This document shows, piece by piece, positions 1 through 64,000 of a stretch of DNA of 64,000 nucleotides. The notes beneath the pieces are model-generated. The model did not search any database and was not told the DNA's origin. It saw only the letters and a program-made list of their open reading frames with translations. The translations under genes and the position numbers were made by a program. Location: assembly GCA_010015585.1 (NCBI GenBank), contig ML975157.1. The stretch is one strand, 5' to 3'. Source of the DNA: Eremomyces bilateralis CBS 781.70 (Eukaryota). Each line of letters begins with the position of its first letter. Position 1 is the stretch's first letter.

Positions 1-252
1 AGCACATAACGCCTGACCCACGACCGAAAGTAGCCATACCGTCCGAACCAAGCCCTTCGTGCAGCAGCTGTGTTGGACATGACATCTGAAATCTATTTTG
101 ACTCGAATATCGCTGACGATCCTTTTTCGGGTAGGGAAGGTCGAAGGCAGATGGCGAGTCACCGTTGCGCCAACCGATCCCATATTATATCATCATACGG
201 ACTGAGAATGTTATGCCACGCCAGGGGATCATCTCTACAGACAGGTTCCCGT

Positions 253-1100
253 CTATTGGTGTTGAGGGTGGGTTGGCATCCGATTCTGAGGTAGCCCTGC
301 GTATGAGCCGCCGGCCTGCTGTTGTTGCTGCAAGTATGTCTGATACTGGAGCGCTTGTTCTGGTGTCAGGCCATATGGGGTCGGTGGCATACCACCGCCG
401 GGGGGCATCCCGCCTCGAGCTTGCGGGTGGGTTTCCTCGGGAGACTCGACCGGCGGTTCGCCGTTGATGTCGTTATCGTTGGCACTGGTGGGCTCGGGCG
501 CGTTGAGGCAAGCCTGATCCGATGGTCAGTTACAGGGAACCCAAAGACATCGAGCGGACGCAAGGGAACATACCTGAATGAGGTTCTTGCCTTCGGGCTT
601 GGTGACGAGAGGTTGAAGCTTGGGAGTCGTGAACGTGTAGACTAGACCGGTCTCGGAGACGACGAGCAGTAGCACCTGCGTTCCGGTAAGGACGGACAAT
701 TCGTACGCCTAGCGGAGTAATGGTTAGCATGTACATTTGAAAGCCGACGACGAAGACGTGGAAGACACGCGCCGACGCGGTGTTACTCGACGGGGTTCCA
801 AGCGACGTTGCGCGACGGGCAACCGATGCAGGTCCGTACCTTCTTCATGATGCCAGCCTTTCGCTTGGAAAAGGTGATGTGCCTTCGCGACTTGTCCTGG
901 ATGAACTTAATTTCAATTTTGCGTCGCTCACGGCCCGGCTTGTCATCATCATCGTCATCGTCGTCCACGTTGCTGGGTCGCGGTCGCTTGGTGCCGCGAT
1001 TTGCATCGGCTCCCAATGCACCATTGCCATTGCCGACACCAGTGTCATCGACAGCCGACTCAGAAAGCTTCTGGTCGTGATCGGTGATTTCGGTTGCCAT
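253..1100 (-). CDS. MCM1: SRF-type MADS-box transcription factor Mcm1 (3 exons: 1100-840, 708-574, 513-253)
   Basis: Spliced translation gives RRKIEIKFIQDKSRRHITFSKRKAGIMKK|AYELSVLTGTQVLLLVVSETGLVYTFTTPKLQPLV, the canonical Mcm1 MADS box. GT-AG introns, Q/P-rich tail, TAG at 255-253. Confidence 0.96.
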
Positions 1101-3710
1101 TTTGGGAGATGAGTGGGCGGTTGCTCTGCAAAATGGATGCTTTAGGAACTGTGTTTTGTCTTAACTCTTTGCGGTCGAGTGTGGCCCTATGTGGGGATTA
1201 CCTGTTTGGAGAGGAGGGTAACCGAAGAGAGGAAAGGCGGTCGGGGGCAGTTTGGGGGGGTACGGGCAGTGGATGCGGCCGACCGAGGGAGAGGGCTGAG
1301 AAAATGGGCTGGCGTCCGTCAAGTCGGAAGCGAATGAAAAAGCTGCGAGCGTAAGAACCGAGCAAATCAGAGATCAGAAACACGCTGTGCAGCAGTGCAG
1401 GTAGGTGTGCCAGCTCCTAGAGAAGAGTCGGATAAGGATGCGAGCTGGATGAATCGGGGCAAGTGACAAAGAGGAATGAGGAGATGTTTTGGGGCTGGCC
1501 TGGTGAAGGAAGACAGGCGATAAGGCACACGCCGAGAGCTTGAGCAGTGAGAGTGAGTAGTGAGCAGTGAGAGCCCTGAGACACGGGGACGGGGAAAACC
1601 ACATGCACCAGTCCACGGTCCATCCACCACAGCAGATGAGGAGACTAGACTTCAGTGCTGATGCATCAGAAAGATGAAACCGATGGATGGATCCGATGAG
1701 TGGCGGGCACCAAGACTGTTGTGGCACGCAAGGGATGCAGATGGGCGGGGTGATGAGCCAAAGATTCTGGTTCTTTGCATGGAATAACAATTGCACACCC
1801 CTTGCCGATCATACCGATCATACATGATGTGTGTTTCTGGTGCAATTGTCTCCAATAGCCAAAAGGCGCATGCGTGGAGGTGAAGCCTGAAGGGGTAAAG
1901 AAGAGGTCTAGTCTTGGTGGGTGATGACGGGACAGTCAAGCTCCATTAGAGTAGATGGATATGAGTGATAGGAAATCCGGAATAATATGAGGCACGTACC
2001 CGAAGATTGGTGCACCTTGTGACAGGAGCACTTCTAACTCAGCTGGAGGAAGTAGTCGAGAGTCGATGTGTGAATGCCTTGAGAGGTTTGTCTTGTTGCG
2101 AGTGCTTGATAATTCCCTCGATGGTCGATGCAGTGATGGGTGATGTCCCTGTGGTGGAGGGAAGAATGAGGGGGTTGAAACGTGAAAGAAGGGAGAAACG
2201 AGAAAGGACTGAAGCTTGGCTTCTTCGGGCGGAATTTAACGCTGAGAAGAGCAAGGCCAGGATTCAGCACAAGCCAACAGGAGGGAACTTGCACCGAGGG
2301 GGGAAGAAACGATACCGTGCTTGCCTACTCTAGTGCTGTGACAGACAAGGAGGGAAAGCGCCGAATTTCGTTGGGGGCCGCTGGTTACACACGGGTTGGT
2401 GGTACTATGCATGTGATTGGATCACTTTTAGATGCCTTAGGTCCTGATCCATGCCTTAACACTGCGCGATCGCGTTTTCTCAGCAACTGGCAGCAACAGG
2501 GGGGAGTCAAGTCCATAATTCTACAACGCTCGGGCATCATGGCATCTTACCATTGGGTGAATATCGATGATGATTGGCTTGGTGGTCTTAGTGTGCCGCG
2601 TCTTCATAACATTTCATTGGTCTATATCTGCCGCCCATGTTGCATTCAGATTTCAGTTGCAGGCAAGTGCGACGACTCGATTACCAAATACCCACTCTTT
2701 GCACCCTCTCCTCCCTGTCTCCCGTCGCATTGTGCCGAGTGCCCGAGACACCCCAAATCCTCCCTTCGGCCCGCGCACCACCAATCCATTCCACTACACC
2801 GACTCAGCGATAGCGCGACCCTTCTATTTCCCGATTTGACTGCTGAAGAATATTCTCTCAGGAATCATCCTATAGATGAGTGGAACATCATTCCTGCATT
2901 CGATTGCATCGTGAACTGCGAAGCATGAGTAAGGAAGTCAAGGATGACCGTGGGACAGTCTCAGCTTTTAAGGGAGGGAAGGGCCGAGTCTGTCGGGAGT
3001 TGCTTCAGGAGCTGCCTTTTTTGGCCTAGCGCATCTTACACCATCTACTCTCCCTCTCATTCACACATGTCACGTGCAACCATCCTTCTCGACCCTTGTT
3101 CAAGCCCTTTGCTCACTCATACAGCTCCTCTTTACCCACCACTCCATCATGATGCGGAGACGACACGATAGGGGGAGTATCTGCTGCTTGCTGTAGAATT
3201 CGGGGTTTCTAAAACCTTCGTGAGAGAATCTTTGAGCTGTACAATGACGGTTTGAGCCAGTTCGCTCTTGGAATGACTCGCCTCAAACTTTGCCTCACGG
3301 TGATTCCTGGAGCAGTCTTGAAACGCGATACGTCTTGCCGAACACCAAACCTCATCAGAAGAGGCGTAAGAAATGGTGTCTCTATCATACCATTTCGCCT
3401 TGCGGCGCCTTGGTGAACATTGCAACGGCAGAGTCCTTTTCTCTCTCTCTCTCTCCTATGTCTCTCTACCTCCTCGATGTTTATGTCCTTTATTGCTTGA
3501 TTCTTCTATCAACTCGCCGCAATCCGACGCAGGCGCTCGTGCGGTGAGACTTTTCGGTGACTCTATATATTTCTACTCCCTTTTCCATTTCTTGTCGTTC
3601 GCTACATTCGAATTCCCCTTTGCGTACTGCGGTCGTAGATCGACTGTCGGGTAGAACGAACCTTCAAACCATACCATCACCGCACCGATCCTGCGAGCAA
3701 CTCACGCACA

Positions 3711-4640
3711 ATGACGAACACGCTGAGACTTACGTACTTGGCCCACGAGGCGCTTTTCCTAGGAGGAGGAGTTCTCATCTTGGTCTTCTCGCTGGTCAGC
3801 AAAGGCCAGGCCGGGGCCGGGTCCACGTCGACCGTGGCCACCGTTGCGCAGCACGTGCTGCTCGACCAGTGTCCTTTAATAGGTATGCCGATTCCAAGTC
3901 GATTCCCGCCATCAACGGCGAGCATGAGATGGATGCGCTTCTCTCCTTCAATTTTTTGGTCTTGGGGAAGGCGTGGCACATGCTGACCTTTCCTTCACGG
4001 GCATAGGTGGAATGGTGAATGCCATCCTCATCTTCATCGTCTTCCTCATCGGACTGCCGGCCATGGTCATGCCCAGCAGTACGACATGGCTACGGGTACA
4101 CGCGGGGGGCATCATCCTCTGTGCCATCTTCACCTTGATCCTGGGGCTGTTCATCTGGTTCGATACCCTGACGACGAGGTCGAAGTTAGAATTCATCTGG
4201 GGCAAGGAGACGCCGCAAGTCCAGAGCTTGTTGCAGCAACGGGTAGGTTTCTTGGACGGCCGTGGCTTTTGGAAGCCTGATTCCCTAGAGTATGCTAACC
4301 GCAATCGTTTAGTTCAATTGCTGCGGCTACACGAACTCGACATCCCCGCCGTTCATTCAGGACAGCGTCTGTCCGAATGCGTTTATCGCGGCGCAGAAGC
4401 AAGGTTGTGTGGCGGACTTCAGCAACTTTGCCAACGGGTACCTTGATATCATCTTCACGGCGGCTTTTGGCCTAGTTGGTACGCTTTCCATGTCCGGAAC
4501 ATCCCAATGTCATAGAGTCTAACCACATCGCAGCTCTGGACGCGCTGCTCGTCCTATGTGTTGCATGCCTCGTCAAGTGGCGCAGGGAACAGGAACGATA
4601 TAGGCATATCGATGAGAAGGTGGGGTTCGGGGGTCTGTGA
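3711..4640 (+). CDS. PLS1: Fungal tetraspanin Pls1 (4 exons)
   Basis: Four hydrophobic segments, the tetraspanin FNCCGY (CCG) motif after the second intron, further loop cysteines, and the Pls1-type C-terminus ERYRHIDEKVGFGGL*. Confidence 0.9.
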
Positions 4641-4899
4641 CCGAAGGAAGACTGGAGAACAATCAATCGAGACCTAGACACTTGTTGGGAAACTCTTCAA
4701 TATTTTGGTTTCGCACTAGTTCCATGGGTTTTACGTAACCTCTCATAAATATACGGTGTCGATGACCTATACTCTATTCATATATGGCGTTATTCCGAAG
4801 CCAACCACTTTCTGGATCAGTAGTGAACGACCCGAATCCCCGTAACTCCACGCCATACCGAGAAGCATTGCTATCCATACGCTAGGATATTCGTCGTCA

Positions 4900-7315
4900 T
4901 CAGGATTCCATCTCCATCCGCAGTTGGTCATCGAGCGCCGCCTGGGTCTCGGACGATCTTGGGTCATTTTCCGCCCTAGCCTCGGCGTTGTCTTCCCTTG
5001 CTTTCGACCCCTTCTGCTCCTCCAGCCACGCTTCCATCGCCCTCTTCTGCTTCTCCTCCTCCGCCGAGCGGTCCTCGAACCACACCCGTTTCTTCCGCTC
5101 CTTGGTCCGCACTGCATGCTCGACGCGGAGCTGCCAGCGACTCAGTGTCCCGTACACTTCCATGCGGGCGAGATCTTGCGGGCCGGCATAGTCCAGTCGC
5201 GCGCTGATGCGGTTGATGGAGTCGGAGAGCGCGGCGGCTGACGCGTTGAAGGTGGATTCGCTGCCCGGGTCGGTCGAGGGACGAGTACCTCGCTTCGGCG
5301 AGCTGGGGGTTATAACGGGAAGTGGGAGTGGTGCTTTTAGGGATGTTGTTCCGTTTGATGGTGCGCCTGCAGCGCTTGGAAGCCGCCATGCGGGAAAGAG
5401 GAGCGACGAGAATCCGCTGTCGAGAGCGGTGTCGAGAAGGAATACGCGAGCTCGCATCATGACGTAGTCCGCGTGCGGCTGGTACATATATTCGGGGGAG
5501 GTGCGGAGGTGCCGAATGACGGTGTCCATGAGGATCGGGTTGGTGAGGTCGGCGTCTAGATACTCCGCCGAGGTCAGTCCGAAACTCAGCGCGAGTCGTC
5601 GTCGGAGACGATGTAAGATAGGAGTTTGTGACGGTAGGACTTGGATTAGTTTGGCCTGTAGTAATGTATTCGTGGTGGTATTGAAGATGATCTCGGAAAC
5701 GCCGAGGATCTATTAAAGATTAGTTCGGCTCGTCACAGCAGTCGAGGACCTGATACGAACATATTCGGGCTCGGGGACTTCGATGTTGCTGAACAAAGTA
5801 GATAGTGCTACGTTGACCAGTCGAGAAATTTCACAGTCGAGTGACACGGTATCATCTAAGGACATGCGCATCAATATCACAATGATGAAACCTCGGAGAT
5901 GGTCTGATAGGCCGGAGGCACTGTACTGGAGGAGCCGCAGGATCCATGATAGCCCACGAGAGAGCGTACACTCGGGAATCTCTTTCGGACTCTTAGGCTC
6001 AGGAACCAGTTGGTGGTCGAAATCCAACGCCCACTGGCCGGCTCCGACACCCCGAAGTAACTCTTTCAGTCGAGAAGAAGTGAGCACGTCATTCATGGGA
6101 GCGGTTTGAAGTACTTTCAAGTAACTCGACGCCAAGTCATCCCGAGGATCGCAGCTCAAGTATTCGAGCATATACACATACACCTCGTCGGGTAGCGAAT
6201 GTCGTGAAGCCATGCGTTCGACGAAGCCCGTGATGAAGGCATCGTCTCGCTTTGGGGGGGTTTGGAAGACGCGAGCCCATATACTATTCGAATCAGACAG
6301 CTTGGGGAATGGTGGAGAAGGTCGCGATTCGTGCTTCTCCTGAAAGAAGTGCCAACATGGATCTTGCTGTAGGGCGTTGGTACGCTTAACGGCCTTCTCC
6401 AGTCGCTCGACCTCATCGCTTTCCTCCCCATCCAGGGCCAAGGCAATCGTCTTGGTGTCGAGTCGCGATGATCGATGTCTTTTGGGCCTCGTTTCGGAGT
6501 CGTCGGAATCGGTTGGGGCATCGAGTATTGCTTTGATCCTGGCTATCTCTTCCTCTCTCTTGGCGTCTGTTTGGGCGGACTTAACCAGAGAGGCAAGCGA
6601 AAACTTCGGCTTCTCGATTGCTTTCGGCGCATTGCGTTGGCGGAGGGTCTTGGTCGCGCTCGTGGACGATCGGAAAACGCGGTCGGTTGGACTCTTTGGG
6701 GATAGCTTCTCTCGGGACTTGATGGAGGTGCGGCCCGATTGCTTGTTAAACGTGTGGTATAGCTCTACCAGATCAGCTAGTGATGAATCGGAATCTTCGT
6801 CGCTATCTGAGGGTCGAATGATTTCCACGCCGTTCCTTATCGCACGTTTTGACGATGTGGTCGAGGCGAAGGAGCGGTTCGGAGCCGACGACGATGGAGC
6901 TCCCGTGCCGGGAGAGGTGGTCATGTCATTCATGCTGGAAGACGCTGGCGATAAGGATGTTTGTATGGGAGAGAGGGGAGAAGTGGGATCTATCGCATCT
7001 CTGGCCGATCCTCGCTCCGCTGTTGGGGAGCGTATCGAGAGCGAAACTGGGCGAAAGGAGCTCTGAGTGGTGGATGCATTCGATCGGGAGGTCGAGGACC
7101 GCTTTGTACCATCGTTGACTTCTGGCGTGTCTTAACTTAGTCGGTAGCGTTCAATATATCAGGGAGAGCATTGAGCAGTAAGTGCGGCAAGTTGGAACTT
7201 ATCGAATAAAGAACAAAGAACAGCTGAGCATACCTAACGAGGGGGGTCGAGCATCTTCTTTGGATGATGGTTTGAAGAAGCGGGTAATGTTGGACTGGCT
7301 GGATAGCGGAGGCAT
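4900..7315 (-). CDS. Conserved hypothetical nuclear protein with N-terminal PIP box, possibly Nse6/SLF2 (CANIN)-like (exons 7315-7234, 7130-5761, 5709-4900)
   Basis: ORFs 5713-6933 and 4900-5529 join through a 51-nt GT-AG intron (5760-5710). The frame stays open up to an acceptor at 7131 and joins a phase-1 upstream exon MPPLSSQSNITRFFKPSSKEDARPPSL. Ser/acidic disordered N-half, helical C-half. The family assignment is from recollection only. Confidence 0.7.
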
Positions 7316-9242
7316 TAGCCCAGGGACGTGGCGAAGATGGGTGGTATGGTATGGCCAGTCGTTTCGTCCAGTTTACTGCTTCACACCAGTTCCAATTTGG
7401 GGTTGTTAAACTTGTGTCGAATACAGCAGAGGGTCGGTTTTCTGGATGAAGTATTTCCACCTTGTTGTTTGACACAATAATCATGAACGCCAAGTCGCCC
7501 ACACGTTGAAAAGCTCGCGTTGAACGCGAAGGACAGCACGCTATCACGTGATACATCACTGCTATTTCATCTGTCCTCTCATACTTAGCATAGCAGATGG
7601 ACTGGATCTCCATAGACCCAGTCCATCCGTGATCTGTCTTGTTACGTCCGTACGTATGTCCAATTGTCCATATCTCCAGGAGCACAACGTCTTGATATAT
7701 CTCTAGGAGCAGAGGAAGTCATATCAATCTTAAATCCCCTTGAATTCCTGATCAGATGTCCCCTGCCCAAGCCTGTCCATGCCTGCCCAAGTTCCCAACC
7801 AGGCATGAATCATAGGGTATTTATCGGATCTCAGATAGACCACCATGTGCCCAAGTCGCAAAAGCCACGAAGCATTCAGGAGTCGGGCGCGGTATTAATT
7901 GCTGTACGTTCCATCCAGGCAAGGAACTGGGCACTTAATTCGGCGTAACCCTCGCAAATCAATCACGTCAGGCAATGGGGAGTGCGAACAACAGCCCCAA
8001 ACCCCAAGAGGCCAAGTCTCATGCTTGATGCTAGATATACTGTTTAACTGTGTTCAGGAGTCAACCGAGTTATTAATCCCTTAATCTGGCAGAAATGGTC
8101 CAAGTCTCTTATTTAGTCTCCAAGAGCCTGGCGTGTTTTAATCTGGAATGCTTGGGCTTCTAGCGGGCGGTGGGGGATCAACAGCAAACCACAGCAACCC
8201 CGGCGCAGAGCGGAAAGCGTCAGCGAGTCACCGAAATCTAGGGAATCCTTAATGCGGGGGACGTGCTCCGAGAGGACCGAAACTGCGGTGCCAATTAATG
8301 GTGTGCGGGCTGCAGGTTTGTAATTCGGAATACAGTCTACAGAAGACAGAGCTCGAGCGGAATCCTCAATGTCCTGCATGCAATGATGCAAGCCTCAGCC
8401 TCTTTCACAAGAACGACACTGCCTTCAAGGTCGCAAAATGGTGTGTCAGCGCTGACACACAGATTTGAGGTTTTCATTCCTGTAGGCTGTAGCTGGATTC
8501 AGGCTTGCGGAAGATACCAAGTTTCATAAATTGATTTGGTGGATGTAGTATGAACCACGAGAGAGTGGACCCCGGATGTGGACGGCATCGCTATTATTAT
8601 GCCGTTCGGACGCGGTGGAATCTGCACCGTGGAAACTAGAAAGGCGGCAAAATCGAAGGAAAGCCGCCATAAACACACATCAATCCTCAGCTCCTTCTGA
8701 TGCGTCGCGATGATCTACACTTCGAGAAATTGTTTCGAGGGAAGCTGACAGTTAAATGTCAAAGCCATTGAGGCTCAGCGACCAAATGGGGGCCATTATC
8801 GTCACTACATATTGTATTGACTTGACTGGGAGGATCGGCGTGGATTGAGCTTAGACGTTCCTTACCCTTCGTCCTAATTTCCCGCCAGAGGCCCAGAGCA
8901 TGTTAGTTAAGGAGAGGGCTATTCTAAATATTCTTCAATAATGTATCTTGGATGACGCGTATTAAGCACTGGGAAGACTTGACAGGTCCATTATTTGGTT
9001 GCGCTTCCTTTTCGTTCATCCCGCTGATGCTTGGTTCTTGAACTCTTCCCATTGTAACTGGTACGGCCGTGAAATGTGAATAGGATAAGCAGCACTACCC
9101 ACTACCCAGTAGGTATTTCGTATTCCGTCTGCATGACCTGCCATGTAAGCTGTCATGGAATTATAAATACATAGTAAGCTATACGGAAGAGGTAGATGAC
9201 AGTTAAATCAATCATCCCCTCCTAAGCCTCCTTACTCTCTAC

Positions 9243-9340
9243 ATGCAACAGCACCACCACCACCACCATTGTCCTCATCATCATCCTCATCATTATCATC
9301 ATCACCATCACCACCAGTATCACCACCATCCTCACCATCC
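9243..9340 (+). repeat. Imperfect (CAC/CAT)n trinucleotide microsatellite (poly-His if translated)
   Basis: caccaccaccaccaccattgtcctcatcatcatcctcatcattatcatcatcaccatcaccacc seen directly. Confidence 0.85.
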
Positions 9341-10174
9341 GCGAGATATCCCCGTGTGGGTTCAGGGTCGTCTTTCAGGGTCGACTGGGTGTCGCTCGTC
9401 CACTCGGGAGTTAAAGCCGAAGGGCCCGAAAGGACCGTTTACGCCCATTCTGCCGTTCAATCCGCCAGCAAAGTGGGCTCTACTGTGCTTCTCTCCGGGA
9501 GTCCCCTGGCCCTGAAGTTGGCGTCTCGATTTGGTTGGTCAGCACGTCAAGACTCAAGACTCCAGAGCCACCAGAGAGAAAGTTCCGCAACTTTTCGCCC
9601 GCCCAGACACTTTCTCTCCCTCCCTACTCCCTAATCCTCCTCAGACCTTTACTCCTCTCACCTCTACTCTTAATCTGCACTCCATAGTAATTACATGTCC
9701 TTACTGTACAAAGTTGCCAGCACGACCTTAACATCTTCACCCTCCCTACGATCTTCTTCCTCCCTCCCACCCCTCCAAATCGGCCACCTTCGCTCCAATC
9801 TATATCTTCCGGCTTCTTGTTTCCTCTATTGTCTTTGCGTCGTCGTGAATCATTCCCTCTCCATTGTCCTCGCCCGTATCAGCGTCACGCCCCCCTTGCA
9901 TCGATGCCCATTCGCGACGGCCTTTCTTCCGACTTCATTTCTGTACCTATCGACTTCGTCTTGTCTTCAATCTCGGCGCCATCCGAGTCCGTGAATTCCA
10001 CCGCAATTTTTAATTTGAAAGTCCATACCTGTCACCCGACCACATCGAACTCGACGAGCGGAAACTGCCAATTGCTGCGCCAATCAGGCTCCCGGCTGCG
10101 GCCGGCTTCATCACACGCCTCCACAGAGCAAAGGGGACTGAACGCTCGCCGTTCGATCGAGCGCCGCCCACACC

Positions 10175-13100
10175 ATGGCACAGGACGAAAATGTGCAGAG
10201 TAACGTGTCAGAATCGACCAAGCGGTTAAGATGGGCCACAAAACGGACGGGTGGAAAGGCGGGCGATCGAAAACGGAAGTCCATTATGGATCGACTCCAT
10301 CGGCGAACAGCTTCGAACGATACGAAATCGAACTTCAAACGAGATAGCAATACTACTGACGGCCCTGATGACTTAATGAAACCCGAAGAACCCGAACCGG
10401 AGGAAGAAGGCCCCGGGCGACGCATCTTCTTCAACCTCCCTCTTCCGCCAGAGGCTCGCGATGAGGACGGTCATCCCACCCAGCATTATGCAAGAAATAA
10501 AATACGCACTTCGAAATACACCCCGATCAGCTTTATACCCAAGAACCTGTGGTTCCAATTCCACAACATCGCAAATATCTATTTCCTCTTCAGCATCATT
10601 CTCGGGGTATGTTCCAACCGGAAGGAAGAAACGATTGGGTGCTAACAATTGTGTCCAGGCTTTCCCGATATTCGGCGTCGTCGACCCTGCCTTGAACGCC
10701 GTCCCTTTGATCGTCATTTTGACTCTTACCGCACTCAAAGATGCGATTGAAGATTGGGGCCGAACCGTCTTGGATAACCAATTGAACAATGCGCCGGTGT
10801 ATAAACTTGCCGGCTTCAGCAATGTCAATACTGCTGAAGACCAGATATCACTGTGGCGTCGATTCAAGAAAGCAAATACAAGAGCCGTTTTGCTGGTGTG
10901 GCGGCTGTGGACGAACCGCGACCAGAAAAAGATAGGACGCGGGAAAACTGCTGACAATGAGCCAAGGCCATCTATTGGCGATCGCAGACAGTCCGTAATG
11001 ACGCAACGCACGTCATTTCTCTCGACAAGGAGCGGACATGATGACATTCAGATGACCCCCGTTCAGACACCCCCTCTGGGTGCCGTTTCCTCCGCTGCAA
11101 CCGACGAAAAGCACGGGGCTGGCTTCCTTGACGTCGCTAGTCAAGATCCCGACGGTGTGAAGCCGCCCGGCATTTATAAGAAGGTCCACGGAAGTGTGAT
11201 CAATCCGTTCAAAGAGGCTCCGGAAAATGCCCGGTTCAAGCAGGACGCATGGAAAAACGTCCAAGTGGGCGATTATGTCCGACTCTTTAGCAACCAGGAA
11301 ATCCCGGCAGACGTCGTCATCCTATCGACGTCGGAGAAAGATGGCGCATGCTACGTCGAAACGAAGAACTTGGACGGAGAGACCAATTTGAAAGTCCGCC
11401 AGTCGTTGCACTGCGGCCGCCAGATCAAGCATGCTCGGGATTGTGAGAAGGCCGAGTTCGTGATCGAAAGCGAACCTCCCCATGCGAACTTGTACGTCTA
11501 CAACGCCGTGGCTCGATGGAACCAGCGCGATCCAAAGAATGAGCAAGCGCCGGGCGTCGAGATGGCGGAGCCCATCACCGCCAACAACCTCCTCCTTCGA
11601 GGCTGTATCCTGCGGAACACCGAATGGGCCCTCGGCGTAGTTATCTTCACCGGCCAGGAAACCAAAATCATGCTGAACTCCGGAATCACCCCGAGCAAGC
11701 GAGCGAAGTTGTCCAAAGACCTGAATTGGTACGTCCTGTACAACTTCGTGATCCTGTTCTGCATGTGCCTCATAGCAGGCATCTACTCGAGCGTCTCGTG
11801 GGCCCAGGGCAGGACGTCGGCCAACCACTTCGAATATGGGAACTACGGTGGCACCGCGACCCTGAATGGTCTCATCACATTCTGTGCTGGTATTATCCTG
11901 TTCCAAAATTTGGTCCCCATCTCGCTCTACATCACGCTGGAAATCGTTCGGACCCTTCAGGCCTTCTTCATCTATTCGGACGTACTCATGTACTACGAGC
12001 CCATCGACTACCCATGCACGCCCAAAACGTGGAATATATCCGACGATGTTGGCCAAATCGAGTACATCTTTTCCGACAAGACCGGCACCCTGACCCAGAA
12101 CGTTATGGAGTTCAAGAAGTGCACCATCAACGGAGAAGCGTATGGAGAAGCGTATACGGAGGCCATGGCTGGCATGCAGCGAAGACAGAGGATGAATGTC
12201 GAAGAAGAATCCGCGAAAGCGTTGAAACAGATTGCCGAAGACCGTGTGCGGATGTTGGAAGACATCCGCAGTATGCATCCCAATCCCTATTTGCAGGACT
12301 CCGACCTTACTTTCGTTGCGCCCGATTTCATCGAAGATCTACGAGGAGACCGTGGCGAAGCGCAGGAGGCTGCGAACAAGAAATTCATGATTGCTTTAGC
12401 CCTGTGCCACACCGTGATGGTCGATCGGATGCCGGGAGACCCTCCAACCATCGACTTCAAGGCCCAGTCTCCAGACGAGGCGGCTCTGGTCGCAACGGCA
12501 AAAGATGTTGGCTTCACCATGCTAGCGCGAACGGACGATGGCGTGATTCTCAACGTCCTTGGGGAGGAACAGAAGTACACGGTGATGAATGTTCTGGAGT
12601 TCAATTCCACCCGGAAACGGATGAGCGCCATCATCCGCATGCCCGACGATAGGATCGTTCTTTTCTGCAAAGGAGCAGATAGTATGATATATTCTCGCCT
12701 GCAACGAGGCGAGCAGGCCGAGCTTCGAAAGACCACGGCGGAGCATTTGGAGATGTTCGCGCGCGAAGGATTGCGAACGCTATGTATCGCCCAACGAGAA
12801 TTGTCGGAAAGCGAGTACGGCGAATGGAATCGAGATTATGAGCTCGCTGCGGCGTCGATCGCGGACCGAGAAGACAAGCTCGAGGGGGTCTCGGACCGCA
12901 TTGAGCGCGACCTGACTCTAATTGGAGGGACCGCCATCGAGGATCGACTGCAAGAAGGCGTCCCGGACGCAATCGCCCTCCTCGCCAAGGCGGGGATCAA
13001 GCTCTGGGTTCTAACGGGTGATAAGGTCGAGACTGCGATCAATATCGGATTCTCGTGCAACCTGCTGGACAATGACATGGATCTCATTGTCTTCCGAGTT

Positions 13101-14837
13101 GATGATGAGGATATGGACAAGGCCCGCGAGCTACTCGACCAGAACCTCAGCACGTTTGGCCTCACTGGATCGGACGAAGACCTCAAAGCTGCACAGGACG
13201 ATCACGAACCCCCTCCTCCGACCCATGCCATCGTGATCGACGGCGATTCGCTGAAGCTGGTCTTGGATGAGAGCTTGCGCCAGAAGTTCCTTCTTCTGTG
13301 CAAGCAATGTCGGGCGGTCCTTTGCTGTCGTGTCAGCCCGGCTCAGAAGGCAGAGGTTGTGGGCATGGTAAAGCATGGTTTGGACTGCCTGACCCTCTCC
13401 ATTGGAGACGGTGCCAACGACGTTGCGATGATTCAAGAAGCCCACGTCGGTGTCGGTATTACCGGATTGGAAGGACGGCAGGCGGCCATGTCGTCTGACT
13501 ATGCCATCGGCCAGTTCCGTTTCCTGACACGCCTGGTTTTGGTCCATGGACGGTGGTCGTACCGCCGAACTGCGGAGACAATCCTCAATTTCTTCTACAA
13601 GAACATGATTTGGACGTTCACTTTGTTCTGGTACCAGATATGGGCCGCTTTCGACACCCCCAACGTCTTCGACTATACCTACATCATCCTCTTCAATCTG
13701 GCCTTCACGTCCCTGCCGGTCATCTTCCTCGGCGTCCTGGACCAAGATGTGAATGACAAGGTTTCACTGGCCGTGCCTCAGCTCTATCGGCGTGGCATTT
13801 TGCGGAAGGAATGGACATGGTGGAAGTTTTGGTAAGTGACATGTTCGTAATGCAATAGTTTGCCAATGCTAACCATGAGCAGGAGCTACATGTTCGATGG
13901 CATCATACAGTCCGTCCTTATATACTTCTCAGCGTACCTCACCTTCGCCAACACGCCGTTCGTGACGGACAATGGGTTGGACCTTGCCGACACGAAACGT
14001 CTTGGTGTCTTCATTGCCACTGTCGCGGTTCTCGTCGCCAATCTCTATGTCGCTCTCAACACTTACCGATGGGACTGGCTCTTCATCCTCATTGTGGTCA
14101 TTAGTACCGTTCTCATCTTCTTCTGGACGGGGGTCTTCACGTCGGGCACGTTCTCCGGATTTTTCTACATGGGTGCCGCCCAAGTCTACGGTGCCCTGTC
14201 ATTTTGGGCGCAGACCTTATTGGCGGGAGTCATGTGCCTTATCCCTCGATTCACCGTGAAATATATCCAGAAGATCTATTTCCCACGGGACGTGGACATC
14301 GTCAGGGAGAAGATTCGTCTCGGAGAATTCGAGTATCTCAAAGAAGATGATTCCTTGATCCCCGCGGAAGCTGCGGATAAAATCCCTTCACTCTCATCCT
14401 CCGAGGGAGAAGGCAAGGCTGCGAAGCAGCCGAAACCGTCCATGCCGGAAGAAGAACGACCCATCTATCCTCCGTCGGTTGCCCCCACCGCCACAACTAC
14501 CAATAACCCACACAGCCAAAGTGGTAGCGATGGCACTGACTTCACCGGCCACTCACATTCACGACATCCTTCGTCGTTCGAGCGTATCCCCGCTCTGCCG
14601 GGGCATATAACCAGCGGGGCACGACTATCGCCGCGGTCGTCGATCGAACCCCAACGGCGGTCCTTCGACCGGGCGCGACAATCAATGGATCGAGTACGGC
14701 CCAGCTTCGAGGCGAGCCGCGATTTCACATCCGCGGCCTTGTTGGCTCGCATGGAGTCGAGTCAGTCCGCAGAAGAGTCGGCTGTGACGCCGACCACGAG
14801 CCACCGAATGCGCGATATCTCTGAGACGATGAAATAA
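10175..14837 (+). CDS. DNF1: P4-ATPase phospholipid flippase, Dnf1/Dnf2 (DnfA) type (introns 10607-10658, 13832-13882)
   Basis: DGET actuator motif, PISL in TM4, DKTGT phosphorylation site, KGAD, TGDK and GDGAND motifs. The TM1 'GA' dipeptide (ILG|AFPIF) and TM4 Gln (FQN) match Dnf1/2 rather than the Drs2 QQ type. Confidence 0.95.
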
Positions 14838-15507
14838 AGCTGACGAATGCGCGCCATCGGTAATTAGGAGACGGGTGGTCCGTGACGCGGATGGTTGGAA
14901 CGGCTGTTTCGTGCAGCAACTTAAAAATCTCGACTAGGATCGCTCTTGTTCGATCCCAAAACACCTTGGAAGTTTCTTGCTTGCAAGGTATTTATTCCGA
15001 AATATTTGCACGGCGTTTTTATAAGGGATATGCGGCTGAACGCTCGGCCTTTGCGACACACGGTCTGGTTTTGGGTTCCTTTGAAGCCTAATAGCGGTGT
15101 TTTCTGCTTGCCTCGTCTTTTCACTGCATTGTTCCGGGAGGGAGTCGTGGGACGGCTGCCGCCGCCTCAAATGAGAGGAAGTTTTAAGGGAGGGCGAAGC
15201 CGATCGAAGGTCCGAGCATGGTTGACCAAGGGGCACGACTTTATCTTGTCGGTTTTGGGACACGGTCATAGAAAGATACGTCCAGTAATTTCGTCCACTC
15301 CAGCGATTTGTCTGGAGTTGTGTACAGTACATATTTTCTATGTGAATAACAACATTGTCCTTGTATCAGCGAAAACGTAGATCTTGCATGTTTTGATTTG
15401 GTTGGAGTGACCCTTGATGTTTAATCTGTCTAGCGGTCGTATCATGATGGCTCTATTTTTTATTATAGAAAACCGGAATATCCAAAGTGAAATCCGTCGC
15501 GTACGTT

Positions 15508-17507
15508 CTATGCCGGTGGATGATCGTTCAAGTTATGTAGACTGATATCTTGACTCTCTCCTCGTATCCGAACTTCTTGCGGCTGCTCCTTCGTCCTCTC
15601 TGACAACACGCAGGTCGCCACCGAATTATCCGGACCTTTCACGCCGTTCGTTCCGTTGACTCCTTGGCTCTGGACGTCGTCGTCCACATCGGCCGGGATG
15701 ATATCCCCCTGGCTATCGACCTGGACTCCCTGCGCCGTCATGCGCACCTCCTTCTCGCCCGCGACGCCGGCCATGACGGCCTGCTTCGCCGAGTCCATCA
15801 CCTTCATCTTCCGCGTCTCGCCCCGGATGCGTTCGAGGTGCTGGAAGTAGTCGGCCGGGACTGGCGTGATGTATCGTCCGCTGAAGACGCCATCTTCGAA
15901 GTCTTGCTCCGCTCGAGGCGACAGTTCGGCGCAGGCGGAGCGGAGATCCGAGAGCTCCTGGTAGATCACCGCGTCGGCGCCAATGTGATCGGCGACGTCG
16001 AAGCGGGTACGATGGTGCGCGACGAGCTCGGTCGCGGAGGCGAGGTCGATTCCGTAGATGTGAACATTTCTACATGATTAGTTATCGTAAACGAGAGTGC
16101 GCAGGGACGAGTTTGAGAACGAACCTGATCATAGGCGCGCAGCTTGTGAAGTAAACCTTCTTTGCACCGGCCTCGCGAGCCATCTTAACAATTTCTCGGC
16201 TCGTGGTACCGCGAACAATACTATCATCCACGAGAAGCACATTCTTTCCCTCGAACTTCTTCTTCATCGGGTTCAGTTTCGCGCGGACGCCTTTTTGCCT
16301 TAGTTTCTGGTTCGGCATGATGAAAGTGCGGAATATGTATCTAACACAGATGTCAGCACTTGCCCATACGCAGGTAGCATGTGTTGGTGTACCTATTCTT
16401 CACAAATCCCTGGCAAAACTCTATCTTCAATGCTTCCGCCACGCAGTGAGCGGAGGTCACAGATGTTTCCGGAATCGGCATCACAACGTCCACGTCGGCA
16501 AGTTCCTCTGGTGACAATTGCCTCTTGATGGTCTCGGCAAGCTTGAAACCCATGTTTCGTCGTGCCTCGTCTACATCAATACCATCGATGGTGGTGTCGG
16601 GCCTTTTCAATTAGCATCGCTTCACGGCCATGGCCCATTCCAAGGACTCACCGAGCAAAATACACGTATTCAAAAATATCCGGAGCATACGCCAACTGCT
16701 CGAAGACTTGTTTGTAGACCGGGTCTTTCCCTTTCTCAATGATGACCGCTTGTCCGGGTAATATGTCGCGAAACTCGGTGTAGCCACATTGGACCAAAGC
16801 GACAGACTCTGATGCCATCATGTAGTCCTTCCCCTCGCCATTTTCGGAATCCTTCCACCCCAGGACCAGTGGCCTGATCCCATAGGCGTCGCGAAAGCCG
16901 AGCAGCCCAAAGCCTATGCGGTCAGTTGTAGTTCCATACTAGAAGTGTACACCGTAACAAGCGTACCAGCAATCATGGCCGTACAGGCCCAGCCTCCATC
17001 GCAGCGGTTGTAGGTCCTCTCCAGAGCCGAGAAGCAGTCATCGGCATTGACACGGGCTTTCCCGGTGATGTTGAGCTCGCTAGCAAAGATATTGAGCATG
17101 ATCTCGCTGTCGCTCTCGGTGTTCACATGGCGATGGGCCTGTTGATCCAAGAACCTCCTCAGTTCGGCAGCATTGATCAAATTCCCGTTGTGCGCAAAGC
17201 ACACCCCATACGGGCTGTTCACGTAGAACGGTTGTGCCTCCGAATTGGCACTGCTCCCTGCAGTGGGGTATCTCAAGTGGCCCAAACCCATGAAGCCGGG
17301 GAGATCTGCGACTCGGGCGCCATCGTGGAAGACTCGAGATGCCATGCCATTTCCCTTGCACTGGTATATGCGGCCCCCGGAGCCGCAGACGGCGATTCCA
17401 CAAGCATCCTGTCCGCGATGTTGTAGGAGATAGAGCGCATCGTGGATCTCGACGGCGGCGGCGGTGGAGGACGTGTCCGCATGGATGACTGCGATGATAC
17501 CACACAT
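15508..17507 (-). CDS. ADE4: Amidophosphoribosyltransferase (multi-exon)
   Basis: N-terminal MCGI (Ntn-glutaminase Cys), [26 protein letters not shown] and the PRPP-binding [14 protein letters not shown]. Confidence 0.96.
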
Positions 17508-19222
17508 GGTGCGACGTTGGAGGGTTCAGTGCCGAGAGAATACCTAGGGAAAAGTACTTAAAAGTACCTATATTTGTTAGCCGTCGGCTCTTGATATACC
17601 AGGGAGCAATTTTCGGGTCGTTTGCATGATCTGACGTCAAAACGAAGCCCCCATGCTACTACGCATAATTTCTTCATCAAAGCCCATCTAACTGGCGCAT
17701 GCTCTCGTACTTCGCCGTCGTCATTTGGCCGAAGAAGACACAATTGCGGGGAAGATGGAAATTATACACACTTCTTGATGCGATCCGCGCTTTGGACTTC
17801 CTTATCGTTGACGTTTCGAGAGAGGGGTTTCTCCACGGTCTGAAGCTGATGGGGATGGAAATGAGCGGATTATGAATGTTCCTAGGGAACTTTTCCGTTT
17901 GATGGAGGGCATGTAGACTGCCCGGATACTGACAGGCGCTCGAGCATGTTGTCAAGTAATTTTAAGAGAAACATGATGGGTCAAGTGGCGATAGTGAAGA
18001 CTACCACTAGGAATTGAAGCGGCTTTCTGGTTATCGTCCGGTCCAAGGGACCGACCCGACCCAATGCCGTCGGCTGTATCTGAGGCGAAACGAATCTATC
18101 ACACCGATACCGCAAGTACCTACAGTCTACTCCGTACGGAATACTTAATTCTTAAGGTCCTGGTGGGGGCAGGACATGGATCAGTCAGCATCTGGGCAAC
18201 ATTTCATCCGTATTACCCGTATTCGGGTATTCCATACCATAATATCCTGCTTCATCTTTTCTTCACGTTGATAGTGTCATCCATACAACGCTCCATCTCG
18301 ATAAAGCGATCCGTATGATTCAATGAATAGCATCCTATTAGTAACGCCTGAATAAAGTCGACTTCACAGACAAGGCTTGCTCGTGGGGATGCATAAACTA
18401 TGGGATGTTGGGCGGAGAGGCAACACATGCATGAGATGGCCTGGAGGACTCATTGCATGATGCTCTCTCAATGCCATAATTCTGTCTGATCAGTACTGGT
18501 ATGATGAGTATTGGTGCATTTTACAATTGTATCAGCGCCGCTTCCTTCATACAAGTAAATTTCACTTTAGGCACTGTCTCTCTCTACACTATTTTCTGCT
18601 CGAGGTCAATCTCTCCATCTCCTCACCTCAGTTCATGATACTTCCTCACAGTTCCATCTCACTCACTCATCCCCCTCTAACGTCAACTTTCCATGAACTT
18701 CCAAGGGATCACCTTAAGGCACTACATTATCTATGCTTTCAAGTCATCTGAAATTCAGTTGACAACTCCGAACTTGGACTTTTCATGGTCCATACTCTGG
18801 CGCTGTGCTGACAAGTAGTGAAAGTCTCCTTATTCACTTCGCACTTGCTTTCGTCTACAAATTCTCACTTTTCAGTCTAAATCCAAGGACCGAATACGCT
18901 CGATTTCTCGCGTTGCTCAAATCGCTTTCACTTTCACTGATCGGACCTTGCTCATTCAAACAGTCGGTTTGATGGTGATATCGCTTCAAACAGGTCAACA
19001 TCTTTCTTCTCCAATTAACTAGAACATTCCACCTTCACTTCTGATCGGGAATCGTCTTCTCCTTCGTTGCTGATTCCACGAACACCAAAGCCTTTGTACT
19101 GCGCTTCAAAGACTTCCCGACCAGCCTTCTTTTAGTGGAGGTAATAAACACACCACATCGTCTCTGTCCATCTTGGTACTTACAATGCTCAGGAAAAAGT
19201 TCTAAACACGCTTGAAGTCATC

Positions 19223-21587
19223 ATGATGGTACAAGATTATGAAGAGCGAGGCAAGTGTTGGACATATGTATAAATTGCCGCTCACCCTATTCTGACTAGT
19301 TCCAGGGACATCCGACGTTGGTGTCGATTTCGACGTCGCTTTTGGCGATGACGAAGATTTCGACATTGATCTCAGCCTCATCCTCGACCACGATGATGAT
19401 CGGTTCGACGAAGATGTCCGTGAAGTGCCCGCTGATAATTTCTACACGGTGCACGAGAACTCTCTGGTTCAGCCGCCAAAAGAACTCAAGCCACGACGTC
19501 GACTCGAAGAGGCCAAACATCAAATTCCGTCGGCAGAATGGTTTGACGTGAACCTACACCAAGGAGTCATCGTGGAGTTTTGGAAGGACGCGATCACCAA
19601 AGCGGATCAGCTCCCAGAGGATAAGTTCGGGACACGAGATGAGAGATCTGGAGGAGATATTCTTCTGGTGACCGCGGTCACCATGGAACCCAAGAAAGGA
19701 GGTCGCTTCTTAAGAGGCCTGCGTCTGCGACGTACTCGTTACTTCCACACTGCTTTACTTCGATATCCCAACGAAGTATGCTTGGTGGCAAAGATAAGCC
19801 AGGACGATCCTCGACCATTTTGGGTGCAGGGCGAAATCGAAGTGCCCATTGATGATGACAGCATCATTCAGGTTCGAGATATGATGTTCACGGATTCGGA
19901 ATACCCTTCACTGTCTGTTCCACAACTCTACCGGCGAAAGACGGATGTCCAGAACGATCCTTTGATCTGCCGCTATGTTTGGCTGCATATCTTCCCGACA
20001 GACACCCAACGCACCAAAGCATCCGAGAAGCCTCGCGAAGGAGTGGTGAGAAAAATCACCCAGGCAGACTGGGGCAACATTCGATCTCGGCTTCAAAAGG
20101 AGACGGCTTCCCACAATCAGGACGGCATGGATATGGTCCAGATGGGTAGAGTCGAACAGACTGCCCAGGAGACGATCGAAAGTCAAGTGGCGAAACTGAA
20201 GGTCGCCCAGGGTACCACCAAAGCGTATATATTTGGGGATATCTTCTGTGGTGCTGGAGGCGCTTCTCGCGCTGCAAAAAGAGCTGGGCTTCGGATCAAG
20301 TACGGCATCGACAATGAGGTCAACGCCTGTTCGGCCTACAAGTTGAACTTCTCGGAGGCCCAAGTCTACCATAACGATATCCAACAAATCCTCTCTGAAA
20401 GGGTCGACCTCCGTGCGGACATCATCCACATATCATTCCCTTGCCAGTATTTTTCCGCGGCGCATACGACACTCGGTGTCAACGACGATATGAACAGCGC
20501 CGTTCTCTTGTGTTTGGGGGATGTGCTTAAGAAGACACAGCCACGACTCGTCACATTTGAAGAAGCGCCAGGGCTATACAATCGACATAAGCTCTACTTC
20601 TTTTTCGTACTTGGGGCTTTCCAGAAGCACGGTTACAGCGTCGCGTACAAAGTGATCAAATTCATGGATTATGGGCTCGCCCAGAAGCGCGAGCGATTGA
20701 TACTTTTCGCAGCGGCCCCAGGTGTGCCTCTTCCACGATTCCCCAATCCCACTCGTGGGTGGGAGAACGAGCAAAAGCGGCCAGCGACCCTTGATGACGT
20801 ACTTGGTGGTCTCTCTGACTGGGAGATGAAGCCTAACGATCCTCTCCACGAGCCAAGGAAGACAAGGAAAATGGATTGTTTGCCCTTCGATCGAAAACTC
20901 CATCGATGCCTGGGGTGTATCACGACCAGTGGCGGTCTCGGCAATCTCCACCCATGCGGGAAACGAACCTACACCCTGAGGGAATACGCAAGGATCCAAG
21001 GCTTTGGAGACGCCCATCAGTTCTACGGCGCGCGTCGAGACATGCTTCGGCAAATCGGCAACGCCGTCCCCCCCAAATGTTTCAAAGTCTTTTTCGACGA
21101 ATGCATCCGGACATTGACAGACGTTGACGATGGTAAACATGGTAACGTACGTTGCTCGCCGTACGAGTCTGGGAGCTGGACGGGATTGAACGCCTTTGAC
21201 TCCGCCGCACTGCCGTCCAATGAATCATTTCTGAGACTGGGCAGCCGCGATTTCGTGCGGAGAGATACCCGGAGCTCTTTGTTCAACCGCCATAGGTCAA
21301 GGACATTGTCGCCTCAACCTCGATTTCAAGACCGACGCGGTGATCGTGTGAGACGACGCTCTCCTGATGTTGGGAGATATGTTGGTAGCTCCAATCGCCA
21401 TGACGATGCTGGGAGGACTGCTGATAGCTCCAGTCGCCATAATGATGTTGGGGGGCGTGCTGGTAACCCCAGGGGCCATGACGATACTAGGAGACGTGTG
21501 GTGGACCTAACCCTTGATGATCCTGAGCGCTCTCCCGTAGCTGACGACGAGTTGGCCGGCTGGGAAATCGTTACCGCGGGTTTCTGA
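19223..21587 (+). CDS. rid: RID/Masc1-family C5-cytosine DNA methyltransferase-like protein (RIP defective)
   Basis: Motif I DIFCGAGG, motif IV HISFPCQYFSAAHT, motif VI TFEEAPGL (non-ENV, Masc1/RID type), motif VIII QKRERL, motif IX TLREYARIQGF, motif X QIGNAVPP. The frame is open upstream of the ORF-track start to ~19300 and joins a short exon 19223-19250 through a proposed GC-AG intron, so the start is less certain than the family call. Confidence 0.9.
21388..21504 (+). repeat. Degenerate 39-nt coding tandem repeat (3 copies plus a partial upstream copy) in the RID tail
   Basis: Copies start at 21388, 21427 and 21466: gctccaatcgccatgacgatgctggg / gctccagtcgccataatgatgttggg / accccaggggccatgacgatactagg, translating SSNRHDDAGRTAD / SSSRHNDVGGRAG / NPRGHDDTRRRVV. 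Confidence 0.85.
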
Positions 21588-21847
21588 AACTCCTCTGTCT
21601 TCATTCTATCTCAGACGCGAGTGGGGCTGTCGATGGGGGATGGTGGGGCTGTTGATGCACTGCGTGGATGATTTGGGTGGCCCTCGACTCAGTGGCTGCT
21701 CTATTATGATGATGACCTAGGAGGTCACTCAACAAGCGAACGCCTGGCTTCTCAGCAATGCTTCCATTTTTCATACGCATACTTATGAGGACCCAACACA
21801 GTCCAACAGTACATAGCAATGCACTAATTACATGTTCGTAGTTCAGC

Positions 21848-22687
21848 TCACTGCCGTGTTCCTTTCACAAACATGGCCTTGCGGTTCATAGTGATATCCT
21901 GGAACTCAATCTCCAAATTTCCTTCCAGCTCAAACTCGCTCGTATCAACCATACCAACGTCTTTCATCAAAGCGGAAATTTCGCCTTTCTCAAAACCTGT
22001 CTTGTGCATTGTTGCGCGAAGTTCGGTCGTGGACTGGTTGTGGCGTTTGGCAAACGCCTCCATGGTGCTCTCATCCACCTCCCCTAGGAAGTCGATGATC
22101 AAAAGGATGCCTCCAGGCTTCAGCCTCTCCTGCAAGCGTTGAATTCCCAGCTTGTAGTCACTGAAGTGGTGAAACGCGAACCCAACAGCGACGATGTCGA
22201 AGCCGGTAAACTCAGGGGTGGCAGCAGGGACGGCATTGGGAGCAATCAAATCGCCTTCGACGGCCTTCGTTTCTGCAGGAAGGTTTGTCGAAATGAGCGA
22301 GTTGTATTTCTCGACCGATTTGGGGGAGATATCCTAGGATTTCTCGCTTAGTTTCCTATGCTCAGGGAATTATATCCGGGAGGGATGACTTACGATGCCT
22401 CGAATTTGCCCCACATACGGTGCCAGTGCCTAGTAAAACCTCAGTATATGCTTCCATATAGAGTATGCCAGCATATTTACCCTAGTGATAGTGCCGGTGC
22501 CACAGGCATAGTCCAGAAGACGAATTGGTCCCTGTGAGTCTTCACCCAGATCAAGACCAAGCCACTGTCGCTTCTCAACCAAAAAATTGGTAATATTCAA
22601 CTCTAGCTTTTTTTGCCATGGCTTGAGATCATACTCCGCTACCATTTTATCGAAGAATGCACGGTTAGCGTCCTGAATTGATGCCAT
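21848..22687 (-). CDS. Class I SAM-dependent methyltransferase (3 exons)
   Basis: MASIQDANRAFFD start, motif I RLLDYACGTG, GI|DIS acidic motif across a splice junction, FDIVAVGFAFHHF and LKPGGILLIIDF. Confidence 0.88.
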
Positions 22688-23640
22688 TTTTAGGGAAGCG
22701 GGCTCGACGTTTAGAAGGTAAAATGAGGAAATGTTGACTTGTTGTTGGATGTCGACGGGACACATTGGAGCTGCTATCTCATGTCATATATATATACGCA
22801 GTGATCTGCTCTCTGTTGATCAAAATATGTACTCTTTACTGTTGGGCACTGAATTGGACTGACGGCAGCTTCTCGCGATCCAAATCGGGTTAGCGTCGCC
22901 GAATTTCCGGGGACATGGCCGCACACATTTCGGCGACCAATCGGTTGGCTATGCAGGCTAATCAGCCAATCAACAGATGGCGTGGAGTTTTCGGAGACTT
23001 GGCGATCTGCAGTCTCAGATTCGGAGATTCAGTTTGCACTCTCCAGGTTAGATTATTACGCGTCGATTACACACGATGCAACTTGGTCGGCTTCACGGGT
23101 TGATCTTCTAGATGGTTCTTCTGAGAAGAGCTCTGAATGTTTGCTAGGACTGGAGCATTATCCCTTTCATCTGCCCTTAAAGGGGCATACAATCGCGAAG
23201 TGGCCATCCGTGTACCCTCCTCGCCCTATCCGCCGCGCTAGCCCTTGGAGCGATGGTTTGGACCGAACGAAATGGTTTGCGAGTTCATCTTCACTGGACT
23301 ACGACATGGTTCTAAGGAATTCGAAAGGTCTATAATCTGCTAGAACTCTTTTTTATTTTAGTCTTGCATCTCATTGTTCCTCTGCTTTTGCGATTTTGTG
23401 TTGTCTCCTTTCAAGCAAACGGCTCTAACACAGCAAACCAGATAGGGACTATAGAAACCCCTTCATGTTGAAAGCGTTGGCCTGGTGCCTTCATCGCCCT
23501 CTTGAGTTGCAAAATTTCCTTCCCACTTCTTGCCTACCGGACTCAAGGTGACTGAATTTCCACCTCCTCACCTGACCACTCACATCCGTCTATCGCGTGT
23601 TGAACGACGTAAAGCGAACGTGGGTCAGATCTCGGAAGCA

Positions 23641-24801
23641 ATGGCGTCCCAGAAGGGCAAAAATGTCACTTTCCCCGGTTCGGACAAGTACAGTGACCTA
23701 AAACTGAAGTGTGGAGGCAAAGTTTTCAACGTTCATAAAGTGATCGTTTGCACCCAGTCTGAGGTCCTCGCTGCGGCCGTCGACGGGACCTTCAAGGTAG
23801 ATCTTCTTCGTGAAGCTGACTTCATCCCTAGTCCCTCGGAGCAGATCACTCACATATCACAGGAATCCACCACAAACGAAGTCGAAGTGACTGAATTTGA
23901 CGCTCAGACGTTGTATAAGATGATCGACTTCATGTACAACAAGGATTACCAAGAACAGCAAGAAATAGAAAAAGAAACAGGTACATCGCCAAACTTCTTC
24001 CAACTCTTTTTACCTTGCTTAGATTAACTGTGTCTCCTAGAAACACATCTACTCTCATACTCAGATGGAGTCCCGGTAGTTTCAACACCTTTAGAAGCCG
24101 CACTTGAGCTGCTCGAGTTTGAGAATGAGGAAGAGCCTGGGAATGAGGCAGAGACAGAGAGCGAAACAGAGCCTGAGAACAAGACAATTCTGACTGCAAG
24201 GCTTCTCGAGCATGTCAAGGTCAACGCAATAGCGGACTACTATTTTGTCTCTGATCTCAAGGCCCTGGCCAACGCGAAGATCATGGAAATCCTCGAGAAA
24301 CAGTTTTCTTGCGAAGCGTTTGTTGCGGCACTGAACTACGCCCTCAAGTCGACCACGGACAAAGCATTGAGAGAGATTCTAGGGACATCAGCGGCCCTCC
24401 ATATTGATGAGTTTATGCAAGACAGCTGGCTGGGGAATGCAGACTTTTTTCTGAGCATCTTGGTGTCTAAGTTAGTCGAGGCAGCAGCACGAGAGAGAGA
24501 GGGTCTCGAGAACATCATTCAAGACCAAGATAGTGCCTTAAAAGCCGAAATGTCCTCCCGTTCCAAGGCAGAGGATGATATGACACAGCGGTTACTAGAA
24601 GCACAGAACGCGCGTGATTCTGCACTGATACGAGCAGACGAAATCCAGAAGAGCTGCAGGGAGGCGATGGGTATGCTCACCCGGCGGCAGTGCCGCAATG
24701 GTAGCTGTAATGCGGAATTCCCTTGTTATTTTGAAAAGATATCGTCTTCCAGTCCACGATGGATCTTACGATGTAGTCGATGCAAATGCAAGCATGTCTA
24801 A
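23641..24801 (+). CDS. BTB/POZ-domain protein with C-terminal coiled coil and Cys/His cluster (introns ~23797-23862, 23981-24040)
   Basis: YSDLKLKCGGKVFNVHKVIVCTQSEVL and MIDFMYNKDY are BTB hallmarks, followed by HVKVNAIADYY..DLKALA. C-terminus CRNGSC...LRCSRCKCKHV. Confidence 0.88.
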
Positions 24802-25215
24802 TGAAGTGCAGAACGGGAACATGGCTCGCAGTTATGCATTCAGCGCAGGCGTCAACTATGGCTGTCATGGCGATACAGTGTGGAGGGCTGCCAGCCTGCA
24901 ATAGGCTGAATTGAGAGACACCCTCTTGAAGCAGGGATGAAAGATTAATAGATTATCAGGAATTCTGGACAATAATGAAGGGGCATTTTAATGTAGTGGC
25001 CAAACAATTCACGTGAGTCAAAGATAGTATTGTTGCAAGTTCACGTCACTCCTGAGTTCCGCTTTTCCCGTAACCGTAATTGTGTTGGTCGATTGAACAC
25101 TCTCAGTTAACTTGGCAGCGAAACACCAATCTGCGCAGCGTTGCGACTTCAATAGCAAAACGGTCAAAGTCTATCGACCTATGTACAAGCCGACTTCCAT
25201 CTCATAAGGTTCATT

Positions 25216-27345
25216 TTAGGTGATCACGACAGCAACACTAGAGGGGTATTCGTTAGTGAAACGGGAACCGAGGTCAACCGGGATCGGGGACTTACTGGTC
25301 ATCCATATACTTGCTGATGTCACCAAGGAATGCCGCTGCGAAGATGCAGAGGACACCAAATGGAATGCTGGCATAATACACAAATCTGTTACCAGTCAGC
25401 AGAGATACATCTTATGTGGGAAGGCCGGCGCATACTTGTACGAGGCGGCAAAGGCAATTTGGCCCGCCTTGACGATAGCCGCGTGGACCACGGGGTTGTC
25501 AAGTCCTGGGAGATGAGCGATTTCGTCGGTTTGAGAGGCCCCGGTAAGTTCGATGACTTCTGTGATGAGATCCACGTCGTAGATGCCCAATTTGGTCACC
25601 ATCAGGCCGCCGATATAGAACTTGGCGTTCTCGGTGAACTTGTTGACGAAGACGTTGTAATAGACGCTGTAGCCGATGACCCCGCCGATGACACGGATGG
25701 CGAGTGTCAGAGCCGCGACGGTTGCAATCAAGTCGTCGGGGCATATGATGGTCGTGATAATTGACGCTGGTACGAGGATGCCACCGATGCCGAGCCCGGC
25801 GAGGACGAGGATCCCCCAGAGTTGGTGCATGTTGTCCGTTTCCCCGATGGCCATGGCGCCACACCCGGCGGTCATCAAGACGGACGAGGCGACCATCAAA
25901 GCTCGGATCTGGCCGCGGAGCACACTGATCAGGACGAGAACGACGCAAGCGCCAGTCATGATGGCTAGGCCGATCGGAAGTCCACGGAGGCCGATGCCGA
26001 CGGGGTCATGGCCGTATACGTTGAAGGCTTGGGTGGGCCAGAACATGAGGACGGCGAAGAAATTGGCACCGGAAATAAAGGTGATGACGAGCGTCAGGGC
26101 GAGAACACGCGGGTTTTGCTTCAGGCGGTGGGGGAACATCGGGTGCTTCGCCCACTTAGCTTCCCATACAGCAAAGACAATCAGAATGAGAGCGCCAAGG
26201 ATCAGGGGAACCAAGACATGCACAGTGGCCCACTTGTACTGACTTCCGCCCCATTGGAGACCCCTATGGCTGGTTAGGATGGATGGATTTTCGACTCGTC
26301 TCGAGCACACTCACATCATAAAAAGGATCATGCCCGAAATCGAAAGGAACCCTCCGATGAAGTCAATCTCGGCGATGACCTGTTTCCGGGACAGGCCCGC
26401 CGAGTTGACTCGGGGAGGGGGGAAGTAGAAGAAGGCGATTCCAAGGAGGCCGACGAAAGCCCAGACGCCACAGAAAAGGCCAATGTAGCGCCAGGTCGCG
26501 TAGTAGCAGATCAGCTGCGCGTACAGGACGGACGGCACGAAGGGAATGATAGTGAAGATGAGGGCGGCGATGTAGGTGCCTCGCTTTCGGGTTGGTGCCA
26601 TTTCCGAGGCCGCGGCAAGGGCGGTCAACTCGTTGATCCCGGCGCCTGCTCCCATGAAGACATGGCCGGCTGCATCGTATTAGCGGTTGCGATTCCGATG
26701 TCCAAGCTTGGAAAGGCACTCACCGATGAAGATGTTCATCGACTTCGCGGTCGCTCCGATGATATTACCGATGACGAGGAAAGAGGCGCCGATCATTGCG
26801 ACATAGCGACGGCCAATCAAGTCTGATATACTACCAACGAAGGGACAGACGGCAGCGCTGATGGGATATCAGTTATAGCACCGGGATAGGGGTCTATGGA
26901 CTACTTACAGGGCCAAAAGATTCGCTATAATGAACCACGTCCATCGATCAGAACCGCCAATGTCGCCGTATATGTACGGTGGTGCCTACTGGAGTAAGCA
27001 AGGATTTGCTTGATAGGGGAGGGAACTGCGCAACTTACACCACCATAGAGGTATACGGGGATCTGGGAGCCGGTCCAGAGAAGCGCCATGCTCACGAGGG
27101 ACATGAACCGCTTGAAGGTCATCTAGTTTACGGTCAATTGCTGGTCTGGCGAAGCGGATTCGGGTCGGCCTCACCTTAGGCTCATGGTCATGGTCCAAAC
27201 CGTCGCCATACGTTCTCAGGCCATCTTTCTCGTAATAATTGTCGTGCCCAGGGACCTTCTCCGCAGTGTGAACCTGCTCCAACTCAGTCGGGCTGCCCTT
27301 CTCAACCACCTCATGGCGGCGTTCTACCGAACTGCCTGAACTCAT
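25216..27345 (-). CDS. MFS transporter, TRI12 (fungal trichothecene efflux pump)-like 14-TM family, multi-exon
   Basis: DGLRTYGDGLDHDHEP N-terminus, LWTGSQIPVYLYGG, GSISDLIGRR, GAGINELTALAAASEMAPTRKRG, and C-terminus ISKYMDDH|VAVVIT*. Confidence 0.9.
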
Positions 27346-30300
27346 GATGAATTAGGTAAAATGGCGGTGCTAGCGGAATTGACAAACTCTCAAGCACCTA
27401 ACAGTGAGAGTTCTTAAGAAGGAACCTAAGTAAAGAGAGAGCAAGGAAAACCAGGCCCGTGATATGGAGAAGAAATGGAGTCCAGAGAGCAGCGAGGGGC
27501 AAACTGCTGGCAATATAAAAAGTGGCAAGAGTCGATTTATGTAGGGAATGACTTGGGCAAAGATCTGTGGGTATGCTGGGTCTAAGCAGAGTGGGTGTTT
27601 CCAGGATCCCACGCCATCGCAATTCGCAACTCCTGCTGTGCCGTCGAAGATTCATTTACATAGAAATGGAAGAAGACTGCGAAGGATGCATGGCACCCTG
27701 GTCATTCGGAATGCTATGCGCCTTCTAGGGCCGAAGCTGGGGTTGAGGGATGGACCGAAGTCTGACAGTGGTCAGTGGGCAGATTCCCATCCACACGCGA
27801 GTGATTCAACATCGCTGGGGGATGCATGTCGACGATAAAATATTGGAGATCCTTCGGTTCCGAGACAAGAACCAGCGGGGATGAGAGAAGCCCCAAGGAA
27901 GGGATCCAGAAAGGGGAAGGAAGCCCGAGACTGGATTGTTACCTGGTAGATAAATCAAAAATTGAGTATGGATGTGCCGCAGCGAACGGCGAACAGGACA
28001 AGCAGCTGGGGTACGGAATGCCTAGGCAAATTGCCACGGGTCGAGAGAGGCTTGAATGAGTTGTGAGGCCCCTGCGGTACAGGGATTCCCACGAATCCAC
28101 AGTCGAACAAAAGAACGGACAGAGGACATCTGGACACGAAATCAGAGATGGTTCAGGGCTTCCAGAGGACTTCCAGCGTTCAGTGGTGCATTATTCAGTA
28201 TTCTGCATCAAGCGCCTATCACCGATCGCGGGATGGTCATGAAGCTGTGAAGCCTCAGACCATCTAATCCAACCGTGCAGCGATCTAAGAGCGAAGTATG
28301 TGAACAGACCGAGGATAGTGACTTGTTGAGTGAAACTGTCAGGGTGAATAATAATGAACAATTGACTATTGAAGAGGTCCGACCGTCTGCCGTTCGATAC
28401 CCTGACAGGCTGACACTCCAACCGTTCCACGATCCAGCGATCCAACTCGAGAATCGAGGAATGAGGGATTACTGATTAGGGATCAGGGAGGGCATGCAGG
28501 GCATCCGGAACTGCGGAAGCCCTGGCCAAGCAATATTAAGCAACAGGCTTAATTCAGAATGAGCAGCTGGCGAGCCTCGGCGTTTCGAGTTGCCTTGGCC
28601 CTTGGACCAGAAATTGGGTCTTGGAGGGGTTGTAAATTAATTACATTTTCCAAGGAAGTGGCTAGTACCGACTCAAAAACGAGCAGGATTGGATGACTTG
28701 GATACACCGGATACCTGGGGTAGACTAGTCTGCAGAGTAGTCCGTGGAGTATTATTAGCATGTATTTGAGTAGGTACTCAGGACAAGTTAGGACTCAGGA
28801 GTCAGGAGAGACTGGAATCTTCCGTAACTACTGCGTATTCGTAGTTGGAATATTGAGTGGGTAACCCCCGCACTCTGCCTTTGGTCCCATTCACCAACTC
28901 GTTCGATTCTTCTCAGTTCGTCTTTCTTGGTTCAGCTTGGTTCATCCTTCTCCTTTCTAGCCAATGCCCGTCTTGAGATTTGAGATACTGTCTTAGCCTT
29001 TTGCTTTTCGATCTTATCTTTCACATCCTACGGAGTAGTTGCTCTATGTATCCTAGTAGCTATAATATTTATCTCTCCATGTACTCCATACGATAGATAC
29101 TCCCACCGATCCCCCCTGAACCCTTAACTATTGCCAAACTTCTCGTGGACTCGGCTCATATCATCGTCTAATGGTATTTTCGTCATCTCTTCTTAGTGTA
29201 CATAGTATACGGAGTATACTGCCTATACACGGCGATATTCAGCTATCCGCACGTATCCCCTCATCCTCCAGTTGGTCTCATACCACCCCTTCTGTGATCG
29301 GATCAGATGCCCAACCCTGCTTGCTCCCTTAGGCTAACTGTATACGCCTGTCCATTTCCTACCCAATCCACTGCCTGGCTTTCATCGCTTTTTCGCCGTT
29401 GGTGTGCCCGATGTCCCATGCGCCGTCAGACTATTCGAGTCGACCATCCATCGCGATGATAAACATGATACACGATGCATCCAATCAGGCCAGCCAGTAT
29501 TCATCATCTGAGGTCGATGGTCTGATGACCGGTATACAAGCGAGTCCAAGCGACTGATGTTGGTCGACGTTTGCCTGATCTTCGGATAACTGGTTGGTAA
29601 TGCCAAATAATATTAGTGGAATCTGGGGAATATGTGGTGCTGCGGGCGGGAACCGCCTCTGTTCCGCGTCTCCCCAGTCCACAACGCCCCCCAACGGGCC
29701 CGGATCTAGCGATCATGTGAGTTCATGATACACATGTCGACAGAAGTAAGCACGGAATTCGAAACTTCTTCCCTACATGGTTTCATGTCATCAGTTTTGT
29801 ATACAGATATTATATTGCCCTCTGTTATGGTCCCGGGGCCCGTAGCCTGGGCCCTTGAGTATGGCTGACGCCACAGGGATGTGGCTAGTGGGTGGCATGG
29901 AGGATTATCAAGGAGATAGTCATATGGGAGCTGTGTTAAGGAGCTGTGTTAGGATAGCAGAGAGAAGAGTTTATATCTCGCGCACAGAGGGGCTGGGAGA
30001 TTTCTTCCTTCTCTCTCTTCAGTTTAGATCAACGAAACTTGGTAATCGCAGATCTTGCGCATCTAGACCGTGTCACCCTCCGCTAATTCACGAAAAGGGT
30101 CGAACGTGCTATAGACTAGCACTTGTCTCCCTGCTTCGCAGGATATATGGTTAATCACAGGTTTTGCTCCAATGAAAAGTCGCCTGTCAGTCGCCATCGT
30201 GTCTCTTCTTTTTAAGGCCACTCCTCTACGCAGTATGCCTTGGTTGTTAGCATAGCCACCTAACCGCGTTAGCATCCGCAGATGTCGTTCGGCATGAACC

Positions 30301-31579
30301 GAATATGAACCCGCCGTGATCAAGGAATCCTAGGGAAATGCCCAAATGCGGGGAACAAGTTGAGATCTGGAAACATCCCCGTTGCCAGAGTCGATTTTAC
30401 GAGTTCGACGCTTCGAGGCTGTGCGCCTCGAGGCCGCCATTCGAGCCAACACGCAACACTCTGTTCACTCAGGGTTCGTCAAGCGCGATTGCGGCAGCTT
30501 CGCAAGGCTCGGGTTCCGGATGCGAGGGCTTCCATCAAGCCAGGCCACTGATTACTGGGTAGGGCATGATTGCATGAGACAACCGATGTCGAGGACTTGA
30601 GAGGTTGATCTCTCCTTACATAGTAAGGTGACTACATTCGGCAAGAGTTAACACTTCAGAGTTCAGCCTCGCCCTAATACATTGTTCGCGTTGCCGTCAT
30701 CAACCGTAGATATCCTAACCAATCTGCTTGCTCGCTGAACGACAAACACAGTGATATGCATGCCCTCGCGAGTAGCAACTTGCCAACACGTTTCTGGATT
30801 CTTGAATCTCGAGGGTGTCCGATCGGCATCCCGCTCCGGTTGCGGAGGTACCAGTCTATTGTAAACATGCATAAAGAAACCATACAATCAATGAACTTGT
30901 CCTCCACTTCCCTATTACATGTAGTAACCTCGAGGACCACATGCTTTTATTGATGGAACAGTCGTTGCTGTTGCCATCTTCGGAGCTGTCATAACTTTCG
31001 TGCTGGACACGGAGCCAATTGCCAGACCATCTCGTGTAACGCCTTAGGGGTTATACCAATGAACATGTTCTCAGTCGGACAGTAGGCTAGAAGAGCAGGC
31101 AGGCCCAGTATGCGTTCGATGCCAGTATGGCACCCTTTAGTCCCTGTATTTCCTGGGACTGAGTGGAATCCAAGATTTGTAGACCGGTGTCAGGCCATAA
31201 GGCCGAAAATATGAGGATATGGACTGACTGCACTGACCGGACCAGTGACGTGGGAACCACACACATGGCGATGCAGCTTTACTTCCTCTCTCCGACGAGA
31301 GAAATAGTCGTGCGCTCGATTTCTACCCATCTGAGCATTCGACCCACCCGAGCTTGGTTTCATGACCCCAGTGAGGAGGGACCCTCATGAAACCAGCTGC
31401 ATGTCTTCATGGACGCTTGGCAAATGCGGTTGGACTGGGAAAATGACACACGACTTCAACAATCAACTGAACGGGTAGAGCGCACATGAACTGTACAGCA
31501 AAGAACCGTACGGCCGATAAGCATGTCCATGAGATTCATTACCAAACCCAACTTTCTAACCGTCCTGTGAGAGCGAAGG

Positions 31580-33363
31580 TCAGTGGTCGTGATCATCTTC
31601 ATCCCAGCCACTTTCATGATCGCTTGGTGATTCATCATGATCCTCCTCCCACCCGTCTCCTTCCAGGTCCGGACTGCGAATGCCCCAGCTTAGGAGGAAT
31701 CCCAGGAAAGCGATGCCCGCAAAAACACCGAACGGCATCGCCTCGCCTTTCGGATGCAATCTCGTGGCGGCGGAGAACAACGCCCCGGAAACAAATGGGC
31801 CGACCGCTCGTCCGCCTGATGCTAGTGTTTGAGCCAGGCCGTTAATCTGGCCGAGGACCGCGTGTGATGGGGCCGAGTTAGTGATCTGGTGGGGTCAGCT
31901 GGTGATAGCGGCGCATGTCGTCACGGCCAACTTACGAGGAGAAGAGCACTTGTTAGCCCGCCAACGGCTGCCACGGTCTTGATGACGAGAATGGCTCCCA
32001 ACTCGACCCAGAGCAGGAGTTTGCCTTCACTCATGCCTGCGTAGCGCCCATCCGAAGATGTCTTGTAGCCCACCCATGGCATCAACAAGAAAGCGGCGAC
32101 GAAACCGGCTATGCTGACTCGGTACGACGCCCTATTCCCTAGCTTGTCTCTCAGGCGACCGTAGATGCCCACCTGAAATAGGATGGTCACAAGCCCAGAG
32201 AAAGACAGAGACAGGCCCACCTCTTGTGTGGAGAGGTCTCGTCCGGTGGGGGCTTTACCTTCTCCAAAGATCGGATACAACGTGTTGTATGCCACATTGG
32301 AAAGCGAAAATACAAGGTATGTCAACAGCAGAAGGACGGTATCGCGATTGAAAATATCGCGGTACGTGATCTTATCCATTGAGGTTCCTGGGAGAAGCCC
32401 CGAATATTCGTCGGGATCCTGAAGGTCATCCGAACCACCATTCCGATAATGGTTCAGACGAGCCCCGTGCCGTTCGCGCTGTGATAACGTTCTCACATAT
32501 GACGGTCGGTGCGAGCCGCCAGCGAACTGCCATATCCAGGCGAAGAGGTTTCCAATACGTTTGGGAAGAGGGGGTTGATCGCGAGCCGCTTCGTGGCTCT
32601 CTTCGAGGAGCCAGCATGCGAGACCGAAATCGACGAGGAGGATCGTGGCGGAGAAGATGTTCGGCGGCAAGTACGGATACGTCCCCCAGAATCCGTCATC
32701 GTCATCGACCAGGTTCACCAACATTCCGCCCACCGTCGGACCGGTGATTCCACCGAGGCCATAGACGACCGGAAGGTATGTAAACGCCCGTCCTTGATTG
32801 CTTCGATCCGTGAGTTCGCCTAAGACCGTGCTGACGACCCCTTGGTTGCCATTGACTAGGCCCATGAGCGTCTGAACCGCAATTGCGGCGCCTAATGTTT
32901 TGCAGAAGCCGAATCCCGCGAAGCACGCGGCCGTCATCACGGTCCCAAGAAGTATGACCGGCTTCCGCCCGATGCGGTCGGAAAGTAAACCCCAAAAATA
33001 TCCCGACGCACATTGCGCTAGCGCGAACGCGCTGGCGATCAAGCCAACGTACAGGCCGACGGTTGCCTGTGACACCCCGGGAAACCCAAGAGCCATCGCA
33101 GGGAGGTATGGACCGATGCTGTTCAGCGCGGTCTGTTCAGCCAGAGCGATGACCCCGAGGATCGCCAATTGCTTTTTCGGAAGAGGGGTTTCATCGTGGG
33201 GTTGTCCATTCTCATGGTTGGCATTGCGGGTGCTCGAATCCTGCGATCTCAGGCGTGAGTGAGGAGGTCCTTTTGAGGAGGGTGGATTCGTTGGAAAGGT
33301 TTGATAGTGAGGAGTGGACGACTCGCGCCGCGAAGGATCAAAAGCATCATCTGCGGCCTCCAT
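31580..33363 (-). CDS. MFS transporter, DHA1/ZIFL-like (one intron near 31934-31886)
   Basis: TPLPKKQLAIL, MFS motif A WGLLSDRIGRKPV, GLVNGNQGVV, GPTVGG, and last exon ITNSAPSHAVLGQINGLAQT...GRAVGP with an acidic tail. Confidence 0.9.
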
Positions 33364-34600
33364 GCTCCAAAAGATCTGTTTCAACAAGTATTAGGAAATT
33401 GATAGGCCGTATGAATCAGAACTGGACTGGAAACAATCAATCATGGGCTGTCAATCTCTTTTCACCCAAAGAGCATGGTGTGTCGTGCGAACCGGTCAAT
33501 ATTAAATAAAGGCGGCAGGTGAAGAACCAGGACAGGGCAACTGGCAATCCTTATCATGCGACTGGAACTGTTAACTGCGGAGTTAATGCCATAATGCTTG
33601 GAATTTGGGCCACGAAATACAGGCAGTCAATTGGGCCTGGATGGAAGAAATGTAATACATTGCGATTGCTTACAGAGTTACTTACTTGTACCTGGGCCAA
33701 AAAAAATCCGCAAACAGCTCCTCCGGAATGACGAAGCGGTTCAGGCCAAGGAAATCCTGCGCACATGCCTTTCGATGTCATCACTTCACAGGGCTTGTCA
33801 CGTGCTCATCCTATTCTCAGCTAGCTAGTCATCATCCGTCTCCACTCTCCACATCCGGTCTAATTCAAATCTGATTTATGCACGTGACCACTACTTCTTC
33901 AAGTTGAAGTAGAACAGTTCAAGCCCTAACTTATAACTATATGTATGATATTGGTCCTAGTTAAGGGATTGATCCTTCAGACAAGAAGTTCTAGTGCTAA
34001 CTTAGGCTGAGAGCAGACATACAACTGTGCAGGCCATGGGAAAGAAATGTACAATGCCCGTCCCCTACCAGTCGTTGATGGCACTTTGTACTGTTCCCTC
34101 GCTCAACGCTGGCTGATGTGTATCTGATAATTCATACTTGGTACTCCGTATTGATCAAGATCTGACACTCGCAAATTTCCGTTTGTTACAACCGTCCCTT
34201 AGGGGGAGTTTGAAAGATGGTTAATTGTGTGAATTGAATTGCATATCCTTTGTTACTTCTGTCACTGTATGACTGGACTCTCGTGTGTACTCCGTTCTGA
34301 CACAGAACAAACTCTCTGGCAGGGCTCCGTCTTGGCAGAGACTCCGTGAACGGCACACCAACCGAAGATTTCGGTCCTCACGCGCCGTAATCCAACTCGA
34401 GATGCAGACTGGGAGGTGAACGTCCAGCTGCAAGTGTCTGCATTATTTAATGGTCGAAAGTCCCTCCCATTTCCACGGTTCTCCCGGATATCCCCACAGT
34501 TCTCGACAATTCGCTCATTTGAGGCGTCGGATCTTCGGTTGAACCGCATTAGCTGACCTAGCTCTATCTATTCCAGTACTTCCAGGGAGACTCACTCGCA

Positions 34601-35232
34601 ATGTCTACTCAGCCATTATTCTCGTCGTCGTTAATATCACCGACTGTCCTCGCTTCCCTCCCCGAAGGCTACACCTGTCGGCCCCTACAGAGGGACGACT
34701 TCCACAATGGCTTCCTGGATGTCCTTCGAGTGCTGACGACGGTCGGAGATATCAGTGAATCGGCCTTCAACGAGCGGTACGATTGGCTTTCCAAGCGCAG
34801 CGATGAATACTTCCTGCTATGTATAATAGATGGCAGTGGGGGGATAGTGGGCACGGGAGCCTTGGTCGTGGAGAGGAAATTGTATGCACCTTCTCCAAAC
34901 CCCCTGAACTATCAAGGCCGGGCGACTAACGTGCTGCAGCATCCATTCGTTAGGGCTCGTCGGCCACATTGAAGACATTGCGGTCGCGAAAGATCAACAG
35001 GGCAAGAAGTTGGGTTTGCGAATCATTCAGGCGTTGGATCACATTGCAGAGCAAGTTGGATGCTACAAGGTACCAGCTCCACGCCATTCGGTTCTCCTGA
35101 CCTTAGCTAACGCCGGACCAGGTCATCCTCGATTGTTCGGAAGCCAACGAAGGATTCTACATTAAGTGCGGTTACAAGCGAGCAGGCCTCGAAATGGCCC
35201 ATTATTTCCAAGCGCCCAAGAGTAATGCATAG
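34601..35232 (+). CDS. GNA1: Glucosamine-6-phosphate N-acetyltransferase (3 exons)
   Basis: RPLQRDDFHNGFLDVLRVLT, GHIEDIAVAKDQQGKKLG (GNAT motif A) and GCYK|VILDCSEANEGFYIKCGY. Confidence 0.95.
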
Positions 35233-35400
35233 ACGATAAACACAATGGTGTGTGATTAGAGGTCAATATTAGACGGTCATCCTATGGTATCTCCTGTTTC
35301 CCTACCTGCGACAAAGGATCTTCGGCGGTGTAGGTCGGCTGGATTGTATCACGCTCGGATATGGGAATCCCGCCAATGTTCAATAGACATTTATGACTTC

Positions 35401-36392
35401 CTACGGCTTGGAATCCGGCATGTCGAACAGCTCCGTTAGCTCAGTGCTGGAATCAATCAAGCGATCTTCACGACAGTCATTATGAGCTGTGTGTCTGCTA
35501 CTGAACTTAGATTCCGCCTGCCTCTTAAGACCCTCCTCCCGCTTTCTTCGACGCCTTTCCTCCTGTCCCTCGGCTGCTACCTGATTCTGAGCATTATGAT
35601 TTGAGCCAAGGCGACCGTTCCGAAACAGCCCCTGTGAGAATCTTTCGATCCTTTTTGAATTTTCCGCAAAGCGTTTCTCGGAGACTAGTGCTATGCAATT
35701 GAGGTAGCTTTCATCCACCAAGGTGAAGAGTTCACCAGTGTCTGGTTCCTCGAAGCCGATGATCGAGTCAAGGCTCAACCCTGCTGAGCGAACGGCTACA
35801 ATAGGCATATAAGTCCCATCCGGTTGCGGATTAAGGGTGGCAATGCCGCTCTCTCGAAAGCCGGCCTGCAAGGCAGACGACGTGACGGACTCGGCATGCT
35901 CTAGCGATGCTGCGAGAACATGAAGGATCTATTTCTCGAATTAGTAGAGTCGCAACCTAGGAAAGCATAGGTATCCTGCCAACATACAAAGGGTTCGAAT
36001 TTGAAATGTATGAGTTTATGAGATTGCGGTAAGACCTTAGGGGGTTCTTTCCCATGCGATAGTTTCAAAAACGTGTGAAAATCGTCAACTTTGGGGAGTG
36101 TGCTGAAGGGGCAATGAGAGACAAATAACCATCTGCCACCCCCTTTCCCGCCGGAGTAATTGGAAACTGTGCCAGCGTCGGCAGTCGAAGGAGTCCGTCT
36201 ACCTTCGAGGAATACGCTTACACGGCCGGAGCAGCTGCTCGTAGTAACCAGCCCCGAAGACTTATTGATGTTTGAAATCAATTCCCGAATCTCCGCGTCT
36301 ATAGACCCTTTGGGGGATAGGTCGGAGTACTCATTTGGAGGCTTATCAAGTTCCTGGAGAATCAGGCTTTTTTTCTGCTCGAAAAGTCCCAT
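35401..36392 (-). CDS. TYW3: tRNA wybutosine-synthesis methyltransferase Tyw3 (2 exons)
   Basis: DLSPKGSID, TTSSCSGR, FKFEPF|ILHV, AGFRESG and VAVRS motifs. Confidence 0.92.
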
Positions 36393-36916
36393 GATTGGAT
36401 CTGGCACGCTTTATCTCCTGCGCGGTTTCGATAACTGATGGTGAGTGAAAATATATCCAAGTACGCGATTTTCGCGTTCGGCCTCTGCTTGGTTGCCAAG
36501 TGTTAATGAAGCCAATTCGGAGTTGATGACTGCGGCGGGAACTGTGAGGGTGGTGCAGCAACAAGAAGTCTGGCGATTCTTGGTTACAGGTAGAGTTTCG
36601 ATATATCTGCGCCAGGACTTTGGCGAATTCTGGTGGAAGTGTGCTGGTGAAATAGGGAATTGTTGCACTAATTAATATCATATTCTCAGGCGGGCTATGG
36701 ATACCTGGCCAAAGCGTCTATCACAGGTATCCAATCGGTATCACTCAATGACGACTTCACCTCCTTTACATGAGTACTGACTTCTTTACGGAATACCCAT
36801 CTGCACTTTATCTTCTCTTACTCGCGATTCGAGCGAACCAATCATTTAAACTAATATATTCTGGCTACGGATTGGATACTTTCACACGACGCGTATGTTG
36901 GATATCTGGACACAGC

Positions 36917-39900
36917 ATGGCCCGGAGGACAACTATGAAACCGAGCCTTGGAAAGGCCCAACCGAAAAGAGATTTGGATGATCCCACTGGCGCAACTTCC
37001 CTGCCGAAGCGACCGAAAAGAAGTTCAACGACGCTGACCAAGAGCAAATATTTCGAGAGCGAGGATGCAGGGGAAGAATCGACGGACAGTCTATCGTCGG
37101 AGGCCAAGGACGAGCCCGGGTATGAAGATGATTCTGCACAATCAGAGTTGTCGGACGAGCCCGAAGACTCGGATTTTTCGGAAGAAATCGAAGCCCCCAG
37201 CAGAAATGTTCGCAAAGGCCAGAGTAACAAGCAACCGGCTGCAATAAAGAATGCTCGCAGCAAGCAAGACCTGGGGAAGTCAGGGGCGAAGACCGGGTTG
37301 GGTCCTGGAACGCAGGTCATCATGAAGAAACCAAAGGCCAGAGATCCTGGGGATACACCCTATTCAAACGACATTATTCATCCAAATACGATGCTGTTCC
37401 TCCGAGACCTGAAGCAGAATAATAGTCGGCAATGGTTGAAATGTGGGTCATCCCTATGTCTTTACTCACCCTCCATGACCTTCTCCCACTACATCCTTTT
37501 CCAAAACACACTATCGAATCTCTGCTGCTCTAGCTTTATGGTCACTATTGAACGTGACTAGATCCGAGCACGGAGGCACTTCTCACAGATTGGAAAGCAG
37601 CTGGCATGCAACTACCGAAAGAAAATCACTTGTCGCGATAGGGGATAAATCTTTCCTGTCTTACGCACAACTGACAGGAGCCTACTAGCGAATGATCCCG
37701 ATTATCGAACATCCTGGAACGATTGGTTGACTTACTGCGAAAGCCTGACTGAGCGAATCGCTGAGGTAGACGACACGATCCCTGAGCTCCCAGTCAAAGA
37801 TCTCGTAAGACGCCGATCATTGTAACATCATCGGATCAGCCAAGACTAATAGGACAAGGTCTTCCGTATTTATCGAGATGTACGGTTCTCGAAAGATCAG
37901 TCTCCTTACAAGGTCAGAAATCAGAGTGTCTTGGTCTGAGGAGAAGCTAATTGCAAGCGTAGACTGCATTTTCCGCTGCATGGTAAGAAATTCTAGCAAG
38001 TTGCAGTTGGTCGTGTTAGTTCCTATGCTCATCTGGATCTCAGGTCTCGTACCGGGAGAAAGGGTCCATATGCGGCATACTATGTTGAGGTCAGCCCCGG
38101 AAATAGTTTTGTCGGTAAGTCGAATCTTGATTGTTCCCTTATTCAGGCAGGCCCAAGGATCATGGTTTCATTCTCGGGTCGCTATTCCGAGGTCTTCGAT
38201 CAAAACTTCCATCGCGAGGCCATGAAGGGGTATTATTGAGCCTACCAGTGAAGGTAGCGGATGTTCCATCATCCCCCTAACCTCAACGACATTGAGAGGG
38301 GCATAATTTGGCCCTTCTCATGAGAATCTCCGCCTCCCATCAAAGCTCTTGGCTGCAACTCGAGGAGATTCACATCACTATAAAGCGTTCTGTCTTTTAG
38401 CTGGGCGTCTTTGGCGCTTAACTCCCACGATTGGGCCGCCCAAGGTGCTCTGGACGAGCATTGTCGACCCAAAATCAGTGATCGCGAGGAACCGTTTGGA
38501 CTGAGAAGCGTGTATTCCGACACCGAACTTGTGATCCATCAGAGGGGATGGCAGACCGATGCAGCGTACCAACAGATCAACAATGTTGAAAACCGATGCA
38601 TCATCGCTCTAGTACCAAGCTCATGAGCCAAACCCTCATGGCAACCCGATTAAGGCCATGGCGAGTCCCGTTCGCCTCTGCACGGAATACATGGTCGATG
38701 TCGCGGGTCGGTTGCCACGAACTTTTGCACCGTGGTGGATCCGTAGCAAGTCTTCCACCGGAACGACGTCGATGATTGGGAATCCGAACGAATACATAAG
38801 CCTGAGGATATTGTGGATTTTTATCTGAGGCCCCCTCCCTTGTTCTATGCGGATATATGTTCGAGATACGGAGGATGTGATTGCAAGGCGTCCTAGGAGC
38901 ATCGCAGGAGTCAAATCAGTGGCTTACCATTACCAATCGAGTGACGGCATCCGGCACTCCTTGGCGACCTTGATAAATGGCTCGCCAACTGTTAAAAATC
39001 AATGAGACTAAGAGCCTCCAGCTAACATAAACTCGCAGCTGGAGGGTTGTGGATGCCCGAACCTGGACCACTGGCAGCTCTGCGACGCGACGTTGATCGA
39101 AGACCGAACCGGATCAAGACGGTGCTTCGCGATGCTCGATTCCGAAAAGAGTTCCTTAAAGGCCCTCCGAACGATGATAAGAATATCATCAAAGCCTTCG
39201 CGGCGGCCAACACCGAGGGCGCACTGAAGACAAAACCTAAGGTTAGTCGCATTTCTTCGGGAGTCAGGCGGTGCTTGCATTGTTGCTTTTGATTAGCTCC
39301 GGTCAATGCTTTCTATGGGTTCGCTGGAAGGACCAAGTACTACATGATTTCACCACTGTTGCCCATCGGGATATCGTCGTCTACATTCACTCCGTTGGCG
39401 GGTGATGCTATTGGGAAAAGCGTTCCAGAGAAGTGAAACAAGGGAGTAGGAACCTTATATTCACGGACATTTCTGGACTGACGAAGCAAATCCCTTGGGG
39501 CTATTGAGAATCGAGTTTAGTGCCTTTGGTGATGGAAGAACTTCTAACTGGTTTGCACCATACGGTGCGGTCACAACCAGCCGGGTGCTTGGAACTTTCC
39601 AACAATGCCATTTCCCGGGCAGTACCTCGACAGTTATCTTGACACACCTCTAGATCCTCATTAAGATTGTGTGAAACACACGAAGGACGGTGGTGAGACT
39701 GGAGTTTCGGTGGAACGCGCAGATATCATGGATCCAAACAGTGTCTCTAGGGGCGCAGCACACTTGACAGTGCGGTCAAGGATTGTTCTCGACTATCGAT
39801 CCATTCTTGACATCGCGCAGTGGGATCGTATATGACTAGACGCTCCGAAGGCGCCTAGCTCTCCATCCTACACATACTCAAACCCTCCGAGAGCTCGTGT

Positions 39901-40661
39901 GGTCCGATGAACACTTTTCTTACGAAGCTACAAGACAACTCCCGAAGATTGCTTTTGATATCACAAGATTGAACCATTGGAGATACTGACGGGTAATTGC
40001 AGGGCTATAACAACGACCATCCAGACCTTGAATTGCTTCGCTTGCGTTCCTACACCGTCGGGAAGCGGATACCCGACGGAGACGTCAACTTGGACAGCAT
40101 GACGGAGCTGATTTCGTCCCTAGTACCATTTGTACGTATCCTCGATCTCCCAACAATACACCCGGTGCATGTGCCCTTGTCGAGGATTACACAGCTCAGT
40201 CTCAATGCGTGTGCACACTGTTCGACGGAGCCGTGTAACCTTAAAACGCGGAGATGCAGCATGTTGGGCGAGGTCATTTGAAGCGGCTGCTGTGTCTCCC
40301 GGGGATGCTGCCCTACGATGTCGAAGCCCGTTATCCCCGTTGCTGCGGCACCCTTGCTTCGACAGATGCGTTGGCTCTGCTTTCGCCAGAACGTTGCTGG
40401 CGAGCGGCGTCGTGCGAATCGGCTGGATGAAGGCTCGGCGGCAAAGCAAGCGAGGCCAACGCATCAGTTCCCTAATCCGGAGTCCGGAGTCGTGCAGCAC
40501 ACACACCCCGCATTCAATACGCGACCTTTTGAACCCAACCAAGACGACACAGGCAGGCTAATGATGAGGTTATTTGATAGATCACATACTTGAACAGCGT
40601 TGTCATGCCTGATGGTGTGGATGAGGAGGAAGATTCCGATGACATGGATGACGAGGGTTGA
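36917..40661 (+). CDS. DUF2461 (TIGR02453-family) protein with acidic/basic disordered N-terminus; 8 exons: 36917-37442, 37689-37804, 37859-37912, 37963-37982, 38044-38114, 39039-39241, 40003-40131, 40581-40661
   Basis: Phase-consistent splicing gives TMLFLRDLKQNNSRQWLK..PELPVKDL|VFRIYRDVRFSKDQSPYK|TAFSAAWSRTGRKGPYAAYYVEV..SFVAGGLWMPE..ALRRDVD..LKTKPK|GYNNDHPDLELLRLRSY..VPF|ITYLNSVVMPD. These are the DUF2461 signature blocks (NNxxWL, FRIYRDVRFSKDxxPYK, GGLW). Confidence 0.88.
37499..37672 (+). ncRNA. Candidate intronic structured RNA, H/ACA-snoRNA-like, in DUF2461 intron 1
   Basis: Hairpin ttccaa(37499)/ttggaa(37590) with a large internal loop and upper stems, an ANANNA match aaagca (37594-37599), a second hairpin gatagggga/ttcctgtc, then ACA at 37667. 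No target identified. Confidence 0.35.
38115..39038 (+). ncRNA. 924-nt highly structured intron; candidate large ncRNA or cis-regulatory RNA
   Basis: Many short helices seen by eye, e.g. 38161-38169/38216-38224, 38324-38331/38364-38371, 38734-38739/38754-38759 and 38961-38967/38982-38988. Confidence 0.4.
39242..40002 (+). ncRNA. 761-nt structured intron closed by an 11-bp long-range stem; candidate ncRNA
   Basis: tcttcgggagt (39254-39264) is the exact reverse complement of actcccgaaga (39938-39948). Several internal hairpins. Confidence 0.45.
40132..40580 (+). ncRNA. 449-nt structured intron; candidate ncRNA
   Basis: Perfect helices 40319-40327/40356-40364 (9 bp), 40365-40375/40455-40465 (11 bp) and 40290-40296/40546-40552 (7 bp). 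Confidence 0.45.
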
Positions 40662-43600
40662 GTCGGCCAGGACAGAAATAGCTACCACCTCCAACTTTTT
40701 GGATCTGCTCGTCAGCGTTGGGCGTGGCAGAATATAGCGTTCAAATTTCTATCTATCATTGAACAGTTTGCTTCTACCCATCCCACTTCAGTTACAAGCC
40801 ACAACCCGACTACATCAACCTCAAGGCTCAACGGCAGCCAGTCTCAGGAAGCAGGGCATACCAAGAATATTCATATTATTGGGAGAAGTGCTTCCGGTGA
40901 AAGAAAGTCGGTCAGCGACGGCGATCCGGGCAGCATCGGGTGACCATGAGTCGGCAGCGCCTAGACAACGGCTTCACTTTCAGCGTTCAGGATAGCCCCA
41001 ACAACTACTATCGAGAAGATTGCAGAAACGATGGATGATGGAAGAGGTGATTTGCCCTGTGCCACGTCAATCAATGCATGCATCCCCTGTAGGTGTCGGG
41101 AGTCCACGCAGTATATTGAGTACTCGAACGGAACGAGGTGGCAGCGCCGTGCTGTACATATTCATTATTCAGTGATATATCCAGTGACATATTCCATAAT
41201 TAACTTCCATTGTTATCGGGATGAGTGAGGCGTGAGAGCATGGGACGCCAATCTCAGGTCGCAGGCTCACAGCGTCTCACCCATTTTTCCGGATTTTTTT
41301 CTGGGGACGAGTTCGAATTAGCTCGACGGGAAGGTCACGTGCTTGATCCCGCCTGCATGCATCGACCCGTCCCGGTTGTTGTCCAGTTTGCCCACACGAC
41401 ACGGAAACGAGGGAGCCAGTCAGAAGCCGCCGACAACTTCTCCCTGTCAGCTGGGCGAGACAGCGCTAGGAAGATGCAGATGAAAAGTCATGGATTGAGA
41501 GTCATGGACGTGGACAAGGATCAGCGCGTGGTGGGTGTCTCCAGTTTACAGCGCCGAATACCACCGGAGCAGAGACATTCTGTTTTACAGGCTAGGGCCC
41601 GCCGGCGACATCCCGCACAGGGCGATTTGGTGTAGTGGCCCTGCACCGATAGTAGTCCCTAGATTAGGGGTATTTAGCACTCGAAACCGAGCCAGTCCGA
41701 CATCTCACCGTCAGCGCCACCTAGCAACTTCCACCCCCGCTGTCAGCTCACTGCTCAGTGCTCACATCTGTCTTAGTCTCATAGCTCGTCTCCATCAGCC
41801 TTTTGCCGCTTCTGCCGATCCTGCCCGATTCCTTGCAGAGCTGGACCTTTCGGCTTTGGAGTTGGGCAGTTGGATCACTCCACACTGGGACTGGGTCCAG
41901 AATTTGGAACATTGGAACACTGGGACATCCGCTGCTGGCCTGCTGCCGTACTATGCCGCCTGCCGCGTACCGCCCGCCTCCCGCCGTCCACAGCCCAGTA
42001 TCCGCCGTCCCGCTCTACGCCAACTCTCCTGTTCATTCCGAAGAGACAGGGAAACCGACATGGTGATTCTTGCTGGTCTCGGGGACCTTAGTCAACAGTC
42101 TTTTCGCGTTGAGTCCTGCACTCGGGCTGGAGTTGGGATTTTGGATGCGCTGTGTAAAACCTGGTACTTTCACGAGGGAAATTGAGGGAAATTGAGCGGC
42201 GTCCTGTCCAAAACGTGCGCCAATGGGAATTATTGAGTCGGGTTTCTTGCAGATTGCTGATCTCTCTCTCGCTCTCGCCTTCCGTCATCAGGAGGGGGAG
42301 CTTTACCCGCGACGTGCATCGCATCCGCAATCCCGCATGCATTCATTGCATTGTGAGCGTCTACGCGGCGCAATCCCCGTTCATGGCGCCCGTTCCACGG
42401 TTACACAAACCAAGCTCAACACCCTCGTCAATATCAATGTGTTTTCCCTACTTCAGGAACTTAGAATCGACTCATTCGAGCATTTGATCCAACTGATGGG
42501 GTGTGGTCGACCGTTGTCCAGCATCGCGACACGGCCGAGCCCAGTCGAGGTGTCTGGAGCAATCCTGTTGGAAGTCCGAACTTACCAGTGCCTGATTATC
42601 CCGATTTATACGAATCTCAAGGGTGTATCAAGGGTACCTCGGGCGGTCGATGGACCGGGCCGCGCCCGCCAGAAATAAATAGAACTTGGAGCCTCGGACG
42701 GACGATGACACGAGGAATTACCAGTCCGGTCCTCCTCTCATTTCTTCCTTCCCCTTGCTCAGGAATTATAGTTTGGATGCTCTGCTCACTTCTGGCTGCC
42801 GCTGAGCGGTGCTACACTGGCTAGCGCCAGGGACTGATGCAAGACCATACAGCATACGGAGGATCCGTATGTGATGGGATACGTCCATGGCCTCCCCCGG
42901 GCCCAATCCAGAGCTCCGTGCCACCGTTAATTCTTCTGATGCTGTGCCGCAACCGGACGATTGCGATATGCGAAGCGCATCGCCTCAATCACAAAGGGAT
43001 GTTAGTTTCTGTCCCGCACTAACGGTTCGACCAGAAGCAAGCCATGGAAAATAGATTAACAGCCTCTTGAGTCTTGTTGCCACTCGATGCTTGTGGAACG
43101 ACACCCTTGGCTACAGCGGGTTGACGTCGCAGCCTCCAAATTGAGCCTGGTCGACCTAATAAAATGACTACTTATCTACAGAAACATGGTATGCAGATAG
43201 TATGTACTATTCTTGGTACGTATCGCATTTTCGTTTCGTGTTTGTGACTCCGAACGGTCGAGACTCTGCCCTTGATTGACTAGGTCAAGCGGGTGACAAC
43301 GACTGTCGACTCTCGAAGTCTCGAGATAGGATATCTTTCTGTGCCTGTTTCTGCTCTGACACTGTCTGTTCGCACCTATCATAGCCTTCATCATACGGAC
43401 ACGGTATAATAGAAGTGTTAGCAGGCGGATGGAGGCTATGCGGGATGTAAGCCTTCATTGCTTTGCCCTGATGTGATTCCAGGTTTCACCTAAGACTCCA
43501 TCCAGTGCTCTCTACAAGGACTGGACCTCCATGCATACAGGGCTTGCGAGTTGCAAAAGTCCCACAGCGTAAGATTAAATTCATGCAATCCTTCAAATGC

Positions 43601-45517
43601 AGCCACTGGACCGCATATCGTTTTGACATCCACCCGGTGAGCCGCGCGGTAATTGCGGTGTCACATCAACACATTTCATCCACATTCAACAGGATATACT
43701 TGTGACCCGATCAGGGATGCCTAGGATTATATCATGCAGGTAAACGGAAATACTGTTACCCCCACAAAACGTTTTCGTGTAACGGTGTAACCGATCCCCA
43801 AAGCCTGGACTTCGAAGCACCAGACTTCGCTACCGGTCTGTGTACAAGTACAATATCGCTCCGGCCCGTATCGAGCTGTCTCACCTAGCTCCAAGCAGCC
43901 AACTGGTTACGGTGTTTGTTGGAGCCACACAGCCCAACCTCCACGGATATCCTGTGTGACATGGACGGTCCGTGGTGAACATACTGTGCTTGCCGGCTCG
44001 TTGATTGTCTGTCAGTGTGAAATCGTTTGTTAATTGGGAAATTCTAGTCCGCCTGTTGTGGTCGTCAGGTGGTACACATACCTCAAATAGGGTAGTTAGG
44101 AAGCATATGGAAATCTATGCTTCCTCATATTGAAATGTTTTAGCTAGGGCATCCGATCCGCTACGGCTAGGAATATGGGTATCTATCAATGTTGGATTTG
44201 ATGCCACCAAAGCGTGTATCCAGCAGGCTTGGCTTGATTACCGGTATGGGTGTATTTTCTCACGATGGTCGCTGTCGGATGGTCAGTGTCTCTCTCACCC
44301 TTTGCCGCCGTCCAACATACAACTCAACACAGTGCGGCGAGGTCTCCTAAGAGCTGAGATCGCCACTCACTCTCTGGGTTCACCATCCATGATCCACCCC
44401 TCGTACGTCATCGTATTCTTTGTCATCCCTGCGCGGCGTTTTCCCGGCGAGATTTTCAAGACCTTTGAGTGGATGACCAGATGACCTTTCATGGCTCCAT
44501 CACAGCAATCCATGCCTCCACGCCTTCCATGGTCCATCGACCTCGGCGGCTCGGAGCACCCCAAGGTGGTCAAGTGATGTTTGCATTCGGAATGTCTCGC
44601 AGGGCCAGGGAAGCTGAATTCACTCGAAAGTCACACCGCTTTCCATAGCGGAAGAATCTCCCAACCGTACGGCGTGATGTTAGTGGTCCAAACCCGACGG
44701 CCACCAACATGCCAACGCGACCAGACAAAACCAATCCACCCTTCGACCTGGCCAATCGCGATCCCAGGACCGCTTCTCGCCCACGATGGGGGCCTGTCAG
44801 GGCCCTAGAAATTCGTCGGATCACCCGATTCGTCGGCCTTTTTACCTTTTCTCGCCGAGCACATTGGTCGGAGGGAATGCAGCGTAGCGCGACGCCATGG
44901 ACGATAGGCTTGCACCAGGTCCAAGGTACTCGTACCATGGTGACCCGCCTGCGGGATTTAGTTTCGGTTTTCTGTGAGATTTCTTGACTCGTCGAGTCGT
45001 GGTCCGTTCACCATTTGGGGTTTCGTGGTGATATTAGCTAGTTATTGAGGCAACGTACTCTGTAGTCCGGGCATGGCATTGGAAGAACGCTACATGGATA
45101 ATACGGTACTACTGTGCCCCAGACCTGGTTTGCCGATCCAATCTCATCTTCGCAGTTCGCACAGCTCCGTCAAGTGTCAACCCATCCATCGAGCCAGGCA
45201 CTTCCCAGGATGAACAAATTGAAGTTTGAAAGCATTACACACGTTTTTCGACCAGCCAAAACACTGCATCCACGCAACAGCGGCTATGCGCGGTAGTCGT
45301 TCCTCTCCATCCCTGCTGCGTGCTCCGCATGTAACTGCGGTCGTACTACCACCGGTCAAATAACAAATTCCACCTTCCATGGGTTTCTCTGCAGAGTGCA
45401 ACCAATATCTCGCCGCAGGGAGTACCCCATGTTGACAAAATCGGTGAGGGATGTAGTCACCCCTTGTGTCTTTATTTCGATAGGCCCCTTCGTCCAGCTG
45501 ATCCGTTGATCAAGGGT

Positions 45518-45557
45518 GAGCGATGGACCTGCGATGGAGCGATGGAGCGATGGAGCG
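45518..45557. repeat. Short tandem repeat of GCGATGGA (3 adjacent copies plus 1 nearby)
   Basis: gcgatggacctgcgatggagcgatggagcgatggagcg seen directly. Confidence 0.8.
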
Positions 45558-48232
45558 CCCACGAAGGCTCCATAAGCCCAGCGGACTCATTCTCGATATG
45601 CTCGTTTAGGGATCGCGAGGGGGCAAGGGCGCCGTTATACCATGGAACGCACAACGCTCCGGCTCTCCTAGGTGGCGTGGTTAGCGGCGAATCTAAGTGC
45701 TGGTCCGTCCCGTTGAAGCTGATCGGCTGGAACTGAATCGACTTGGTGGAACGAACCATCGACGGACAGAAAAGGTACGGTACGGACGGGAAATGTCGCT
45801 TCGGTGACAGCATCCCACCGGCACCGGCACCGACACCGCCCATTTGAATCAGTAAGCAATGTTGGGGACGGAGAATAGAACGGATCATTGCGTGATGGTC
45901 TGGAGGTGACCAAATATTAGTCGCCGTTCAATCCATCATGAATCTCTCCCGGCTGACCACAGAATTTGCCTTCCCCAGTCTCGAACTCATCGTTATAACT
46001 AATTTCAGATTCCAGCGATGACACCGATGCACGGGATAGGTCGAAACGTGTGGAGACGGAGGGGAAAGAAATCCTTAAAGCGGATGTGCCCAACTCCCAA
46101 ATGATCCTACCTAGGGACGGAGTGACCGAGACCCGTTCGATTTTCTATATTATAGGTACCATCCGGTCCCTTATTGGCCACTGCCTCCTTCTGCCCCTGG
46201 CCTCTTGGTGATCGACGGATCAAAACTCCTACCAAACTTCAGAACTCATGAGCAGGGACTTCCATGTCCTGATGTTCAGTGACCACGAGGGACGACGGAT
46301 GAATAGTGCCGGCACCTCGCGGGATTTTTTCGCCAGCAAAGGGTCATGGATTGTGAATTGTAATTGTAGCAGTGACTGGACCTCCAGGGTCTCCTCCACG
46401 GTTAGCATGGGCAACGTAGTTATAATAATATCAAGCAGTGTATCCGTACGCTTGTTGGGCAAACCAAACGCCTAACCGCGCTTGTGGCGGTGGTGGACGG
46501 TGGTCGATGATCCATTGTGAGATTTTTGACTGCCTCCTTGGAGAGAGTGGATGAGCAGGCGGATCATTGGGTCGATTGACGCAGTAGTGGACTCTCCGTG
46601 CCTCACCAACTGAGCTCGGCGAATCGGGAATATGCATATATGGAGTGGTCACGGGTTGCTGATCTCGCCACTCAGGCACTTGGTCTCATCCAAGACGATG
46701 CAGAGCAGTTGGAAACTTGGAATCTGGGCTGGTGGAGAGATAGAACCAATATGAAAATGCAGTTGGACGGTCTTCCCCCTTCGGTCTTCACCGCTGAGAG
46801 AGCCTACTGGGTAAGGACCGAGGAACAGTGCAGTAGTGAACTCGTCACAATGCATCCAAGCTAATATTTCAACATATATCGACAATCGACATTTCATCCA
46901 TATTAGCTACCAAGATACATCTCAACTGCTAAACCGCATACTCCAGAGGGTCTAATTAGGGAGAGTTTAGGGTGCAGGGAGCCTGTACTTGTTGCAAAGC
47001 TGCCTGGTTACGGGCCACCCCTCCGTCCCTAGAGGTCCTTGATGGGTGTACGATCCATATACAATACCCGACTAATCACCTGTAGTCTCTTCCCCCCTAT
47101 CAAACCCAAAAGCTGCACGGCGGCAACTCGTCGGTCCTTCCCGTTGGCTCTGTGCGCAACTGTGCAGATGGGATGGAATTATAGTCACCTAAGCTAATTA
47201 TTCCATACGTTGATACGTAGCTGATACCTCTAACTTCTTCCTCTAACCTTTTCCTCTAAGACCGATCCATGGCTACTCCCATCCACGTCCCGTCACGTCC
47301 GTCTACCGTCCCCTCTACCGTTTACCGTCCACCATCTACCGTCTATTTCGTACCCGTAGTCCATAATATGACTCCATAATCCGTACCGTATCCCGTCCAT
47401 TAGGCATCTCCCGTCTATCCGCTCTCCCGCTGCCCAACCTTTTCCCCAATTCCTCTGCGTTCTTTTCCCATTAACCCGCCATTCGGGACTGGGGACACGC
47501 TTGAACCATATTTCTCTTCCTCTCCCTCCCCTCGATTTCCGAGCCTACGCTTCGCTCTCCCTCCCTCCGTCTCTCCACTCGTCCAGTGGTCAGTCATCAC
47601 TACTAGTCTGGTCACTTGTCATCCTTCATCCATTTCAACTAGAATCCATACGCACCATTCATCCATCCATATTCCCTCCATCTCTTCTTCTAACTTCTTT
47701 ATCCACCCTCCCTCTTTATTTATTCACCAACCAGATTTCTTCTTTTCGACACTCCATATCCCTTCGTCTTACATCAATCATCCCACGACTCAGATTCCAT
47801 CCAATCCTCCTATCCTTCATCCTGTCTGGTCTCCATTCAGCTTACCGTCGCACCCGTTCCGTCTCCTTTGCCCGCTACCGTGTGTGACCAAGTGACTGGC
47901 CTCGCAACCCGTAAAACGATTCACCTCACCACCTGGTTACACTGCATCGCTTGTTCGCTCCGACCTTACATACGGTACGGGGGGATTCTGGCGCTTAATT
48001 GCAGTCCTGTCACGTCCTGCACGTCCTCGTGTGCGACATCTATTCTCCCGCACATTGCCGACAACGGTGTTGGAGCGCTGCAAGTCTGCAACCCACGATC
48101 AGAACGTCATCCTCGACCTCGTTGTGCCACGCCATCTCTTGACCGGCTGCACAAGGCTATGACCGACGCGGGCCGATCCTCGACTACTTAATTAGGTGGA
48201 AGGAAGGCCAGGTTCTCCGTCCGAATCTTCAA

Positions 48233-49729
48233 ATGAATCCTCAAGTCCCCTCGCCTCTGGGCCAACAACCATATTGGTCTCCGCATCCGCCTCCGCATCC
48301 GCAACCTGGTGAGCAGCAGCCGCCGCCATCCACAGGACTTCCTCCTCCACCGCATGGTTCTGCTCCCGCTGCGAACGGTGCCTATCATCCTCCGCCACCC
48401 CAGGCTGTAAGTGCAATGATTCGCTGATACCGCGGTTCCACCCTAGTGGCAACGACGCGTGCATGGACAATGACTTCAGCTGACACTTGCATTTTCAAGA
48501 CATCCTCCCTACCACCCTTGATCGATCCTCGCGCGAACATGGCCACCGCATCTCCATATCAGCATCAGGGCATCCCTCCGCCTCCTCACGCCCACTACCA
48601 ACGCCCTCAGTACCAACAACCCCTTCCCGGCCCGCACCAGCTTTACGGCATGAACCATCCCGAGTATCCTGCGGGTTATTCCACCGCATCTCAGACGGCT
48701 CCTCGACAGAGGACCGCAATTGCATGCAAGTACTGTCGTCGCAGGAAGGTTCGTCATTTCCTCTCCCGCTGTTGCCAGCCAATGCTAACAGAGTCCCCCC
48801 GGTAGATCCGCTGTTCTGGTTTTGACACCTCGGAGGACGGCAAATGCACCAACTGCACGAGGTTCAACCAGGAATGCGTCTTTATGCCTGTTTCCAACAC
48901 CAATACGCAAGCGTTTGTGCCGGTGCATGCCGCCTACGGTCGGGGCCCGCCTCCACCGTATCAACAACTGTACGGACCTCTAGGAAATCCGCTGCCTCCG
49001 CAGCAGGACTCGTTCGGGCGCCCTGCACCACCCCCGGCGGGAGCGTACGTGCAAAGCCCGACCTCGCCGTATCCTCAACAAGCGCAGGCGTACCAGCCGC
49101 CTCCTCAAGGATACGACGACCGCAGCAATGGTAGGAAGAGACCAATTGACGAGCCGCACACCCCCACCCTCCCCCCGCCCAATCCTGGCGCGACAGCGCA
49201 AATCCCCCGGAACGGGGCCCCCAGTGCTACTCCTCGCGACTTTGAATACACGTATCCCGATCCAACAGCCCTTGGCGCTAACTCTACCGGCTCTCCAGCT
49301 TCCACCTCGACCATCCCCTATCACACTCCTCCCGCCCCGCAGCAGCCCTACTACGCCGCGTCCGCTGCAGCGCCCGGCGCGCACCCCTCCCCTCCCACCG
49401 CGTATCCGCCGCACGACCCCCCGCGCGCATCCGCCTCGCCGCACTCGCAGGCATCCCCCGCCATGGGTCCGTCCACCCCCGGCTCCGCCACCTATCCGTA
49501 CCACGGAGGAGCCGCGACAGATCCATCGCTGCGACCCTATGCGGGGCGCCCCGCCGATGGACGAACGCCGCCACCCCCGCCGACTGCGCCGCATGGCCCA
49601 CCCAGTCAGTCGGGCGCAAATGGTCAGCGTGCTGGCATGAGCATCAGTAGTATCGTTTCCGATGGGGCGGGCTCTGGTGAGCGGAGCAACGCGGACCGGG
49701 ACATGCTGAGCCGCCTTTCGCGGCCGTAA
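48233..49729 (+). CDS. Zn(II)2Cys6 transcription factor, McrA (multicluster regulator)-like; exons 48233-48406, 48500-48748, ~48807-49729
   Basis: Spliced RQRTAIACKYCRRRK|IRCSGFDTSEDGKCTNCTRFNQECVF (C-x2-C-x6-C-x10-C-x2-C-x6-C), Pro/Gln-rich flanks, no fungal middle-homology domain, C-terminal MSISSIV...ADRDMLSRL. The Zn2Cys6 call is secure; McrA orthology is from memory of the Aspergillus sequence. Confidence 0.88.
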
Positions 49730-51252
49730 GTTGTCCGGTGGTGCTGTTGTCTGGTGGGGATCGTGGAGGTCCTTTGAAGACGGGATTGTTTCATCGATGG
49801 TGCGTGAGCAGGCTCGCCCATATCGTTCGGCCAGCGGTGAACGGCCGGGGTATGCGCTATGCATAGATCCATGAATGGTTCCCGTTTCGCTCGGAAAAGG
49901 AATCCAGTCAGTCGTGGTTTTCTCCTCGGGTGTTTCTTATTGTTTCGGTTTCGGTATAAATGGGAAGAGGCTATCTGCAGCGTGTTTGTTTTTGCATCTG
50001 GGGTGCCCAACGGAGGTTCTCGTCTGTCTTTCTCGCACGCTGTCCGCGGTTTCCCGGCAATGGTTTCGTTGCTCTGTTGCATTTCATCTCCTCACCTCGG
50101 TCGCCTCTCCTCCGGTCGAAGCCTTTGACCTTTGCGGATCATTTGTTCTATTGGTGGAGGGGTCGCCGTTCATAGCTAGAGTGTCGGGCAACCCGCTCCA
50201 TACGGAAGGACCTGCCGTCGCCGTCTCCGTTTCGCGTTTCCCGGCGTTTTCTTCCTCGGTCGGTCTCAAACGATGGCACGTTTTTTTTCCCCAAAAGACG
50301 AAATTGATTTCCTAGATCGAGATATAGCTGCAAAGCTCCCATCATTTCTTTTTTCGCGGTATGCAATGGCTTGGTTCTGCTTGGTTCTACTTTGCGCATG
50401 TTCGATGATGGCATGGGAGAGGCTAATCTGATATGGGCTGGATGGCGGTGGTCTTGTCGATTGTAGTGTTTGCGTGGCGGATGGGGTTTGGGGGATGGAG
50501 GGAGGCATTATTATCATCGAGCGTGAGGCATGCAAATCTGTCTGGGATGGTGATGGTCCAACGGATGGTGAAAACAGGCGCATGGAGGGTAGAAATCCCG
50601 CTGTACGTTAAACATTTTTTGCCTCTTATCATCAACTGAGTGGGTCATTTCGGTGAAATATAAGGACGTGTCCAATGCTGGCCCAGCATGTTCTGACGTC
50701 GAATCGTGACTATAATATACGGACTAGGAGGGAGGCAGGTGGAGTGGTGAAATGATAGTTATCTTGTCCTGCCACCATGGATGAAAGGCACATTATATCC
50801 TCCTCTAACACCGGAAAGGTACCATAATTTACCTACCGACGTAACCATCAAGAGGTCCATGGTAGGCAGGCCGTTTCACTGAAGCTCATCAATGATATTG
50901 ACCACCCTGGGGATAAGCAGAAATCATCATTGAACCCTTCTAGTTGAACACTCATTGCGCCGTTCTATAATAACATAGCAATAACGTAAATGAACATAGC
51001 CAATTATCAATTCGTACATTGTCGCCACTACTATCAAAAAGTGTTTCGCTTATTACTTTGGCCGAGTAAATCAGCTCAATGTCTCAACGGAGTTAGGCAT
51101 GACGAGGTCCAAGGTCAGCACTCTTCATTGTGCGCATACATTCATGCACCTCTAATACCCTCAATTACATACCCAGGCGGGAATATCTCGACAGTCTCAT
51201 AACAAGGCATTAAGACTAAAAGTCTCTAGAAACAAAGTTGATCTCCGTCACC

Positions 51253-52914
51253 ATGTCAGATTTCCGTGTATGGGCAAAGACGTCGCTTTCGCGGCTACTG
51301 CCGTTAGACGACGATTCTCTTCATCAAATCTTGGAATACTCAGAGTCGCTACCATCGGATCAAGCTGCCGAGCACCTCAAAAACCTGCTAGGCGACTCCC
51401 CACAAGCATTCGAATTCATTTCGTCATTCAACGTCCGGCGCCCGAAAGGAAAATCGACACCGGGGTCTAGCAAGCCGAATGCTACGGCGTCGTCGTCAGC
51501 TCTGGAAGCACCGCGAGGGAAACCGAGAAAGAAACGCGGAGGCGCGCAGTTCAATAAGCTCCCGGCGGTCAGGCGCCTAGAAAATCATGGAAATGTCACG
51601 GGCGGGTACGTCAAGAAGGGCGAAGGAGACTACATGGCGTTCAATCGAGCGCCCGGTGGGAACTCCGCCGGCTTGTCGGATGCGCTTTCACTGAACGAAT
51701 CGCCCTCGGGACCATCGACGAAGGCCTCAACGAGAGAGGCATCTCCCGCAGCCCGCTCGAATGTGGGATCCCCAAGGCCAGGGAAACTGCCGCCGTCTGC
51801 AGCGGGGCCGCTGGTCTCCGACGCACTCTCTCGGACGTCATCCCCAGGGCCATCTTCTCGACCAAAATCCCATCCAAAACCCCCTGCGGCCCAGACTCTC
51901 CATATCACCGGCGGGACGCCGATGCAAGGAGCCAGCACCCTGTTATCAGACCTCGACTCCGCCATCCGCTCCCTCGAGAACCAAACCAACCCCACCCTCT
52001 CATCCGCCCCGGACGCCGCTCGAAAGTGCTCATGCCAGGCCCGACGTCATCCCCTCCTCGCCGCAGCGCCTAACTGCCTCGCGTGCGGCAAGATCATCTG
52101 CGCGAAAGAAGGGCTGGGACCCTGCACGTCTTGCGGCACGCCGCTGCTCGGCCCTGTGGACGTTCAGGAAATGCTGAGGGCGCTGAAGGAGGAGCGCGGG
52201 AAGGCGCGGATGGACGCGAACAACGCTGCTGCCCGCCACCGTCCGGCCGTCGCGAGGGGCGGCAGAGGTGGGTATGCGGGGCTGTCGCAGCCGGGGCTCC
52301 TCGGGGCGAGCTCTGCGCCGTCTTCCACGGTGCAGTCAAGGACCGCCTCACCGTATAGTTCCGACCGCGACACGCGGAGCGCCGAGGAACCCGAGATGGA
52401 CGCGGCGTTGGCGACCGCGACCAAGCATCGCGATAACCTCCTAAAGTTCCAGGCAGAGAACGCCCGCCGGACGCGCGTTCACGACGAGGCAGCGGACTTC
52501 GACATGCCGGCGATGACGCGCACGAACGTGTGGGCCAGTCCGGCGGAGCGCGCGAAGGAGCTGAGACGACAGCAGGGCGTGTTGCGGAAGATGGAGGCGC
52601 GGGCACGGCCGGAGTATGAGAGGAGGAGAGTGGTGGAGCTGGATGTGGGGAAGGGTGGGAAGGTCATTCGGAGGGTGCGGGTCTTGGATGAACCGGTGGT
52701 CGCACCCGAGGAGAGTGAAGAGGAGGTGGAGGGGGATATTGAAGACATCGCTGAGCAGGAGAATCAATCCCATATGCGTGGTGACAATCCCCTGAGGGGG
52801 AAGTTGGTCAAACCGGTCGCGAAAGTTTCTGGATCAGCGGCGAAAGGGAAGGCTCACGAGAAAGAATCGAGCTGGAGGCGGGTGCAGGATGATTTTTTGG
52901 ACGAGTCGGACTGA
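51253..52914 (+). CDS. RQT4: C2HC5 zinc-finger protein, Rqt4/TRIP4 (ASC-1) family, ribosome quality control
   Basis: N-terminal PWI-like region (LLPLDDDSLHQILEY..HLKNLLGDSPQAFEFISSF), CSCQARRHPL..PNCLACGKIICAKEGLGPCTSCG finger, and RDNLLKFQAENARRTRVHDEAADF. Confidence 0.9.
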   Translation: MSDFRVWAKTSLSRLLPLDDDSLHQILEYSESLPSDQAAEHLKNLLGDSPQAFEFISSFNVRRPKGKSTPGSSKPNATASSSALEAPRGKPRKKRGGAQFNKLPAVRRLENHGNVTGGYVKKGEGDYMAFNRAPGGNSAGLSDALSLNESPSGPSTKASTREASPAARSNVGSPRPGKLPPSAAGPLVSDALSRTSSPGPSSRPKSHPKPPAAQTLHITGGTPMQGASTLLSDLDSAIRSLENQTNPTLSSAPDAARKCSCQARRHPLLAAAPNCLACGKIICAKEGLGPCTSCGTPLLGPVDVQEMLRALKEERGKARMDANNAAARHRPAVARGGRGGYAGLSQPGLLGASSAPSSTVQSRTASPYSSDRDTRSAEEPEMDAALATATKHRDNLLKFQAENARRTRVHDEAADFDMPAMTRTNVWASPAERAKELRRQQGVLRKMEARARPEYERRRVVELDVGKGGKVIRRVRVLDEPVVAPEESEEEVEGDIEDIAEQENQSHMRGDNPLRGKLVKPVAKVSGSAAKGKAHEKESSWRRVQDDFLDESD

Positions 52915-53658
52915 TGGTGGGATTCAACTAGAGCACATAGATCACGCCGAGAGGCGAGGGGATATGGTTTCAAAAATATTGGAAGGCTAGATTTCGTCCG
53001 CACCTTGACTGTGCACAGATCGTAGCTATCTTAGAGTCGTTAAATCTACACCCTCATCACCATCATCAACCAGTGCCATATGTTCTCTATTAGATCCCAA
53101 TGCCCCAATATCAACAGGGCCTATCCACCATACCGCCCAAGCGGGATAGCAAACACATGCACGAGAAATGGTGCGGTGAGCTTCATCCTTCGAGATAGAG
53201 GGTCCAACATCGATTACCTCGAGCAAACAGTTCCTCCAACGCGCCTTAGTACCAGCTTCGTGCTCTATGCGAGTGAAAAGTTCATGACCGGGCCTCCCCA
53301 GTTGTAGTCCTAGATGCAACCGCGCGCAAGAAACACGACGAGAAATGCGAAAAGACAACGGGAGCGAAGCGCCTGGGTAGTAACGATTGACCAAATCGCA
53401 AAAACGTTGTGGAGCCCACTCCTGCCCGTATGATATCCGTGTAGTGACCACGACCGAACAGGAACCCATGTAGGAGTCTACACGATGCACACAGGACAAA
53501 TCAGGGCTCCCTGGAACCGGTGGGTTCTAAACAAATCCAAAAAGGGCCGCAAAAGCAAATAGAAACCCAGGGATATCAATGAAGAGAAGCGGAAGGAGGG
53601 GATGCAAAATGTTCGATGAACATCCCAAACCCCCCGATTAAACACGACGCCAATGGGA

Positions 53659-53819
53659 GACGGAGCGCCTGCCTCCTCCGTCGATGCAAGGGATGTGCAA
53701 CAATCCCATGGATATATTTTATGGAGGGGTATCACTGGAGAGAAGACCGTGGGCGCATCCGGAAATATCGAATGCGCCCAAAGGCTGTGGACAGAGCGCC
53801 AGCCTCCTCGGTCACAGCC
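53659..53819 (-). promoter_or_regulatory. Duplicated 24-nt hairpin element in the presumed areA 3' UTR
   Basis: Plus-strand gacggagcgcctgcctcctccgtc (53659-53682) and gacagagcgccagcctcctcggtc (53790-53813) differ at 3 positions and both fold back on themselves. Confidence 0.5.
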
Positions 53820-54125
53820 AGAGTTGATAAGATAGACGGTGGTAAATCGTATTCGGGGGGTAGAGCCGAGACAGATACGTCTCCTAATCGATGGCAATCG
53901 CGGGCGTCGACGTGAAGGTAGCGGCAAATGAAGGTATCGGCTGATATGACGGGAGTATGCGGGAGTATGAAGCCGGAGCGCTCTCCCTCTTGCAAAAATC
54001 GACGTGATTGAGACAAGGGGATCGGTTGTTCGAGGAATATAGGAGTCTCGCATAGCCCATGCTGCAAGCTCCCATGCTGCAAATTTCCCGTTCTGCAAGG
54101 AGTCGTCTGGAACGATTCGATGCTT

Positions 54126-57085
54126 CTACAAGCTCATCGTCAACCATTCCCATTCCTGTGGCCCAGCCGGCGCTCCAACCAGCGGCGTTTGCGTGATATT
54201 CGCCATATTGACCGTCATCGGCGGCTGCGACACCATTCCATGCGATTGGGCGATGCTGTGATCCCGTCTCCGACCCTGAGCGATAGCCGCGTGTGGGTGT
54301 TGCGTGAGGCCACCCGGTGCCCTACCGGCGGTGTCGTCCGCCGATTCCATGTCGATGTCTTGGGAGCCGACTTTGCTGTGCCGGCGGGATCGTTTGGGGC
54401 CCATGTTGAGGCCGCGCAAGGGAACCGCGCCAGCACCCGCCTGCTGCGGCTTTGGTGGTCCAGGGGCAATGGGTACGACGCCGGGCTTTGCGCTGTTGGC
54501 GGCCGCGGTCGCTCCCATCGCGGTAGAGTTTGCTGATGTACTGGTGAGAGGGCCACCAGTGCCAGATTTGGGGGACTCGGACTCGTTCGCGGCTCGTGGG
54601 GTAGCGGCGGGGGTTTGGACAATGGAGTTCTTACGGGAGGATTTCTTCGACGACCGGGTGGATGCGGATCCCACCGCTGGCATCGTATTGTTGCTACCCC
54701 GATTTCGTTTCTTGATGACATCCGTCTTGAGCGAAAGCGGACGCACAACGCCGTGTAATTTCAAGAACAGACCACAAGCGTTGCAAAGCGGGTGCCCTTC
54801 TGGGTTCCGACGCCACAATGGAGTCGTTTGGGTATAGCAATTCGTGCAGGTCGTTGGCGGGCCACTTTGGTCTCCGGGTTTACTTCCTCCTGGCGAGCCT
54901 GGCCGCGACGGAGCCGCAGAACTGAAGCCGGACTCGGGTGGTGATGAGGGAGAAGATTGCGGACGCTGATGGATATGCTGAAGGTGACCAGCCAACGCTG
55001 CGGCGTTGGGCGTGGAGGAGGTGCGGGGGATCTTCTGCTGACGGCGCGGATCGTTGCTTCGATTCCGCATATCACTCACAGACACTGCCGACCCTTGGGA
55101 GCGTCCCATATTGGATCCTCCAGCGGTCCATTCTTGCGGAGACGGCATCATCTCGGTCGGTCCTATGGTGACCGATTTTCGCGGAGGCCCCGCCGGGTAA
55201 CGCGCCGGAGTGGGATTGAATTGGTTGGTCAGATTAGTTTCCCATTGCAGTCCGGCGTTGAGCTCCATGCTAGGGTCATCCATAATATAGTCATGGGGGA
55301 TTGCGAGCGTGCGGTCCGCGAAAGCGTCTCCTGATTCTTCGTCGTTCTCTTCATCGTCGCCGCCAAAGGTGAAAAGCTCCGCATTTCGAGGCGGATGTTG
55401 CGGCAATACGCGCTGATTCGCAAAATCGTGGTGGAACACCTGGTTCGGCTCGACGTGGGCAGAGCCTGGGAACGAATGCGCCTGAAAGTTCGACATGGAC
55501 GAAGATGCGCTCATCGCACTAAACATGTTTTCGCTTTGCGGATCGAACATGTACGGTGCCGGCACGGGATTGGAAAGGTTGGACGGACGATACTGCCCGA
55601 ATCCACTAGCCATACGTCCCGTGCGGATGTCCATACCGTTGCGGTCAAAATACATATGTTCCCCGTCGGCGAGAGGCTGTGGTGTCGATGCGGCAGAAGG
55701 ATAGGTGGATCCTGGCGGAGAATAATAGTCGGCGGAATTCAAGGATGATCCCATGGCGGTTTGGTTATAGACATTGAAAGGGGCGTTGGTGGCCGGAGAA
55801 CCCACGGGCGAGAAGGCGAAGTGTTGTTGAATCGGGCCCGCTGAATTCATGATAGGGTCATGGTCGAGTCCAAAGGATGTATGGATGTCGAAAGGAACCT
55901 GGGAAATTTGCCTTTCCAAGGAATTGATTGCCAAGCCGTGCGGCTGCTGCTGGTCAAGGGAATAGTCGCCCATGGCAGCTTCCGAGTTGGCTTCGTCGGG
56001 GATCATGACGTTATGAACAGGGAACACCTGCGGTGAGCTTTCCGCCGGTCGTTTTCGAGGCTGCTGAATGTTAGAACTCAAGTTCACAGTGGCATGTTTA
56101 CTTCCGGCGATACGAACCCTACGTTCATCGATGCTGGTCTTGCGGACGTGGCGATGGACATAGCCAAACTCCTCGTCCTTCCGGACGTTCGGCGGTAACG
56201 CAGGAGCAGAAGCATGAGCTAGATGGAAATCGGTATCTTGAAGTTGTTGCTGCCTTCTGATGGGGATGGCGGAAGCGATCGAGTGCGAGGACGCTTGCGC
56301 AGCTTTGCCCTCTGAACCAGGTGATGGTGGCAGTCCTGCAGGTGACCCAACCGAAGAGGAAATGATAAAGTCGTCCAAGTTCATGGGCTCAGCCTGAGGG
56401 ACATGCTGGTCGGATGCCTTCCGCAATTGAGCAATCCCGCTGGGCGCGCTGGTTACGCTCAGTTTAGCTGTGGGTTTGCCGGAGCCGGCTGCAGTGGAGG
56501 GTGTGGTCCCGTTGCGAGCGAGCCTAATGAGGGAGTTAATCATGGTTATGGAAGAATGGAGCAGCCATGTACACACCCTTGGCGTTCCAATTCCATCTTC
56601 TTGAGGTTCATGGACATCATCCGCCAGGTTAGATTCTCCATGCGTTCGGAATTCGGCAGTTGCGCCTTGGTCCGACTGTAGAGCTTCCATATTTGCGTAT
56701 ACAATGGATCTTTCCGCTGCATATCTTCCGGACTGCTCATGTCGGCGCCTCCGGCGTCATCTTTCCATGTGGGGAAAATCGATTGGGAGAGCATTCCCTG
56801 CCGAACGGTGGTGTCGGTGGATGAGAAATCCAGATTGGAGTCTAGCGTGCCGGTGGAGGTGAGAGATTGGGCGTTCGAGGATGACGACGATGAGGTCTTC
56901 GCGTGGTCGGGAAGGAAATGTACGCGCCTTGGAGATGATGAAGGAAGAGAGTCGGATTCGAGAGGGAAGCCTCCAATGCCGGATTGCTGGAGCGAGTGAT
57001 GGGACAGGTGATTGTCGGCAAAGAGGTTGTTGGTCTGTGAGACAGAGCGCTCTCCCCCACGCTCCCCATATTGCGCCCCAGACAT
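54126..57085 (-). CDS. areA: GATA-type nitrogen regulator AreA/NIT2 (exons 57085-56577, 56523-56118, ~56060-54126)
   Basis: N-terminal [32 protein letters not shown], zinc finger [50 protein letters not shown], and the NmrA-binding C-terminus EWEWLTMSL. Confidence 0.97.
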
Positions 57086-60000
57086 CGTTGCCGAAGGAGA
57101 TGTTGCGCAAGTCCCCGGAGTTGCGGGTGCGAATGCTGAGACGTGCAGGACGGGAAACGCAGTGATGCTGAACGCACGTCGGCACGCAGACGGGAAAGGC
57201 GTTTCTTTTTCTGTTCCTTTGCGTACTCTACCGCTTGACAGCGAGCTCCAGGCCGACGAGGAGGGATGGTGGGAGATGGAAATGGAGAGGGACAACGGGC
57301 AGCCGGATGATAATAGTGGAGGGTAGGGGAATCCGGGAGTCAACCTGGTCGCAAGCGCGGCCAGTAGGAGGCGATCGGGACCAAATGGAAGAACGAGGTT
57401 GGCCTGAAAGCCGTATAATTTGCCCTTGGGTAGAACGCTAGCGACGCCGATGAGGCTGCAGGTGCGTGGGTCCCCTGGTACTCCGGTCTCTGGTCTCTGA
57501 GCTCGAGCCTTTGGGCTCTGGTGGTCAAGGTTTGATGGAGACGTTCACGTTGGAGAGGAGGATTAATAAATAGTGAGGGTCGACAATGGGAACTGGGAAC
57601 GGAAACAGGAAGAAGTGAAGGGGTGGGGTTGAGCGACGGGCGACGCCCACAAGCAGCACTAAAGACCGACGCCAGGGTTCCGCTACTCTAATGGTGTTGC
57701 GCGCAGCTTAGTATTCTCACTATTCTCCCGAAATATTATGATGGACTGGATGTCCTGGTGGTTTTGAGTGGGAGAGAGTGGGATGAGGCGTCCGGGTTGA
57801 GGAGCGAAGCTGGGGGTGGTTGTGAGATGAACTGAAGATGGTGGTGGGCTGGTGGCAATAATCCCCGCTTAGTTCCAGTCTGCTAATATTATTCAATCCA
57901 CGAATCGTCATCAGGTTCTTTTTTAGCTCTTTGGTCTTGTCACTCTGGAGAGTCTTTGGATAGTAGAGAAGTAGGAAGAGTTTGATATTCAAGATGGGAT
58001 TCTGAAGTACAGAATAATAATATGGTCTTGAAGTATGAATATTACCGTACCGACACCAGGTATTACGGTAAGGTTCTGGATACTTGGACTTGAATTATGC
58101 ATTCTGCATTACTAGTAGCAAGATCCTTTTTCATGATTCATCTTCAAAGTAACGAAGGATCGGGACTTCAGGAGCCTCTCCTAACACAATCCTAAGTTCT
58201 CCGACTCCTCCGCCGATCCCTCTGCGTTCTTCATCTCGTCCCTCGAACCTCATTCCCCAAGTCTCACGGACAGATCCTCAGATCCTCACCAACCCTCAGC
58301 CACCGAGCACTAACGCAACGTTAGCGTTCAACACAACTCTAGAAGATGCACCAAACTGGTGGAACACTGGTAGCCTGGTACGTACTTGGTAGGGACTCGA
58401 AATGCGCTTAGAAGTTCGAACCCTCGCCGCCGTCTCTCCACTACCGATGAATTATGTCCGATGTGATTCGTTCGTCGCTTCGCTGCAGACATGGCATGCA
58501 AGTATGCGACCCGTCTGGCGTCCTCATCTACATGTTTGTATTCTCGTTGGAACCGGACATGATCTCCTGAGTTCGGACTGCGCCCATACGCCGGCCGAAA
58601 TCCGAACCCTCTTATAGTTTACACGTAGCCCTATTCCATACATACCAACGAGTTGAGACAGCGAGCGCCAATCGAGTGGAAGAGAGCTTTATTAATCCGG
58701 TAAATATTTGACCGGTATGAGTATGACGCCTCCCGGTATCATGAATGAGTGATGGATACCGGGGTGGACTACATGTGGGAGGGGATCCCTGGCCGTGAAT
58801 TTACTGCCCTGGTGGCGGTGAATATATGCATATTTCACCAAGGATGCCTTCGAAAGTTGACCTTCGTTTCGAATATACCGGCACTCGGTGTCTATAGGAA
58901 TCGAAGCCGTTGTTAACCTTGGCTTGAGCCGGTATACTGAATTCATGCGACCAGAAAGCCACCGGGACTATTCCATCCCGAGAACCCCAAGTCCAAGGCT
59001 AAGGGAGGTCGAATGGAGCCTCAATAGCTTCCGAACCGCCCGGTGGCAACAATAACACCATGTTTTGCAGTTTGCCATTGTAGCTTAGATCTTGATATGA
59101 CATGATTACATCATTCTGGGAGAATCATCAGCGGGGCACCTCTTCACGTGCCAAACCTGAAGTGAACCGACCGTTGTGGAATTACGATTGTCCAGAACAC
59201 TCCACTAGGGGAGTGTGCATCAGAATGAACAGATGTTTTATATTCGGTTCCTCCATGCAAGTTCCGATCCGAATATATGTACTGTACATGTAAACAGTAT
59301 TCCGTAATGAGTACTTAGGACCCACCTTTTTCCTATCCAAAGCTGCCGTCATCCTATCGAATTCAATGAAACATCTTCGGCCCGACCGATCTAGTTAAGG
59401 ACCGGGAAGCCCCATCGAGGCTGCACGCCGTCTTCGGTGGTTGACGACTTACGACTTACGAGTCATATCTCACATGGGATGGTCTTAGACTCTGGAGAGT
59501 CGAGCACTAGAGGCGCTCTCAAATTGGTGCGATCCAACGAACCACACTGTCCCAAACTCAACCACCGCCTCCCGCCCCGGTTTCACCCGAATTGACCTGT
59601 TTTCGTGCAAATATCGGAGCTAATCTATCCCAACTTTCCGTTCGCTGGGTGTAGATTTGGCTAGTTACGGCTTTAATTTAACTTAGAGAGATGCATCTCG
59701 GGGATATTGGAATTTGCGTGCGGACTGGCTCGGATGGTTTCGGTGATTCGGTCCTCAAGTCCCAACGCTTGAAGTCCGAATTTCCTCACTCGGTCAGTCC
59801 TCACCAAGTCACCAGCCACCCCTGGTCAATCCTACATCACGGAACGAAGATGAAACCAAGACTCACAAGGAAAGTATTTACGATTATGGCAGCCGAACGT
59901 CCGTCAAGGAGAGGTCCATATATTGGCGCCATGGGCCCAACCGCCAAAGGTTCCACCGTCCAGTTCGAACGAAGTCAATGATGAATGAACATACCTAAAC

Positions 60001-62043
60001 CTTTGGGCTTTCATGGATGCGGAACGGTCGCATTTTGGTTTCGTTACCTGTACGCCGGAATATTTGACTCCAGCTAGACAATTCTCCGGCCATACCTAAC
60101 TTATCATAGTGGGGTTGGCGGTTCGTGCAGGCATCGGTGTATTAGAACCGATGCCGAGTCGAGCACCGGTCGTGATGGACCAGGGAGTCCTCAGTGGTAC
60201 AAACTACAATGCGACCAGTCGCTACCGTAGATTCACATCAGACTTTACGCTCTTTGCCCGGCTTCAAGAGCATCGGCGGTCGCAATGATGATGGGAGGAA
60301 GATGATCATTCATAGCAGTTTTGTCGCCAGCTTGCCGACCAACATGACCAGCGTCCAGTATCTTCAACATCTGGTAAGTGGTAACCGTGCCGGATCGTTC
60401 GGGTTTGAGGAGCTTCAAACCTTCGAGAACAACAGCAGAAGCTATTCCGAGTTTCAATATTCAAACACTTCTTGCGATTCCAGTGCCCCGTCAAGGACCC
60501 CACGCCGCACAGGCCAGTAGTCGCGTGCCGAATAGGATGCCCTGACAGGATACCTAACCACTTCGGGTATCCTTGGTGTCGTGCAATCTGTAATCTGACA
60601 ATTTCGCCGCCGTCATAGAATTCCAGGACTGAGGCTCGGAAGCGATGGCGGTGGGGACTGGCCTGGGGCTTCGATGGAGATCAGAAGCCGGGGATAGGGA
60701 GTTAGGGACGGACAATCAGACGGACACAGTCGACTGACGGCGTGGCGGCGTGATAGTGAGCTGCAATCTGCTGCTGCTGGAGGTTCGAACTTCAAAATTC
60801 CAAAGTTTCAAAATGAGGAGTCGATGAGTTGGCTGTCTCGAGTCTCGACTCTCGTGGGCTGCAAGCCTGGAACAGGATGATCGATAAGGACGCGGAAGTG
60901 GAGGGCAGCAAAATAGTGGGTGCGTTCAAGGATCAGGGATGATGGCAGGGATGGGATCGGGGACAAGGTCAAGGATATCATTGCCTTGCTGGCTCTTGGC
61001 AGCAGGTGCGACTGGCCGGTGGATCCTGGAGCTTCTGCGGTTCGGTAGTTCAGCGGTTGAGCCTTGGGGTTGGGATTGGGCGGTTTGCCCTTTGGGAAAG
61101 CGTGCCGCGTGCCGCGTGGGGGGCCTTCGGCACGGACTTGCTTGCATCTTGCGCACTGGGCACTCTGATAACCCCCTGGAATGGGAATAGACGTACCCCC
61201 ACATTCCCCGTCCTGCTTCCACCGCCCATGTGCCTTTTTCGGAGTCGGTCCAATTATCCAATGGGCAATGATGCTGACCTGGGAGTTTGGACTGCGAATC
61301 TCGACCATCTCCTTCAATCTCTCACCGTTCAACTCCGTTGTCCACGTCGCAATTTAGGATTCGGGGGGCTCGCATGTGCTGGGCTGCTGGTCGTTTCGAT
61401 TGTCCCTCCGTGGCGCCGGAAGGGGAGCGAATCCGCGTTTCATGTCTCATGTCTTCCGTTTTCGCAACTTGCTCTTCTTCGGCAGCGTTTCGAAAAGAGT
61501 GAGCCCCTGTGGGTGATCGATGGCGGTCGGAATCCTCCGTCAAACCTGAAGCAACGTCATCAACGATAGGGCAGATTTGGGGTTGTAGACCTCCATGCTT
61601 TTCATCTCGACTTCGTAGTTCGTACTTCGGTCCGAGATCTTTGGGGGTTGGATCAATACCTCCGAGCCTGGAGGAATCGACAATGGATGAAGAGGACCTT
61701 TTTGCGGCGGATCTAATATGAGGGGGAATCAAGATAGCCCACGTCTGGTTCGAGGCTGGCTCATGATGTTATGCAGACAGCCATCCATTTCATACGACCT
61801 ATCAAGTGGAATGCTCCTAGACAGCCTGGCATGAATGTACACACGTGATAAACTTGAACGTGGAGGCGCGAATTGAAGTCTCCTTGACCGATTGAACGAT
61901 AGAATTGAATCGAAGCTTGCGGCTCTCAATAATACAGATAGGAAAAGAGCAGGACAGAGAGCAGTTTATATGCTCCAGGAATCCAAGTCAACGGGGCTGA
62001 AACCCGAGTTAAAAAAAATCTCTTCTCGTTGGTTCCAGGACCA

Positions 62044-62718
62044 GATAAGTTATCGCGGGTGCCTGTCGAATGTCACACAGCAACATCCCTATCCTACCAA
62101 TGAGCCCACGCGTTGGGCGATGGGAAACTCGCTCTGACCACTCCGAAGTCCACGCAGTCCTGAGCTGAAGACCTTTCGTGCTCAGGTGCGCTGGATATTA
62201 GGACGACATCCTGTCGGTCTCAGACACTTTCGCCGCTTTGTTATCCTCTTGAGTCGACTGACGTTCAATATTTGCCGAAATTCCCATTGCGGAACCAGAC
62301 GCCTTATCTGTAGCAAGTAGTTACATACAATCGTCCCGGGAACCATGATGGTGTGCTCTGAACCTGGTGGCAATCCTCAAAGTTCTGCGTCCAGATCGCG
62401 GAGAACCCTTGTAGTATCACGATAAGATGCGGAGCTTAGGATAAGCTTGCATCACCTTTGGCTGGGTGGGCCTTTTGATACTGTTTAGTCGCTTGGTACC
62501 TGAATCCTGAGGGACCCTGGATCTCATTGAAACATAGTCGAGCTAAACCCAACCATATCCTACTCTTCTTATTTTCGTTCCTCGTTATCCAGATTCCCGT
62601 TGCAAGATCCCGGCCTCATCTCGTTCCCTGGCCAGAGGTAATGCTCAGAGCTGCGGTGCATGTGTTCAAGGCGCGGCTTGTGATCGCAGTATTATCTCCC
62701 GCTTCTGATCCTATTATC
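62044..62718. promoter_or_regulatory. Cluster of nine GATAA/TTATC sites (candidate GATA-factor element)
   Basis: Sites at 62044, 62050, 62241, 62304, 62421, 62440, 62585, 62692 and 62714. Confidence 0.4.
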
Positions 62719-62841
62719 GGGAAGAACGAGCAATGCCCGCTCTATATCGTGGAGTATTCGTAGGGTGACCGCGGACTTGGAACTTCCAATGGATACAAAG
62801 GACTTCGACTTGCAAGTCCAAGTCCCAAGTGACATATCCTC

Positions 62842-63206
62842 TCAATCGCCGTGTCTCTGGGACTCGTTCTGTGAAGACTGCGCAGCATTGTTGGAGTCAC
62901 TCATAGTCTCCTCACCCAACACTTTACTAGCGGCCATAAACCTATTGGACAGATATTAGCTAGGGGACTTGACGGACTGATGATGGATCTCAGAACTCAC
63001 ATCGCACCCGAATAGGCGCCCAACCCACGCATGCTCTCCGCTTGAATCGAGGTCATGCGAAGCAGGTTTTCCAGATCCGACATATGTGCCGTCAGTTGGG
63101 CGAGTTGCGAGTGGAGGTGGGATAGCTGTCGTGGTTTTTGCGAGGGAATGGTGCTCAATCGCGACGCTACTCCAGTCGAAGTGCTTCGTGGTGGTGGTTG
63201 TGACAT
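62842..63206 (-). CDS. HSK3: DASH/Dam1 complex subunit Hsk3 (exons 63206-63001, 62941-62842)
   Basis: KPRQLSHLHSQLAQLTAHMSDLENLLRMTSIQAESMRGLGAYSGAM|FMAASKVLGEE matches the Hsk3 family pattern. Confidence 0.88.
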
Positions 63207-63514
63207 GGTCGACGATTGGTGAGGATCAGATTTCGTTGGGCGGGCAGTTGCGCTATGAGGGGGAGTGTGTGAAGTATTGATGAGAGCTGAAACGCGCAAC
63301 TCTAGTGAATAGTCGAATTAACTAACTTAGACTGATGGTAAGTTAATCTGACCTGGATGTAAACACTGATGCTCGGCGGGATGGTGGTTCATCTAATTTC
63401 TGACTAAGCCGAATGTTGGACGTCACCGAACCTCGTATCAAAACTTTCTCCCAATTTGACGAGAGCAACGGCCACCCTAGATGGTTGCTTTGCCATTAGA
63501 ACGAGCATCTAGAG

Positions 63515-64000
63515 ATGCAGCCACTCATTCTGAAGACTCGCCCGGTACCGTCACTCGACCTGCTCAAATATCTGAGAAAGTTGAACGGTGCCCGCCGCTC
63601 CGTCTCCTCTCAGCATGTCGGGATAAAGGTGGCAACCGGCGAACTCTCTCGACTCCGACCTCTACGATCCCAAATTGGCTCCAGGAATCCCTTCTCAAGA
63701 CTCCAGCTTTCCAGTCGAAATAGATTATGCGGCGTGTCTGTGACAAGGCAATGTCTCGGGATCGCGCGGCCGGAAGGGATTCGACCCTTCACCTCCTACG
63801 TCCGAAACGCCTTCTTCGGACCGTGGACCTCCAAGAAGCGGAAGAACTACGAACAGCTTGAGCCCAATGATCTGCCGATTTCGAGCTTCATCGACGATAC
63901 CTCCTATCCTTCCCGAGTCACCAAAGCCTCCAACGACCTCAAGTTGCGATGTACCGAGTTCGATGAGAACGGGAACGTCACGCTCGTCAACGGGGAATAT
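63515..64000 (+). CDS. MRS2: Mitochondrial CorA-family Mg2+ transporter Mrs2/Lpe10, 5' partial (runs off the window; absent from the ORF track)
   Basis: Open frame from ATG 63515: Arg/Ser/Leu-rich presequence MQPLILKTRPVPSLDLLKYLRK... followed by LKLRCTEFDENGNVTLVNGEY, the conserved start of the Mrs2/Lpe10 domain. Confidence 0.85.
   Translation, partial: MQPLILKTRPVPSLDLLKYLRKLNGARRSVSSQHVGIKVATGELSRLRPLRSQIGSRNPFSRLQLSSRNRLCGVSVTRQCLGIARPEGIRPFTSYVRNAFFGPWTSKKRKNYEQLEPNDLPISSFIDDTSYPSRVTKASNDLKLRCTEFDENGNVTLVNGEY

Follow-up and report, generated by a model that had tools for sequence, protein, structure and literature searches.

A Perfect 11-bp Stem Near the Ends of a 761-nt Intron in a DUF2461 Gene of Eremomyces bilateralis: A Possible Zipper Stem

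Introduction

Does a short perfect helix near the two ends of an oversized fungal intron help that intron to be spliced? In filamentous ascomycetes, introns are recognised across the intron, and nearly all of them are very short. To our knowledge, it has not been worked out how these fungi splice the occasional intron of several hundred bases. The question is raised by intron 6 of a DUF2461 gene in Eremomyces bilateralis CBS 781.70. The intron was analysed in a 64,000-nt stretch of contig ML975157.1 (assembly GCA_010015585.1), called the window below, which holds 337 ORFs of at least 75 aa. All features described lie on the plus strand of the window.

Zipper stems are known in the long Saccharomyces cerevisiae introns of RPS17B, RPL7A/B, RPS6B, and APE2, as described in the portions cited here of Rogic et al. 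2008 (PMC2536676), Rangan et al. 2025 (PMC12350175), and a report on RPL7B (PMC12311795). In the cited part of Rangan et al. (PMC12350175), such a stem starts at least 10 nt past the 5' splice site (5'SS) and stops 20 nt or more upstream of the branch point, with a total linker of 42–85 nt, at least 6 bp, and no more than 5 bulged nucleotides. Support from DMS in pre-mRNA, with a helix confidence of at least 70%, is also asked for there (PMC12350175). For RPS17B the criterion is functional: disruption of the pairing cuts splicing, and compensatory changes rescue it (as cited within PMC2536676). In the literature searched, the term "zipper stem" was found only for S. cerevisiae and, as a suggestion, for Yarrowia.

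Results

Host Gene and Intron 6

The coding span of the DUF2461 gene is 36917..40661, with eight exons and 399 codons in a frame that is open in the model. The exons are located at 36917–37442, 37689–37804, 37859–37912, 37963–37982, 38044–38114, 39039–39241, 40003–40131, and 40581–40661. Single exons of the gene matched the Pfam profile PF09365, and the order of the profile was collinear with that of the exons. GT..AG joints in the contigs of run X3 covered all seven introns; this run had been labelled RNA as a guess only, and its own contigs carry the 7/7 spliced joints. The short introns of the gene are 50–61 nt long. No variants were seen between runs X1 and X3, and nothing from runs X4 and X5 (organism B) aligned to the locus at 80% likeness. 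A metagenome scan with the exon 6 peptide gave seven loci with 29–42% identity over 38–52 residues, which are distant DUF2461 genes.

Intron 6 (39242..40002) is a phase 0 intron of 761 nt with the donor GTTAGT and an acceptor CAG that ends at 40002. An X3 contig joins 39241 to 40003 and skips exactly these 761 nt, and an unspliced X3 contig spans 39213–40030 from exon to exon. The branch site TACTGAC (39984..39990) places its branch A at 39989, 13 nt upstream of the acceptor G, and is the sole CTRAY in the last 70 nt of the intron.

The 11-bp Stem

The 5' arm of the stem, TCTTCGGGAGT, is located at 39254..39264 (intron bases 13–23), and the 3' arm, ACTCCCGAAGA, at 39938..39948 (intron bases 697–707). 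The two arms are 100% complementary over 11 nt with no bulge, enclose a loop of 673 nt, and form a duplex with a predicted dG of −18.4 kcal/mol; the 5' arm is paired in both the MFE and the centroid structure. The end of the 3' arm lies 37 nt before CTGAC (39986–39990) and 40 nt before the branch A. The first-pass annotation had described an exact 11-bp stem that closes intron 6, 12 nt past the donor and about 40 nt before the branch site, with a loop of about 670 nt. This description was confirmed, with 11 of 11 positions complementary and distances of 12, 40 (to the branch A), and 673 nt. Without the stem-loop, 12 + 54 = 66 nt of the intron are left. A decoy CTGAC (39478) and a TAG (39518–39520) are located within the loop.

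Beyond the 11-mer, complementarity ends abruptly on both sides, as it might in a chance repeat. A possible outward extension of 3 bp may be formed over a small internal loop by GCA (39249..39251) with TGC (39950–39952); it is present in the MFE and centroid structures and lowers the predicted dG to −21.4 kcal/mol when included. Because fewer than 10 nt separate this GCA from the donor, the extension may be barred on steric grounds if the yeast rules apply.

Placement of the Repeat and Chance

A chance inverted repeat in an ordinary long intron, with pairing that has no effect on splicing, was considered throughout. Exact inverted repeats of at least 11 nt with loops of 150–1500 nt were counted in the whole window; 16 were seen, against about 20 expected by our own arithmetic. 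Repeats of this length thus occur at the chance rate, and the one in intron 6 is special by its position only. A perfect stem of at least 11 bp between the end windows was found in 6 of 5000 dinucleotide shuffles (0.0012). The same test on real 761-nt segments of the window gave 64 of 18,070 (0.35%), and these traced to four distinct repeat pairs, the intron 6 pair included. When the yeast positional limits were applied, the probability per intron was about 4e-4, again by our own arithmetic, over about 1,500 allowed position pairs. These low placement probabilities speak against chance, although the four pairs at similar spacing agree with it, as does the fact that the case was picked by the first-pass annotation after a scan of many introns.

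The zipper dG of intron 6 was reached by none of its 40 shuffles, and some zipper of at least 6 bp was present in 6 of the 40. When imperfect stems were allowed, shuffling of the gene's four long introns gave a dG of −18.4 kcal/mol or lower in 4 of 200 cases. Since the gene has four long introns, the corrected significance is marginal. RNAduplex on long end windows, a measure that tolerates huge internal loops, gave equal scores for 17% of 11,498 real segments.

Predicted Formation and a Competing Hairpin

For intron 6 alone, the predicted pair probabilities of the stem were 0.70–1.00, whether or not the splice signals were held open. With flanks of 30 nt the predicted mean probability was 0.96; it fell to 0.68 when the flanks were 100 nt long and to 0.11 when the full exons were included. 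The competitor is CTGAAGA in exon 6 (39224..39230), which can pair with the leading 7 nt of the 5' arm to give a predicted local hairpin with the donor inside its loop. In the full-exon context, this hairpin had a probability of 0.64 against 0.11 for the long-range stem, and the forced MFEs of the local and long-range alternatives were −329.6 and −329.3 kcal/mol, a gap of 0.3 kcal/mol. Stem formation, as modelled, is dependent on sequence context, and this lack of robustness favours the chance explanation. The structural distance from the 5'SS to the branch site was 5, against a shuffle median of 8.5, and 43% of 60 shuffles were equally close (MFE and sampled structures). This distance is uninformative, because predicted folds bring the two ends of any long RNA near each other.

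In a further reading, the 5' arm would serve as a timed switch. The nascent 5' arm would first pair with CTGAAGA of exon 6 and so hold the donor in a hairpin with a 23-nt loop. After some 680 nt more had been transcribed, the arm's 11-bp partner, which pairs more strongly, would displace the hairpin and free the donor beside the only correct branch site, so that the decoy branch site and acceptor in the loop (CTGAC at 39478 and TAG at 39518–39520) would never be used. We consider such a switch distinctly unlikely.

Comparator Introns and Unspliced Share

The other long introns of the gene were searched for comparable stems. Intron 5 (38115..39038, 924 nt) has an X3 joint and no zipper-type stem; its best end stem is 7 nt, and the yeast rules give just a 4-bp stem with a dG of 0. 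Intron 7 (40132..40580, 449 nt) also has an X3 joint and lacks a zipper-type stem, with a best end stem of 6 nt and none under the yeast rules. Introns 5, 7, and 1 (the last of 246 nt) lack such a stem and are spliced all the same, so a stem is not required in this organism. The splicing of these three stemless introns is a further point for chance pairing in intron 6.

In run X3, the word depths of the unspliced form and the spliced joint were 20.1 and 107 for intron 6, 44.4 and 86.7 for intron 5, and 78.1 and 138 for intron 7. Estimated from contig depth, which is a poor measure, the unspliced share of intron 6 was thus about 16%, as against about 34% and 36% for introns 5 and 7, respectively. 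The share of intron 6 was about half that of the stemless long introns 5 and 7, a weak hint of an effect. This lower share and the residual intron of 66 nt fit a function and count against mere chance.

Loop Interior

The first-pass annotation had proposed that the stem delimits a discrete RNA module of about 670 nt, as external stems do for intron-encoded snoRNAs. In this explanation, the loop would be a stable intronic RNA with its own function, either with a snoRNA-like host stem or as a stable intronic sequence RNA. The full-length intron is present in RNA-derived contigs, and a stem that closes the RNA might in principle shield it after excision. The likeness to intron-encoded snoRNAs with external or terminal stems is that of an intronic element shut by a short helix. 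Intron 6 differs from them in other respects. At 673 nt, the loop is several times as long as a typical snoRNA. A search of 36000–42000 gave no Rfam match at E ≤ 1, a tRNA scan found no tRNA, and intron 6 contains no C box (RUGAUGA or TGATGA). The intron holds 21 ACA triplets, among them the one that abuts the 3' arm and had been taken as a feature. That triplet precedes the 3' arm within the loop, whereas the ACA of an H/ACA RNA is located 3 nt from the 3' end of the RNA. The ACAact of intron 1, to which the triplet had been likened, is there the start of the branch site aACTGAC.

The nested hairpins that had been noted in the loop can be read in the sequence, but they are at the level of chance. 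The MFE of the whole intron was −235.1 kcal/mol and that of shuffles −232.6 ± 9.5, which corresponds to a z of −0.27; folds at least equally good were given by 7 of 20 shuffles. In 27 sliding 100-nt windows of intron 6, z ranged from −1.81 to +1.65 with a mean of +0.2. Neither local nor global structure was in excess, which speaks against a functional RNA and agrees with a chance repeat. Intron 6 was found only in the unspliced exon-to-exon contig, at a word depth of 20.1 against 115.5 and 194.3 in the flanking exon contigs, with no sign of a processed RNA, although contigs cannot show RNA ends. The module proposal was therefore not upheld, and we regard a discrete intronic RNA as most improbable.

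A Possible Insertion

The arms bracket exactly the excess length of the intron and leave 66 nt. This arrangement would be expected if an element of about 695 bp with 11-bp terminal inverted repeats (MITE/foldback or introner-like) had been inserted into an intron of about 66 nt. The stem would then be the two ends of the element, which may have been tolerated since its ends zip the RNA. Inverted repeats and stable structures are described for fungal introner-like elements and Hypoxylaceae sister (stw)introns in the cited portions of PMC8469720 and PMC3609843. These are spliceosomal introns of filamentous fungi in which, according to the same portions, complementary ends bring the donor and acceptor regions together, as the stem of intron 6 might. 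The Hypoxylaceae-type repeats are 45–55 nt long and imperfect, and belong to similar multi-copy introns of about 90–210 nt (PMC8469720, in part), whereas intron 6 is 761 nt long, has an 11-nt repeat, and was not seen a second time in the window.

Other observations also disfavour an insertion. No target-site duplication was seen at the flanks (..gcatt / ttgct..) beyond a trivial TT, and neither the intron nor either of the arms recurred in the 64-kb window. Among 23 stop-to-stop ORFs of introns 5–7, no transposase or other Pfam relic was detected, with three sub-threshold matches at E 0.015–0.09. The overall fold is not stable (z −0.27), unlike that of introner-like elements, and the G+C content of intron 6 (0.49) is similar to that of its surroundings. 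An insertion relic is unlikely on these grounds.

Discussion

The main reading is that the stem of intron 6 is a zipper stem like those of long S. cerevisiae introns and aids the splicing of an oversized intron. We give this reading a probability of roughly 45%. Measured against the limits of Rangan et al., the stem starts 12 nt past the 5'SS, ends 40 nt before the branch A, and leaves a linker of 52 nt, all within the positional ranges; its 11 bp with 0 bulges exceed the required helix length. A chance repeat remains a strong rival and is quite possible.

If the stem acts as a zipper, the 3' arm, once transcribed, would pair with the 5' arm and loop out 673 nt. The 747-nt path from the 5'SS to the branch A would shrink to some 52 nt and the helix end, and the resulting geometry would approximate that of the ordinary 50–61-nt introns of the gene. 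U1 at the donor and BBP/U2 at TACTGAC could then meet across the intron in the fashion of a short intron, and the decoy CTGAC (39478) in the loop would be kept out of play. We infer that the helix may form in vivo and improve splicing in this manner. The suggestion in the first-pass annotation that the stem shrinks the effective intron to normal fungal size fits the anatomy (66 nt left against 50–61 nt), and the stem agrees with the yeast positional limits.

The likeness to the S. cerevisiae stems, as far as the cited portions describe them, lies in a helix that joins a segment after the 5'SS to a segment upstream of the branch point, so that most of the long intron is looped out and the branch-point distance is shortened. 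The branch site TACTGAC of intron 6 is also yeast-like. The differences are several. The host is a filamentous ascomycete with normal introns of about 50–60 nt, and the 673-nt loop exceeds most yeast introns. The helix, predicted from the sequence, is one perfect 11-mer with no imperfect continuation. In addition, the gene has two further long introns that are stemless.

Conclusions

If the pairing is due to chance, intron 6 is merely an oversized intron. If the timed switch were real and general, a zipper, or a zipper with a delay device, would be the condition on which filamentous fungi that rely on intron definition tolerate their rare very long introns. If the zipper-stem reading is true, the principle of the yeast zipper stem would be extended to Pezizomycotina. 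Intron 6 would then offer a clean, mutable test case, with a perfect helix in a verified intron and two stemless long introns as controls in the same transcript.

Host gene and splicing of intron 6

The DUF2461 gene lies on the plus strand at 36917–40661 and has eight exons, which join into a frame of 399 codons without interruption. Singly translated exons matched DUF2461 (PF09365) in Pfam collinearly, at profile positions 1–19, 21–57, 108–157, and 159–194; the match of exon 6 had an E value of 7.8e-07. Seven loci on short contigs, found by scanning metagenomes with the exon 6 peptide, were all distant DUF2461 genes (29–42% identity over 38–52 residues). The sequencing runs X1 and X3 showed no sequence differences from each other, and runs labelled organism B gave no contig that aligned here.

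In contigs of X3, a run whose RNA label is only a guess, each of the seven introns is removed by a GT..AG joint at the borders predicted by the gene model. Intron 6 (39242–40002, plus strand) is real, because X3 contigs carry its spliced joint, which skips 761 nt. Its donor is GTTAGT, its branch site TACTGAC (A at 39989), and its acceptor the CAG at 40000–40002. Introns 2–4 are 54, 50, and 61 nt long, and introns 1, 5, 6, and 7 are 246, 924, 761, and 449 nt long. The three longest adjoin one another in the 3' half of the gene (38115–40580). In intron 7 (G+C 0.57), 40120–40561 is open for 145 codons on both strands, and neither stop-free reading had a Pfam match.

Introns 5, 6, and 7 were each also present in X3 as unspliced contigs. 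The unspliced and spliced-joint depths were 44.4 and 86.7 for intron 5, 20.1 and 107 for intron 6, and 78.1 and 138 for intron 7, giving unspliced shares of about 34%, 16%, and 36% by our ratio. At face value, the unspliced share of intron 6, which bears the stem described below, was about half that of the stem-less introns 5 and 7; this is only a hint, because contig word depth is a poor measure. The mean depth of intron 6 was well below the word depths of the flanking exon contigs (115.5 and 194.3). No X3 contig fell in the middle of intron 1. Nested or alternative joints in intron 6 were not listed among the X3 contigs. A second CTGAC (39478–39482) followed by TAG (39518–39520) could be a decoy branch site and acceptor in the looped-out part of intron 6; no joint to this TAG was listed in X3.

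The stem and its placement

The first-pass annotation had described a stem joining the ends of intron 6, with smaller hairpins nested inside. Both were readable in the sequence: TCTTCGGGAGT (39254–39264) and ACTCCCGAAGA (39938–39948) are exact complements separated by 673 nt. The 5' arm starts at intron base 13, and the 3' arm ends 40 nt upstream of the branch A. The predicted energy was −18.4 kcal/mol, or −21.4 kcal/mol with a 3-bp outward extension over a small internal loop. The stem was found in both the MFE and the centroid structures of intron 6.

The main rival explanation is a chance inverted repeat in a long intron. The window contained 16 exact inverted repeats of at least 11 nt with 150–1500-nt loops, and about 20 were expected (64,000 × 1,351 × 4^−11, our arithmetic). 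Regarded merely as a repeat, the stem was not above chance. Its placement argues against this rival. The end zones tested were the first 5–80 nt and the stretch 20–150 nt from the 3' end; of 5000 dinucleotide shuffles, 6 had a perfect stem of at least 11 bp between them. Among 18,070 real 761-nt segments taken from the window, 64 had such a stem, all 64 deriving from four repeat pairs that include the stem itself. In shuffles folded with splice signals held open and yeast positional rules, some zipper of at least 6 bp appeared in 6/40 for intron 6, and none of the 40 reached −18.4 kcal/mol; pooling the gene's four long introns, 4/200 did so. Correcting for these four introns, and for however many long introns lie elsewhere, leaves a significance of roughly a few per cent. 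The stem exceeded chance moderately by placement.

An exact 13-bp inverted repeat (38191–38203 with 39093–39105) links intron 5 to exon 6. Its arms lie 77–89 nt after the intron 5 donor and 55 nt after the acceptor, and their pairing would enclose 889 nt in a loop that takes in the intron 5 branch site and 3' splice site. This repeat may be without meaning, since about 1.3 such 13-mers were expected in the window (our arithmetic).

The interior of intron 6

The stem had also been proposed to delimit a discrete RNA module of about 670 nt. The unspliced form of intron 6 was one contig (39213–40030); contigs do not reveal RNA ends and so speak neither for nor against a processed intronic RNA. The MFE of intron 6 was −235.1 kcal/mol against −232.6 ± 9.5 kcal/mol for shuffles (z −0.27), a value that 7 of the 20 shuffles matched or bettered; local z ranged from −1.81 to +1.65 over 27 sliding 100-nt windows. 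No Rfam match at E ≤ 1 occurred on either strand of 36000–42000, no tRNA was found by tRNA scan, and intron 6 contained no TGATGA. The ACA adjoining the 3' arm is one of 21 such triplets in intron 6 and sits inside the loop; its "ACAact" parallel in intron 1 is the front of the branch site aACTGAC. The module is very improbable, because beyond the closing stem the interior lacks excess structure, an Rfam match at E ≤ 1, a box motif, or further copies in the window.

An insertion carrying 11-bp terminal repeats would account for arms that bracket exactly the excess length. However, there was no target-site duplication, the overall fold was not stable, and none of the 23 ORFs of introns 5–7 held a Pfam relic above threshold. 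In BLAST searches of the 64-kb window, each long intron matched only itself, and the window contained no further exact copy of the arm 11-mer. The symmetrical introns of Hypoxylaceae form multi-copy families and carry imperfect terminal repeats of 45–55 nt (PMC8469720), a different scale from 11 perfect nucleotides.

Comparison with zipper stems

Zipper stems, which link the segment after the 5' splice site to that upstream of the branch point, are well known in S. cerevisiae (PMC2536676, PMC12350175); they were established for RPS17B and then extended to further long introns (PMC2536676). The limits of Rangan et al. 2025 are a start no closer than 10 nt to the 5' splice site, an end no closer than 20 nt to the branch point, a total linker of 42–85 nt, and at least 6 bp (PMC12350175). 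The intron 6 stem, at 12 nt from the donor and 40 nt from the branch point, with a 52-nt linker and 11 bp, lies within that positional definition. In the portions of the literature searched, the term occurred in yeast papers only, with a suggestion for Yarrowia (PMC2911113), and in none on filamentous fungi.

The structural distance from 5' splice site to branch point was 5. The median for 60 shuffles was 8.5, and 43% of them came at least as close, as predicted folds bring the ends of any long RNA together. The predicted helix depended on its flanks, with a probability of 0.96 with 30-nt flanks, 0.68 with 100-nt flanks, and 0.11 with full exons. A competing partner for the start of the 5' arm (its first 7 nt, 39254–39260) is CTGAAGA in exon 6 (39224–39230); this pairing would form a local hairpin whose 23-nt loop contains the 5' splice site. 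In full-exon folds, this hairpin had a probability of 0.64 against 0.11 for the long-range stem; the forced structures were 0.3 kcal/mol apart. This dependence favors a chance repeat, as does the splicing of introns 1, 5, and 7 without any zipper-type stem.

By analogy with yeast, the anatomy of the intron 6 stem is that of a zipper stem. The earlier proposal that it shortens the effective intron fits this anatomy, and the stem may help splicing. Intron 6 minus the stem-loop is 66 nt, a normal size for this gene. A zipper stem in intron 6 is plausible, with a probability of roughly 0.45; the helix would loop out the excess length, and the intron would shrink to ordinary size.
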